From an uncultured Prevotella sp. (GTDB lineage: Bacteria; Bacteroidota; Bacteroidia; Bacteroidales; Bacteroidaceae), in NCBI GenBank assembly GCA_900552675.1, contig USAI01000001.1:1-55601 (forward strand): 55,601 bases of DNA, given 5' to 3'. Each line of letters starts with the position of its first letter. Position 1 is the stretch's first letter. Made by a program: the position numbers and the translations under genes. The notes under the pieces were generated by a model. That model made no database searches. It was not told where the DNA came from and saw only the letters and a program-made list of their open reading frames with translations. This document shows positions 1-55,601 of this stretch, piece by piece.

Positions 1-35
1 TTAACTTCGGGCGAAGCCCAAACTTCTTTTAACTT

Positions 36-1001
36 CTATTTTGACACACCCTCATCAATATGCATATTCAGTGTTTTATCAACAAAGTAGCGTGGGCGGC
101 GTTTCACCTCGGTGTATATCTTTCCAATGTAAACGCCTGTGATGCCCACACCTGTGGTGATGACGCCACCGATGAACCACATCGACACCAGAATAGAGGT
201 CCAGCCCTCGATGGTGTTGCCTATGATGTGCTCGTACAGGGCATAGATGATGATGCAGAGGGCCACCAGCGTCATGGTGAGACCCGCAAAGGTGATAAAC
301 TTAAGCGGACCTGTTGAGAACGAGGTGATGCCGTCGATAGAGAAGCTGAGCATCTTGCGCAACGGATATTTTGACTCGCCAGCGGTGCGCGCCGTGCGAT
401 CGTAATAAACAAAGCCTTCGTTGAAGCCCAGCTGGCGCACAATGCCACGTAAGAACATGTTGCGCTCGGGGTATTGCATGAGGGCCTCGAGGGCGCGGTG
501 CGACATGAGGCGGAAGTCGGCATGGTTGTATAGCATATTGCGGTCGGCCATCTGCATAACGCGGTAGAAGCCTAAGGCGGTGATGCGCTTAAACCATGTG
601 TCGGTCTTGCGCTCTTTGCGCACACCATACACAATGTCGGTGCCCTGAAGCCACTGCTCGGTCATGCTGAGAATGGTGTCGGGGTCGTCTTGCAGGTCGG
701 CATCAATCGACACGGCAGCATCGCACAGCGGCAGCGCCTGTTCCATGCCCGCCCACAGCGCGTTTTGATGACCCACGTTGTGTGCCAACTTCAGTCCGGC
801 CACAAAAGCGTAGCGTGCGGCGGCCTCGCTGATGAGACGCCATGTGGCATCGCGACTGCCATCGTCGACCAGCAGCAAGGTGGTGTCGACGTGATGTGTT
901 TCGTTCAACTGTTCAACCAGCGTGGTGAGGCGTTGCAGTGTCCAAGGCAGCACCTCTTCCTCGTTGTAACAGGGGATGATGATAAAAAGGCGTTTGTTCA
1001 T
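36..1001 (-). CDS. Family 2 glycosyltransferase, GtrB/DPM1-like (undecaprenyl-phosphate sugar transferase)
   Basis: IIIPCYNEE, VDDGSRD, DADLQD and DFRLM motifs; two C-terminal TM helices. ATG at 1001 preferred over the track's TTG at 1010. Confidence 0.88.
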   Translation of the reverse strand: MNKRLFIIIPCYNEEEVLPWTLQRLTTLVEQLNETHHVDTTLLLVDDGSRDATWRLISEAAARYAFVAGLKLAHNVGHQNALWAGMEQALPLCDAAVSIDADLQDDPDTILSMTEQWLQGTDIVYGVRKERKTDTWFKRITALGFYRVMQMADRNMLYNHADFRLMSHRALEALMQYPERNMFLRGIVRQLGFNEGFVYYDRTARTAGESKYPLRKMLSFSIDGITSFSTGPLKFITFAGLTMTLVALCIIIYALYEHIIGNTIEGWTSILVSMWFIGGVITTGVGITGVYIGKIYTEVKRRPRYFVDKTLNMHIDEGVSK

Positions 1002-1033
1002 ATCGTGCAATGTGATATAGGGTTATGTGTGGG

Positions 1034-2257
1034 TTATGAGGTGAAATTTTTTCTCACAGGATACCATGCGGCCACCCATCCCACCACGAGCACGGTGACG
1101 AGCACTATAAACACGTCGCCATAATGCACGCTCACGGGGTAGGCGTTTACCACAAAGGTGCCGCTGCTCTCGCCCATCGACACCAGTCCGAACTGCTGTT
1201 GCAGCCAGCATAGCAGCAAGCCTAACAAGATGCCTACGATGGCGCCAATGGCCGATATCATGCGGCCTTCGAACAGGAAGATGCGGGCAATGGTGCGGTT
1301 GTCGGCTCCCAGGTTGCGCAGGGTTTGCACATCGGCCTTCTTGTCGATGATAAGCATTGACAACGACCCGATGATGTTGAAGCACGCCACCAAGAGGATG
1401 AAGGTGAGGAAGAGGTAGGCCAGCACCTTTTCAATCTGCATGATGCGGAAGGTGTCGGCCTGCTGCTCAAAGCGGTCGAGCACACGGAAACGGCCTTTTG
1501 AAACCTGCTGCATACGTTGCTTCACGGCGTCAAGGTCAGCGCCAGGTTTCAGCTTCAGCTTCAGCGATGTTACCATGCCTTGCATCTGGAAGATGCGACG
1601 CGCAAAGCCTATCGAGGTGATGAGGTAGTCGCGGTCGTACTTGGCCTGATTGACCGAGAACACCACGCCGGGCGATAGCAGCGAGTCGGCCACAAAGCCG
1701 TCGGCATCGCTGGCCATATCAATGAGCTGGCCCTCGCGCTGGGGGGCAAAGATGGTGAGAAAGCCATCCCACTGTGCTCCGAGGTCGAGGGTTTGGGCCA
1801 AGCGTATGCCTGGCACACCATATTGTAGGTTGGCGGCCTGAAGGCAAAACTCGCCCTGCCCATATAAAATGCTGTTGATATGGGTGAGCTGTGCAAAATT
1901 GTCATCGACACCCATCACGTTTACCATGGCTTGGCGCCCGTTATAGTAGGCCAGGGCTTGATCGGTGACACACTCGGTGGCCACCAGCACCTCGGGCATG
2001 GCTTTGATGGTGGTGAGGGCGGGGTCGTCGGCAGGGGCCGACTTGCCACGGGTGGGCACCACCTCTATCTGTGGGTCGAAATTGGTGAAGAACGACGCCA
2101 CCAGGTCGTGAAAGCCGTTGAACACGCTGAGCACGATGACCAGTGCCATGGTGGCTACGGCCACGCCCACCATAGAGATGCCTGATATGATGTTGATGGC
2201 GTTGGTGCTCTTCTTCGAAAACAGGTAGCGACGCGCTATGAAGAAAGGAAAATTCAT
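1034..2257 (-). CDS. lolE: LolC/E (FtsX-like) lipoprotein-releasing ABC permease
   Basis: N-terminal FIARRYLFSKK, IVLSVFNGF; C-terminal multi-TM FtsX domain with LRNLGA...IFLFEG. Confidence 0.85.
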   Translation of the reverse strand: MNFPFFIARRYLFSKKSTNAINIISGISMVGVAVATMALVIVLSVFNGFHDLVASFFTNFDPQIEVVPTRGKSAPADDPALTTIKAMPEVLVATECVTDQALAYYNGRQAMVNVMGVDDNFAQLTHINSILYGQGEFCLQAANLQYGVPGIRLAQTLDLGAQWDGFLTIFAPQREGQLIDMASDADGFVADSLLSPGVVFSVNQAKYDRDYLITSIGFARRIFQMQGMVTSLKLKLKPGADLDAVKQRMQQVSKGRFRVLDRFEQQADTFRIMQIEKVLAYLFLTFILLVACFNIIGSLSMLIIDKKADVQTLRNLGADNRTIARIFLFEGRMISAIGAIVGILLGLLLCWLQQQFGLVSMGESSGTFVVNAYPVSVHYGDVFIVLVTVLVVGWVAAWYPVRKNFTS

Positions 2258-2260
2258 GCT

Positions 2261-2301
2261 CACTATATGTGTTTCACTATATGTGTTTCACTGAATGTGT
2301 T
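2261..2301. repeat. 3 x 14-bp tandem repeat (CACTATATGTGTTT) between rbfA and lolE
   Basis: Two exact copies at 2261 and 2275, one degenerate copy at 2289. Confidence 0.8.
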
Positions 2302-2333
2302 GTTCGTTTTGCAAGATGTTTTCCGTAGCAGGG

Positions 2334-2669
2334 TTATTTCTTCAGCAGGTTGTCGATGCGTTCGATGTAGTCGAGCGAGTCGTCGATGAAGAAACGTAGC
2401 TCGGGGATGATGCGCAACTGGTTATGCACGCGGGTGCCCAACTCGTAACGTATGGTTTTCTCGCTGGCGTTGATGTTTTTCATCAGCTCGTCGCCACGCT
2501 CTGAAGGGAAGATGCTGAGGTAGGCGGTGCAGATGCTGAGGTCGGGCGATACGCGACACTTGGTAACGCTCACCATCACACCGTGCATCATACGGGTTTG
2601 TTGCTGGAATATTAAGCTCAGCTCTTTCTGAAGCAAGCGAGCTATGCGGTTTTGTCTTGTTTCTTGCAT
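2334..2669 (-). CDS. rbfA: 30S ribosome-binding factor A
   Basis: RQNRIARLLQKELS, VSPDLS, LRIIPELRFFIDDS motifs. Confidence 0.95.
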   Translation of the reverse strand: MQETRQNRIARLLQKELSLIFQQQTRMMHGVMVSVTKCRVSPDLSICTAYLSIFPSERGDELMKNINASEKTIRYELGTRVHNQLRIIPELRFFIDDSLDYIERIDNLLKK

Positions 2670-2706
2670 ATTGTTTGTTGTTTTTTATTATTTTTTTTAT
2701 TGATGA

Positions 2707-2805
2707 TAAGCCTGTATAGGCCTTTCTAAGCCTTTCTAAGCCTTGGGTGACTAAGCCTTTATGGGCCTTTCTAAGCCTTTCTAAGCCTTGGGTGACTAAG
2801 CCTTT
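2707..2805. repeat. TAAGCCTT(TC)-type ~10-bp periodic intergenic repeat cluster (family A)
   Basis: Iterated TAAGCC/TAGGCC, including a duplicated 42-bp block at 2719-2760 and 2764-2805. Confidence 0.85.
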
Positions 2806-2809
2806 CCTC

Positions 2810-3757
2810 TTACTGTTTCCATCGCCACAGCTTCACCAATATTTTTCCTACGGGTGATGCTACTCGGGTGAGCGAGTTGAAGTGGATGTTCTTGCCTGCC
2901 ACAATAAGCATTACGGCGCCCAAGATGAGCAAGATGCCGATGACGAGGCGAACGGTGAGCAGCTCGCCAAAGAGGGCTACGCTGATAACCACGGCGGTGA
3001 CGGGCTCGAGGGCTCCGATGATGGCGGTGGGCGTAGAACCAATGTCGTGAACGGCTACCACCATGAGCACCAACGACATAACGGTGGGCAGCAAGCCCAG
3101 CATGAAGGCTAAGCCCCACTGCTGGGGGGTGTGCAACAGTTGCAGCTGTGTGACTGGCTGGAACAGCGATGTTACCACAACGGTGAGGGCTGCAAAGATG
3201 AGCACGTATAGGGTGAGCTTGATGCTCGACATGCGCAGCGTCGACTTGTTGACGATGATGATATACAGCGCATAGGTGAGCGACGACACCATAACCAGGG
3301 CCACACCATTGGGGTTGAGCACGCTGCCATCGTCGCCACGATATAGCAGGGCGATGCCTACCAGCGACAGGGCAATGCTAACCACCGTTGCCACGGTGAT
3401 GCGCTCGTGAAAGCACACGGCCATGATGATGGCTACCATGACGGGATAGACGAAGAGCAACGTTGAGGCGATGCCTGCACTGATGAGGTAGAAGCTGAAA
3501 AACAGCGACAACGACGACGAGGCAAACAGTATGCCCAGACCAGCTAATATCATCAACTCGCGCCCACTAACGGCGAAACTCTTGCGCTGCACCAGCATGA
3601 GCACGGCCAGCATGAGCACAGCGGTGGTAAAGCGATAAAACAATACCGAACAGGCGTTGATGCCATCGGCATACAGGGGTAGCGCCCCTAAGGGGTTTGT
3701 GCCGTAGCACACAGCGGCAATGATGCCGCAGAGGGTTCCTCTTAATTTTGCGTTCAT
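2810..3757 (-). CDS. DMT/EamA family transporter
   Basis: About 10 hydrophobic helices in two EamA-like halves; LEPVTAVVIS..LFGE motif. Confidence 0.88.
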   Translation of the reverse strand: MNAKLRGTLCGIIAAVCYGTNPLGALPLYADGINACSVLFYRFTTAVLMLAVLMLVQRKSFAVSGRELMILAGLGILFASSSLSLFFSFYLISAGIASTLLFVYPVMVAIIMAVCFHERITVATVVSIALSLVGIALLYRGDDGSVLNPNGVALVMVSSLTYALYIIIVNKSTLRMSSIKLTLYVLIFAALTVVVTSLFQPVTQLQLLHTPQQWGLAFMLGLLPTVMSLVLMVVAVHDIGSTPTAIIGALEPVTAVVISVALFGELLTVRLVIGILLILGAVMLIVAGKNIHFNSLTRVASPVGKILVKLWRWKQ

Positions 3758-3770
3758 TACTTTTTTAAAG

Positions 3771-3897
3771 GTGACTAAGCCTTTCTAAGCCTTTATAGGC
3801 CTTTCTAAGCCTGGGGGACTAAGCCTTACTGGGCCAAGCCTTTATAGGCCTTTCTAAGCCTGGGGGACTGAGCCTTACTAAGCCCTTCTAAGCCTTT
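3771..3897. repeat. Family A TAAGCC periodic repeat cluster
   Basis: About 10 iterations of TAAGCC/TAGGCC/AAGCC. Confidence 0.85.
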
Positions 3898-4016
3898 TTG
3901 TATCTTTTCACTCGTTCGTCGTCAATCACACCTTTCCAGTTGAGGCCGTAGGCGAAGGGCAGACCCTCTTTGGTGATAATCTTTACGCCCGACTGTGGTG
4001 CGTAGCCCAGCACTAC

Positions 4017-4850
4017 TTACAATTCAACGTGTGTTACGTTTATCTTTTCGTGCAAGAATATCTGTGCGCTTTCGGCAAAGCGGTCTTCGCTCTCGGTGGT
4101 GAGGTAGTGGCACTGGCCACCGCGCGTAATGTTGGCCTCGATGTCGGGGTGGCGCTGTAGATAGCTGTTGAGGCTATCGGCCACATAGGTGCCTTGGGGC
4201 ATTACACGCACACCGTCGGGCACATTTCGCACAATGCTGTTCATAAGCAGCGGATAGTGGGTGCAGCCAAGGATGATGGTGTCGATCAGTGGGTCGCGAC
4301 GCATGAGTTGGTCGATGCGCTTCTTCACAAAATAGTCGGCACCGGGGCTGTCGGCCTCGTTGGCCTCGACAATGGCGGCCCACAGGGGGCATGGCTGTCC
4401 TGTAACCTTAATATCGGGGAAGAGCTTGCCTATCTCCATTTCGTAACTGTTTGAACGGATGGTGCCCTCGGTGGCGAGGATGCCCACATGACGTGAGTGT
4501 GTGAGCTGGCCGATGCTCTCGGCTGTGGGGCGAATGATGCCCAGCACACGTCGTGAGGGGTCCCAGTCAGGCAGGTCGCGCTGCTGTATGCTGCGCAACG
4601 CCTTGGCCGACGCCGTGTTGCACCCTATCACCACAAGGTGGCAACCCATGGCGAAGAGCTTGAGCACTGCCTGACGCGTAAACTGATATACCACCTCGAA
4701 GGAGCGCGATCCGTAGGGGGCGCGGGCGTTGTCGCCGAGGTATAGATAGTCGTATTGCGGCAAGAGCTGGCGTATGCCGTGCAGGATGGTGAGTCCGCCG
4801 TAGCCAGAGTCGAAGACGCCGATGGGGCCTGGTGCTTGTGGTAATGTCAT
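4017..4850 (-). CDS. murI: Glutamate racemase
   Basis: IGVFDSGYGGLT, PYG, CNTAS and LGCTHYP catalytic motifs. Confidence 0.96.
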   Translation of the reverse strand: MTLPQAPGPIGVFDSGYGGLTILHGIRQLLPQYDYLYLGDNARAPYGSRSFEVVYQFTRQAVLKLFAMGCHLVVIGCNTASAKALRSIQQRDLPDWDPSRRVLGIIRPTAESIGQLTHSRHVGILATEGTIRSNSYEMEIGKLFPDIKVTGQPCPLWAAIVEANEADSPGADYFVKKRIDQLMRRDPLIDTIILGCTHYPLLMNSIVRNVPDGVRVMPQGTYVADSLNSYLQRHPDIEANITRGGQCHYLTTESEDRFAESAQIFLHEKINVTHVEL

Positions 4851-4863
4851 GGTGCTGTGTTTT

Positions 4864-5496
4864 TTATCTACGCTTTTTTAGCAAGTCGATAAGGGTGTCG
4901 GTGATGTCGACACTCATGGCGGGGTTTACATAAGGGCATGCGTCGGAGCCCGTGTTCAGCACGAAGGCCAGCTGCATGTCTTTTGCTACCTGTTGCAGCA
5001 GTTCGTTTATCTGCTCGCGCAAGGGTGCCATAGCGTCGGCCTCGGCCTGAGCCAGCAGTCGGCGTGCTTCAGCCTTGAAGGCGATGTTCTTCTCCATCAT
5101 GTCTTGCAGTTCGGCCTGACGCTTGTGAAGGATAGAGGGCACGAGGTCGCGCTGCTGGTCGAGAAAACTTTCATACTTGATGTTGAAGTCGTCTTCTGAA
5201 CGCTTCATCTCGCGGTCGTATTTCTGACGTAGCGCGGTGAGTGAGCGTTGTGCCATAGCATATTCGGGCATGGCGTGCAGCACCGAGTCGGTGTTGACAA
5301 ATCCGTAGCGGAACACGAAGGTTTGTGCCGTGGTGTGGGTGCTCTGCGTGTCTTGTGTGGCGGTGTTAGCGCTGGCGTTCTGGCTGGCAGCGTTGGCGTT
5401 GAGTGTGTTGATTACTTGCTGCAACGTCTCGGTTTGTGCCGTCATGGGCAGTGCGCATGAGGCGAGGGCCAACAGCATGAGTATGTTCTTTTTCAT
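4864..5496 (-). CDS. OmpH/Skp family periplasmic chaperone (third paralog)
   Basis: Signal peptide, FGFVNTD-like strand followed by MPEY, long helical region, terminal DITD motif. Confidence 0.82.
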   Translation of the reverse strand: MKKNILMLLALASCALPMTAQTETLQQVINTLNANAASQNASANTATQDTQSTHTTAQTFVFRYGFVNTDSVLHAMPEYAMAQRSLTALRQKYDREMKRSEDDFNIKYESFLDQQRDLVPSILHKRQAELQDMMEKNIAFKAEARRLLAQAEADAMAPLREQINELLQQVAKDMQLAFVLNTGSDACPYVNPAMSVDITDTLIDLLKKRR

Positions 5497-5602
5497 GATG
5501 CGTAGGGGTTTTGTGGGTTATTATACAAAAACGTGCCGGAGGGCGCTGGACTCTTCGGCACGTTATATGTCGTGTGGCAAGGAGCCGTTACCGACAAGTG
5601 CT

Positions 5603-6121
5603 TTACTTTTTCTTGGCGGTGCTGGGCTTGTTCAGTTCGGCTTTCACCTCAGCGGTAACATCCTTGCTCAGGGTCTCGCTAACGTAGGGGATGCCCATCT
5701 GTGTGTCCATGATGTAAACATAGCCACCTGCTTTGCCTACTGCCTGGATAGCGTTGACGAGGCGCTGTGTGATGGGAGCCATCTTCTCTTGCTGAGCCTT
5801 CTGCAGAGCCTGTGAGTTGTCTTGGTAAGCCTGCTGAATTTTCTGCTGCAGATCCATGAGCGTTTGCTCGGTCTCCTTCTGCTTGGTCTCGTTCATGGTC
5901 GACTTGCTCTTATCATACTCTTGTGCTTTGCGCTGGAGCTCGTCCTGCATAGCCTTCAGGTCGTTTTCATACTGCTTGGCAGTAGCTTCTATCTCGCCAC
6001 GAACTTTGATAAACTCAGGCATTGATGCCATTACTTCCTGTGCGTTGATGTGTCCGAATTTCTGCTGTGCGAATGTTGCCAGAGGGGCAAACAGCATCAG
6101 CATCATAAAAAGTTTTTTCAT
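5603..6121 (-). CDS. OmpH/Skp family periplasmic chaperone
   Basis: Signal peptide, QKFGHIN..MPE, coiled coil, YIMD...DVT. Confidence 0.9.
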   Translation of the reverse strand: MKKLFMMLMLFAPLATFAQQKFGHINAQEVMASMPEFIKVRGEIEATAKQYENDLKAMQDELQRKAQEYDKSKSTMNETKQKETEQTLMDLQQKIQQAYQDNSQALQKAQQEKMAPITQRLVNAIQAVGKAGGYVYIMDTQMGIPYVSETLSKDVTAEVKAELNKPSTAKKK

Positions 6122-6161
6122 TTTGTATATTTTTTTTATTGTTATTATTTCTTTTTTGGGG

Positions 6162-6326
6162 GGCCTTGCTAAGCCAGAGGATGATAAGCCTCACTAAGCC
6201 TTGCTAAGCCTTTCTAAGCCGAGGGGACTGGAGGAGAACAGGAGGGTGAAAGCTCACGAGAGCGGCAAAGCAATAGGATTTTTCACTTTTCACTCTTCAC
6301 TTTTCACTCTACTCTTCCCTTTTCCC
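6162..6326. repeat. Composite repeat (family A + family B core GAGAGCNGCAAAGCWATAGGATTTTTCAC + TTTTCAC tail), copy 1
   Basis: Core at 6258-6286; near-identical cores at 13550, 29909, 31061 and 48617. Confidence 0.88.
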
Positions 6327-6842
6327 TTAATTATATCCCAGCTTTTGCAGCACCTCGTTAGAGATGTCTATCTTGGGAGAGCCGTAGATGATGCCAGCGG
6401 CTTCAGAGGCGCGGTCGAGCACCAGCGAATAGCCACGCAGTTCGGCAATTTCTTTTACGGTGTTGTATATCTCGTCTTGTATGGGCGACATGAGGCTTTC
6501 GCGCTTCTTGAAGAGCTCGCCCTCGGGGCCGAAGTATTTGCGTTTCAGGTCAGAGGCATCTTTCTCTTTCTTCATGATGGCCTCTTGTCGTGCCTTCTTT
6601 TGTTCTTGCGAGAGAAACACCAGTTCGTTTTGATAGTTTTTATACATTGTGGTGGCCTCGGTGTTGAGGGCCTCGACCTCGGCCTGCCATTTCTTCGATA
6701 CCTGGTTGAGCTGCTCGTTGGCACGCTCGTAGGCGGGTATGTTTTTGAGGATATACTCCATGTCGAGCAGCGCAAACTTTTGTGCGCTGGCCGTGAGCAC
6801 TGCCGAAACAGCGATGACGGCTAAAAGAAGAAATCGTTTCAT
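6327..6842 (-). CDS. skp: OmpH/Skp family periplasmic chaperone (Omp17-like)
   Basis: QKFALLDMEYILKNIPAY, KYFGPEGELFKKR, DISNEVL; directly downstream of bamA. Confidence 0.9.
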   Translation of the reverse strand: MKRFLLLAVIAVSAVLTASAQKFALLDMEYILKNIPAYERANEQLNQVSKKWQAEVEALNTEATTMYKNYQNELVFLSQEQKKARQEAIMKKEKDASDLKRKYFGPEGELFKKRESLMSPIQDEIYNTVKEIAELRGYSLVLDRASEAAGIIYGSPKIDISNEVLQKLGYN

Positions 6843-6914
6843 ACTCTGTTTGTTTGTTGAGGCCCACCTCGTGCCGTCCCTTTATGAGAGGCGGCGTGGG
6901 GGAGGGGCTGTTTG

Positions 6915-9530
6915 TTAGAATTCTTGTCCAAGGATGAAGTGGAAGTTGCTTCCACCCTTTGTTCCAAACACCTTGTCGAAGCCGTAGGCCCAGTCGATAC
7001 CCATCATACCCACCATGGGGAGGAAGATGCGCACGCCGATACCTGCTGAACGCTTCATGTCGAAGGGGTTAAACTTCTTGGTGTCGTTCCATGCGTTACC
7101 AGCCTCGACAAATGAGAGGCCGTAGATGGTGGTGTTGCCCAAGAGGAATGGGTATCGCAGCTCGAGTGTCATGCGGTCGTAGGCGTAGCCCTCGTATCCG
7201 TAAGGTGTGAGCGATCCGTTTTCGTAACCACGCAATCCGATGGTTTCTTCGGCATAGCCTGTTGAGTAGCCCGACATACCGTCGCCACCCACATAGTATG
7301 TTTCGAAGGGCGACTTCTTATATTTATTGTATGTGCCCAGCAATCCCATCTCGACGCGTGTCATGAGTACGAAGCATTTCTGTCCGCCCGACAGCGCGGT
7401 GTAGGTTCTTGCCTTGAACTTCCATTTATGATATTCTACCCAGCGGTATTTCTCTTGCTGTTCGCGCTCGTAGGTGCTCGAGTTGCGGTCGTTGGCCAGG
7501 TTCTTATAGTTTTTGTTATCCCACTTTGACCATGGCGGGGTGAGTGTTACCGAGAACAGAAAGTCGGATCCGCGGCGTGGGAACATCTGGTTGTCGGTAG
7601 AGGTACGGCTGAGTGAGATGCTCAGGTTGAGGTTGTTCGAGTTGCCGTTGGTCATGAGGAAGTACTGCCAGTTTTTCAGCATGTATCGTGTGTACGACAG
7701 CATGAGCGAGAGCTGGAAGTAGTCGTCGGGCCAGCGCAGACGTTTACCCCATCCTACGTTTACGCCAAACATCTTGACATACTTGTCGGGGTCGTAATAG
7801 TTCTCATAGTTATTATAGCTATAATTGCCGTATCCGTACAGATAGTTGTAATAGTTGTTATAATAACCGTTGTTGTAGTAGTTGCTTGACACGTCGGTCT
7901 GCTTTGAATAGTAAGCGCCTACTGAGAACTGTATGGGTCGTTTTCCACCAAACCAGTTGGTGCTATACGATGCGTTGTACGACTGGTAGTAGGTACCGTT
8001 GGTTTGCACGCCCAGCTGCATTACCTCGCCATCGCCGATAGGCATGATGCCACGGTGCTCTTTGTTTTTGTTGAAGAGGTTGCGCATAGAGAAGTTGTTG
8101 AGCTTCAATCCCACACGTCCTATCACACCTGTCTGTCCCCATCCCAGTGAGAACTCAATCTGGTCGTTCGATTTTTGTTCAAGGTTCCAGTTGATGTCTA
8201 CGGTACCGTTTTCGGGGTCGGGCTTCACGTCGGGGTTCACCTTTTCAGGGTCGAAGTGTCCCATTGACGCCAACTCGCGTGCCGAACGTTGCAGTGCCTC
8301 TTTTGAGAAGAGGTCGCCGGGCTTGGTGCGCAGCTCGCGTCGTACCACGTTTTCATACAAGCGGTCGTTACCGTTGATGCGCACATGGTTGATGTGTGCC
8401 TGTGTGCCCTCTTGAATACGCATTTCGAGGTCGATGCTGTCGCCCACGATGTTCACCTCGGTAGGCTGCAGCGAGTAGAAGAGGTAACCGTTGTTCCAGT
8501 AGTTGTTGCCCACGGCATCGTCGTCTTCGGTCAGACGTTTGTTCATGAGCTTCTGGTTATACACGTCGCCCTTCTTCATGCCCAGCACCTGTGCCAGATA
8601 GTCGGAGGGATAGATGGTGTTACCCACCCATGTGATGTTACGCAGGTAGTATTTCTTACCCTCGTCAATCTTTAAATATATGTTTACGTGCTTGTCGTCG
8701 GCGTTCCATACGCTGTCTTCAATGATGGTGGCGTCGCGGTAGCCATATTCGTTATACTTGTCGATAAGGTTCTGCTTATCTGTTTTCCAGCGCTCGGGTG
8801 TAAACTTCTTGGCTTTCAAGAAGGTGCTGAGCTTTCCTGCCTCGTGTGTTTTTGAGAAGGCACCTTTGCGGAACAGTCCGCCCTTGATTTTCAGGTTCGA
8901 CAACTCTTTGTTGCCTTCAAGAATGATGCGGCGCACGCGCATTTTTTGCTTCTTGTCGATAATCACGTCAAGGATAACCTGATTTTTGTTCGACACGTCG
9001 TCGCGCTGATTAATTTGTATGTCGGCGTTCTTGAAGCCCTTGTCGTCGAAGTATTTTTTAGCCAAGATTTTGGCGCGGTCGATCATGTTTGGGGTGATTT
9101 GTGCACCCTTCAGCAGGCCCAACTTCTCTTCCATGTCGGTGCGTTCCGACTTTTTCAGGCCGATGTAGTTGATGGTAGAAACACGCGGACGAAGGCGCAA
9201 GAAGATGTGCAGATACACCTTGTTGCCCCCGACGATAGAGTCGGCCGAGATAGAGACGTCAGAGAAGAGTCCGTATTTCCAGTAGTGCTTTACGGCTTCG
9301 GTAATCTCGTTGCCAGGCAGCGTGATGGTCTGTCCGATGGTGAGTCCTGAGATGCCAGTAAGCATATAGTCTTCATAGCCTTCGGCACCCGACACGTTCA
9401 GGCCTGCAAGGGTGAGCGTGCGTGGTGTTCCAGCATACGATATGTCGGGGTAGGTGACTTTGTCTTGCGCTGTCATGCCGACGCAGCAGAGCAGCGCCAC
9501 AAATGCAGCCAACAGTTTGTGTATGTTCAT
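6915..9530 (-). CDS. bamA: Outer membrane protein assembly factor BamA
   Basis: POTRA repeats (VVRRELRTKPGDLFS), LRGY motif in barrel loop 6, C-terminal FHFILGQEF. Confidence 0.96.
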   Translation of the reverse strand: MNIHKLLAAFVALLCCVGMTAQDKVTYPDISYAGTPRTLTLAGLNVSGAEGYEDYMLTGISGLTIGQTITLPGNEITEAVKHYWKYGLFSDVSISADSIVGGNKVYLHIFLRLRPRVSTINYIGLKKSERTDMEEKLGLLKGAQITPNMIDRAKILAKKYFDDKGFKNADIQINQRDDVSNKNQVILDVIIDKKQKMRVRRIILEGNKELSNLKIKGGLFRKGAFSKTHEAGKLSTFLKAKKFTPERWKTDKQNLIDKYNEYGYRDATIIEDSVWNADDKHVNIYLKIDEGKKYYLRNITWVGNTIYPSDYLAQVLGMKKGDVYNQKLMNKRLTEDDDAVGNNYWNNGYLFYSLQPTEVNIVGDSIDLEMRIQEGTQAHINHVRINGNDRLYENVVRRELRTKPGDLFSKEALQRSARELASMGHFDPEKVNPDVKPDPENGTVDINWNLEQKSNDQIEFSLGWGQTGVIGRVGLKLNNFSMRNLFNKNKEHRGIMPIGDGEVMQLGVQTNGTYYQSYNASYSTNWFGGKRPIQFSVGAYYSKQTDVSSNYYNNGYYNNYYNYLYGYGNYSYNNYENYYDPDKYVKMFGVNVGWGKRLRWPDDYFQLSLMLSYTRYMLKNWQYFLMTNGNSNNLNLSISLSRTSTDNQMFPRRGSDFLFSVTLTPPWSKWDNKNYKNLANDRNSSTYEREQQEKYRWVEYHKWKFKARTYTALSGGQKCFVLMTRVEMGLLGTYNKYKKSPFETYYVGGDGMSGYSTGYAEETIGLRGYENGSLTPYGYEGYAYDRMTLELRYPFLLGNTTIYGLSFVEAGNAWNDTKKFNPFDMKRSAGIGVRIFLPMVGMMGIDWAYGFDKVFGTKGGSNFHFILGQEF

Positions 9531-9652
9531 CGTTGTGTTTATATTTTTCTTATCGCTTTTTCTCTTTTACACTTTTTTTCCTTCGCTTATCACGCTTTGC
9601 TTTTAGCGCTTCACGCTTTGTTTTTCGTGCTTTGCTTTTTGCTTTTAGTGCT

Positions 9653-10390
9653 TCATGCTTCGTTCTCTACCTGCTCTTCAGTTTTTCCGAAGCGGCGCTG
9701 GCGCTGTTGGTAGCAGCTGATAGCCTTTTGCAGGTCGGCCTCGGCAAAGTCGGGCCAGAAGGTGTCGCAGAAGTATAGCTCGCTATAAGCTATCTGCCAG
9801 AGCAAATAGTTGGATATGCGCAGCTCGCCACCGGTGCGTATCAGCAGGTCGGGGTCGGGCATGAAGGTGGTTTGCATATTGTTTGTGAGCGTTTCTTCGG
9901 TGATGCTGTCGATGTTGAGCTCGCCGTCTTTCACCTGTTGCGCTATACGTCGGGTGGCCTCGGTAATTTCCCATCGTGCCGAATAGCTCAGTGCTACCAC
10001 CATGGTCATGGCATCGTTATTGGCGGTATGTGCCATGGTTTCGTTCAGCTTCTCTTGCACGGCCTGTGGCAGGCGCGCGATGTCGCCGATGACGCGAAAG
10101 CGCACATTATTCTTCATGAATATCTCGTCTTCGAGCGATGATAGCACCAGAGCCATGAGCGCTGCCACCTCGTCGGCGGGTCGGTTCCAGTTTTCGGTCG
10201 AGAAGGTGTATAGGGTGAGATATTTCACGCCCAGACGTGTACACTCAGAGGTGATGCGTCTTACCGTTTCTACGCCAGCCTGATGCCCGTAGCTGCGTGG
10301 TTGCCCTTTGGCTGTGGCCCATCGTCCGTTTCCGTCCATGATGATGGCTATGTGGGCCGGTATGTTGTTCATATCGATAGCGTCGTGCAT
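9653..10390 (-). CDS. uppS: Undecaprenyl diphosphate synthase
   Basis: [47 protein letters not shown]; start placed at ATG 10390. Confidence 0.96.
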
Positions 10391-10413
10391 AGATATCGTT
10401 GTTATTATCGTTT

Positions 10414-11112
10414 TTATTCGTCGGCGTTGTGGCACGTTCTGCATTTAGGCATGAAGCTGTAGGTGAGCGACAGCTGAAGGGCCGAGTAGCAGTCGGTGTT
10501 TTTAAACAGTCCTGAACTGGGAATGTTGTAGGGGTCGGTAGCGCCATCGAGGTTATCGCTTAGCGAGAAGTGTATGGCCCATTCAAGGCCCACGTTCAGG
10601 CGGGGTGCCACCTTATATTTTATGCCCAGTCCGATGGGTACGTTGGCGGTAAACACGCTTTTTGCGCCCTCGTTAGCCTTTGAGGCGAAGGTGGCGCCGA
10701 GGCCTCCGAAGATGAAGGGTGTGAGGCGTTTTGCCCCGCGATAGTCGCGCCCTGTGCCGTAAGGCCAGAAGTTGTATTCGTAGGTGAGGCTCATGTCGGT
10801 CACGCCACAACTGAAGGTGTAGGGCTTTCCGTCGTAGGCAGGATAATAGGTTGATGCGTTGTCGCTGCCCCCACTTATCTTGCCATATTGCACCGCCAGC
10901 CTAAATCCCATGAAGGGGTTGACGATGCGTCGGAGCATGACCGATGCCATAGGCTTCATGCCCGAGGCGATGCTGCCGTTGAAGTCGCCCTGATACGCCA
11001 TCATACCCACGCCCCCGCCTATCTCCATGCGGTATTGGTCGTCGGTCTGTGCTTGTGCTGTGCCCAGGCATAGCACCATGCACACGGTTGCTATGATGCG
11101 TGTGTAGAGCAT
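10414..11112 (-). CDS. porG: DUF6089-like outer-membrane beta-barrel protein (PorG-like)
   Basis: Signal peptide, YQGD, alternating beta-strands, DNLDG, C-terminal CxxC; position upstream of uppS-bamA as recalled for Porphyromonas; TAATG overlap with the upstream gene. Confidence 0.7.
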
Positions 11113-12554
11113 TATTTGTTTTTGTCGTCGCGCCATTCAAAGATGTCTTGGCGTTTGGCCCATCCCAGCCTGTTCAGGCGTCCGCGCCATACCTGTCCGC
11201 TGTTTCCGCATACCAGCCATACATAGTTGTTGGCATCGATGGTGAAGGCCAGGGCGTCGTCGCTGCTTTGGAAGCCGGTGGGCACGGTTACCACGGTGTC
11301 TTCTTGCCAGGTAAGGCCCTTGTCAGTGCTGTTCCAGAACATCTTGTGTGCTTGTTTCTTGCAAGCGCCCAGTCCTTTTCCGCCGAAGGCTACGAGGCCG
11401 AGGTCGCTATTTGCCATCTGAAGGTGTGCCAGACGTGGCAAGCGATATTTAGCTTGCGAGCCAGCGCCATAGTAGCAAATCCAGGGCTGAGTATTGTCAT
11501 TGGGGTCGATCACCTTTGTCCACACCACGTTTGCGGTGTCGGCGCTATATGTGTTAACGTCGCGGCTACCCTGCATGATAAGTCGGTAGCTGTCTTTGTT
11601 TGTTATCAGAGCCTGTGTGGCGCTGCTTATGTTTAGGCTGGGCAGGTAGGCTGCCTCGTCAGCGTCAATATCTTCTTTTGTCCAGGTTTGTCCGTTGTCG
11701 GCCGAGCTATTCAGGGCACCCTCAGCGTCATAGGCCACCAGCAGCTTAGTGCTGGCTGCCACCAGCTGCTTTTGTGTGGTAGCGGTCCAGGTCCAACTTT
11801 TCCCGTCGGTGGTGGCGTAGAGATAGCCGCCTGAGATGAACAGGGCATTCTCGCCATCGGTCATCAGGTTCTGATAAGCGTTGGCGTTGAGTGTGGCGGG
11901 TGTGGTTTGGCTCCAGTTTGAGCCATCGGCCGAGGTGTAGAGGCGTGTGGCGGTGCCATCGGTGCCAGCCAGCACCAACTGGTTATTAGGCAGTGCCACC
12001 ATGCGCATATCTTTCAGTGCGCTGATGCCCACCTCGGTGGTGTTGTTATTGAGCTTTGTCCACACAAATTTGTCGCCATCTTCCTTGTGCACGTTCAGCG
12101 TCACCTTATATCTATGATTTGAAAGGGTAGAGTTAGAGTAAACAATCAGTTCGCGCGGCTTGGTATAGTCGACGCTATCGGTAGACGAGAAAATGCGTGT
12201 GGTATCGCTGTCAACGTTCTTGATGCCCACCATTCCCGAGTTGCGTGTGCTTGCTGTGGCCAGCACTTTGGTGATGTCGCAACCCAAGGGCAGCGAGTCG
12301 GCATTGAAGATGCGTCCACCCAGGTGGTCGATGGTCATCTTCACCGAGCTGAAGTCAACGCTCTTCACATACGAGCTATCGCGCAGCCCATCTTTGGTTT
12401 TGCAAAAGAACGTTTGGTTGATGTTTCCCAATGTAAAAGCGGTAATGGCTGCATCGTCGTCGTACACGAAATCGTTGTCTGAATTGAGGCATGAGGTGCA
12501 CAAAACAGCACTTGCCAAGAGCATTACAATAGAGAATATGTTTCTTTTCATCAT
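11112..12554 (-). CDS. DUF6242-like lipoprotein (probable Bacteroidota BAM-associated lipoprotein)
   Basis: Lipobox CTSC followed by an acidic export signal, IFNADSLP motif, BNR-like repeats (SADGSNW, STDKGLTW), VWRGRLNRLGW; first gene of the bamA operon. Confidence 0.75.
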   Translation of the reverse strand: MMKRNIFSIVMLLASAVLCTSCLNSDNDFVYDDDAAITAFTLGNINQTFFCKTKDGLRDSSYVKSVDFSSVKMTIDHLGGRIFNADSLPLGCDITKVLATASTRNSGMVGIKNVDSDTTRIFSSTDSVDYTKPRELIVYSNSTLSNHRYKVTLNVHKEDGDKFVWTKLNNNTTEVGISALKDMRMVALPNNQLVLAGTDGTATRLYTSADGSNWSQTTPATLNANAYQNLMTDGENALFISGGYLYATTDGKSWTWTATTQKQLVAASTKLLVAYDAEGALNSSADNGQTWTKEDIDADEAAYLPSLNISSATQALITNKDSYRLIMQGSRDVNTYSADTANVVWTKVIDPNDNTQPWICYYGAGSQAKYRLPRLAHLQMANSDLGLVAFGGKGLGACKKQAHKMFWNSTDKGLTWQEDTVVTVPTGFQSSDDALAFTIDANNYVWLVCGNSGQVWRGRLNRLGWAKRQDIFEWRDDKNK

Positions 12555-12577
12555 TCTGTCGTCGTTGTTTTTAGGTG

Positions 12578-12585
12578 CAAATTTA
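12578..12585 (-). promoter_or_regulatory. Bacteroidota -7 promoter box (TAAATTTG) for the bamA operon
   Basis: Matches TAnnTTTG about 25 nt upstream of the start codon. Confidence 0.65.
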
Positions 12586-12712
12586 GTCAGAATTCCGCAA
12601 ATAGCGGTCGTTTTGTCATTTTATTATGCAAATTAAAGCAGAAAAGTATTATTTTTAAGTTTGTTTAGTGTTTAATGTATTGAACCTAATGGCTATATAC
12701 GCCTATGGGCAT

Positions 12713-12748
12713 AAAAAAAGGACGACACGATCACTCGCGCCGGCCTTC
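12713..12748 (-). terminator. Intrinsic terminator of the small transcript
   Basis: AAGG-C-CGGCGCGA-GTGA-TCGTGTCG-T-CCTT followed by a U-tract on the minus strand. Confidence 0.75.
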
Positions 12749-12760
12749 CAAAGAATAATG

Positions 12761-12856
12761 TTAACGCACGTTGGTATTTACAAGAGCGAAAACGCTCAGG
12801 AGGGTTACGATTGCAACACCTACCAACACTGCGGATGTTTCAAAGTCTAATAACAT
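12761..12856 (-). CDS. Putative 31-aa single-TM small protein MLLDFETSAVLVGVAIVTLLSVFALVNTNVR
   Basis: Hand-translated ATG..TAA ORF with A at -3, flanked by its own promoter box and terminator; about 19-residue hydrophobic stretch. Confidence 0.6.
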   Translation of the reverse strand: MLLDFETSAVLVGVAIVTLLSVFALVNTNVR

Positions 12857-12924
12857 AATCTTTACCTTAAATCTATCAAACTACTAACCTAATGAAAAAA
12901 CGTTGTATTCTCACGAACACATTG

Positions 12925-12932
12925 CAAAGTTA
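12925..12932 (-). promoter_or_regulatory. -7 promoter box TAACTTTG for the small RNA/sORF unit
   Basis: Perfect TAnnTTTG in an AT-rich context, followed by a 5' hairpin GTGTTC-GTGA-GAATAC. Confidence 0.7.
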
Positions 12933-13177
12933 ATGTATCGATATTAAAAATAATGTGTGAAATTAATAGTTTTTTGTGTGAAAAAGTTATTAATTGATTT
13001 ATATCAGTTTCAATGGATATCACATTTTGCTTTGCGCACATGCGTGGTAATTGTGCAAGAAAGGGGCTGAGGCAAAAAGTGTGAGGAGGGGTGTGGAAAA
13101 AGGGGCGTGGCGGTGTATAGCGGTGTATAAGATGTGTATGTATAACGATGCGTGGAGGTGTATGGCGGCGTATAACG

Positions 13178-13218
13178 CAAAAGAGGCAGCCACTCTTTCG
13201 AGCTGCTGCCTCTTTTTA
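13178..13218. terminator. Bidirectional-type terminator downstream of tRNA-Gln
   Basis: AAAAGAGGCAGC...GCTGCCTCTTTT inverted repeat. Confidence 0.75.
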
Positions 13219-13224
13219 TGAATG

Positions 13225-13295
13225 TTGTCCTAGGCGGATTCGAACCACCACAAACAGAACCAAAACCTGTTGTGCTACCATTACACCATAGGACA
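13225..13295 (-). tRNA. tRNA-Gln (TTG)
   Basis: TGTCCTA/TAGGACA acceptor stem, D-loop TGGTGTAATGG, anticodon loop TT-TTG-GT, GGTTCGAATCC; promoter box TACCTTTG at 13358-13365. Confidence 0.95.
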
Positions 13296-13412
13296 AACAT
13301 ATCGTTGTGTTAGGTATGAACCGCTGTTTAGCGACCCTCCTTCGCACAATTCGACTGCAAAGGTAATGCTTTTTCTGGGATTACCAAAATTTTTTGCGGT
13401 TTTTTCTTTTGA

Positions 13413-13600
13413 AGGCCTTTTGGGCGGAGAAGGGTTACAGGGTCTTTCTAAGCCTTCCTAAGCCGAGAGAGACTGGAGGATGATAAGCCTTTCTATGCCT
13501 TTCTAAGCCTTCCTAAGCCGAGAGAGACTGGAGTGAAGCAGGAGGGTGTGAGAGCCGCAAAGCTATAGGATTTTTCACTTTTCACTCTTCCTTTTTCCCT
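13413..13600. repeat. Composite family A+B repeat, copy 2
   Basis: TAAGCC iterations, duplicated TAAGCCGAGAGAGACTGGAG, core at 13550. Confidence 0.88.
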
Positions 13601-13605
13601 ACCTC

Positions 13606-15300
13606 CTACGCCTCTGGCTTTCTGGTTCCCATTCTTGCCTCCACCACGTTCACCACGTAGTCGCCCAGTTTTTCGCACTCGCTAATCATGTCCATATACA
13701 TGGTGCCGATGGCGTAGTCGTATTTGTGGTCGTTTACGTCATTAATGTTTTGGCTCTTCAGTTGGTTGCGATAGTTGTTAATTTCGTTTTCAATGTTAAA
13801 CGAGCGGTTTGCATCGCAGTTTTCGCGGCGGCCTGTGAGCAGCACGTTCATCTGTGTGAGCGAGTCGTCGGTCAACTCAAACATTTGGTGTAGGTGCTCG
13901 TATTGCTGTTCGGTGAAGTCTTCTTTGCCTTTCATCTTGCGGTTGATGGTGCGTGCAATGTTGTAGCAGCTGTCGCCAATGCTCTCTATCTCGCTAATCT
14001 CGCGCAACATAGCACGTATCTTAGCCTTTGTTTCGTCAGAGAGGTGTGCATCGCTCACATCGTTCAGATAGTTGGCAATCTCAATCTCCATGTTATCGCT
14101 AATGCTCTCATACTTTTCAATGCGAGCGTATAGCTTTGTGAAGGCGGCATCGTCTTTCACGCCCAGCAGTTCGCGCACCATGGTAAACATGCGCTGTATG
14201 CGCTCGGCAAACGACTGTATCTCTTTTTGAGCCTCCAGCACCGAGAGTTCAGGTGTTTTCATGATGCTGTTGCCCCCGATGTAGCGCAGGCGGAAGTCGT
14301 CTTCCTCGTCTTTGGTGCGTGGCTTGATGAGGTAGCACACCAGGCGCTCCATTTGTGGGATAAACCATATCAGTATGCAGGTGTTGCACACGTTAAAGCA
14401 GGTGTGGAAGGCGGCCAGCACTACCGATAGGCGTGCAACGTCGATATGGTTGGCATGAGGGTCGACACCCACAAATCCGCACACCATGTCGATGAAGGGA
14501 TAGAAGCCACACAGCACCCACAACACGCCAAATACGTTGAAGGTGAGGTGAGCCATGGCGGCGCGTCGAGCCTGTGTGTTGGCGCCCATGGCTGCGATGT
14601 TTGAGGTGATGGTGGTGCCAATATTCTCGCCCAGCACCAGCGCTATACCCATATATATGGGCAGCACACCGCTCGAGCACAGCACCATGGTGATGGCCAT
14701 GAGGGCTGCCGACGACTGCATACAGAAGGTGAGCACCGTGCCTATGCCGAGGAACGAGAAGATGGTGATATAACTGTCTTTGTTAAACGACGCAAAGAAG
14801 TCGATAACAGCTTGGTTATGGCTGAGGTCCATTTCCTTGCCCGTGGCGCCGAGGGTGGAAATAGCGAAAAACATAAAAGCTACGCCAAAGAGAAAATCGC
14901 CTATGTAGTGGTGCTTACGTGTATAGATAAGTAGCAGGGCGATGAAGAATGCCGGGAACACAAGGTTCGCCATATTAAACGAGAAGCCCAGCGTCATGAT
15001 CCATGCTGTAAACGTGGTGCCAATGTTGGCGCCCATAATTACAGAGATGGCTTGTGCCAGTGTGAGCAGTCCGGCGTTCACAAACGATACGGTCATTACC
15101 GTCGTAGCTGTCGACGACTGCACGGAGGCCGTTACAAACATACCGGTCAGCAGACCAGTGAAGCGGTTGGTGGTCATGGCTCCAAGGATATGGCGCAGCT
15201 GCGAGCCCGCCATCTTCTGTAACGCTTCGCTCATGACCTTCATGCCATAGATAAGTAGCGCTAATGAGCCAATAATCTTAAAAATTATCCAAATCGACAT
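13606..15300 (-). CDS. Na/Pi cotransporter family protein with PhoU-like C-terminal domain
   Basis: Two QSS...GANIGTT/GENIGTT repeats; C-terminal E.IGD and EKLGD helical bundle. Confidence 0.92.
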   Translation of the reverse strand: MSIWIIFKIIGSLALLIYGMKVMSEALQKMAGSQLRHILGAMTTNRFTGLLTGMFVTASVQSSTATTVMTVSFVNAGLLTLAQAISVIMGANIGTTFTAWIMTLGFSFNMANLVFPAFFIALLLIYTRKHHYIGDFLFGVAFMFFAISTLGATGKEMDLSHNQAVIDFFASFNKDSYITIFSFLGIGTVLTFCMQSSAALMAITMVLCSSGVLPIYMGIALVLGENIGTTITSNIAAMGANTQARRAAMAHLTFNVFGVLWVLCGFYPFIDMVCGFVGVDPHANHIDVARLSVVLAAFHTCFNVCNTCILIWFIPQMERLVCYLIKPRTKDEEDDFRLRYIGGNSIMKTPELSVLEAQKEIQSFAERIQRMFTMVRELLGVKDDAAFTKLYARIEKYESISDNMEIEIANYLNDVSDAHLSDETKAKIRAMLREISEIESIGDSCYNIARTINRKMKGKEDFTEQQYEHLHQMFELTDDSLTQMNVLLTGRRENCDANRSFNIENEINNYRNQLKSQNINDVNDHKYDYAIGTMYMDMISECEKLGDYVVNVVEARMGTRKPEA

Positions 15301-15464
15301 ATTTTTGTTTAATTTGTTTCTTCTTCGTAAGTGCTTGTCGAAAATAAGGTGTATCTTTACAACCGCAACCCGAGGGTTGCCTTCAGCACGCCTTCGTCTA
15401 TTGGTTGCCTATACATTATTATACATTATTATATATATACTAACGCTGTAAATACGTCAACGCA

Positions 15465-17126
15465 ATGAAACAGATAATACAAATTCGCTGCAAAAATAAT
15501 AAAAAAACTTTAAATGTAGAAATTGGAAGCACACTTTCTGATGTTTTTGCAAAATTAAATTTTGAGATGCCTTACGGCCCCATTAGTGCCAAGGTAAACA
15601 ATAAGGTAGAGGGGATGAACTTTCGCCTCTATCACAACAAAGACATCGAGTTTTTAGATATGTATTCGTCGTCGGGGTCGCGTGCCTACACCCGTTCGCT
15701 GTTCTTTGTGCTGTGCAAGGCCGTGCACGACCTGTATCCTGAGGGCAGCGTGGTAATCGACATTCCGGTGTCGAACGGCTACTACTGCGACCTGCAGATA
15801 GGGCAACCCGTTACCGCCGACGTGTGCAACCGCCTGCGCCAGCGCATGCACGACATTATCAGTGCCACCATACCCATACGCCGCCACGAGGCACCTACCG
15901 AGCAGGTTATCAGCATGTTTCAGAAGTTGGGTACCCACTCAAAGGTGGAGTTGTTGCGCACCACGGGTCGTCTCTACACGGTGTATTATGATATTGATGG
16001 ATACGTAGACTATTTTTACGGCACGTTGCTCACCAACACATCGCAGCTATACCTCTTTGGCCTCGAGCCTTATTATGATGGCTTGCTGCTGCGCATACCG
16101 TCGCCACAAAACCCCGCCGTGCTGGGCGAGATGGTGCGACAAGACAAGATGTTCGACATCTTTAAGGAGCACCACCGCTGGCAAGACATCTTGGGCATGG
16201 GCACCGTGGGCATGTTTAACGCAGCCGTGAAGGCGGGCCATGCTAACGACATTATCAACGTGTCAGAGGCGCTGCAAGAGAAGAAGATAGCGCACATAGC
16301 CGAACAGATAGCCGACCGCAAGGGCGTGAAGATGGTGCTCATTGCTGGCCCCTCGTCGTCGGGCAAGACCACTACGTGCAAACGTCTTAGCATACAGCTG
16401 CTTACCTGTGGCATACGCCCTGTGCCCATCTCGCTAGACGACTATTTTGTTGACCGCCACAAGACGCCCCTCGACGCCAAGGGCGACTACGACTATGAGC
16501 ACCTGCACGCCCTGAACCTGCCGCTCTTGAACAGTCAGCTTGAGGCGCTGTTCCGTGGCGACGAGGTAGAGCTGCCGCGCTACAACTTTGCCGAAGGGCG
16601 TTCAGAGAAGAGTGGGCACCGCCTGCGCTTGCAGCCTAACGATGTGCTGGTGGTTGAGGGTATTCATGCCTTGAACCCCGAGCTCACGGCACAAATTCCT
16701 GACGAGCAGAAGTTTCGTGTGTATGCCTCGGCGCTTACCACCATCTTGCTCGACTCGCACAACTATATCCCCACCACCGATAACCGCCTGTTGCGCCGCA
16801 TCATACGCGATTATAAATATCGTGGCTGCTCGGCCGAAGACACCATACGGCGCTGGCCCAGCGTGCGTGCTGGCGAGAACAAATGGATATTTCCGTATCA
16901 AGAAAATGCTGATGTGATGTTTAACACGGCTATGCTGTACGAGCTGGCGGCCATCAAGAAGCAGGCCGAGCCTATTCTTGAAAATGTGCCCGAGAATAGC
17001 GACACCTATGCCGAGGCTTACCGTCTGCGTAAGTTCTTGCGCTACTTCTCGTCTATCGACTACGACACGTTGCCGCCCACCTCGCTCTTACGCGAATTCC
17101 TCGGTGGAAGCTCGTTTACCTATTAA
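15465..17126 (+). CDS. Uridine kinase-like nucleoside kinase with ThrRS-like N-terminal domain
   Basis: AGPSSSGKTT P-loop, ISLDDYF, VEGIHALNP, TTDNRLLRRIIRD; N-terminal TGS/ThrRS-like region. Confidence 0.88.
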   Translation: MKQIIQIRCKNNKKTLNVEIGSTLSDVFAKLNFEMPYGPISAKVNNKVEGMNFRLYHNKDIEFLDMYSSSGSRAYTRSLFFVLCKAVHDLYPEGSVVIDIPVSNGYYCDLQIGQPVTADVCNRLRQRMHDIISATIPIRRHEAPTEQVISMFQKLGTHSKVELLRTTGRLYTVYYDIDGYVDYFYGTLLTNTSQLYLFGLEPYYDGLLLRIPSPQNPAVLGEMVRQDKMFDIFKEHHRWQDILGMGTVGMFNAAVKAGHANDIINVSEALQEKKIAHIAEQIADRKGVKMVLIAGPSSSGKTTTCKRLSIQLLTCGIRPVPISLDDYFVDRHKTPLDAKGDYDYEHLHALNLPLLNSQLEALFRGDEVELPRYNFAEGRSEKSGHRLRLQPNDVLVVEGIHALNPELTAQIPDEQKFRVYASALTTILLDSHNYIPTTDNRLLRRIIRDYKYRGCSAEDTIRRWPSVRAGENKWIFPYQENADVMFNTAMLYELAAIKKQAEPILENVPENSDTYAEAYRLRKFLRYFSSIDYDTLPPTSLLREFLGGSSFTY

Positions 17127-17161
17127 AAGAAATTAGAAGGGGGGATGCTACTTCAAAGAAA

Positions 17162-18841
17162 TTAGAACGGCACTACCGAGTTGAAGGTCAGCGGTTTGCC
17201 GCTTACGGGATGCGTGAAACAAAGTTGGGCTGCGTGCAAACACAGCCTCTTGCTTGGCGTGGGCGCTATGCCTCTGCCATACAGCGGGTCGCCAGCGATG
17301 GGGCATCCCAGCCCATCGGGGTGCGCACAGTGCACCCTCAGTTGGTGTGTGCGCCCTGTAAGCGGCCATAAACTAATGTGTTGCAGCCCGTTCTCGATAT
17401 GTCCCAGTGCAAAGTGGCTGACAGCTGTTTTGCCGTTAATAGGGTCAACCACCTGTAACGGTCGGTTGTAGGGGTCGGGCCTGAGAGACAGACTGATGCT
17501 CTGCTTTTGCCAGTCGACGGCAGCCCCATGCTGTTGCACCACGCCACTGAGCAGCGCCTCGTAACGTTTCTTCACCGTGTGCTTTAAAAACTGTGTTTGC
17601 AGTGCGCGCTGTGCCGCTTGGGTGCGAGCAAACACCAGCAGTCCGCTGGTGTCCATATCAAGGCGGTGCACTACGGCTGTTACCTCGGCAGGTATGTTAA
17701 ACTGTTGGCGTACAAACTGTTCGGCCGACAGTCGGTTTTCATCTTTCCCCGGCACGCTTAGCATGCCTGCAGGCTTGTCTATCACCACGATGCTATCATC
17801 GGCATACAGCACGGTGGGCATATCGTGGGTGCGCTCGGCCGATCGGTCGGGCTCTACGTCCAATCCTTGCAGCATAAACGGTAGTATGGGTCGGCACTTG
17901 CTCTGACAGGCAGGATAATAATGCCCTAGCTGCCGTAGGTAGTCGTTTGAGGGTGGCCCCCACCAAAATTCGGCTATGGCCAGCGGCTGCAGCCCATGCT
18001 TATAGGCATATTGTAGTAGTTTGGGTGCGCAGCAGTCGCCTGCGCCAGCTGGTGGCAGTTGGTCCGTTTCTTCGGCAAAGAGGTCGAGCAGCGTGCGCGT
18101 TTCGCCCCGCGCGTTGCACACCTTGTATTGCGTAAAGAGCCATTGCTGCAAGGCTTCGCTCTCGCGTCGGCGGTCGTCGCGCAAGGTTTTTAGTTGGTCT
18201 TCATATTCAGAAAGCGCCTGTCTGGCAACCATCGTGTTGTCAGACAGGCGTTTTTTTATGCGGCGCAGTTCGGCCTTGTCATATTGGCTCTCGTGCACCA
18301 TGGCTTGCAGTTCGGCCTCGCTCAGTGCGGTGCCCGCCAGCTCGGCCTCCTGTCGGCGCTCGTTGCGCTGGGCTTTGCGGCAGCGCAGGGCCTCTCGAGC
18401 CTCGCACAGTTGTGCCTCGGCATTGTGCTCGGCGCTGGCAAGTGCGGCTTTCGCCTGAAGGTAGGCATCGCTACGTTCTACGCTGGCTATCAGGTTGCTA
18501 AGGTGCGATATATGTCGCTCGCTCACCTTAAAATGGCCATCGGGCTGCTGTGCGTCGAACACGGGCGGCACAAACCACGGCCAGTTGTTTCGGCCTGAGA
18601 GCAACCCCGAATAGGCAGCCACAAAGCCTCGTTCGCCAGTGGTGGTGCGCACCACCAGCACCCCAAACATCTTGCCCTGGTGTTCCAGGTCCATGAGCTG
18701 GGGTGTGGTGTCGAGATAGTGTTGTACGGCGGCCGCCGCCTCGATGCACAGACTGTGCGGTGTGTAACAGAACGGGTTGTTCATGCGCACGGGGTCGGGC
18801 ACAGCGGGGTGGTGCAATGGGTGTAGGCAGTCGTCAATCAT
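17162..18841 (-). CDS. trcP: Long RluA-family pseudouridine synthase with N-terminal deaminase-like and helical domains (TrcP-like)
   Basis: C-terminal KPAGMLS, HRLDMDTSG, TGRTHQLRVH; N-terminal GKMFGVLVV, long coiled coil, DCCAPKLLQYA and PACQSKC cysteine motifs. Confidence 0.75.
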   Translation of the reverse strand: MIDDCLHPLHHPAVPDPVRMNNPFCYTPHSLCIEAAAAVQHYLDTTPQLMDLEHQGKMFGVLVVRTTTGERGFVAAYSGLLSGRNNWPWFVPPVFDAQQPDGHFKVSERHISHLSNLIASVERSDAYLQAKAALASAEHNAEAQLCEAREALRCRKAQRNERRQEAELAGTALSEAELQAMVHESQYDKAELRRIKKRLSDNTMVARQALSEYEDQLKTLRDDRRRESEALQQWLFTQYKVCNARGETRTLLDLFAEETDQLPPAGAGDCCAPKLLQYAYKHGLQPLAIAEFWWGPPSNDYLRQLGHYYPACQSKCRPILPFMLQGLDVEPDRSAERTHDMPTVLYADDSIVVIDKPAGMLSVPGKDENRLSAEQFVRQQFNIPAEVTAVVHRLDMDTSGLLVFARTQAAQRALQTQFLKHTVKKRYEALLSGVVQQHGAAVDWQKQSISLSLRPDPYNRPLQVVDPINGKTAVSHFALGHIENGLQHISLWPLTGRTHQLRVHCAHPDGLGCPIAGDPLYGRGIAPTPSKRLCLHAAQLCFTHPVSGKPLTFNSVVPF

Positions 18842-18846
18842 ATTTT

Positions 18847-20337
18847 TTACTTTTGGCTCTCAATAACGGGCATGATGGGTGTGCCTATGCAGGCGTTGGG
18901 CTGCTGTATGTTCAGCAGAGCGCATACGGTGGGAGCCATATCGGTGATGTGGGTGCGCTGCTTGGTTGAGCCATGACCAATGTGCCATCCCATGAACAGC
19001 AAGGGTATGTGAGCGTCGTAGGGGTTCCATGCGCCGTGTGTGGTGCCTTTATAGTCGGGACCCACCTTCCATGAGAAGACTTGCGGGTTTGTTATCACCA
19101 TGATTTGTCCTGTGCGGGTGCGGTGATAGCCATTGATGGTCATCTCGCGCAGCACCTCAGGCATTGATGTGGTGGCGGCCTTGTCGAGGTCAACCACGAA
19201 GGCCAGCTCATCGTTCTCCTTCAGTATGTCGACGATAGCATCTTTCACAGCCTGGAAGTCGAGGTTGTTAGCCTTTACAAAGTCGCGGTTTACGTAGATG
19301 TAGAAGCCCGAGGTGTCGAGAATATACTTGCCCTCAACGCCAAACTTCTTTGCCAGACGCTCTTCTACACGTTTCATCTCGGCTGCGCTATCCCATCCGT
19401 CGGCGGGCACGCCATGAGCCTTCATCAGGTTGGGGTTGTGTGCGCCACCGTGGTCGGCGGTCAGCACCACGAGATAGTTGCCTTTGCCCACCTCTTGGTC
19501 AAGGGTGGTAAGGAAGTGTGCCAGCGCCTTATCGGTTTGCATATACACGTTATAGTTGTCTTCGCCACGTGTGCCTACGGCGTGTCCTATGGCGTCGGTG
19601 CTTGAGATGCTCACGCACAGCATATCGGTAACCTCGTCTTTACCCATCTGCTCGTTCTTTACGGCAGCCTCGGCCAGGCTAAAGGTTTGTGTGGCGCCCT
19701 CGGGCAGCATGATAAGGTTGGTGCCAGGCTTAATCTTGCTGTTTTTGTTGAAAGCAACCATCCAACTGGGCAACTTATCCATATAATATGAGCTGGTGAT
19801 GAAGCGGCCCGTCTTCTGGTCATACCAGTAGGCGGCATCGGCGCAGTGGCCAGCGGGCAGAATTGAGGCACGGTCTTTGATAGAGACGCCTATCACCTTG
19901 CTCTTGAAGTCGGTGGCCACCTTCAGCTCGTCGCCAATGGTGGTAGCCAGCAGGTTGTGGGGTGAACGCTCGCCAACGCTACCTTCTGAACCTACGTTCT
20001 TCACGCTGTGGTCTTCGCACGACGATACCTTTTTGCCATTGATGTAAAAGTCGTTGCCAGTAATGCCGTGCAAGGCGGGCACCGAGCCAGTATAGTTGCT
20101 GCTGTGTCCGATGGCGGTGACGGTGGGCAGATAGTTAATCATCTGGTTGTCGCAGCTGAAGCCTTCGTTCATCAAACGCTTGAAGCCGCCCTCGCCAAAC
20201 TGGTTATAATAATAGGTGAGATAGTCCCAACGCATCTGGTCGATGATGATGCCCACCACCAGCTTGGGGCGCTGCACTTGTGCTCCTGCCATCAATGCGA
20301 TGAAACAGAAGAGCACGGTAAGAAAATGCTTTTTCAT
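18847..20337 (-). CDS. pafA: Alkaline phosphatase PafA family
   Basis: RPKLVVGIIIDQMRWDYL, PTVTAIGH (Thr nucleophile), SIKDRASILPAGH, TADHG, TTHG. Confidence 0.92.
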   Translation of the reverse strand: MKKHFLTVLFCFIALMAGAQVQRPKLVVGIIIDQMRWDYLTYYYNQFGEGGFKRLMNEGFSCDNQMINYLPTVTAIGHSSNYTGSVPALHGITGNDFYINGKKVSSCEDHSVKNVGSEGSVGERSPHNLLATTIGDELKVATDFKSKVIGVSIKDRASILPAGHCADAAYWYDQKTGRFITSSYYMDKLPSWMVAFNKNSKIKPGTNLIMLPEGATQTFSLAEAAVKNEQMGKDEVTDMLCVSISSTDAIGHAVGTRGEDNYNVYMQTDKALAHFLTTLDQEVGKGNYLVVLTADHGGAHNPNLMKAHGVPADGWDSAAEMKRVEERLAKKFGVEGKYILDTSGFYIYVNRDFVKANNLDFQAVKDAIVDILKENDELAFVVDLDKAATTSMPEVLREMTINGYHRTRTGQIMVITNPQVFSWKVGPDYKGTTHGAWNPYDAHIPLLFMGWHIGHGSTKQRTHITDMAPTVCALLNIQQPNACIGTPIMPVIESQK

Positions 20338-20429
20338 TTGTTCTATTGTTTTTGGTTTCTGTCTTTTAGTATAATGTTTTATCTGTTCTTAATGTTGTGT
20401 GACGTTTAGGCTATGTTGCCAAGCCAAGG

Positions 20430-20439
20430 CAAAGTTACA
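20430..20439 (-). promoter_or_regulatory. -7 promoter box (TAACTTTG) for pafA and the trcP-like gene
   Basis: caaagtta on the plus strand about 95 nt upstream of the pafA ATG. Confidence 0.6.
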
Positions 20440-20510
20440 AATAATATTTGTAATATGTTTGTACCAAGTATAAGGATATGCTTCTTTTTGACCTTTTTGC
20501 AAGCTTTTTC

Positions 20511-20629
20511 ACACTTTTCTAGGGGAACTTTCCCATGTTTCCTACACTTTTCTAGGGGAACTTTTTCATGTTTCCTACACTTTTCTAGGGGAACTTTCCT
20601 ATGTTTCCTACATTTTTCTAGGGGAACTT
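20511..20629. repeat. 3.6 x 33-bp tandem repeat ACACTTTTCTAGGGGAACTTTNNNATGTTTCCT
   Basis: Units start at 20511, 20544, 20577 and 20610. Confidence 0.92.
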
Positions 20630-20676
20630 GCCCCAAGCACACCTTTTTTGTTTGTATAAAAGCCGAAAGGTGGGGT

Positions 20677-20880
20677 GCTGGAGAACAGGGCACGGAGGCC
20701 CTTGTTCTACTATGGTTCGCATGGCAATCTTTAGTAGGACGGTGGCCTCCGTGCCCCGTCCTCCAGCAAGCAACGTAATCTATCCTCCAGCACCCCAACA
20801 TAATCCATCTTCCATCCTAAAAAATATTAATAAACTGTGGGTTGCTGGAGGACGGGGCACGGAGACCACCGTCCTACTAT
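20677..20880. repeat. GTAG-type REP-like hairpin cluster (family C), three copies
   Basis: GTAGGACGGTGGCCTCCGTGCCCCGTCCTCC and variants at 20680-20710(-), 20734-20764(+) and 20847-20877(-). Confidence 0.88.
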
Positions 20881-21061
20881 GATTAGCAAAGCTTCGTAGT
20901 ATTTTGGGATGGCAAATTAAAGTCTCCTGTTCGCCCACACAAGGGCGAAAACGCTGTTGCGTGATAAAAAGATGGGGGTTTTGTTTTGTGTTGTCGTCAA
21001 AAAGTCGTAATTTTGGCCAAAAGGTTTTCCGATTGTAAACGCAAGTAAAAGCATTACTACT

Positions 21062-21760
21062 ATGAACGAAAAGGATAAAAAGATTACACAAGAAAACTTT
21101 GAGTCGACCTATGAGGACGAGATAGAAGTGGCTCGCATAGATAAGTTTGTGTGCGATGAAATGGCCCGCCAGATACACCGTTATATCAAGGCCATGAAGG
21201 GCAGCAAGCATATCATGTTGAAGTTTGAAGAGAGCATAGCCCCCCTGTCGGTGGCTGAGAAAGAAGAGGTGATAGCCAAATATATCGACTTGAACCGCAA
21301 GGCCATCAGTGGTCTCGACTTTAAGATAGTGTTGGCGCGCGCTATGGCCAACTATTGCGACACCTTTGCCTATCTTGTGCATTTGGTGAACGACAAGCGC
21401 CGCATGGTGTTTTACCTTAACCGTATAAAAGACAAATACTTACAGTTTCATGAGGTGTTTGAAGAAGACGGCCACTTTGGCATGAAAGACTACAAAGGGC
21501 GCGTGCTCATTACGCCACGTTACGACTTCTTGCGCACCTGTTACGTGTATGTTGACGACCTAAAGTCGCTGCCAGTCATCGCACAGAAAGAGGGCAAGAT
21601 GGGATTGATTATGCCCGACGGCTTCGATACCGTGGTGGCCGACTTCCTGTACGACGACATTTCTCTGCGCGACGAGTATCCTTACTTTGAGGCTGTGAAA
21701 GAGGGCCAAGAGGGATACATCGACAGTGAGGGCCGTTTTATAGGCAAGGTTCAGCAGTAA
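21062..21760 (+). CDS. Hypothetical protein: helical N-domain plus C-terminal WG-repeat-like units
   Basis: Clean ORF with typical codon usage; GHFGMKDYKGRVLITPRYD, GKMGLIMPDG and GQEGYIDSEGRF units. Confidence 0.8.
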   Translation: MNEKDKKITQENFESTYEDEIEVARIDKFVCDEMARQIHRYIKAMKGSKHIMLKFEESIAPLSVAEKEEVIAKYIDLNRKAISGLDFKIVLARAMANYCDTFAYLVHLVNDKRRMVFYLNRIKDKYLQFHEVFEEDGHFGMKDYKGRVLITPRYDFLRTCYVYVDDLKSLPVIAQKEGKMGLIMPDGFDTVVADFLYDDISLRDEYPYFEAVKEGQEGYIDSEGRFIGKVQQ

Positions 21761-21765
21761 AACAC

Positions 21766-22485
21766 CTATGCGTTGCTTGCTGAGCCATCTTCATGCAGCA
21801 GCGCTACGAGTCGACGCATACCCTCGCTGGCTCCTGCCTTGATGTGCGTAACGCCATGCAGATGGCTGCCCGTCATGGGGTCAGGGTCGATGAGGTAGAG
21901 GGGTGTGCCGCGCCGTGCATATTGCACCAGTCCAGCCGCGGGATATACGTTGAGCGATGTGCCAATGATAACCAGCGCGTCGGCCTGCATCACGGCCTCG
22001 GCAGCCACCGATATCATGGGCACGCTCTCGCCAAAGAACACGATGAAGGGCCTGAGCAGCGACCCATCGCCCGCCTTGGTGCCTGGCGCTACGGTGCAGT
22101 GGTCGGGGTCGAGCTCTTGCTGATAGCGTGGGTCGTCGGGGTCTCGGCTCGAGCACACCTTGCTCAGTTCGCCATGCAGGTGTATCACGTGGCTGCTGCC
22201 CGCCTTTTCGTGCAGGTTATCAACATTTTGTGTGATAACCGTTACGCTATATTCTTTTTCCAGTGCTTTTATTAGTTTGTGGCCCTCGTTGGGCTGTGCG
22301 GCATACAGCTTGGCGCGCAGCATGTTATAGAAGCGGGTCACCAGGTCGGGGTCGGCCAGCCATCCTTCGTGTGTGGCCACTTGTTCTACGGGGTAGTTTT
22401 CCCACAACCCATCGTTTCCGCGGAAGGTTTTAAAACCACTTTCTACCGACATTCCGGCTCCTGTAAGAAACACTAAATTCTTCAT
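21766..22485 (-). CDS. cobB: NAD-dependent protein deacylase (Sir2/CobB)
   Basis: TGAGMSVESG.KTFR, ITQNVDNLHEKAG, HLHG, LRP.IVFFGE, IGTSLNVYPAA. Confidence 0.93.
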   Translation of the reverse strand: MKNLVFLTGAGMSVESGFKTFRGNDGLWENYPVEQVATHEGWLADPDLVTRFYNMLRAKLYAAQPNEGHKLIKALEKEYSVTVITQNVDNLHEKAGSSHVIHLHGELSKVCSSRDPDDPRYQQELDPDHCTVAPGTKAGDGSLLRPFIVFFGESVPMISVAAEAVMQADALVIIGTSLNVYPAAGLVQYARRGTPLYLIDPDPMTGSHLHGVTHIKAGASEGMRRLVALLHEDGSASNA

Positions 22486-22691
22486 TTTACGTTCTCCTCC
22501 TAATTTTTGTGTTTACATGTATAATGGTTATAATGCTTTGCACCTCTTGGGCTTAGCAAAGCCAAAAACGTGCTAAACTATGCAAAAATAATGTTTTTTC
22601 TATACATAAGGTGGCATTGTTCAGGAAAATTCAGTATTTTTGCACCGTTTTTGAAGATACACAATAATATTATAACATATAAATAGAAGAC

Positions 22692-23297
22692 ATGGACAAA
22701 TTAAGTTACGCTTTGGGTCTGGGCATTGGTCATCAGCTGTCGCAGATGGGTGCCGAGAACCTCAACATCGACGATTTCGCACAAGCCATTAAAGACGTGA
22801 TAGCAGGAAATGAGCCGAAGGTGAGCAACACCGAAGCGCAAACCATCGTACAAGAGTTCTTCCAGAAGCAGGAAGAGAAACAGCGTGCTGCTGCCGCCGA
22901 GCGCTTTAAGGGCACACGCGAGGAAGGCGAGAAGTATCTTGCCGAGAACGCAAAGAAAGACGGCGTGGTAACCCTGCCCAGCGGTCTGCAATATCAGGTG
23001 CTGAAAGAGGGCAACGGCCGCAAGCCGAAGGCTACCGACACCGTGAAGTGTCACTATGAGGGCATGCTGGTTGACGGCACCATGTTTGATAGCTCAATAC
23101 AGCGTGGCGAGCCCGCCGAGTTCCCCCTGAACGGTGTTATTCGTGGCTGGACCGAGGGTCTGCAGCTCATGCAAGAGGGCGCTAAGTATCGCTTCTTCAT
23201 TCCCTACCACCTGGGTTATGGCGAGCAGGGTGCTGGTGCCGCTATTCCTCCCTTCGCAGCCCTCATCTTCGATGTAGAGCTTATTGAAGTAAAGTAA
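22692..23297 (+). CDS. fklB: FKBP-type peptidyl-prolyl isomerase (FklB-like)
   Basis: SYALG N-domain, LPSGLQY, HYEG.LVDGT.FDSS, VIRGWTEGLQLM. Confidence 0.92.
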   Translation: MDKLSYALGLGIGHQLSQMGAENLNIDDFAQAIKDVIAGNEPKVSNTEAQTIVQEFFQKQEEKQRAAAAERFKGTREEGEKYLAENAKKDGVVTLPSGLQYQVLKEGNGRKPKATDTVKCHYEGMLVDGTMFDSSIQRGEPAEFPLNGVIRGWTEGLQLMQEGAKYRFFIPYHLGYGEQGAGAAIPPFAALIFDVELIEVK

Positions 23298-23336
23298 AAA
23301 CAATAAACTGAAAATTTTATTACACAAATAATCACA

Positions 23337-24203
23337 ATGAAGAAATTATTTTTCGCAGTTGCTATGGCTGCAATGATTGCTGGCATCACATCGTGCGGCA
23401 ATTCTACCCCCAAACCTTCGCTTAAAAACGATGTCGACACCCTGAGCTATGCTATGGGTCTGGCTCAGACACAGGGTCTGAGAGAGTATCTTGTACAGAT
23501 GGACGTTGACACCGCATATATCGACGCCTTTGTAAAGGGCCTGAACGACGGTGCCAACGCTGGCGACGACAAGAAGAAGGCTGCCTACTTCCTCGGCATC
23601 AACATCGGTCAGCAGATTTCTAACCGTATGGTGAAGGGCATCAACCACGAGATCTTTGGCGAAGATTCTACCAAGACCATCTCGCTGAAAAACTTTATGG
23701 CTGGCTTCATCACTGGCGCCACAAACAAGAAGGGCCTCATGACTGTTGAGCAGGCCGGACAGCTGGCTCAGAAGAAGATGATGGATATCAAGGCCAAAAA
23801 CATGGAAAAGACGTATGGCAACAACAAGAAGGCTGGCGAAAAATTTATGCAGGAAAACGCTAAGAAGCCCGGTGTAAAGACTCTGCCCAGCGGCGTGCAG
23901 TATAAGGTTATTAAAGAGGGCACCGGCGCTCTGCCTAAAGATACCTCAATGGTGACCGTAAACTATGAGGGCCGCACCATCGATGGCAAGGTGTTTGATA
24001 GCAGCTACAAGCGCAATCAGCCCGCCGAGATGCGCGCTAACCAGGTAATCAAGGGTTGGACCGAGGCACTGGTTCGCATGCCCGCAGGCTCTGTATGGGA
24101 GGTTTACATTCCTCAGAACCTGGCTTACGGCGAGCGCGAGGCAGGCGAAATTAAGCCCTTCTCAGCTCTGATCTTCAAGATTGAACTGCTCAAAGTAAAA
24201 TAA
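23337..24203 (+). CDS. FKBP-type PPIase lipoprotein (FkpA/Mip-like)
   Basis: Lipobox ITSC; duplicated FKBP_N-like region; YEGRTIDGKVFDSS, VIKGWTEAL. Confidence 0.92.
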   Translation: MKKLFFAVAMAAMIAGITSCGNSTPKPSLKNDVDTLSYAMGLAQTQGLREYLVQMDVDTAYIDAFVKGLNDGANAGDDKKKAAYFLGINIGQQISNRMVKGINHEIFGEDSTKTISLKNFMAGFITGATNKKGLMTVEQAGQLAQKKMMDIKAKNMEKTYGNNKKAGEKFMQENAKKPGVKTLPSGVQYKVIKEGTGALPKDTSMVTVNYEGRTIDGKVFDSSYKRNQPAEMRANQVIKGWTEALVRMPAGSVWEVYIPQNLAYGEREAGEIKPFSALIFKIELLKVK

Positions 24204-24210
24204 GTTTTTA

Positions 24211-24325
24211 AGTTGACCCGTGACGAGCTGACCAGTTGCTACCAAAGGTTATCAATAAATGTATTGAACCCTGAAAGCAACAAAGCAAACAGCTTGTCAA
24301 CTCGTCACTCGTCAACTCGTCAACT
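24211..24325. repeat. GTTGACGA-type inverted repeat element
   Basis: 24211-24238 matches the reverse complement of 24290-24317 at 23/28. Confidence 0.7.
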
Positions 24326-24397
24326 ATAAAAAGAGTGGCATCGAGAGCAGGCATAAGGCCAGCCACGGTGCCACTTTCGTTTTAACACTAAGATAAG

Positions 24398-25408
24398 ATG
24401 AAAAAGATAATCTTGATGGCCGCCATCATCGTGGCCAGCACAGCGCTCTACGCAGCGCCTTCAAAAAAGAAGAAAAAAGAGGTTGCTGCCGCAAAGGTAG
24501 AAAAACCCGTTGAACTGATCTCGGCCTCTGACTCGCTGAGCTATGCCGCAGGAAAATTTATGTCGCGCGGACTGCTTGAATATCTGCAGCGCAACCTGCA
24601 GGTAGACACCGCTTACCTGGCCGACTTTATCACTGGTTTCCGCGAGGCAATGGAGAAAACTGGCGACCCCAAATATACCGCTATGAACGCAGGACGCACC
24701 ATCGCACAGCAGGTTGACAAGCAAATGCTGCCCACCGTGCAGAAGCAGTTTGAGGGCACCGAGCACACCATCGACGCACGTCTGTTGCACGAGGGCTTCA
24801 TCTCGGGCGTATTGGCCGACACCACCATCATGACCGAGCCACACGCCGTAACCTTGTTTAAAACCACCAGCGAGGCCGACGAAAAGAAGAAAAACGAGGC
24901 TTACAAAACCGCTAACGAGGCTTGGCTGAACGAAAACAAAACAAAAGAGGGCGTACAGACACTGCCCAGCGGACTGCAATATAAGGTGCTGACCACAGGC
25001 AATGGCAAGGTGGCCAAGGCCGACGATATGGTGACCGTGAAATATGAGGGCAAACTGATTGACGGCACCGTGTTTGACAGCAGCTATAAACGTAACCCGC
25101 AAACCACCGAGTTCCGCCCTAACCAGGTAATAAAGGGCTGGACCGAGGCGCTGTGCATGATGCCCGAAGGCAGCAAGTGGGAACTGTATATACCGCAAGA
25201 ACTGGGCTACGGAGCACGTGGCGCGGGTCAGCAAATCAAACCTTTCTCTACCCTTATCTTCACGGTTGAGGTGGTAAAGGTGCAAGAGGCTGAGAAGAAG
25301 GAAGAGGCCGCTGAAAAGGCTAAACCCGCCACTCCTGCTAAGAAATCGGCTGCCAAGAAATCGGCTGCCAAGAAATCTGCTAAGAAAAAGGTGACGAGAA
25401 AGAAATAA
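24398..25408 (+). CDS. FKBP-type PPIase with Lys/Ala-rich C-terminal tail
   Basis: Signal peptide, FKBP_C motifs, tail AKKSAAKKSAAKKSAKKK. Confidence 0.9.
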   Translation: MKKIILMAAIIVASTALYAAPSKKKKKEVAAAKVEKPVELISASDSLSYAAGKFMSRGLLEYLQRNLQVDTAYLADFITGFREAMEKTGDPKYTAMNAGRTIAQQVDKQMLPTVQKQFEGTEHTIDARLLHEGFISGVLADTTIMTEPHAVTLFKTTSEADEKKKNEAYKTANEAWLNENKTKEGVQTLPSGLQYKVLTTGNGKVAKADDMVTVKYEGKLIDGTVFDSSYKRNPQTTEFRPNQVIKGWTEALCMMPEGSKWELYIPQELGYGARGAGQQIKPFSTLIFTVEVVKVQEAEKKEEAAEKAKPATPAKKSAAKKSAAKKSAKKKVTRKK

Positions 25409-25445
25409 TCCATCCCCGTCCTAAAACATATTAATAAACGGTGGG

Positions 25446-25539
25446 TTGCTGGAGAACAGGGCACAGAGACCCTGTTCTACTATGATTAGCATGGCAAACT
25501 TCAGTAGGACGGTGGTCTCCGTGCCCCGTCCTCCAGCAA
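25446..25539. repeat. Inverted pair of family C REP-like hairpins
   Basis: 25451-25480(-) and 25504-25534(+); upstream flank homologous to 20801-20850. Confidence 0.88.
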
Positions 25540-25643
25540 GCAGCGTGCTCCATCCTCCAACGTAACGAACCATTTTATAATAAAAACATTTTTTGGTTCT
25601 CATTTCTGCATATTTATGCAAGATGGGGAGCGTGTTGCAATAC

Positions 25644-25892
25644 CCATCAAATTACGGACTGAAAGCCTTGGTTTCGCATCCTGAAACCAAGGCTTTTAGC
25701 GTCTGAAACCCTTGGTTTTAGGGCCTGAAACCCATGCTTTCTCAAATCAGTAGTATCAATAAAATTTTCTGTAAGCAAACCCCTTGCTTTTACTTACAGA
25801 TTATCACAAAATTAAGAAATGTTTAGTTAAAAACGGGCTCTCGCCCACATTGTATATTTATACAAAAACAGTGTGCCTTTGCATATTTATAC
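25644..25892. repeat. Dispersed non-coding element (family D), copy 1, with 4 x 22-bp units
   Basis: Collinear with 45704-45952; units start at 25660, 25682, 25704 and 25726. Confidence 0.85.
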
Positions 25893-25980
25893 ATTTTTCG
25901 TCTGCCCTTTGTGTATTTATAAATCGAAAATATTCTCATTCATATTTCGCTCAACGAAATAATAATCAAAGTTTCGGCAT

Positions 25981-26346
25981 GGAGGACGGGGCACGGAGGC
26001 CACCGTCCTACTATTTTTTGCACACACCTTAGCCCTCCGGAGACCCTGTTCTACTATAGTTAGCGAGGCAAATCAAAGTAGGACGGTGGCCTCCGTGCCA
26101 CGTCCTCCATCAGCCAACGTTTCTCGTCTTCCAGCAATTGACATAGGTCCTCTCAGGGAGGACGGGGCGCGGAGACCCTCGTCCTACTATGATATCCCTT
26201 GCTTGCCTCACTATATTGTCACTTGCTTGCATGTCCCCCTCCTTAGTAGGACGGTGGCCTCCGTGCCCCGTCCTCCAACACCCAACGCATCTCGTCCTCC
26301 GACACCCAACGTATCTCGTCCTCCATCGCCTTCTGCGCCCCGTCCT
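25981..26346. repeat. Family C REP-like cluster (four full copies, one partial, degenerate 24-bp tandem tail)
   Basis: 25981-26011(-), partial 26038-26054(-), 26078-26108(+), 26157-26187(-), 26246-26276(+). Confidence 0.88.
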
Positions 26347-26553
26347 CTCATCTTCCTTCATCGCCCTCTCTTGTTAACGAATATTAAAAACCAATGGCTA
26401 AGGGTAATAAATGTTTGAAAGGTATGGCGCACCGATGTTTTTTTTTTATTTTTGTGTGGTAATGTGAAATGCATCTGTGAGACAATGCATGATACGCAAA
26501 GAAAAAACTCACATAATATATTAACTTATTAACAAAAAACTTCAATTTTTATT

Positions 26554-26799
26554 ATGGCAACATCATTCTTACTCATCGGAGGCTTGGGCACTCCTGAACT
26601 CCTCGTCATCTTACTGGTTGTATTGCTGCTCTTCGGTGGCAAGAAAATTCCTGAACTGATGAAGGGCTTGGGCAAAGGCGTGAAAAACTTTAAAGAGGGC
26701 GTAAACGGTATTGAAGAAGAAATAAACCGCGAACCCACAAAACCCTCAAACAACGCTCAGCAAAGAAAAAATTCACCCGAAATGCCCGATGAGAAATAA
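26554..26799 (+). CDS. tatA: Twin-arginine translocase TatA/TatE
   Basis: [36 protein letters not shown]. Confidence 0.95.
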
Positions 26800-27841
26800 T
26801 AACCTCGATCACCCAAATAACGAGCAATACAACAACGAGCAAGAAGCTGAAAATCAACAGTATTCAGACGAACAATATTCGGATGAACAGTATTCGGATG
26901 AGCAATATTCGGATGAGCAGTATTCGGATAGTGAGCCCTATTCTGACAATGAACAGGAGGCTGACGACGAGCAAAAGGCTGACGATGAACAGGAGCCAAT
27001 GTCGTTTTGGGACCACTTAGAGGCCTTTCGCTGGATGCTCATACGCATCATTGGCGCCATGGCCGTGTTTGTGCTTGGTGGCTTCGCCTTCATACCGTGG
27101 CTGTTTCAGCATGTGGTGATGGCGCCCAGCAAGCCCGACTTCTTCTTATATCGCTGGATGAAAACGGCGGCGGGATGGGTGTCGGTGGTGCCCGATGACT
27201 TGTTGCAACCTTTTCATGTCGACATCATCAACATTAACCTCTCGTCGCAGTTCTTTCTGCATATGTCGCTGTCGGTATGGGTGGCATTGCTGCTGGCGTT
27301 TCCATACATCGTGTTCGAGGTATGGCGCTTTGTGTGCCCTGCGCTGTATAAGAACGAGCAACGTGGCGTGCGCTTCGTCTTCGTCTTTGGCACCGTGATG
27401 TTTTTCATGGGCTGCTGCGTGGGCTATAGCGTGGTGTTTCCGCTCACGCTCAGGTTCTTGTATAGCTATCAAATTAGTCCGGAAATTACCAATCAGCTGT
27501 CGCTCGACTCGTATATGAACAATTTTCTCATGCTCACCTTCATGATGGGCATCATCTTCGAACTGCCGCTGGTGTGCATGGGAATATCAAAAATCGGACT
27601 GCTGAACCGCAGCTTCTTCTCGCGCTATAGGCGACATGCCGTTGTGGCGCTGCTCGTCTTGGCGGCCTTTATCACGCCCTCGGCCGACCCCTTCACGCTC
27701 ATGTCGGTGTTTATACCGCTGTATGTGCTGTGGGAACTGAGCGCCTTCCTGGTGAAACCTGCGCCGAAGGTGGAAGAGGAGGATCCGCTGAGCGAGGCCG
27801 AAGCAAATGGCGACTTTAGCGCGCACGGCGATAGCTTGTAA
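26789..27841 (+). CDS. tatC: Twin-arginine translocase TatC with acidic repetitive N-terminal extension
   Basis: [30 protein letters not shown]; the true start could instead be the ATG of MSFWDH near 26999. Confidence 0.93.
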
Positions 27842-27872
27842 GAGGCATTGCCCCCAAAAAATAAAATATTGT

Positions 27873-28775
27873 TTACGAAACTGTAAGCACACCCTTCACG
27901 AAACGTTCTTTGCCAAAGCAGTCGAGGCGCGTTTCGATATGGCTGAGGCCCTCGTCAAGCATCATTTGGCGTGTGGCCTCGGCGTATAACGCATTGATTT
28001 CGAACAACACACAGCCGCCAGGACGTAACGCCTCGACGGCATAACGCGTGATGGCTCGGTAGAAGCGCAACGGATCGTCGTTGGGCACAAAAAGGGCCAT
28101 GTGGGGCTCGTGTGCCAACACGTTGCGGTGCATGGCTTCGGCCTCGCACTGGCATATATAGGGCGGATTGCTCAGCACCATGTCAAGACAGGCGTGGTGC
28201 TGCGGAGGCTGTAACGCATCTTGCTGAATGAACGACACTTGCGCTCCCAAACGCTGGGCGTTGCTACGGGCTTGCGCAAGGGCTTGGGGCGAAATATCCC
28301 AGGCTTGCACCGTGGCTCGGGGTAGGGCTAAGGCCACGCTGATGGCTATGCAACCGCTGCCCGTGCCTATATCAAGAATGTGAAGAGAGGGGCTTGTTTG
28401 GGCTTTGACGTTTGTTTGGGCTTCGACGCTTGTTTGGGCTTCGACGCTAATCATAGCCTCGGCCGACTGCACGGCCCAGTGTACCAGCCCTTCGGTTTCG
28501 GGTCGTGGAATGAGCACGGCGGGGCTTACCTCGAAACTGTGGCCCGCAAAGGGGGCATGGCCTAACACATATTGCACGGGTTCGGCCTGTTCAAGGCGGC
28601 GCGTCATGGCCTCCAGCCTACGGGCATCGTCGGCCGACAGTTGCGACACCTTGCCACAACAAATATCGGTGAGCGAAAGGCCAAACGCCTCGTCGAGCAC
28701 CCAGCGCGCCACGGCTTGCGCCTCGCGCTCATCGTAAACGGACGTCAGCCGTTTGCGCAGTTCTTCGTACGACAT
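27873..28775 (-). CDS. prmC: Release factor glutamine methyltransferase
   Basis: EPVQYVLG, VLIPRPETE, LDIGTGSGCIA, SNPPY, EPH.ALF. Confidence 0.95.
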   Translation of the reverse strand: MSYEELRKRLTSVYDEREAQAVARWVLDEAFGLSLTDICCGKVSQLSADDARRLEAMTRRLEQAEPVQYVLGHAPFAGHSFEVSPAVLIPRPETEGLVHWAVQSAEAMISVEAQTSVEAQTNVKAQTSPSLHILDIGTGSGCIAISVALALPRATVQAWDISPQALAQARSNAQRLGAQVSFIQQDALQPPQHHACLDMVLSNPPYICQCEAEAMHRNVLAHEPHMALFVPNDDPLRFYRAITRYAVEALRPGGCVLFEINALYAEATRQMMLDEGLSHIETRLDCFGKERFVKGVLTVS

Positions 28776-28824
28776 TTTAAGTGAAAAGTGAAAAGTGAAA
28801 AATGAAAAATCTTTCTAGCTCTTC

Positions 28825-29781
28825 TTATTTAACAAACGTTTCAATAATATTTTCTTCCCACAGCTCTTGCTTTTTCAGCTTTAGGTCTGCTGGCAGGGTG
28901 GGGGCAACGGTGCCCGTAGCAAAGGTGGTGGGAGCGGTTTCAACACGTATCTCGTCGTACAGACCACGGTTGATAAACTGCTGAAGCAGGTGGGCGCCAC
29001 CCTCTACCAATAGCGCTTGGCGGTGCTCGGCTTGCAACTGGCTGAGCATCTCGTCGATGCTGTGATAGCAGCGCCAGTGTGTGGGCAGCCCTTCGGGCAC
29101 GCTGTGCGACAACACGATGGGCAGCGGCGCATGGCCCGCCCAGTGGCGCACGTCGAGGTGGGGATGATCGCGGTTATAGGTGGTGCGGCCCACCACAATG
29201 GCATCGCACTCGCTACGAAGTTTGTGTACCAGCATCTGCGTGAAGGGCGTTGAGAGGGCCGTAGGGGCGAAGGCGTTGTCAATGAGATGGTTGGCGCTCT
29301 GTGCCCATTTCAGTATGATGTAAGGTCGCTGCAGCGTGTTCACGGTGATGAAGCGGCGTATGAGGGCACGACATTCGGCCTCGAGCACGCCCACCGTAAC
29401 ATCGATGCCCGCCTCACGAATTTTTGCTATGCCACGGCCATGCACCTTGGCAAAGGGGTCGACACAGCCCACCACCACGCGTCGCACGTGCTTGCTCACA
29501 ATGAGGTCGGCACAAGGGGGCGTCTTGCCGTAGTGGGCACAGGGCTCAAGGCTCACGTAGATGGTGGCCTCGGGTAATAGCGCCTCGTCTTCCTTACGCA
29601 CTGAGGCAAAGGCGTTTACCTCGGCATGGCCTTCGCCACAACGCACATGATAGCCTTCGCCTATAATGCGGCCTTGTGCCACAATAACGGCACCCACCAT
29701 GGGGTTGGGCTTGGCGTTCTGCTGGCCATTGGCGGCCAACTGCAAGCAGCGCCGCATATATCTTTCATCAATGTTTGTCAT
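28825..29781 (-). CDS. ribD: Riboflavin biosynthesis deaminase/reductase RibD
   Basis: PNPMVGAVIV, HAE, SLEPCAHYGKTPPC, LKWAQS, LLVEGG. Confidence 0.95.
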   Translation of the reverse strand: MTNIDERYMRRCLQLAANGQQNAKPNPMVGAVIVAQGRIIGEGYHVRCGEGHAEVNAFASVRKEDEALLPEATIYVSLEPCAHYGKTPPCADLIVSKHVRRVVVGCVDPFAKVHGRGIAKIREAGIDVTVGVLEAECRALIRRFITVNTLQRPYIILKWAQSANHLIDNAFAPTALSTPFTQMLVHKLRSECDAIVVGRTTYNRDHPHLDVRHWAGHAPLPIVLSHSVPEGLPTHWRCYHSIDEMLSQLQAEHRQALLVEGGAHLLQQFINRGLYDEIRVETAPTTFATGTVAPTLPADLKLKKQELWEENIIETFVK

Positions 29782-29806
29782 CGTTTATTGTTTTTTGGGG
29801 GAAATA

Positions 29807-29980
29807 ATGATAAGCCTTTCTAAGCCTTTCTAAGCCAGAGGGTAATAAGCCTCACTAAGCCTTTATAGGCCTTTCTAAGCCGAGGGGACAATGGAGACTG
29901 GTGGGCGTGAGAGCCGCAAAGCAATAGGATTTTTCCCTTTTCACTTTTCCTTTTTCACTTTCCCCTTTTCCCTTTTCACT
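29807..29980. repeat. Composite family A+B repeat, copy 3
   Basis: TAAGCC iterations; core at 29909; pyrimidine-rich TTTTCAC/TTTTCCC tail. Confidence 0.88.
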
Positions 29981-29990
29981 TAAATTCTTC

Positions 29991-30959
29991 CTACATATCA
30001 AACTGTGAGCAGTGCCATGAGAAGATGAAGGGGTAGAAGAAGCCGCGTACGGCGCCCATCACGCCACGCACGCTTTGTGCCTTGGGATACAGGTTGTTAC
30101 GGTGCTTCATGCACAGCCAGCACAGCTGCATGAGCGGCCATAAGCCGGGGCGCAACATTAATGAAGCCATGCGGTGAGGCAAGGCCAGGGCGGCATTGCC
30201 CGCGGTGTGGGTGGCAATAAGGTTATACACCAGGTGCCAGTTGGGTTTGCGCTGCAGGGCGCGATAGTTGCGCAGACCATAGACGTAAGGTTGCCATGTG
30301 GTGCGTTTCTGCTCGCCACACACCGCAATGTTTTGCAGCAACGCCGCCTCGCCGTCGTGCGAGCGGTGCCAGTTGAGCGGTTCGTCCACACGAACGATGG
30401 CGTTAGGCTGGCGGAAGAAGTAAGCGTTCAGCGCCAGACTCCAGTCGTACACAATGCGGTCGTTGGTCCAACTTTCGGGGCGCTGTATGAAGTCGCGGCG
30501 CGCTATCATGGTGTGGCCCGCAATGCCCGTAAAGAGCATGGCCTCGAGGTTGCAGCGTGGTGCCACGGTGTGCGCTGTGGCCATATCGCGCCCACGTAGG
30601 TGCGTAGAATAACAAATGTTGCAAGGGCCAATGGCCTCAATCTGTCGCTCAAGCTTGTTGGGCATCCACACATCGTCTTGGTCAGAGATGGCAATGTAGT
30701 CGGCCGTGGCGCGCAGGCACGCCGTGTGGAAGTTGCGGTTGAAGCCCAAGTTCTTCTCGTTAACGTGTATCTGCATTTGTGGTACACGCTCGGCATATTG
30801 GCGCAGAATGTTTACGGTGTTGTCAGTCGACCCATCGTCTTGCACAATGATCTCGGCTATGGGGTAGGTTTGTGCCAGGATGCTGTCCATCTGCTCGCGC
30901 AAGAAGCGCTCGCCATTGTAGGTACACATCACAACGGCTATGGTTGGTGTTTCTTTCAT
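29991..30959 (-). CDS. Family 2 glycosyltransferase (rhamnosyltransferase-like)
   Basis: VVMCTYNGERFLREQMDSILAQT, QDDGSTD, SDQDDVW.PNKL. Confidence 0.88.
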   Translation of the reverse strand: MKETPTIAVVMCTYNGERFLREQMDSILAQTYPIAEIIVQDDGSTDNTVNILRQYAERVPQMQIHVNEKNLGFNRNFHTACLRATADYIAISDQDDVWMPNKLERQIEAIGPCNICYSTHLRGRDMATAHTVAPRCNLEAMLFTGIAGHTMIARRDFIQRPESWTNDRIVYDWSLALNAYFFRQPNAIVRVDEPLNWHRSHDGEAALLQNIAVCGEQKRTTWQPYVYGLRNYRALQRKPNWHLVYNLIATHTAGNAALALPHRMASLMLRPGLWPLMQLCWLCMKHRNNLYPKAQSVRGVMGAVRGFFYPFIFSWHCSQFDM

Positions 30960-30986
30960 ATTTTCTATTGTTTTATTCTTATGGGT

Positions 30987-31130
30987 TATAGGCCTTACTA
31001 AGCCTTTCTAAGCCGAGGAGACTGGAGGAGACTGGAGGAGGATAGAGGGTGAAAGCGAACGAGAGCAGCAAAGCTATAGGATTTTTCACTTTTCACTTTT
31101 CACTTTTCCTTTCCCTTTTCCCTTTCCCCT
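30987..31130. repeat. Composite family A+B repeat, copy 4 (overlaps the flippase 3' end)
   Basis: Core at 31061; the tail supplies the last codons and stop of the flippase. Confidence 0.88.
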
Positions 31131-32553
31131 TAATAAACCCAATGCACTCTTGAAGGATGTGTGCGCCAGCTATGCGCATCACGCCATAATAAAGCACGGC
31201 GGCCATGGCTATGCGAGCCAAGAGCTTCAGCCACAGGTTGTTGATGGGCTCGGTGGCTATCCATGTGGCCAGACTGGTGGCCAGGGCAGCCAAGGCAAAG
31301 GGCACAATGTCTTTTAAGAACGGCCATAGGCCATAGTGCAGCAGGGGCGCCGCCAGCACATACCACACCATCATTGACAGGGCGGCCACCACCACATAGG
31401 CCACCACCATGACGTGTATGCCCCAGGGCCACAGCGTACACATGATGGCAATGTTGGCCAGGCTCACGCCCAAGGTGGCACGGAAGAAGGTGCCTGATCG
31501 GCCACAGCTAATGATGGCGTTGCCCAGCAGCGTACTTATAGGTGTGATGGCACCTGCCACACACAACATCTGTATCAGTGTGGCGCTGGCCTCCCATTTC
31601 TCGGTGAGGGCCAAGATGATAAACTCGTGAGCCACGATGCCGAAGCCAAAGAGCAGCGGAAACGACACAAAGGCAGTAAAGCGCATGAGCTTACGGAAGG
31701 CGGCCGTTTGTCGGCCCGCATCGTCTTGTAGGTCTACCAACACAGGTTGCGATACCTGCGCCACCATGTTCTGTATCAGCGAGTAACATTTAAAGTTCCA
31801 TTGATATGCTTGGTTAAAGTTGCCAGCGTCGGTGGTAGAGAAGTAGTGGCCCAACAAGATGTTGAGCACATTGTTATTGACGTGTGTGGTGATGGTTGAC
31901 GCCAATATCTTGCACGAGAAGCGAAACATACGGCGCACAGGGGCAAACGTGATGCCGCGCACCGATGGGCGCCAAGGCGAATAATGCCACAAGAGTAAGG
32001 TGTTAAGCGCCACATACACAATGTTTTGCGTGGCCAGCGACCAATAGGCCATGCCCGCAAAAGCCATGACGGCACCCGTGCAGCCCGACAGCGTGATGGC
32101 CGTCATCGAGGCTTTGGCTATCTGCTTGGCTCGTAGGTTTTTAAACAGCCAGGCCGACTGTGCCGTGCCCATCGACGCAATAACGATGCTGAGGAAGGCG
32201 TAACGGCACAAGGGCACCACCTGTGGCGTGTTATACCAGCGGCCAATGAGGGGAGCGGCGAAGAAGAGCACAAGGTATAGGCTGCCACCCATAAGAATGT
32301 TGAACCAAAACACCGAGTTGTATTCGGTGTGCGTGGGCGCCTTCTCGTTGGCTAGCGCCACCTTGAACCCGCTGTCTTGCAAGGCTGTAGCAACAAGGGC
32401 AAACACGCTGATAATGGCCATCATACCATAGTCGGAGGGTGCCAATAGGCGCCCCAAGATGATGCCAAACAGCAGTCCGATAACCTGCTGCACCATGGTG
32501 TTCATACCGCCCCAAAATAGTCCGCGGGCGGTCTTCTCTTTTAATGTCTCCAC
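31093..32553 (-). CDS. wzx: Wzx-type polysaccharide flippase
   Basis: LKEKTARGLFW, LGRLLAPSDYG, many TM helices; GTG start at 32553 supported by the TAATTTTG box at 32584-32591. Confidence 0.88.
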   Translation of the reverse strand: METLKEKTARGLFWGGMNTMVQQVIGLLFGIILGRLLAPSDYGMMAIISVFALVATALQDSGFKVALANEKAPTHTEYNSVFWFNILMGGSLYLVLFFAAPLIGRWYNTPQVVPLCRYAFLSIVIASMGTAQSAWLFKNLRAKQIAKASMTAITLSGCTGAVMAFAGMAYWSLATQNIVYVALNTLLLWHYSPWRPSVRGITFAPVRRMFRFSCKILASTITTHVNNNVLNILLGHYFSTTDAGNFNQAYQWNFKCYSLIQNMVAQVSQPVLVDLQDDAGRQTAAFRKLMRFTAFVSFPLLFGFGIVAHEFIILALTEKWEASATLIQMLCVAGAITPISTLLGNAIISCGRSGTFFRATLGVSLANIAIMCTLWPWGIHVMVVAYVVVAALSMMVWYVLAAPLLHYGLWPFLKDIVPFALAALATSLATWIATEPINNLWLKLLARIAMAAVLYYGVMRIAGAHILQECIGFIKGKGKRERKSEK

Positions 32554-32750
32554 GTTGTTGTAGTATATATCTTCTTCGTTGTGCAAAATTACTGCTTCTT
32601 GCTGAATGGCACAAGTAATTATGTGCGAAAAAGTAACAAATGGCTGCCAAAAAGCCTTTGCCAGAGCATGAAAAGATGCCGATTGGCCCTTCAAATGCCA
32701 TAATTATATAAATAAAGGCGCAAACATTTTCGGTAGTGTGAAAAAAATGT

Positions 32751-32758
32751 TATCTTTG
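32751..32758 (+). promoter_or_regulatory. -7 promoter box (TATCTTTG) for secDF
   Basis: TAnnTTTG consensus about 215 nt upstream of the secDF ATG. Confidence 0.65.
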
Positions 32759-32807
32759 CACGCCTGTATTATGTTCGCACGTCAATAGCGCTGCGCATAA
32801 TGCCGAC

Positions 32808-32930
32808 CTTGACAAAGGAGACCCTTGAAACGTACTTGACAAAGAAATCCCCTTGACAACGTACTTGACAAAGAAAACCCCTTGACAAAGAACTTGACAA
32901 CGTAACCCCCTTGACAATGCCCCTTAACAA
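32808..32930 (+). repeat. Array of CTTGACAA motifs in the secDF leader
   Basis: Exact copies at 32808, 32835, 32852, 32864, 32881, 32893 and 32910; variants at 32824 and 32923. Confidence 0.88.
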
Positions 32931-32973
32931 AGAAGGAAAAAACTGAAAAATAAATAAACAAAAAAACAAGAAA

Positions 32974-35900
32974 ATGCAGAACAAAGGAATTGTAATCACA
33001 ACAGCCGTCTTGCTGACGCTGGCAAGCCTTTTCTACCTGTCGTTCTCAGCAGCTACACGCTACTATGACGCTCAGGCAGCAAAGATTCAAGACCCCATCG
33101 CACAGCAAGACTACAAAGACTCTGTGAAGTACCTTGGCATCTACTCTTACCAGAAATGTCTGGAGACACAGATTGGCCTCGGTCTTGACCTTAAGGGAGG
33201 TATGAACGTCATCCTCGAAGTGAGCGTGCCTGATGTTATCGAAACATTGGCCGACCACAAGACCGACGCCGCCTTCAAAAAGTCGATGAACGAAGCTAAG
33301 AAGGAAGAAGAAACCAGCCAGAAAGACTTCATCACCCTCTTCGTTAACGCTTACCATCGTAACGCCCCCGGACATCGTCTGGCCGAAGTATTCGCTACAC
33401 AGCAGATGCAGGGCAAGGTGAGCTCGCAGAGCACCGACAGCGAGGTAGAGAAAGCCTTGCGCACTGAGGCTCAGTCCGCTATCGACAACTCGTTTAACGT
33501 GGTGCGTACACGTATCGACAAGTTTGGCGTAGTGCAGCCCAACATTCAGAAGCTGGAAGGCCAGCAAGGACGTATCATGGTAGAAATGCCTGGTATTCGT
33601 GAGCCCGAGCGTATGCGTAAGCTGTTGCAGGGTAGCGCAAACCTTGAATTCTGGGAGACCTTCAACGCCGACGAGATTGTGCCCTACCTGGTACAGGTTG
33701 ACCAGCAGGTGGCTAACGGTGGTCATGCTGAAAAGGCCGACACCGCTGCACAGGCTAAAGCTGATGAAGCTAAAGCTGAAGAGGCTAAGGCTGACGTAGC
33801 AAAGAATGAGGCTAACGCTAAGTTTAAGATTGCCGACAACACCAAGGAGGAGACCGCTGCCGATAAGGCTGCCAACACTCGCACCGAGGAGGCTATGAAG
33901 AAGCAGCACCCGCTGCTGGCCATCCTGCAGACCACTGGACAGGGCGCGCTGAGCACCGTAGGCTATGCTAACGTGCGCGACACCGCTGCCGTAAACGCTA
34001 TCATCAACTCGGCTGCCGCTAAGCGTATTCTGCCCGCTAACCTGAAGCTGCTGTGGAGCGCTAAGCCCGCCGACGGCCTCACCGTTAAGAATGTATATGA
34101 GCTGCACGCCATCAAGGTTACTTCAACCAATGGCCGCGCTCCGCTGGAAGGCGACGTTATCACCGACGCTAAAGACCAGTTTAATCAGCTCTCAAATGCT
34201 CCTGAGGTAAGCATGAGCATGAACACCGACGGTGCTCGCCGCTGGGCAGCGCTGACCAAGGCTAACGTAGGTAAGGCCATCGCTATCGTGCTTGACGGAA
34301 GCGTTTACTCGGCTCCCCGCGTAAATGGCGAGATTGCTGGCGGACAGTCGTCAATCACAGGTAACTTCACCATCGAAGATACAAAAGACTTGGCCAACAC
34401 CTTGAAGTCGGGTCGTATGCCCGCTCCCGCACGTATCGTACAGGAAGAGGTGGTAGGTCCTACACTGGGTGCACAGTCAATCCAGCAGGGTATTATCTCA
34501 TTCGTTATCGCCTTCGTTATCTTGATGCTGTACATGATCGTTATGTACGACGTCATCCCTGGTATGATGGCCAACTTGGCACTGATTGTCAACTTGTTCT
34601 TCACGCTGGGTATCCTAACCTCGTTCCAGGCAGCCCTCACCATGAGTGGTATTGCTGGTATGGTGCTGTCGTTGGGTACCGCCGTCGATGCTAACGTGCT
34701 TATCTATGAACGTACTAAGGAAGAGCTACGCTCAGGCAAGGGCATCAAGCAGTCAATCCAGCTGGGTTACAGCAACGCCTTCTCGGCTATCTTCGACTCT
34801 AACTTGACATCAATCATCACAGGTGTTATCCTTTATGTGTTTGGTACAGGCCCCATCCGCGGCTTCGCCACCACTTGGATCATCGGTATCGTTTGCTCAT
34901 TCTTCACCGCTGTGTTCCTCACACGTCTCGTTTACGAGCATCAGATGAAGAAGGATCGCTGGTTGGGTCAGACCTTCTGCACACGCTTCTCACGTAACCT
35001 GATGCAGAATGTCAACTTCCCCTTCATGAACATCTATAAGAAGACTTTCGCCCTCGTGATTGTTTGCATCGCTGTGTTTGCAGTAAGCTTCGGCGTGCGT
35101 GGCTTGAGCCGCAGCATCGACTTTACGGGTGGTCGCAACTATGTTATTGCTTTTGAGAAGGCTGTTGAGCCCGAGCAGGTTCGCGCACTGTTGCAGGAGG
35201 CTTTCCCTGGCTGCACATCAAGCGCACTGGCACTGGGTACTGACCATAAGACCATTCGTATCTCAACCAACTATAAGATTGAGAGCAACGACCCGAAGGT
35301 TGACGACCAGGCCGAGACCATCTTGTTCAACACACTGAAGAAGGCTAACCTGGTAACACAGAAGGATGTGAAGGCCTTTAAGAACCCCGATATTCGTACC
35401 GGTGGCTCTATCGTTACCTCAACAAAGGTAGGCCCCTCTATCGCTAAGGATATTACTTATGGCGCTATCATCAGCGTGCTCATCGCATTGGCAGCCATCT
35501 TTATCTATATCTTGATACGTTTCCACAACCTGGCCTTCTCGGTAGGTTCTACCGTGGCGCTGGCTGTCGACACCGTGTTCGTGCTGGGTATCTATTCGCT
35601 GTGCTGGGGCTGGATGCCATTCTCACTCGAGATTGACCAGACGTTTATCGGTGCCTTGCTTACCGTGATAGGTTACTCTATCAACGATAAGGTGGTGGTA
35701 TTCGACCGTATCCGTGAGAACCTGGGCTTGCATCCTAAGGCTGAGCTGCAGTCGCTCTTCAACGACTCTATCAACCAGACCTTGGCACGTACCATCAACA
35801 CATCACTCTCTACATTGATCGTGTTGCTCTGCATCCTCTTCCTCGGTGGAGAGAGCATCCGCAGCTTCGCCTTCGCTATGAGCCTTGGTGTGGTTATCGG

Positions 35901-36000
35901 TACATTGTCGTCAATCTTCGTGGCTTCGCCCATCGCCTTCCGCGTAATGGGTCGTCGCATCAAGGAGACTGATGAGGCTACTGTTGTAGCTAAGGCATAA
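32974..36000 (+). CDS. secDF: Protein translocase subunit SecDF
   Basis: GLGLDLKGG, RIDKFGVVQP, AVDANVLIYER, IDFTGG, GYSINDKVVVFDRIRE. Confidence 0.97.
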   Translation: MQNKGIVITTAVLLTLASLFYLSFSAATRYYDAQAAKIQDPIAQQDYKDSVKYLGIYSYQKCLETQIGLGLDLKGGMNVILEVSVPDVIETLADHKTDAAFKKSMNEAKKEEETSQKDFITLFVNAYHRNAPGHRLAEVFATQQMQGKVSSQSTDSEVEKALRTEAQSAIDNSFNVVRTRIDKFGVVQPNIQKLEGQQGRIMVEMPGIREPERMRKLLQGSANLEFWETFNADEIVPYLVQVDQQVANGGHAEKADTAAQAKADEAKAEEAKADVAKNEANAKFKIADNTKEETAADKAANTRTEEAMKKQHPLLAILQTTGQGALSTVGYANVRDTAAVNAIINSAAAKRILPANLKLLWSAKPADGLTVKNVYELHAIKVTSTNGRAPLEGDVITDAKDQFNQLSNAPEVSMSMNTDGARRWAALTKANVGKAIAIVLDGSVYSAPRVNGEIAGGQSSITGNFTIEDTKDLANTLKSGRMPAPARIVQEEVVGPTLGAQSIQQGIISFVIAFVILMLYMIVMYDVIPGMMANLALIVNLFFTLGILTSFQAALTMSGIAGMVLSLGTAVDANVLIYERTKEELRSGKGIKQSIQLGYSNAFSAIFDSNLTSIITGVILYVFGTGPIRGFATTWIIGIVCSFFTAVFLTRLVYEHQMKKDRWLGQTFCTRFSRNLMQNVNFPFMNIYKKTFALVIVCIAVFAVSFGVRGLSRSIDFTGGRNYVIAFEKAVEPEQVRALLQEAFPGCTSSALALGTDHKTIRISTNYKIESNDPKVDDQAETILFNTLKKANLVTQKDVKAFKNPDIRTGGSIVTSTKVGPSIAKDITYGAIISVLIALAAIFIYILIRFHNLAFSVGSTVALAVDTVFVLGIYSLCWGWMPFSLEIDQTFIGALLTVIGYSINDKVVVFDRIRENLGLHPKAELQSLFNDSINQTLARTINTSLSTLIVLLCILFLGGESIRSFAFAMSLGVVIGTLSSIFVASPIAFRVMGRRIKETDEATVVAKA

Positions 36001-36042
36001 ATGAAATGCTGTTCTGAAAAGAATAGATAATAAGAAATAATG

Positions 36043-36083
36043 AAAAAGGCCTGCCTCACGTGATTGTGAGGCAGGCCTTTTTT
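36043..36083. terminator. Bidirectional terminator between secDF and the helicase gene
   Basis: AAAAAGGCCTGCCTCAC...GTGAGGCAGGCCTTTTT perfect stem. Confidence 0.88.
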
Positions 36084-36204
36084 GGCTTATGGGGCTTATG
36101 GGCCTTATAGGTCTTATGGGGGTTATAGGTCTTATGGGGCTGGGCTTATGAGGCTTATAGGTCTTATAGGGGTTGAGGCTAATGGGCCTTATAGGTCTTA
36201 TAGG
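36084..36204. repeat. GGCTTAT/GGTCTTAT periodic repeat (reverse-orientation family A variant)
   Basis: About 12 iterations at 9-10 bp spacing. Confidence 0.8.
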
Positions 36205-36210
36205 TGCCCC

Positions 36211-38115
36211 TTATATCTCTGGCTGCTCGGCCAGCCCCATAACATACTGGTGTAGCTCCTTATAGAACTTGTGTCGAGCCAGCGTGTCGGCATTGCCTAT
36301 GATGATGAGTTTCATGCGCGCACGGGTGATGGCAACGTTCATGCGACGTAGGTCAGCGAGGAAGCCTATCTGTCCATCATCGTTGGCGCGCACCAGCGAT
36401 ATGATGATGATGTCGCGCTCTTGCCCTTGAAAGCCATCGACGGTGTTGATAGTGATGAGGCGTCGTAAGGGGCGCAGCCATTCGTCAGAGCGCACCAGTT
36501 GGCGCAGATATTGCACCTGAGCACGATAAGGCGAGATGACGCCCACATCTATTTGTTCGTCTAAGGCTCGCGCGCGTCCTATCTTCATATAATAGTCGCG
36601 TAGCGTTTGCACGCAGAGTTTAGCCTCTTGACGGTTTACGCGCCCAAAGCTTTCGCCCACAAACTCTTCGTGAGCGCCCTCCAGTGGCGTGTCAATCCAT
36701 TGCATGGGGCAGTCGTAGTCGAGTATGCCGCGATGCTCTACCTCAGGGGCTGTGAGCACCTTCCCGCCGTAGAACCAATTGCTTGAAAACTGCATGATGG
36801 TGCGTTTCATACGATATTGCATTTCAAGCAGTTGTACCGCTTCGGGGTGCGTGTGTACGATGCGCTCCATCAGTGTGGTGGACAGACCTCCGCGCATGGC
36901 TGCCACGCTCTTCACGGTGGGTGGTAGCTGACAGTGGTCGCCCGCCAGCACCACACGTCCAGCTCGCCGTATGGCTATCCAGCAGGCCGCTTCGAGGGCT
37001 TGCGCCGCCTCGTCGATAAACAGCGTGGCAAAGTGTTGCCCCTCCATGGCTCGGCTGCCAGCTCCCGTCAGTGTGCAGGCTATCACACGTGCCTCGCCAA
37101 ACACGTCGGCATGAATACGCACCTCCAGTTCTACGGCTCGGCTTTTCAGCCGTTCCACCTTTTGGTGCCAGTTGTCGGTTCGGCGTCGGGTGCCACGCAG
37201 TTCGCGTATAGCCTTTCGTATGCTCCACAGCTGAGGGTAGTCGGGGTGGTCGGCAAAGCGTCGTTCGTAGGTGCTGGCCAGCAGATGGTCGTCAACGCGA
37301 GCGGGATTGCCAATGCGCAGCACGCTGATGCCGCGCTCCATCAGTTTGCGTGCTATCCAGTCGACGGCCATGTTGCTTTGTGCGCACACCATCACTTGGC
37401 TTTCACGCGTCAGCGTTTCGTTGATAGCCTCTACCAGCGTTGTGGTCTTGCCTGTGCCAGGAGGGCCGTGCAGTACCATCACATCTTTAGCGCAGAGCAC
37501 GCGCCCCACGGCTTCTTCTTGCGATGCGTTGAGCCAAGGCATCCGAGGCGGTGTGAAGGTGAAGTGTTGCAGCGCCATTTGCGGTGTGTAGAACACGTCG
37601 CGCAGATAAGCCAAGCGGTTGCCACGGGCACGGATGGCGCGGTCGAGGGCTTCAAACATCAGTCGGTAGCTGGTTTCGTCGAAGCCTATCTGCACGCCCA
37701 CGCCCGTAGCCTGTTGCAGTTGTGTGCCTTGCGACACATCGGCCACCTGCACGGCCATGCGGTCGGTGCCAGCCCAGCTCACGGTGCCCGTCATGGGCAG
37801 CCAGTGCAGTTTGTCGGGTGCTGCGGGGTCGAGGGTGAAGAAGCATACGGGGCGCCCACATTCAAAGTTGTGTTCAATGTCGTCGTCGGCCGTTCCTGTG
37901 TCGCGTCGCACCAGCTCAACGATGGCTTGGTTCAGCGAGTTCCAGTAGGTGCGTCCCACCGACACCTGTAGCCACGCGTCGCCACGTTTCACCTTTCGGG
38001 CCATTGATGTGGCCTGTGTCAGTTGTTTGAATTGCTCCTTCTCGCAAGCATATTCTATCTGCAACAACATTTTTTGTTGCATGAGTGCCTGCACGGGCGT
38101 ATTTGATGTTTGCAT
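36211..38115 (-). CDS. Superfamily 1 helicase, DNA2/NAM7 (IGHMBP2-like)
   Basis: LNASQ, HGPPGTGKTT, IDEAAQ, GDHCQLPPT, QYRM, TVDGFQGQE, RRMNVAITRAR. Confidence 0.92.
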   Translation of the reverse strand: MQTSNTPVQALMQQKMLLQIEYACEKEQFKQLTQATSMARKVKRGDAWLQVSVGRTYWNSLNQAIVELVRRDTGTADDDIEHNFECGRPVCFFTLDPAAPDKLHWLPMTGTVSWAGTDRMAVQVADVSQGTQLQQATGVGVQIGFDETSYRLMFEALDRAIRARGNRLAYLRDVFYTPQMALQHFTFTPPRMPWLNASQEEAVGRVLCAKDVMVLHGPPGTGKTTTLVEAINETLTRESQVMVCAQSNMAVDWIARKLMERGISVLRIGNPARVDDHLLASTYERRFADHPDYPQLWSIRKAIRELRGTRRRTDNWHQKVERLKSRAVELEVRIHADVFGEARVIACTLTGAGSRAMEGQHFATLFIDEAAQALEAACWIAIRRAGRVVLAGDHCQLPPTVKSVAAMRGGLSTTLMERIVHTHPEAVQLLEMQYRMKRTIMQFSSNWFYGGKVLTAPEVEHRGILDYDCPMQWIDTPLEGAHEEFVGESFGRVNRQEAKLCVQTLRDYYMKIGRARALDEQIDVGVISPYRAQVQYLRQLVRSDEWLRPLRRLITINTVDGFQGQERDIIIISLVRANDDGQIGFLADLRRMNVAITRARMKLIIIGNADTLARHKFYKELHQYVMGLAEQPEI

Positions 38116-38225
38116 GCCTTAAATTCTTGTTTTTCTTTCTGTTTCTTGCAAAGGTAAATAAAAAATGACGGGCAAATAAGATATTTTTCTATAAATTTGC
38201 ACATAAATATCAACAACATTACGCT

Positions 38226-39077
38226 ATGCAACCCTATGAGATACCCACCCACGGTGCTGAGAAGAGGCCAGCCTCAGGCAATGGCCAGCTCACCCAAGGC
38301 ATCGCCCTCAACCACCTTGCCATAGGCTATGCCGCCCGCCAAGGCTCTGCCCACATTGTGGCTCAAGGGCTTGTGGCCGAAGCCCATCCCGGACAGCTTA
38401 CCTGCCTTGTGGGAGGCAATGGTGTGGGAAAGTCGACCTTGCTGCGCACGGTGGCCGCTCTGCAGAAGCCGCTGAAGGGCTGTGTGAGCATTGATGGCCA
38501 GCGCACCGATGTGCTGAGTGCCGCCCAGCGAGCGCAACAGGTGGCGGTGGTGCTGTCGGCCACGCCCCAGTTGCCACATACCACCATCGGCCGACTGGTA
38601 GCTATGGGCCGAGCCCCCTACACAGGCTTTTGGGGCCGACTGTCAGAAGCCGACCATGCCGCCTGCACCGAGGCTATGCGCCAGGTGGGCATTGAGCATC
38701 TGCGCCACCGCTTGCTCGACGAGGTGAGCGATGGCGAGCGACAGAAGGCCACCATTGCCCGCGCCCTGGCTCAGCACACGCCCGCCATTGTGCTCGACGA
38801 GCCTACCGCCTTTCTCGATTATCCCAGCAAGGCGGCCGTGATGGCGTTGTTGCGCCGACTGGCTGTTGAGGGGCAACGCACGGTGTTGCTCTCTACGCAC
38901 GACTTGGGACTTGCCCTGCAACTTGCTCACCACCTATGGGTGATGACTGATGGAGCGTTGGTGCAGGGGTCGCCCGCACAGTTGGCCGCCGATGGCACCT
39001 TAAACCGCTTCATCGACAGCGACTTGCTCTCGCTTGATGCTGCCTCGCTCACCATTCAGATGAAAGGGGTGAGATAA
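38226..39077 (+). CDS. ABC transporter ATP-binding protein (iron-chelate/cobalamin type)
   Basis: GGNGVGKST, GRAPY, SDGERQK, LDEPTAFLD, STHDL. Confidence 0.88.
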   Translation: MQPYEIPTHGAEKRPASGNGQLTQGIALNHLAIGYAARQGSAHIVAQGLVAEAHPGQLTCLVGGNGVGKSTLLRTVAALQKPLKGCVSIDGQRTDVLSAAQRAQQVAVVLSATPQLPHTTIGRLVAMGRAPYTGFWGRLSEADHAACTEAMRQVGIEHLRHRLLDEVSDGERQKATIARALAQHTPAIVLDEPTAFLDYPSKAAVMALLRRLAVEGQRTVLLSTHDLGLALQLAHHLWVMTDGALVQGSPAQLAADGTLNRFIDSDLLSLDAASLTIQMKGVR

Positions 39078-39244
39078 TGGGCATGAAGATGTGTCAAGAT
39101 GTAGGCTGACAAGATAAAAAAAGCGACCTAAATAGTGGGCCGACCCGAAAATTATAGGTATCTTTGCAAAAAGATATATATGTTGGGCGTACCGCGACGA
39201 TGCGTTGCACTCAATGGCATTAAGTTACTATCAGGAAAAGAAGA

Positions 39245-40438
39245 ATGTTGAACTTAGACAACTTTTACAAGGCTCGCTACGTGTTGAGCAAAACCATCAG
39301 AAAGACAAACCTCGTGCATGCACTTAAGGTGAACCCCGAGTGTGACGTGTACCTAAAGCCCGAGTGCTTGCAGAAAACAGGATCGTTTAAGATACGTGGC
39401 GCCTATTATAAGATATCGCAGCTTACCGACGAGGAGAAGGCGAAGGGCGTGATAGCTTGCTCGGCAGGCAATCATGCACAGGGCGTGGCGCTCGGCGCTT
39501 CGGCCATGGGCATCAAGTCGCTCATCTGTCTGCCCGAGGGCGCTCCCATCAGCAAGGTAGAGGCTACGCGCCGTTTGGGTGCCGAGGTGTGCCTCGTGCC
39601 TGGCGTGTATGACGATGCCTATCAGAAGGCGTTGCAGCTGCGCGACGAGTTCGGCTACACTTTTATCCACCCCTTTGACGACGAGAACGTGATTGCCGGA
39701 CAAGGCACCATAGGCCTTGAGCTACTTGACCAGCTGCCCGACGTTGAGGCCGTGGTAGTGCCTGTGGGCGGTGGCGGCCTTATTTCGGGCATTGCCTTCG
39801 CTATCAAGTCGTTGAACCCCAACATCAAGGTGTTTGGCGTTCAGGCCGAAGGTGCTCCCAGCATGGTAAACAGTCTGCACGACAACAAGCAAGAGGCGCT
39901 GCCCTCGGTGTCGACCATTGCCGATGGCATTGCCGTGAAAGAGCCTGGCTCGCTCACCTTCAAGACGTGTTCTGAATATGTTGACGACATTGTAACCGTG
40001 ACCGAAGACGAGATATGTGCCGCTATCTTGCATCTGCTTGAAAGCGAGAAGATGGTGGCCGAAGGTGCGGGTGCTGCCAGCGTGGCCGCCGTTATGTTTA
40101 ACAAGGTGCCGGTGAAGGGCCTGAAAACGGTGTGCGTGGTGAGCGGCGGAAACATCGACGTTACCATCTTGAACCGTGTGATAAACCGCGGCTTGACAAA
40201 GAGCGGACGCATCTGCACGCTGTGCATTGAGCTTGACGATAAACCCGGACAGCTGGTGGCTGTAAGTTCGGTGATAGCCAGCTTGGGCGCCAACATTATC
40301 AGCGTGAACCACGAACGCAATGCCGACAGCGAACATGTAAACGCTTGCCTCTTGCGCCTCACGGCCGAGACCAAGAACAAAGAGCATGTGAACGAGATAC
40401 GACGCCAGCTGAAAGAGCAAGGCTTTAAGATTGTGTAA
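39245..40438 (+). CDS. ilvA: Threonine ammonia-lyase with ACT domain
   Basis: [16 protein letters not shown] (PLP lysine), [28 protein letters not shown]. Confidence 0.93.
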
Positions 40439-40566
40439 GGTTAGGCTGCTAAGCTTAAGCCTGTGACAGTGCCTGTGCCTGTTAGGCCTTTCTGGGTCTT
40501 TCTAAGCCTTTGTTAGAATTGATTACTACGGCTTATTTAGGCTTATCTTGGCCTATTTAGGCTTAT
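40437..40566. repeat. Degenerate family A cluster in mixed orientation
   Basis: TAAGCC and GGCTTA iterations between ilvA and ridA. Confidence 0.6.
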
Positions 40567-40589
40567 TCTTTAATAATAACAATATAATT

Positions 40590-40967
40590 ATGAACAAAGC
40601 AATACATACCGACAACGCTCCCAAAGCGTTAGGTCCTTACAGCCAAGCCATTGAGGCTGGCAACATGGTGTTTGCATCGGGACAGGTGCCCATCGACCCT
40701 GCCACCGACCAGTTTGTGCCCGGAGGCATTAAAGAGCAAACCCGTCAGGCGCTTACCAACGCCCGTAACATCTTGGCCGAGGCTGGCACCGACCTTGCCC
40801 ATGTGGTGAAGACCACCGTCTTCCTTTCAGATATGGACAACTTTGCCGCTATGAACGAGGTGTATGCTCAGTTCTTTGAGCAGCCCTATCCCGCACGCTC
40901 GGCTGTGGCCGTGAAAACATTGCCCAAGGGTGCCCTGGTAGAGGTAGAGTGTATCGCTGTGAAATAA
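40590..40967 (+). CDS. ridA: RidA reactive-intermediate deaminase
   Basis: APKALGPYSQA, SGQVP, VVKTTVFL, PARSAV, LVEVE; adjacent to threonine dehydratase. Confidence 0.94.
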   Translation: MNKAIHTDNAPKALGPYSQAIEAGNMVFASGQVPIDPATDQFVPGGIKEQTRQALTNARNILAEAGTDLAHVVKTTVFLSDMDNFAAMNEVYAQFFEQPYPARSAVAVKTLPKGALVEVECIAVK

Positions 40968-40981
40968 AACCAAGAAAACCT

Positions 40982-41662
40982 ATGCACGTGCATCCGCTGT
41001 GGAACGACCAGTATTGGCCACTCATCATTAAGCTATATCTTGCTAAGCCTATGGGCATGAAGGCAATGTATAGCAAGGGGGTGGTAGACCTGAGCATCGA
41101 ACTGCACATACCGCCTTTCTACATTTATGAAAGGCTGGAGGAGGTGGAGCGCAACCAGCGCCCGCTGATACAACACCTGCGCACACTGTATGAGGGCAAC
41201 GCTCGCCGACTGTCGCGCGACGCGAAGCTGCTCAGGCAGATGGCGGGCTTTGGCACGGGCGGACTGTTCTTCGACGATGTGTGCATAGACAACGACTTTG
41301 AGCGCGACTACTGTCCTGTGGCCGACGATACGGTCATGACGCCCGCTATGCTCACCCTCATTCTGAACCTTTATTTCCAACTTATTCCTGACACGATGAA
41401 GGCTACAACGCCTGAGGTGCAACTGCTGGCCAAACGCCTTCATGTGAGCGCCGACGAGGTGGTGCAGGTGCTGAAGCTGTGCTTGGCTGAAGACCCTTGC
41501 ATACCCGAACATCGGCGCGAACGGCTGTTAGGTTCTTCCTGTGTCGCTGACCCTCTGCCCTCGCTATCACAGGCTGTAAACAAGCTGTGGCACCGCTATG
41601 GCAATGGCGATGCAATAATGGTGGAGGAGGCTGCCGAGCGCTTTGATCCTTATTTTGAGTGA
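40982..41662 (+). CDS. Hypothetical protein with two related helical units
   Basis: 226-aa ORF following ridA; internal similarity between LIIKLY..P and LILNLY..IP segments. Confidence 0.75.
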   Translation: MHVHPLWNDQYWPLIIKLYLAKPMGMKAMYSKGVVDLSIELHIPPFYIYERLEEVERNQRPLIQHLRTLYEGNARRLSRDAKLLRQMAGFGTGGLFFDDVCIDNDFERDYCPVADDTVMTPAMLTLILNLYFQLIPDTMKATTPEVQLLAKRLHVSADEVVQVLKLCLAEDPCIPEHRRERLLGSSCVADPLPSLSQAVNKLWHRYGNGDAIMVEEAAERFDPYFE

Positions 41663-41766
41663 TCGTTAAACGACAATACGCTATAACAATCAACAACCCT
41701 GAGCAACAAAAGAACAACAAACAATAATATTGTACAACGCACAATAAAGCAACAACGCTGAACAAC

Positions 41767-41838
41767 AAAAGGACAACAGGAACAACTGTAGTTTCATACT
41801 GAATAGTATTGAAAAAGTTGTTCCTGTTGTCCTTTTTT
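41767..41838. terminator. Long bidirectional hairpin between convergent genes
   Basis: Perfect 21-bp arms at 41767-41787 and 41816-41836, with A/T tracts. Confidence 0.8.
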
Positions 41839-41888
41839 TGTTCTATGTTGTTGCGCTTTTTTATTTTGGCACAAGCAATAACGTTTTC

Positions 41889-42917
41889 TTATTTCTCTAA
41901 CGCCTGTCTAAACTGGTCGCTGGTGACGTGCATGGCAGCGATGCGCCCGTTACGAATGATAAGGTTGTCGGGCAAATCGTAGAGGCCGAGGGCGCGGAAG
42001 AGGGGGCTTTGCAGCATCTGTCCGTCGCACACGGTGGTGCATTGTGTGATGCCTTGCTGTTTCAGCGTCATCACAGCATCCTTGGGCGAGGGGTCGAGGC
42101 AGATGCTCAGCACGCGCATATTGCCCTCTTGCATGATGGCCTTTTCGGTGGCTTGGCGCAACATCGACTGGCTGGTATAGTTGCTCGTAGCCCATACACA
42201 CACCACGGTGACGGGCTTTTCAGTGAGCCATGCCTTGTTGATGCGTGTGCCGTCGGTAGCCACGGCGTTAACGGTGGGTACAGGGCTTCCCACCGTTAGG
42301 CTGGTGCCCATGGCCTGTAGCTGCTGTAGCTGTCGTTTGATGTATCCGTTTTTGGGTTGCTCCTCGGCTATGAGCTTTAGCAGACGGCTGGCGCCCACCA
42401 GGTCGGGTTGCTGCGTTTGTATGAAGTAGCGCCACACCAGATAGTTGCTCACCATTGATGCGGGATGCTCTTTGATGAAGGCTTCGGCCTTGCTTTTAGC
42501 CTCTTGTGGCGAGCACGACGCCACCTGCTTGCGAAAACCGTTCATCAGTTCGTTGTCTTTTGTTCCCGTAACCTTCATCTCTTTCAGGTGCGATGCCTCT
42601 CCCTCAATGTCAACACTCTTTCCGGGCTGTGCAAAGACGGGCTGCTCGGTATAGTTGGGGAAGACAATCATCAGCGTTTGTGGGCGTGTGCACGGCATCT
42701 CGTAGCTGAAGCGTCCGGCCTGCACCTTGATGGTGTCGATGGCGTTTAGGTCGCCATCGGGGCTGTAAACATAAAACTCGCCACCGTTTATGTGCAGCAG
42801 TCGGCCTTCAATCTTGAAGTGTCCGCCGTCGGTGCCACAGGCTGTTAGTAGCAGCAGTGTGGCGCACAGCAGTAGCAGTGTGCAATGTCTGATTAGTAAG
42901 CTGCAATGTTTCATCAT
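41889..42917 (-). CDS. DUF4369-like lipoprotein with thioredoxin-like (TlpA-type) C-domain lacking CxxC
   Basis: Lipobox LTAC; FKIEG..., FIKEHPAS; VVCVWATSNYTS where WASWCxxC is expected; start codon uncertain. Confidence 0.75.
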   Translation of the reverse strand: MMKHCSLLIRHCTLLLLCATLLLLTACGTDGGHFKIEGRLLHINGGEFYVYSPDGDLNAIDTIKVQAGRFSYEMPCTRPQTLMIVFPNYTEQPVFAQPGKSVDIEGEASHLKEMKVTGTKDNELMNGFRKQVASCSPQEAKSKAEAFIKEHPASMVSNYLVWRYFIQTQQPDLVGASRLLKLIAEEQPKNGYIKRQLQQLQAMGTSLTVGSPVPTVNAVATDGTRINKAWLTEKPVTVVCVWATSNYTSQSMLRQATEKAIMQEGNMRVLSICLDPSPKDAVMTLKQQGITQCTTVCDGQMLQSPLFRALGLYDLPDNLIIRNGRIAAMHVTSDQFRQALEK

Positions 42918-43041
42918 AAAAGCAAAAACGCCGAGCATCACAAGGCCAACAGAATGGCGCGTGCTGCTCGGCGATATAAAATTATATTTAATTGTTGAGA
43001 TATCTATTTATGATAGACGTTTCTCTCGTAGCGCGGGCTTA

Positions 43042-44712
43042 TTACTTAGTGATAGCCAGCTCGAGGTCGTTGTCAGCGTATGCCTTCAACGAGGGATCCT
43101 TCTTCAGCGCCTCTTTCAGGTATGAGGTAGCAGCAAACTTGTTGCCACGACGTGCTGCCACGATAGCGTGCAGATAGTCGGTTATAGCGTCGGCGTTCTC
43201 TACCTTGTCAAGTGTCTTTGAGGCAGCGTCGTAGTCCTTAGCTAAGAGCTGTGCCAGGGCAGCGCTGTTGGTCTTCTTGTCGCCGAAGAGCTGCTGAGCC
43301 TGAGCATAGTTGCCCTTAGCAAGGCTGAGCACACCCTGTGCGTAGGCGGTGGTCTCTGAGGTAGCGCCCTTAGCGATAGCAGCCTCGGCCTCGGCCATGT
43401 TGCCAGTAGCCAGGCTCATCAGGCCCTTGTTAGCGTTGCTCTCAGCCGAGTTGGCGTCGAGTGCCAGAGCCTTAGCCAGGTAAGAAGCGGCAGCAGCCTT
43501 GTCGCCCTTGCTCAGAGCGATGGTAGCGAGGTTGTTGTATGCGCGATAGTCTTTGTCATACAGCTCGGCAGTCTTCTTGTAAACCTTCTCCTGGTCGGCC
43601 TGAGTGTCTTGCAGAGAAGCAAAGTAGAGAAGCTCGTCGGCTGACAGCTTAGCAGCGTCGGCGTTGTACTGCTCCTGAATCTGATCGTCTGAGCGACCGA
43701 TTGTTTCATAGTTGATGATGAGGCGTGAACGACGCAGCTCGGGCAGGATGCCATCGGCCAGCTCGCGGAAAGCGGCAGACATGTTACGAATTTGCTGCTC
43801 GCGCTCCTCGGGGTCTTTGTACATACTCAGCACGCGCAAGATAACGTCTTTGTCTTGCAGGTTTGAAGCCTGTACCAAGCGCTGGAAACCGTCCCAGTCT
43901 TGTGCGGTATAGTGAGCGTCGATGTTGGCGTTCATCTTAGTCTTCTTCAGCTGGTCTTTTACATACTTCTCAGAAACGTTCTGACGTTTGCCAGCCAACT
44001 TGTCGTTGAACTTGAAGCCACCCTCAGGTGAGGCATAAGCCTGTACCTCTACGTTTGAGAGGTTGAAGCCTTCGCGGTCGGCATTGATTTTCTTCAGCAT
44101 TTCAACAAACTCGGTTACCGAGTTGTTCTTCAGCTCGCTCTTACGCAGGTTGGCCTGGTTTACGAGGAACTTGATGTTTGCTTCCTGCTTCTGAGCTTTT
44201 ACACGCTGGAACGAGTCAACGGCCTGGCAGCCACCATCGCTCAGCAATGTCTTTTTGTAAAGCTCGCTGGTAGCGATAACGCCATCGGCAACCTTTACGG
44301 CAGGTATCTGAATTTCCTTCTTGCCTTTGTAGGCCTTGAAGGTCATCCACAGTTCGCTCTTCTGCATATCGTCGTTGTAAGGAACGGTTGAGCGCATGGT
44401 GTAGCGTCCGCCCAAACGGTAAGAAATGGTCTGGTTGTTGCCCAGCACCTTTTCGCCCTGGAATGTTGCCGACTGGCCCTGTGTGGCCTGTCCAGCGTAA
44501 CGCAGCTCGGGGATAACGGTTACAACGGCCTTCTTCTTCATGAATTTCTCAGGGAAAGAGCCATTGATTGTTGAGGGAACCATGCCCGTCTGTGTCTCCA
44601 GCGGGTTGGGTACAACTTCGAAGTTGTCGGCTGTAAGAACCATCTTGTTCGAGCAGCTTGACAGTGCCAGCATTGAGCAAGCAGTGAGAGTAAGAACTTG
44701 GATTTTTTTCAT
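43042..44712 (-). CDS. Lipoprotein with OmpA-like domain and TPR repeats
   Basis: Lipobox LSSC; AYASPEGG...KLAGKR OmpA-like motif; DYRAYNNLA and Ala-rich TPR helices. Confidence 0.85.
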   Translation of the reverse strand: MKKIQVLTLTACSMLALSSCSNKMVLTADNFEVVPNPLETQTGMVPSTINGSFPEKFMKKKAVVTVIPELRYAGQATQGQSATFQGEKVLGNNQTISYRLGGRYTMRSTVPYNDDMQKSELWMTFKAYKGKKEIQIPAVKVADGVIATSELYKKTLLSDGGCQAVDSFQRVKAQKQEANIKFLVNQANLRKSELKNNSVTEFVEMLKKINADREGFNLSNVEVQAYASPEGGFKFNDKLAGKRQNVSEKYVKDQLKKTKMNANIDAHYTAQDWDGFQRLVQASNLQDKDVILRVLSMYKDPEEREQQIRNMSAAFRELADGILPELRRSRLIINYETIGRSDDQIQEQYNADAAKLSADELLYFASLQDTQADQEKVYKKTAELYDKDYRAYNNLATIALSKGDKAAAASYLAKALALDANSAESNANKGLMSLATGNMAEAEAAIAKGATSETTAYAQGVLSLAKGNYAQAQQLFGDKKTNSAALAQLLAKDYDAASKTLDKVENADAITDYLHAIVAARRGNKFAATSYLKEALKKDPSLKAYADNDLELAITK

Positions 44713-44786
44713 ACTATACTTAATATATCAAGAGTTTTCGTAATAATTGTAATTTTATATCTGTTTAGGGTATAAAGTTGTCGTTG

Positions 44787-44872
44787 TGCCGCGAGCGGGA
44801 CTCGAACCCGCACAGCCATTACTGGCCAAGGGATTTTAAGTCCCTCGTGTCTACCAATTCCACCATTGCGGC
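44787..44872 (-). tRNA. tRNA-Leu (TAA)
   Basis: GCCGCAA acceptor, TGGTGGAATTGGTAGAC, AGGGA-CT-TAA-AA-TCCCT, long variable arm, GGTTCGAGTCCC. Confidence 0.95.
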
Positions 44873-44912
44873 AGCCTTTGCGTTTGAAAACTACATAAAA
44901 AGATGTTGCGTG

Positions 44913-44985
44913 AGCGGAAAACGGGACTCGAACCCGCGACCCCAACCTTGGCAAGGTTGTGCTCTACCAACTGAGCTATTTCCGC
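44913..44985 (-). tRNA. tRNA-Gly (GCC)
   Basis: GCGGAAA acceptor, TAGCTCAGTTGGTAGAGC, CAACC-TT-GCC-AA-GGTTG, GGTTCGAGTCCC; promoter box TATCTTTG at 45008-45015. Confidence 0.96.
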
Positions 44986-45126
44986 GTGCGTATTTTCAAA
45001 TGCGGTGCAAAGATACGTGTTTATATGCAAAGCGCCAAAACAATTTACACAATTTAAGGTTTTCAGCCCTTTTTCTTGCTTTATGATGCCGTGTTTAGTG
45101 TTTATCGTGATTATTTTAATGGTTAT

Positions 45127-45654
45127 GGCACGGAGGCCAGAAGCCCCTCCCTAGCGCCGCTACGCGGCTTCCCCCTCCCCGTTGGAGAGGGGAGTGAATA
45201 CCCTCGCTTCTTGTTGGAGGACGGGGCACGGAGGCCAACAGCCCCACTGTGATTTGCGATGCAGTTATTCGTAGGACGAGTCTACTTAAGCAAGGGATAT
45301 CATAGTAGGACGGTGGCCTCCGTGCCCCGTCCTCCCTGAGATAACCTATTTCACTTGCTCTTGGATGGGTGCTGGAGGACGTGGCACGATGGGTGCTGGA
45401 GGACGTGGCACGATGGGTGTTGGAGGACGTGGCACGGAGGCCACCGTCCTACTATAGTTTGCGATAGAGTTATTATAGTTTGCGATAGAGTTATTATAGT
45501 TTGCGATAGAGTTATTAATCCATAGTTAGCAAGGCCATTCACTCCCCTCCATAAGGGGAGGGGAAAGCCGCGCTTGCGCGGCGCGGGGGAGGGGCTTCAG
45601 CTTGTGGGAGGGGCTTCAGCTTGTGGGAGGGGCTTCAGTTTGGGTGCGGGGCTT
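45127..45654. repeat. Nested repeat mosaic: CCCCTCCC-type inverted arms (family F) enclosing family C REPs and short tandem arrays
   Basis: Arms at 45141-45199 and 45537-45597; REPs at 45305-45335(+) and 45422-45452(-) plus partials; 24-bp x3 (45364-45435), 21-bp x3 (45453-45515) and 19-bp x~3 (from ~45587). Confidence 0.85.
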
Positions 45655-45703
45655 CTGTATAAATATACAGTTTTAGAGAGGGGTGGATAGTGTTTTCTGA
45701 AAG

Positions 45704-45952
45704 CCATCAAATTACGGTCTGAAAGCATGGGTTTTAGGGTGCGAAACCAAGGGTTTTAGGGTGTGAAAGCATGGGTTTCAGGACGTGAAACCAAGGGTTT
45801 TGCAAATGAGAAGTATCAACTTTGAAAACTGTAAGCATACATACCGCGTTTGCTTACATACTGTAAGATTATTAACAAATGTTGTGTGAAGAAATGTAAA
45901 AACAGCGTGCTGTATATTTATGCATTTTGGTTTGTATTTTTGCATAAATATT
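45704..45952. repeat. Dispersed non-coding element (family D), copy 2
   Basis: Units start at 45720, 45742, 45764 and 45786; flanking motifs at the same offsets as copy 1. Confidence 0.85.
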
Positions 45953-46007
45953 CATTTCTTGGGAAGATGATGAGGTGCTGATGAGTGTATGTGGCAAAAA
46001 TGTGTTG

Positions 46008-46286
46008 CCGTCGCCGAAGGCGGCGAATGTTCATAACCGCTGGCGAAGCAGCCAGAGGCTGTAAGCCTGCGGAAATAAGGGTATAAGAAAAGCGTCCTCG
46101 AAGAGGGCGAACATATTTAGTATTAGCTACTCATATTATGTTATTAGCTACTCATATTATGTTATTAGCTACTTATATTATGTTTGCCCTCTTCGAGGAC
46201 GCTTTTCCTTGCTTTCTATTAGCCGTAGGTTCTCTCACTTCGTTCGGTCACCCACGGTTATGCACCTTCGCCACCTTCGGCGACGG
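46008..46286. repeat. 279-bp palindromic element (family E; MITE/REPIN-like)
   Basis: Outer arms match at 29/32 (46008-46039 / 46255-46286), inner arms at 28/29 (46087-46115 / 46179-46207); central 3 x 21-bp tandem. Confidence 0.85.
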
Positions 46287-46310
46287 TGTATTGATTACGA
46301 TAAATTCGTA

Positions 46311-47399
46311 TTACTTTTGTGCAAAACGTTCGCTTTGCTGACGAATGAGGTCGAGGTCGTTGAAATAGTCGATGCGCATGGCGTGGCGTACCTCGTCCAT
46401 GGTTTGTGCGGCTGTTTCGCGTGCCTGCTCGGTGCCTTTCTTCAATATTTCGTATATGCCAGGTATGTCTTGCTCCCACTGGTGACGACGCTGGCGCATG
46501 GGCTCGAGCATTTTGTTGATAACGTTGTTCAAGAACTTCTTACACTTCATGTCGCCCAGACCGCCACGGCGGTAGTGGTCTTTCAGCTCGTCGAGGTTCT
46601 GATATTCGGGCCAGAACTCGGCAAAGTCGGCATCGGTAGAGAAGGCGTCGAGGTATGTGAACACGGCGTTGCCCTCTACCTGTCCGGGGTCGCTCACGTT
46701 CAGGTGGTTGGGGTCGGTGTACATTGAGCGCACCTTCTGCCATACCTCGTCGGCCGAGTCGGAGAGGTAGATGCAGTTGCCCAGGCTCTTCGACATTTTT
46801 TCTTTGCCATCGGTTCCGGGCAGACGTCGTGCTGTAGCGTTTTCGGGCAGCATGATGTTTGGTTCAACCAGCACCTCGCCATAGGTTTGGTTGAAGCGGC
46901 GTGCCAGCTCGCGTGCCACCTCAATCATGGGCTCCTGGTCTTCGCCAGCGGGCACGGTGGTAGCCTTGAACAGGGTGATGTCGGCGGCCTGACTTACGGG
47001 GTAGCAGAAGAAGCCGAGGGGGATGTTTGCCTCAAAGTTGCGCATCTTGATCTCGGTTTTCACGGTGGGGTTACGCTGCACGCGCGACACGGTGATGAGG
47101 TTCATCAGATAGGTGGTGAGCTCGGCCAGCTCGGTTATCTGACTCTGTATGAACAGTGTACACTTTTCGGGGTTGAGGCCAGCGGCCAGATAGTCGAGTG
47201 CCACCTCAATAATGTTTTGACGTATCTTTTCGGGGTTGTCGGCATTGTCGGTCAGCGCCTGCACGTCGGCCATGAACACGAACATACGGTCATAGTCGCC
47301 CTCTTCTTGCAGCTGCACGCGTCGGCGCAGCGAGCCTATATAGTGTCCCAAATGCAGTTTTCCGGTGGGACGGTCGCCGGTAAGAATTACTTTTTCCAT
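46311..47399 (-). CDS. trpS: Tryptophan--tRNA ligase
   Basis: [36 protein letters not shown]. Confidence 0.97.
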
Positions 47400-47504
47400 A
47401 TTCTGTTTTTCTTGTTTTTCGTTTCTTGTTTGTCAAGTGCTTGTTGTCAAGCGTTTGCAAAGGTACACAGAAACCTTGAGCCTTTCAAATTTTTTCGGCT
47501 CCTT

Positions 47505-48509
47505 TTATTGCAGTTCGCTGTATATCACCTGTACCATCACCTGTCCTACGGTCTTCAGCGTGTTGCGGTCGATGTGTTGCATATCGTCGATCACGGTATG
47601 CCAGGTGGGGCCGAAACTGCTCTGCTGGCAGTCGGGGTAGTAGTTGATAACGTCGATGGTAGGAATGTGTGCCTTCTCGTTCAGGGGCACGTGGTCGTCG
47701 GTAATCATGCCGCCATCGAGGGCGGGGAAGTAGCTCTCATAGCCCGCTTTACGTGCTGCTGCCCACACCTTTTTTACTATCTCGGGGGCATACTGCTTGC
47801 TCACGCCCTCTTGGTAGAAGCGTGCGCCCTGTCCGCCCACCATGTCGAGCAAGATGCCGTATCGCACCTCGTAGCCTTGTGGCAGGTTGTCGGCAAAATA
47901 TTGTGCGCCCAGGGCCCACGAGTTGCCATCGTCGGCCACGTCGGCCCACTGTGGTGTGCCCCAGTCTTCGGTGTCGAGGCACACAAAGTCGATGCCCAGT
48001 TGCAGTGTGCTATCGTTTTGCACCAGTCGGGCCAGCTCCATCATCACGGCCACGCCGCTGGCACCATCGTTAGCGCCCATCACTGGCTTGCGCCAGTTGG
48101 CCGAGTCGGGGTCGTTATCGGCCCAAGGTCGGCTGTCGTAGTGTGCGCAGAACAGTATGCGTGTGGTGGCATCGGGGTTGTGTCGGGCAATGATGTTTCG
48201 GTTCTTCAGCACGGTGCCGTCATAACCTTTCAGGTCGGCCTCTTGTGTGGTAACCTGGCAACCGTATTGCTTAAACTTGTTCTCTATCCACTGTGCACAG
48301 CGGTCGTGTGCCTCGCTGTTCATGGTGCGAGGTCCGAAGGCGCACTGTGCCTCGGTAAAGGCGTAGGCGCTGTCGGCGTTGAAGTCGGGGCCTACGAGGG
48401 CCACGGTGTCGGCATCGTCGGCCGCCTTCTTCGTGTTCTTGCATGAGGCGCAAGCGCCTATCATAATAACGGCTAATGCCGATGCTATTAATGTTGATAT
48501 TGTTTTCAT
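47505..48509 (-). CDS. M28 family peptidase / glutaminyl-peptide cyclotransferase lipoprotein
   Basis: Lipobox, FGPR, AHYDSR, GANDGASG, D.EDWG, LLDMVG, DDH, WHT..D. Confidence 0.88.
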   Translation of the reverse strand: MKTISTLIASALAVIMIGACASCKNTKKAADDADTVALVGPDFNADSAYAFTEAQCAFGPRTMNSEAHDRCAQWIENKFKQYGCQVTTQEADLKGYDGTVLKNRNIIARHNPDATTRILFCAHYDSRPWADNDPDSANWRKPVMGANDGASGVAVMMELARLVQNDSTLQLGIDFVCLDTEDWGTPQWADVADDGNSWALGAQYFADNLPQGYEVRYGILLDMVGGQGARFYQEGVSKQYAPEIVKKVWAAARKAGYESYFPALDGGMITDDHVPLNEKAHIPTIDVINYYPDCQQSSFGPTWHTVIDDMQHIDRNTLKTVGQVMVQVIYSELQ

Positions 48510-50425
48510 TGTTGTTTTTTTTGTGAGAAAAAGCCTTTTGGGCGGGGTGCCTTTTGGTCGGGGAAGCCTGTATAGGCCTTTCTAAGCCTTTCTAAGCCGA
48601 GGGGACTGAGGGGCGTGAGAGCGGCAAAGCTATAGGATTTTTCACTTTTCACTTTTCCTTCTTCACTTTTCCCTCTTCCTTGCACCTCTGCCATCACTCT
48701 TAGCCAGTTTCCTCCCCACAACTTTTCAATGTCGGTGGTGGTGTAGCCTTGCATTAGCAGGTGGCGTGTTAGGTTCATGAGGTCGCTGCTGTCGGCCAAG
48801 CCAGGCACGCCGCCATCGCCATCAAAGTCGGTGCCAATGCCTACGTGGTCGATGCCCATCACCTCGACGGCGTGGTTCAGGTGCTGCATGAAGGTGGCTA
48901 TTGAGGCGTCGTCGTTCAGGCTTAGGAAGCCGTGGTAGGCCGTTACCTGCATTACGCCGCCCTTCAGTGCCAGTTGGCGCATCTGGTCGTCGGTGAGGTT
49001 GCGTGGGTGGTCGCACAGCGCTCGGCAACTGGAGTGCGAGCACACGATGGGTTTTGAGCTGAGCTCGAGGGCGTCGTAGAACGATTGCTCGCCGCCGTGG
49101 CTCAGGTCAACCATGATGCCCAGGCGGTTCATTCGCTCGATGACCTGTCGGCCGAAGGGGCTCACGCCGCCCCATGTGTGGTTGCCTCGTGCGCTGTCGC
49201 ATATCTGGTTGTCGCCGTTGTGGCACAGCGTTATGTACACGATGCCACGCTGCGCAAAGTGGTCGATGTTGTCGAGATTGTCTTCAATGGCTTGCCCGTT
49301 CTCAATGCCCAGCATGATGGTGTGCTTGCCAGCGCGTTTGTTTTGCAGCAGCTGTTGGGGTGTGGCGGCCAGAGCCAGGCGGTCGGGGTGGGCCGATACG
49401 ATGTCGTTTATCTTGTTGAAGATGAGGTCGGCATAAGCCTTAGGACCCTCAACAGGGAAGGGGGCAATCTCGGCAAAAGTTTTACCTTCTTTGGGCTGCT
49501 CGAGATAGGCCACCATGGTTACGGCAGCCTGACGGCCATCGTCCATCTTGTGAAGGTCGACCAGCAGATGGGGGTCGCGTGTGCCAAAGTCGACGCCTTG
49601 TGGGAAGAACATTGGCGTGTCGCAATGCGAGTCGAGCACGATGTGTGCATCATGAAATGCCTTGGCCTCGGCATACAGCTTGGCTTCGTTTATCAGCCAT
49701 CTGAACAGCGGTTGGCCATCGGCCTTCAGCCATTCGGGATGCCACTGCACGCCCAGCAGCGCCTTGTGCTCGTTGCTCTCTATGGCCTCGATAATGCCGT
49801 CGGGAGCCAGCGCGCTCACCTTCAGTTTAGGCCCTGGTGTGCCTACGGCCTGGTGGTGGAAGGTGTTGACGTAGATGTGCTCGTCGTTGTTGAAGAGCGA
49901 GCGCAGCAGGGTGTCGGGCAGCAACGTTACGCTGTGGGTGGGCTCGCTTTTGTCGGCATCTTGGCTGTGCTTCAGTCTGCCTTCCTTCGGCCCCATGTCT
50001 TGCAGCACGGTGCCACCCAGGGCTACGGTGAGCATCTGCAAGCCTCGGCATATGCCCATGATGGGCACGCAACGGTTATAGGCCAGGCGGGTGATGAGCA
50101 GCTCGGGCAGATCGCGTGCGGCGTTGATGTGGCCCAGTGTGGGTGCGGGTTCTTCGTTGGTCCACAGGGGGTTGAGGTCGGCACCGCCTGTGAGCAGCAG
50201 GGCGTCGATGCTGTCGAGTGTAGAACAGATGACATCGGCATCGGCCACTGCGGGTATGATGAGTGGCACGCCTCCTGCCGCCACTATCTGTTGGCAATAA
50301 ACCTGTCGCAGGGTGTAGTCGTCGCCCTCAACATTGGCAGTGATGCCTACCACGGGGCGATGCTGTCCCTCGGGATAGCGCTGGTAGAGCGTGTCGAGCT
50401 GTTTTGATAAACAGAATGTCTTCAT
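48506..50425 (-). CDS. Fusion of peptidase C26 (gamma-glutamyl hydrolase-like GATase) and M19 membrane dipeptidase
   Basis: LLLTGGAD, GICRGLQ, VQWHPE; then DSHCDT, GIENG, DLSH, SHS, HPRNLTD, IGTDFDG; start placed at ATG 50425. Confidence 0.9.
   Translation of the reverse strand: MKTFCLSKQLDTLYQRYPEGQHRPVVGITANVEGDDYTLRQVYCQQIVAAGGVPLIIPAVADADVICSTLDSIDALLLTGGADLNPLWTNEEPAPTLGHINAARDLPELLITRLAYNRCVPIMGICRGLQMLTVALGGTVLQDMGPKEGRLKHSQDADKSEPTHSVTLLPDTLLRSLFNNDEHIYVNTFHHQAVGTPGPKLKVSALAPDGIIEAIESNEHKALLGVQWHPEWLKADGQPLFRWLINEAKLYAEAKAFHDAHIVLDSHCDTPMFFPQGVDFGTRDPHLLVDLHKMDDGRQAAVTMVAYLEQPKEGKTFAEIAPFPVEGPKAYADLIFNKINDIVSAHPDRLALAATPQQLLQNKRAGKHTIMLGIENGQAIEDNLDNIDHFAQRGIVYITLCHNGDNQICDSARGNHTWGGVSPFGRQVIERMNRLGIMVDLSHGGEQSFYDALELSSKPIVCSHSSCRALCDHPRNLTDDQMRQLALKGGVMQVTAYHGFLSLNDDASIATFMQHLNHAVEVMGIDHVGIGTDFDGDGGVPGLADSSDLMNLTRHLLMQGYTTTDIEKLWGGNWLRVMAEVQGRGKSEEGKVKSEKSYSFAALTPLSPLGLERLRKAYTGFPDQKAPRPKGFFSQKKQQ
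48564..48679. repeat. Composite family A+B repeat, copy 5 (inside the 3' end of the C26-M19 ORF)
   Basis: Core at 48617; translated in frame as KSEKSYSFAALTP...GLERLRKAY. Confidence 0.88.
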
Positions 50426-50519
50426 GCTTCGTTGTTGTTTATGAAGTGAAACGTTACTGACGTTATTTGTTAGCGATATAATCGTTAGCCAAAGTAAACT
50501 GTTAGCGATATAAACGTTC

Positions 50520-50568
50520 AAAAGCTCCTTTCCAACGCTGTGTCATGGAGTGTTGGAAAAGAGCTTTG
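50520..50568 (-). terminator. Hairpin downstream of the asnC-like gene
   Basis: AAAGCTCCTTTCCAAC...GTTGGAAAAGAGCTTT inverted repeat. Confidence 0.6.
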
Positions 50569-50612
50569 TGTTTCTTGTTTTTGGGTTGTTACGTTTACTG
50601 CCGTAGGCAATG

Positions 50613-51080
50613 TTACTCGGCCTCGGTGTTAACGGGAATTTCGCGCTTGATGCTTTGCTCGAGCGAGATAAGGGTTTCAGTAGACACTACGCCTGGTATG
50701 CCTTGCATCTTGTTGTTCAGCAGATCCATCAGCTGCTCGTTGTCTTGTGCATACAACTTTACCAGCATGGTGTAAGGGCCGGTGGTGAAGTGGCACTCTA
50801 CAATCTCGGGGATGGTGAGCAGGCGCTGTACCACATCTTTATACATGCTACCGCGTTCAAGGTTCAAGCCTACGTAGGTGCAGGTTGAATAACCCAAACT
50901 CTTGGGGTTTACGTCAAACCCACTGCCAGTGATGATGCCGCCTTCCATGAGGTGTTGCACACGCTGGTGAATGGCTGCGCGCGACACGCCACACTCGGCA
51001 GCGACATCCTTGAAGGGTATGCGTGCATTTTTCGAGAGGATACTCAGTATCTTCTTGTCCAGTTTGTCAATTTTATCCAT
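50613..51080 (-). CDS. asnC: Lrp/AsnC family transcriptional regulator
   Basis: IDKLDKKIL..L..NARIPF HTH, IPEIVECHFTTG.Y, GVVSTET. Confidence 0.9.
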   Translation of the reverse strand: MDKIDKLDKKILSILSKNARIPFKDVAAECGVSRAAIHQRVQHLMEGGIITGSGFDVNPKSLGYSTCTYVGLNLERGSMYKDVVQRLLTIPEIVECHFTTGPYTMLVKLYAQDNEQLMDLLNNKMQGIPGVVSTETLISLEQSIKREIPVNTEAE

Positions 51081-51477
51081 GTGTGTATGTTACGGTTTGT
51101 CTTTTAGTTATATTTTGATAGCAAAATTAACTATTAATTATGATATAGCAAACATTTTGTCATGTTTTTTTCGTTCTTGCGTGCTTTTTGTTGACTTTTT
51201 GTCTTCGTGCTCGTAAACAACGCCTGGTATTGAGCCTCTTGTGTGGGCATGTTGAATTGTTCTATTTTCAATGCTTGGCCACTGCTGTATGGCTTTTTTC
51301 TTCTTTAATGTCTTATTTTTTTGGCATATTCGTGTTTTTCTCGTAACTTTGCATGCTTATATTGCATCAATATAAGATGCACTTTTTAGGGGCGTGGGCA
51401 ATGTTCGTTTCGTGTTAAGCACGTCCTTGTTATTTTTATTTACAACAACGTTGATAAACGTTTAAAAAACATTGCTG

Positions 51478-52350
51478 ATGAAAGATATTTGCTGCATCGG
51501 ACACATCACTCGCGACAAAATTGTCACGCCACGCCAAACCGTCTATATGGCCGGTGGCACCTCGTTTTATTTTGCTTATGCCCTTAATGCGCTGCCACAA
51601 CGTGTGTCGTTTGAACTGGTTACAAAGGTGGGCGACGATGGCCTTGAAACTGTTGAACAGATGCGACAGGCGGGCATTAACGTGCGCAACTATGCCAGCG
51701 CACATACTGTGTTTTTCGAAAATATTTATGGAGAAGACCAAAACGACCGCACACAAAAGGTGCGCGCCAAGGCCGATGCCTTCACCATCGACGAGATGAA
51801 GGATGTTGAGGCTGGGGTGTTTCACTTAGGATCGCTCTTGGCCGATGATTTCTCGCCCGAACTGGTGCGCTATCTTTCTACCAAGGGGCGCATCTCGATT
51901 GATGCGCAAGGCTATCTGCGCGAGGTGCGCGGCGAAGATGTGTTTGCCATCGACTGGGCCGATAAGCGCGATATATTGGCTTATACTGATGTGCTGAAGG
52001 TGAACGAACACGAGATGGGGGTGATAACGGGTGAGGCTGAACCGCACGATGCGGCTCGCACGCTGGCTTCGTGGGGCGTGAAAGAGGCGGTGGTAACGCT
52101 GGGCAGCTATGGCAGCATTATCTTGGCCGATGGCCATTTTTATAATATTCCGGCCTACGCACCACGCGAGATTGTGGATGCTACGGGCTGTGGCGATACT
52201 TACTCGGCAGGCTATCTCTATTCGCGTGCTCAAGGTGCTTCTATCACTGAGGCTGGCTGCTATGCTGCCGCTATGTGTACGCTGAAGTTGGAGCACAGCG
52301 GACCCTTCGACCGTAGCGAAGACGATGTGCTTAGGGTGATGAAGGAGTAA
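51478..52350 (+). CDS. PfkB family carbohydrate kinase
   Basis: IGHITRD, AGGT, LKVNEHE, VTLGSYGS, VDATGCGD; promoter box TAACTTTG near 51344. Confidence 0.9.
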   Translation: MKDICCIGHITRDKIVTPRQTVYMAGGTSFYFAYALNALPQRVSFELVTKVGDDGLETVEQMRQAGINVRNYASAHTVFFENIYGEDQNDRTQKVRAKADAFTIDEMKDVEAGVFHLGSLLADDFSPELVRYLSTKGRISIDAQGYLREVRGEDVFAIDWADKRDILAYTDVLKVNEHEMGVITGEAEPHDAARTLASWGVKEAVVTLGSYGSIILADGHFYNIPAYAPREIVDATGCGDTYSAGYLYSRAQGASITEAGCYAAAMCTLKLEHSGPFDRSEDDVLRVMKE

Positions 52351-52355
52351 GGCTT

Positions 52356-52487
52356 TTAGCAAAATAAGCCTTTATAGGCCTTTCTAAGCCGACTAAGCCT
52401 TATTAAACGACTAAGTCTTCCTAAGCCGCTGTGTGAACCTTTATCGTTAAAGGCTCAGTCGGCTTAGAAAGGCTTAGTAAGGCTTAA
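52356..52487. repeat. Family A repeats arranged as an inverted pair
   Basis: TAAGCCTT...TTTCTAAGCCGACT on the left and AGTCGGCTTAGAAAGGCTTAG on the right. Confidence 0.8.
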
Positions 52488-52512
52488 CACTGCCAGCAGT
52501 GTAAATGCTATC

Positions 52513-52542
52513 AGCGAGGTTCTAAAGGGCCTCGCTTTTTTT
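52513..52542 (+). terminator. Intrinsic terminator after pfkB
   Basis: AGCGAGG...CCTCGCT followed by a T-tract. Confidence 0.65.
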
Positions 52543-52561
52543 ATTTCACCTCTTAGGCTTT

Positions 52562-53566
52562 TTATTTCACCTCCCAAGTGTCTTGCGTGTCGAGCAGTTC
52601 TTCGAAGGTGTGGTAGGGCTTTTTGCCCTTTATCTCTTCTATCTGTGCGTTTACGGCATCGTTGTAGGTGGGTGCCTCTACATCGCGTATCACACCGAGG
52701 GCTACGGGAAAGCCGTGCTCGTTGTCCATCATGGCCAACTTTAGCTGAAGGGTGTTGTCTTCGGCATGAGCATCGTGCACAAGAATATCGTTGAGGGTGA
52801 CGCCATTTTCACCTATCTTCACTACCTTCAGTGCAAAACCGTCTTGCATGAGGCCGTATTCTTGGTTCTCGCCAAACACCAGGGGCTTGCCATGTTCTAC
52901 GTAGATGGCATTCTTCGAGCGTCCCTCGCGAGTGTAGATGGGGTCGTAGGCGCCATTGTTAAAGATCATGCAGTTTTGCAGAATTTCGCACACCGAGGCA
53001 CCTTTGTGATGATAGGCTGCCTTCAAAATCTCGACGGTGTGGGCGGCATCGTTGGCCACGGCGCGAGCAAAGAAGTGTCCGCGAGCGCCAAAGCAGAGCT
53101 CGGCAGGGCGGAAGGGGTCTTCAACAGTGCCATAGGGCGACGACTTGCTCACGAAGCCGCGGGGCGATGTGGGCGAATATTGTCCTTTGGTGAGGCCGTA
53201 GATGCGGTTGTTCAGCAATATCATGTTTAGGTCGATATTGCGTCGCATGGCATGAATGAAGTGGTTTCCGCCGATGGCCAGTCCGTCGCCGTCGCCGCTA
53301 ATCTGCCAGATGGTGAGGTTGGGGTTCACCACCTTTGTGCCTGTGGCGATGGCTGCTGCACGGCCGTGAATGGTTTGCATGGCGTAGGTGTTGACATAAT
53401 AGGGCAGGCGGCTCGAGCAGCCGATGCCTGATATGACAGCCGTTTCGTATGGCGGAACACCTATTTCGGCCATGGCTTTATAGAGTGATGCCAAGAAGGC
53501 GTGGTCGCCACATCCGGGGCACCAGCGTGGCTGACCTTTCTTATAGTCTTGTATTGTGTATGACAT
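52562..53566 (-). CDS. korB: 2-oxoacid:ferredoxin oxidoreductase beta subunit
   Basis: WCPGCGD, ISGIGCSS, HGRA, GDGDG..IGGNH, YGLTKGQYSPTS. Confidence 0.94.
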   Translation of the reverse strand: MSYTIQDYKKGQPRWCPGCGDHAFLASLYKAMAEIGVPPYETAVISGIGCSSRLPYYVNTYAMQTIHGRAAAIATGTKVVNPNLTIWQISGDGDGLAIGGNHFIHAMRRNIDLNMILLNNRIYGLTKGQYSPTSPRGFVSKSSPYGTVEDPFRPAELCFGARGHFFARAVANDAAHTVEILKAAYHHKGASVCEILQNCMIFNNGAYDPIYTREGRSKNAIYVEHGKPLVFGENQEYGLMQDGFALKVVKIGENGVTLNDILVHDAHAEDNTLQLKLAMMDNEHGFPVALGVIRDVEAPTYNDAVNAQIEEIKGKKPYHTFEELLDTQDTWEVK

Positions 53567-53653
53567 TGTTCTATCTTTTTTAGCCTTTTTCTTTGTTTAC
53601 GTCCCTTCGACTGAGGGCTTTCTTTCTCTTTTCTTTCCTCTTTCCTCTTTCTT

Positions 53654-55504
53654 TTATTCTTTGATAATTTTCTCAAAGTAGCTTACCAGTTCGCTCACCA
53701 CGAAGGGCTGACCCTTCACCTGGTTAAACTTATAGGGTGCGAAGCCTGGCACGCGGATGCGGAGGAAACCAGCAAACTGTCCGAGGTTTTGCTCGGCCAC
53801 CACCACTTTGGGGTAGCGCTTCAGCACCTCGGCGGTGTTGGCGGGCAGCGGGTTGATAAACTCGAAGTGGGCGAGTGCCACTTTGTGTCCGCCTTTACGC
53901 AGTTCTTCCATAGCGGTATAGAGGTGGCCATAGGTGCCGCCGAAGCCTACGATGAGCAGTTCGGCATCGTCTTTATCGCCTTGCACCTCGACATCGGGCA
54001 CGGGTATGTGTGCCACCTTATCATAGCGCAGGTGGTCCATGCGGTCGTGGTTCTCAGGTTCGGTGCTGATGGCGCCTGTGTTTCCATCCTTCTCCAGTCC
54101 GCCTAAGATGTGGGTGTAGCCCTCTTGTCCGGGTATAGCCCAGTAGCGCACAGCCGTTTCGGGGTCGCGCTTGTAAGGCGTGTACTGGCCCTTCATTTCG
54201 GGTGTAGCATAGTGGGGCTTGATGGTGGGCAGGTCGGCCATCTTGGGCAGTTTCCATGCGGCCGATCCATTGGCAATATAGGCATCGGTGAGCAGCACCA
54301 CAGGGGTGAGGTGCTCGAGGGCTATCTTGGCAGCCATGAAGGCAGCGTCGAAGCAGTTGGTGGGGCTGGTGGCGGCGATGACGGGCATGGGGCTCTCACC
54401 GTTTCGGCCGTACAGCACCTGTAAGAGGTCGGTTTGCTCGCTCTTGGTGGGTAGACCGGTTGAGGGGCCGCCACGCTGCACGTCGATGACAACGAGGGGC
54501 AGCTCGTCGATAACGGCCAGGTTGATGGCCTCGCTCTTCAAGCAGATGCCTGGGCCTGAGGTGCTGGTGGCGGCCAGTGCTCCGGCAAAGGCAGCTCCTA
54601 CGGCGCTGGCGCATCCCGAGATTTCGTCTTCGCACTGCACGGTGGTAACGCCCAGCGACTTATGTTTGGCCAACTCGTGCAGAATATCGGTGGCTGGGGT
54701 GATGGGATATGAGCCGAGGTAGAGGCGCAAGCCCGCCTTTTCGGCAGCGGCTATTAAGCCATAGGCCGTGGCCTTGTTGCCAGTGATGTCCATATAGCGT
54801 CCGGGCACCTTCGTCTTCGACTCTACGCGATAGACGGCGGGCACCGAGGCATGCACGTTGTGTCCATAGTCGTAGCCAGCATGCACCACCTTGATGTTGT
54901 TTTCGGCTATGGCGGGCTTCTTCGCAAACTTCTCGCGCAGGAAGTTTTCTACCAGCGTGAGGTCGCGGTCGAAGAGCCAGCATACCAAGCCCAGTGCAAA
55001 CATATTGCGACATTTCAGTATGCTCTTGTTGTCCATGCCGCTATCGGCCAAGCACTGTTTTACCATCTGTGTGATGGGGCAGGCCACCACACGGTCGCGG
55101 TCGATGTTCAGCTCGCTCAGATAGTCGGCGGTTTGAAACTGAGCCTTCTCCAGGTCGCGTTGCTCAAAGCTGTCGGTGTCGATGATGATGGTAGCCTGAG
55201 GTTTGGCATGTGACAGCTGTGTCTTCAGGGCGGCAGCGTTCATGGCAACCAGCACGTCGCACAGGTCGCCAGGGGTATATACACGGCCGGCACCAATGTG
55301 TACCTGGAAACCTGACACGCCCGTGAGCGACCCTTGCGGGGCGCGGATGTCGGCAGGATAATCGGGGAATGTTGAGATGCCGTTGCCGACGGTTGCCGAC
55401 ACGGTAGAGAAGATGTTACCAGCCAGCTGCATGCCGTCGCCCGAGTCGCCCGAGAAACGCACCACTACCTGGTCAAGATTTTTTATTTCCAGTTGTTGAG
55501 CCAT
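53654..55504 (-). CDS. korA: 2-oxoacid:ferredoxin oxidoreductase alpha subunit (gamma-alpha fusion)
   Basis: FSGDSGDGMQ, YPITPAT, QCEDEI, TSGPG, QRGGPSTGLPT. Confidence 0.94.
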   Translation of the reverse strand: MAQQLEIKNLDQVVVRFSGDSGDGMQLAGNIFSTVSATVGNGISTFPDYPADIRAPQGSLTGVSGFQVHIGAGRVYTPGDLCDVLVAMNAAALKTQLSHAKPQATIIIDTDSFEQRDLEKAQFQTADYLSELNIDRDRVVACPITQMVKQCLADSGMDNKSILKCRNMFALGLVCWLFDRDLTLVENFLREKFAKKPAIAENNIKVVHAGYDYGHNVHASVPAVYRVESKTKVPGRYMDITGNKATAYGLIAAAEKAGLRLYLGSYPITPATDILHELAKHKSLGVTTVQCEDEISGCASAVGAAFAGALAATSTSGPGICLKSEAINLAVIDELPLVVIDVQRGGPSTGLPTKSEQTDLLQVLYGRNGESPMPVIAATSPTNCFDAAFMAAKIALEHLTPVVLLTDAYIANGSAAWKLPKMADLPTIKPHYATPEMKGQYTPYKRDPETAVRYWAIPGQEGYTHILGGLEKDGNTGAISTEPENHDRMDHLRYDKVAHIPVPDVEVQGDKDDAELLIVGFGGTYGHLYTAMEELRKGGHKVALAHFEFINPLPANTAEVLKRYPKVVVAEQNLGQFAGFLRIRVPGFAPYKFNQVKGQPFVVSELVSYFEKIIKE

Positions 55505-55601
55505 ACTGTCTGAAATGGTTATGTTGTGTTATTTATATTATTAATGTTACCTGTTGGCGGAATTAATTTAGTGCATACTTAATTCTGCCAATGGGCTTGT
55601 C

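Follow-up and report, generated by a model that had tools for sequence, protein, structure and literature searches.

The minus-strand unit at positions 12713-12932 of the window (the whole 55,601-nt stretch of DNA that was analysed, from an uncultured Prevotella sp.) is a real, conserved small RNA gene of Prevotella, and it is previously undescribed. The gene is restricted to one genus, Prevotella sensu genome taxonomy, in which it is a stand-alone gene present in a single copy. We lean, though not strongly, towards the explanation that its product is a dual-function sRNA, in which the function at the RNA level lies with an invariant single-stranded leader and a membrane microprotein is optional. 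Prevotella and its relatives are abundant in the gut, the rumen and the mouth, and to our knowledge their RNA biology is almost unexplored. As an sRNA candidate, the unit is strongly conserved, has one copy per genome and is carried by about half of the species in this large genus; it adjoins essential envelope genes, and it gives annotation one RNA family and one small-protein family that are new. The sole transcriptome map that we found is that of Segatella copri, whose sRNAs are reported to be hardly conserved outside the species complex.

Layout, distribution and genomic neighbourhood

All elements that an earlier note had read from the letters of this DNA, i.e., the Bacteroidota -7 box, the GUGA-capped 5' hairpin, the U/A-rich leader, the ORF and the terminator, are in place on the minus strand (Table 1). 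The 5' hairpin folds in the RNA, the leader and the start of the ORF share a C-free run of 48 nt (12893-12846), the ORF for 31 residues starts with ATG and has A at -3, and the terminator stem with its GUGA tetraloop is followed by the U-tract. The RNA would start near G12920. In homologous units, TAnnTTTGC stands at the same position in 89 of 94 cases, a T-run of at least 4-5 follows the terminator stem, and the stop codon is located either 0-3 nt or 12-14 nt ahead of the P3 stem.

Table 1 Features of the small RNA unit and of the adjacent spacer
Feature	Position	Strand	Basis
-7 box TAACTTTG, TAnnTTTG type of Bacteroidota	12925-12932	minus	sequence
P1, 6-bp hairpin GTGTTC-GTGA-GAATAC at the RNA 5' terminus	12905-12920	minus	sequence, fold, covariation
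Leader	12857-12904	minus	sequence
Leader module A, UUCAUUAGGUUAGUAG, single-stranded	12881-12896	minus	conservation across 82 distinct 5' modules
Leader module B, UUUAAGGUAAAGAUU, with the first four codons AUG UUA UUA GA	12846-12871	minus	conservation
sORF, 31 codons and stop, MLLDFETSAVLVGVAIVTLLSVFALVNTNVR, predicted single-pass membrane microprotein	12761-12856	minus	ORF reading, homologs
P2, 5' arm (codons 8-12) of the long-range helix around the ORF body	12821-12833	minus	MFE fold, covariation
P2, 3' arm (codons 27-31)	12765-12776	minus	MFE fold, covariation
P3, terminator hairpin, conserved loop A-GNGA(N)-U	12720-12749 (stem 12742-12723, GTGA loop)	minus	terminator search, covariation
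Terminator U-tract, T7	12713-12719	minus	sequence, terminator search
DUF6242 promoter in the spacer, outside the unit: -33 TTTG ... -7 TAAATTTG	12578-12601	minus	sequence

The claimed layout of ~205 nt goes well beyond what chance would give. It also holds beyond this genome, with both hairpins covarying: the covariance model R1 detected exactly one copy in each of 79 out of 151 genomes of the genus. The unit was detected in 0 of 376 genomes across 34 sister genera. BLAST gave matches in 14 of 36 same-genus genomes, and the leader pattern was present in at least 120 stretches of public genomes, nearly all of them labelled Prevotella or Prevotellaceae. Among the named species with a copy are Xylanibacter rarus, X. 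muris, X. caecicola, Prevotella koreensis, P. pectinovora and Leyella stercorea. Copies with a decayed leader would be missed, because every homolog was found via the leader. We detected no paralogs of the unit within its own genome; the look-alike initiation region of an Hsp20 gene there and the repeat at 46135-46168 are unrelated to it.

The earlier note had placed the unit just upstream of the bamA operon, on the same strand. This is true, with the caveat that the spacer contains a conserved promoter that serves DUF6242 itself. The downstream order in the window, all on the same strand, is DUF6242 lipoprotein, DUF6089 outer-membrane protein, UppS and BamA. Among 94 loci, 64 have a DUF6242 gene in this downstream position and orientation; its protein shows 23-44% identity between species. 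The spacers of most loci contain the block TATTTGCGGAATTnTGAnTAAATTTGCA and the conserved -33/-7 promoter ahead of DUF6242. Pairing of the leader with the conserved spacer block CTAAACTAACTTAAAA was no better than in shuffles (52 loci, mean z +0.47).

Constraint on the leader, the peptide and the RNA fold

Across 82 distinct 5' modules, collected with a search pattern that did not include it, module A is either invariant or conserved to 90% or more, and it is also retained in the ORF-less forms found with the covariance model. Module B and the first codons showed no variation among the 15 BLAST-found units, and UUUAAGGUAAA is retained even where the start codon is missing (L204, L211, L212, L213). 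Codons 2-3 are always UUA-UUA, although UUA is rare, with just 7.5% of the Leu codons in this genome. Hairpin insertions occur solely between modules A and B (L013, L063, L079, L105). On this pattern of conservation, the leader is constrained at the nucleotide level; it should be unstructured, because ~50 nt lack C.

The peptide carries a signature of a different kind. All 65 distinct ORFs have exactly 31 codons, the entropy by codon position is 1.11/0.63/1.57 (position 3 > 1 > 2), and the second codon positions are nearly all T or C; the hydrophobic core is free of charged residues. A check of the dN/dS type on the homologs had been suggested in the earlier note; with a pN/pS of 0.47 for the sORF and the codon periodicity, it came out in favour of coding. 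As judged from these substitutions, selection acts on the peptide as a protein in those species that retain the ORF. AlphaFold2 predicted one helix comprising residues 2-29 (pLDDT 89.5), and the mean hydropathy is 2.65 across residues 8-26, between an acidic N-terminus, MLLDF[EQ]TT, and a basic C-terminus, TN[IV]R. Pfam profile searches with the peptide returned 0 families, and NCBIfam returned CcoM alone (11 bits vs. a cut-off of 40). The ESM Atlas holds a letter-identical, nameless copy. The nearest clusters by language-model features were the YldA-like (PF23689) and MgtS-like (PF22865) families, with values of 0.81-0.87, which are all below 0.9 and therefore only at the level of a lead. These enterobacterial single-pass membrane proteins resemble the peptide in length and in having one hydrophobic helix, but there is no sequence-family match in Pfam or NCBIfam.

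The 209-nt RNA folds with a minimum free energy of -59.5 kcal/mol, compared with a shuffle mean of -45.8 (z -3.7; 0 of 200 shuffles equal it). P1 and P3 covary strongly, and the long-range helix P2 encloses the ORF body. In 62 distinct units, 95-100% of the P1 cells are paired (one pair, for example, occurs as UA 32, AU 22, GC 6 and GU 2 times), and the P1 loop is always GNGA, i.e., GUGA, GCGA, GGGA or GAGA. For P3, 99.5% of the cells are paired, with changes on both sides in 10 of 12 pairs, one of which occurs as GC 28, UA 19 and CG 13 times. P2 (helix 3) is paired in 84% of the cells and has both-side changes in 10 of 11 pairs; the ORF-broken L004 retains it via compensatory changes (AUGCUGG/CCAGCAU). 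The inner hairpins of the ORF body are paired in just 72-74%. The consensus structure as a whole is 88% paired vs. 37-53% in slid registers, and it was better than 500 of 500 shuffles.

The ORF is intact in 42 of the 79 carrier genomes. The earlier note had named homologs with conserved RNA motifs and a broken ORF as a refuting observation, which would leave an sRNA only, and such homologs were indeed found in the other 37 carriers: in 32 of them the ORF is truncated, in 4 the AUG is missing, and 1 has an unrelated ORF. These ORF-less forms retain P1, the leader, a closed middle domain and P3, and the four without AUG still have modules A and B. In old losses (L004, L058, L073, L104, L212) the ORF body is unalignable or has been swapped for other hairpins, and the leader is letter-perfect. 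L050, L103 and L110 are truncated by a single nonsense change each, and these truncations may have arisen recently or during assembly. Mapped on a downstream-protein tree of 72 loci, the ORF state changed at least 10 times, vs. 13-15 times among the 10 listed of 200 label shuffles. As the RNA parts are found in every carrier and the peptide in about half of them, the RNA probably has a function of its own besides coding.

Proposed dual function and alternative explanations

Since 37 of 79 carriers are ORF-less and the peptide is selected where it is kept, neither a protein-only nor an sRNA-only explanation covers the data. Of the options raised in the earlier note, the dual-function sRNA fits best. 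The small membrane-protein gene was right as far as protein-level selection on the peptide is concerned and fails as a protein-only explanation. A dual-function RNA would begin with the GNRA-capped hairpin P1 and then expose the nearly invariant, C-free leader of ~50 nt, followed by a variable middle domain closed by P2 and by the intrinsic terminator P3, which would end the RNA. In roughly half of the carriers, this domain is taken up by the 31-codon ORF, which starts directly after the leader, and the same transcript would double as mRNA for the peptide. The leader would be the working part, using extended seed pairing with translation-initiation regions of other mRNAs, as do GibS and FopS of Bacteroides. 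Transcription, base pairing, the targets and a connection with the adjacent envelope genes (uppS, bamA) are what we infer for this RNA. The 42 species with and the 37 without the peptide amount to natural separation-of-function alleles; the roles of RNA and peptide are therefore directly testable by comparing or swapping the natural forms.

A 128-nt contig from a gut metatranscriptome (depth 180) covers 12812-12888 with 4 differences and gives a weak hint of expression, as it comes from a relative and may reflect DNA carry-over. In four RNA sequencing runs the unit had no cover from this organism, and three of the runs covered only tRNA or the neighbouring gene. When the RNA was paired with 1545 crude initiation regions of its own genome using RNAduplex, the energies were at noise level, and the best of them (-32.4 kcal/mol) represented long weak A/U duplexes. 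In a further scan, anchored on CAU:AUG, the 86,285 ATGs examined showed run-length distributions that were alike for real and short ORFs, and with blastn-short all antisense matches to the own genome stayed below 13 nt. The best candidate target, a susC-susD spacer with ~18 complementary bases, was rejected: it is not conserved, and its look-alikes in the genomes of other carriers or relatives are REP-like inverted repeats.

The unit could be thought of as a plain mRNA for a small membrane protein, with a leader that controls translation of the sORF and with ORF-less copies that are dying pseudogenes. The strong coding signature of the 65 distinct sequences fits this, as do a leader that runs up to the start codon and has A at -3, the A/U-rich first codons that an unstructured initiation region predicts, and the single nonsense changes that explain some of the ORF-less copies. 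However, this explanation is unlikely in view of the 37 of 79 carriers that retain P1, leader and P3 with compensatory pairs after loss of the ORF, of the letter-perfect leader in old losses, and of the persistence of both modules in the forms without AUG. We consider it similarly improbable that the unit is a cis-acting leader or attenuator of DUF6242-DUF6089-uppS-bamA, in which a ribosome that ends the sORF would sit on the foot of the terminator and allow read-through. The stop codon is indeed within reach of a terminating ribosome from the P3 stem, and DUF6242 keeps its place downstream in most loci despite its low identity, but in most spacers DUF6242 is preceded by a conserved promoter downstream of the terminator, and the terminator is strong, with a full U-tract. 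Furthermore, RNAalifold predicted no conserved antiterminator pairing, the leader-spacer complementarity was at the shuffle level, and an attenuator would leave the invariant leader and the ORF-less forms unexplained.

Alternatively, the C-free leader with its repeated (U/A)AGGU(U/A) motifs may be a platform or sponge for a protein and not a seed. The leader contains two AGGU-type motifs; a multicopy family of sRNA-like units in this genome, which has the words UUAGGUUAGUAG..AUAGAUUUAGG in common with it, contains at least five, and the target scans gave no base-pairing partner. For FopS and BTnc231 of Bacteroides, RbpB is reported to bind single-stranded regions. On the other hand, an RRM-1 protein (RbpB type, the FopS partner) was detected in just 1 of 5 complete carrier genomes, no RRM_1 gene was seen in the present, 75%-complete genome, no other candidate binder was found, and a motif alone would not require ~50 invariant nt, which makes a protein-binding RNA quite improbable. 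That the unit is a non-coding sRNA only, with an untranslated 31-codon frame conserved for the RNA structure (P2, inner hairpins), is in our opinion very unlikely: most of the ORF body is base-paired, P2 overlaps conserved codons, and half of the carriers dispense with the ORF, but the three-base periodicity, the T/C second positions and the pN/pS value are protein-level signals, the exact length and the charge-free hydrophobic core also speak against it, and pairing in the inner hairpins does not exceed 72-74%. Finally, the earlier note had mentioned a type I toxin-like element, i.e., a hydrophobic membrane toxin whose action an antisense RNA would curb. A short hydrophobic peptide on a structured small transcript would fit such a system, but none of 62 units had TAnnTTTG on the other strand, the gene is single-copy with a fixed chromosomal neighbourhood, and the RNA, unlike a toxin mRNA, survives the loss of the ORF. 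We regard this possibility as extremely improbable.

Comparison with known small RNAs

In SgrS/SgrT, SR1/SR1P, Spot 42/SpfP and AzuCR, one small transcript comprises a conserved non-coding segment and an sORF for a peptide of fewer than 50 residues. The Prevotella unit has the same composition, with the two parts physically separable. It differs from these RNAs in that its peptide is a predicted membrane helix, in that the sORF has been lost repeatedly and the RNA stays, and in that both functions are putative here. Our literature search found no validated dual-function sRNA in Bacteroidota, and the Segatella copri preprint gives no more than a list of candidates. The unit would thus be an early candidate for a dual-function sRNA of Bacteroidota with comparative backing.

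The earlier note had also remarked that the leader and hairpin layout recalls sRNA families of Bacteroidales, without assigning one. The likeness holds for the leader motifs, which look like FopS seeds (shared by eye: GUUUUUCAU..GGU..UAGAUUUAAGGU..AGAUU), but no Rfam family accepts the unit: an Rfam scan of the unit and its homologs gave no family at threshold, and CC2171, sroB and BTnc231 appeared at chance level. The FopS model RF04319 (gathering cut-off 56 bits) had no match on the unit at E <= 10, nor did it match any of 14 homologous loci, short ORF-less forms among them, at E <= 5. In a scan of the whole genome the same model retrieved two true FopS copies (71.7 and 69.5 bits) and not the unit; conversely, an HMM of the leader did not retrieve these copies at E < 100. 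Statistical homology to FopS is therefore unsupported by model and leader-HMM searches. The FopS family, to which GibS of B. thetaiotaomicron is related, nevertheless shares with the unit a TAnnTTTG promoter and a GNRA-capped terminator, as well as a long, C-poor, single-stranded conserved stretch containing the same words. In contrast to the ~205 nt of the unit, FopS has 71 nt; its seed is at the very 5' end and the terminator follows directly, whereas in the unit a 16-nt hairpin precedes the leader and a P2 domain or sORF occupies the middle. FopS has no sORF, and its authors report having excluded sORFs (Nat Commun 2025, PMC11697453). FopS also occurs in 12-15 paralogous copies, compared with one unit per genome in all 79 carriers.

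Canonical FopS copies and the unit are present together in the same genomes, and a single genome from a different family has, in the place of the unit upstream of DUF6242, a bona fide FopS that scores 60.5 bits against the cut-off of 56. A joint reading, which we put forward tentatively and regard as somewhat unlikely, would be that a seed sRNA of the FopS/GibS type, placed ahead of the genes for outer-membrane biogenesis (uppS, bamA), gained a protective 5' hairpin and, in its variable domain, a 31-codon ORF for a membrane peptide. Lineages would then have shed the ORF at least 10 times and kept the seed. The RNA would repress mRNAs for outer-membrane proteins or of the SusC type, and the peptide would act at the inner membrane in the same process, envelope or outer-membrane protein homeostasis. 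If this were true, the carriers would form a natural series in which a microprotein gene and a regulatory RNA are coupled and uncoupled.

BTnc231 (RF04180), a validated intergenic sRNA of Bacteroides, resembles the unit in its U-rich start (ACGUUUUUUUCAUAG..) and in the GUGA-capped hairpins of its model consensus. The RF04180 model scored the unit with 14.4 bits (E 1.2), vs. a cut-off of 80.4. Multicopy sRNA-like units elsewhere in the genome reach 27 bits with the BTnc231 model, more than the unit itself.

Layout, distribution and expression of the unit

The earlier note had described a promoter, a 5' hairpin (P1), a leader, a small ORF and a terminator hairpin (P3) on the minus strand, and all of them were found where it had placed them. 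The 209-nt RNA folded better than 200 of 200 dinucleotide shuffles (z −3.7). Upstream of the unit are genes for tRNA-Gln, which has a terminator of its own, and for a Na/Pi cotransporter. The location at the bamA cluster was confirmed as well, with genes for a DUF6242 lipoprotein, a DUF6089 outer-membrane protein, UppS and BamA following downstream on the same strand.

Features of the unit in the window, and similar sRNA-like units elsewhere in its genome (G000)
Feature	Position	Strand	Basis
-7 promoter box TAACTTTG	12932-12925	minus	read in sequence
5' hairpin GUGUUC-GUGA-GAAUAC	12920-12905	minus	read in sequence
Leader, including a 48-base C-free run	up to 12857	minus	read in sequence
31-codon ORF, ATG at 12856, A at -3	12856-12761	minus	read in sequence
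Terminator hairpin, GUGA loop, then T7	ends 12713	minus	terminator search
~190-nt sRNA-like units	G000 C87:777-799, C87:2910-2932, C32:15-37, C85:6-18, C25:27004-27016		

A DUF6242 homolog was encoded downstream on the same strand at 64 of 94 loci (several of the remaining loci being short-flanked), and upstream on the opposite strand at three. The spacer to this gene (12590-12712 in the window; equivalents in loci L004-L117) contains conserved blocks: a full predicted DUF6242 promoter (TATTTGCGGAATTnTGAnTAAATTTGCA), CTAAAC(T/A)AAC(T/C)TTAAAA, and AATAATTTGCATAAT or TTTAATTATAAGGTGAAAATG. Since the DUF6242 promoter is in the spacer, the downstream genes should be independent of read-through. 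The leader paired with the conserved spacer blocks no better than shuffles did. Some homologous units (e.g., L003, L041, L050, L072) carry, ahead of the -7 box and over the -33 region, a TTGTGTGnnCGCACACAA-type palindrome that looks like an operator; a strict pattern matched it in 15 of 89 units, and inspection by eye in more. The window has two direct TTTCACACA repeats in its place, at 12945-12990. Two further stretches of the window were recorded: between tRNA-Gln and the unit, an ORF-free, G-poor segment with repeated TATACACC(G/T)C-like words (13060-13180, minus strand), and at 46100-46230 (plus strand) a long GC-rich inverted repeat whose loop holds three tandem 21-nt copies (TTAGCTACTCATATTATGTTA-like).

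BLAST detected the unit in 14 of 36 genomes of the same genus, and gave only chance-level short matches in 24 genomes from other families of the order. A 22-nt leader/start pattern occurred in at least 120 stretches of public contigs (one genome per species), and the labels of those listed were nearly all Prevotella, Prevotellaceae, Xylanibacter or Leyella. Among 401 genomes of the family, this pattern, with at most one mismatch, was confined to the window's genus (10 of 24 sampled genomes and the window's genome), with no occurrence in 376 genomes of 34 other genera. R1, a covariance model built on the 5' module, found a single copy in each of 78 of 150 sampled genus genomes and in the window's own, where no paralog was found. 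One unit of the Prevotella type (L056), whose ORF is a 28-codon variant, is on a contig labelled Oscillibacter sp., a Firmicutes name, probably because of a binning error. The unit is a real, conserved gene that matches no family in the RNA (Rfam) or protein (Pfam, NCBIfam) libraries.

Public RNA runs gave a weak hint of expression: one 128-nt gut metatranscriptome contig (depth 180) spans a relative's leader and the beginning of its ORF, with four differences. A search by words in the main text of papers found no description of the unit. A Segatella copri transcriptome preprint names six sORF-containing sRNAs from intergenic regions as potential dual-function RNAs and reports little sRNA conservation outside Segatella; the list in the available part of a 2026 review holds no validated Bacteroidota dual-function sRNA.

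Coding signature, RNA structure and retention without the ORF

The ORF had exactly 31 codons in 69 of 95 units of the first two samples, in which some genomes were counted twice. Over codons 8-26 of 65 distinct ORFs, entropy was highest at codon position 3 (1.57), followed by positions 1 (1.11) and 2 (0.63); 1124 of the 1235 second positions were T or C, and pN/pS was 0.47. The ORF is a genuine coding sequence where present. The peptide consensus is MLLDF[EQ]TT-(hydrophobic 9-26, with T18, L20, S21 and L25)-[HNK]T[ND][IV]R, without a Pfam or NCBIfam match, and AlphaFold2, run with a 10-sequence alignment, predicted a single helix (residues 2-29, mean pLDDT 89.5). By the positive-inside rule, a peptide that is acidic at its N-terminus and basic at its C-terminus would be oriented N-out, C-in.

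The RNA structure was evaluated by counting base pairs on an alignment of 62 distinct ORF-intact units. P1 was paired in 95-100% of cells (one pair was UA 32, AU 22, GC 6 and GU 2 times) and P3 in 99.5%, with both-side changes in 10 of its 12 pairs (one was GC 28, UA 19 and CG 13 times). The long-range helix P2, joining codons 8-12 with 27-31, was paired in 84% of cells, with double changes in 10 of 11 pairs; two inner hairpins (72-74%) were not used as support. GNGA loops cap P1 and P3 alike. In all five measures the whole structure exceeded all 500 shuffles, and pairing fell from 88% to 37-53% when the 3' partners were shifted by 1-3 columns.

From P1 to the start codon the sequence is near-invariant. 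Module A (UUCAUUAGGUUAGUAG) was conserved across 82 distinct 5' modules while being absent from every search pattern, and module B (UUUAAGGUAAAGAUU), together with the first codons, was invariant in the BLAST-found set. The stretch between them varies in length, and several species have GC-rich hairpins of 13 to ~70 nt inserted there (L013, L063, L079, L105, L087/L214), all at one spot in an otherwise invariant leader. This leader, which should be unpaired because it is C-free, is the most strongly selected feature of the unit.

The state of the ORF was sampled with the least bias in the 79 genomes of the genus that R1 matched. An intact ORF of 31-32 codons was found in 42 of these carriers; in the other 37 it was cut to 2-25 codons (32), lacked an AUG after module B (4) or was replaced by an unrelated frame (1). 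Lesions ranged from a single nonsense codon in an otherwise recognisable ORF (L050, L103, L110) through frameshifted or unalignable ORF bodies (L004, L007) and unrelated hairpins in place of the ORF (L058, L073, L104, L114, L209, L212) to deletion down to P1, leader and terminator (L011, L055, L106). The ORF-less forms retain P1, leader and P3, and a closed middle domain where any exists; in L004, P2 is retained by a compensatory U-A to C-G change. In a FastTree phylogeny built on the downstream protein, using at most its first 400 residues (72 loci, of which 57 had an intact ORF and 15 did not), the ORF state changed at least 10 times, a count blind to gain versus loss, compared with 13-15 changes in the 10 label shuffles listed of 200. 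The nonsense-type lesions, and a P1 type common to the ORF-less forms and the ORF-intact subgroup MMLLDLES..NNHVE, point to loss.

Interpretation and comparison with known RNAs

The survival of an invariant unpaired leader after ORF loss points to an activity at the RNA level. For the earlier note, RNA motifs kept beside a broken ORF would have meant an sRNA only; such retention was indeed found in 37 of 79 carriers, but a non-coding RNA does not account for the coding signature. A plain mRNA for a small membrane protein, an attenuator of the bamA cluster and a protein sponge RNA likewise fail to explain the coding signature together with the survival of ORF-less forms, and so does a type I toxin, one of the options proposed initially. 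Of those options, a dual-function small RNA, its microprotein being optional, fits the unit best. Its leader would base-pair with initiation regions of other mRNAs, as favoured by analogy with GibS and FopS, P1 would stabilise the RNA, and in ORF-intact species the same RNA would double as mRNA for the membrane microprotein. Because target searches in the window's 75%-complete genome gave nothing above background, the pairing step is one we infer. The unit is very well suited to experimental work.

The proposed resemblance to Bacteroidales sRNA families was borne out in part: no Rfam family scored above threshold, but side by side the leader and the FopS copies of the window's genome have four words in common, arranged alike: GUUUUUCAU, GGU, UAGAUUUAAGGU and AGAUU. 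This likeness is not statistically supported. FopS (RF04319) is a Bacteroides seed sRNA family related to GibS; according to PMC11697453 and its preprint, its single-stranded 5' seed represses susC translation in B. thetaiotaomicron, counteracted by the RRM-1 protein RbpB. Membership of the unit in FopS was rejected, since the FopS covariance model matched neither the unit nor its short forms, the leader HMM of the unit did not retrieve FopS copies, and separate FopS copies coexist with it. The window's genome has canonical FopS genes at C103:5941-6010 (71.7 bits) and C43:13978-14047 (69.5 bits), and each of five complete genus genomes has 1-4; in all five complete carrier genomes FopS lies elsewhere than the unit, and an RRM-1 gene was found in one of them. 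Upstream of DUF6242 orthologs in eight other families, the one sRNA-like unit was a bona fide FopS (60.5 bits, cut-off 56). By analogy, the unit would work like a seed sRNA of the FopS/GibS kind and may descend from that kind.

Other repeated elements were noticed in these genomes. REP-like inverted repeats made up of TAGTTAATAGTTTATAG / CTATAAACTATCAACTATTAAT are present in multiple copies (L264-L268; genomes G521, G537, G516, G529, G501), and were seen mainly in genus genomes that gave no match to the unit. A different sRNA-like unit (loci L031-L033) is present in the window's genome in five copies or more; BTnc231, its best Rfam match, scored only 25-27 bits, where the cut-off is 80. Each copy is preceded by the palindrome TTGTTTGCGCAAACAG and has a -7 box, then an 85-nt stretch that is free of C and rich in G/U/A and has UUAGGUUAGUAG..AUAGAUUUAGG in common with the leader studied here, and after it hairpins of the GUGA type and a terminator.
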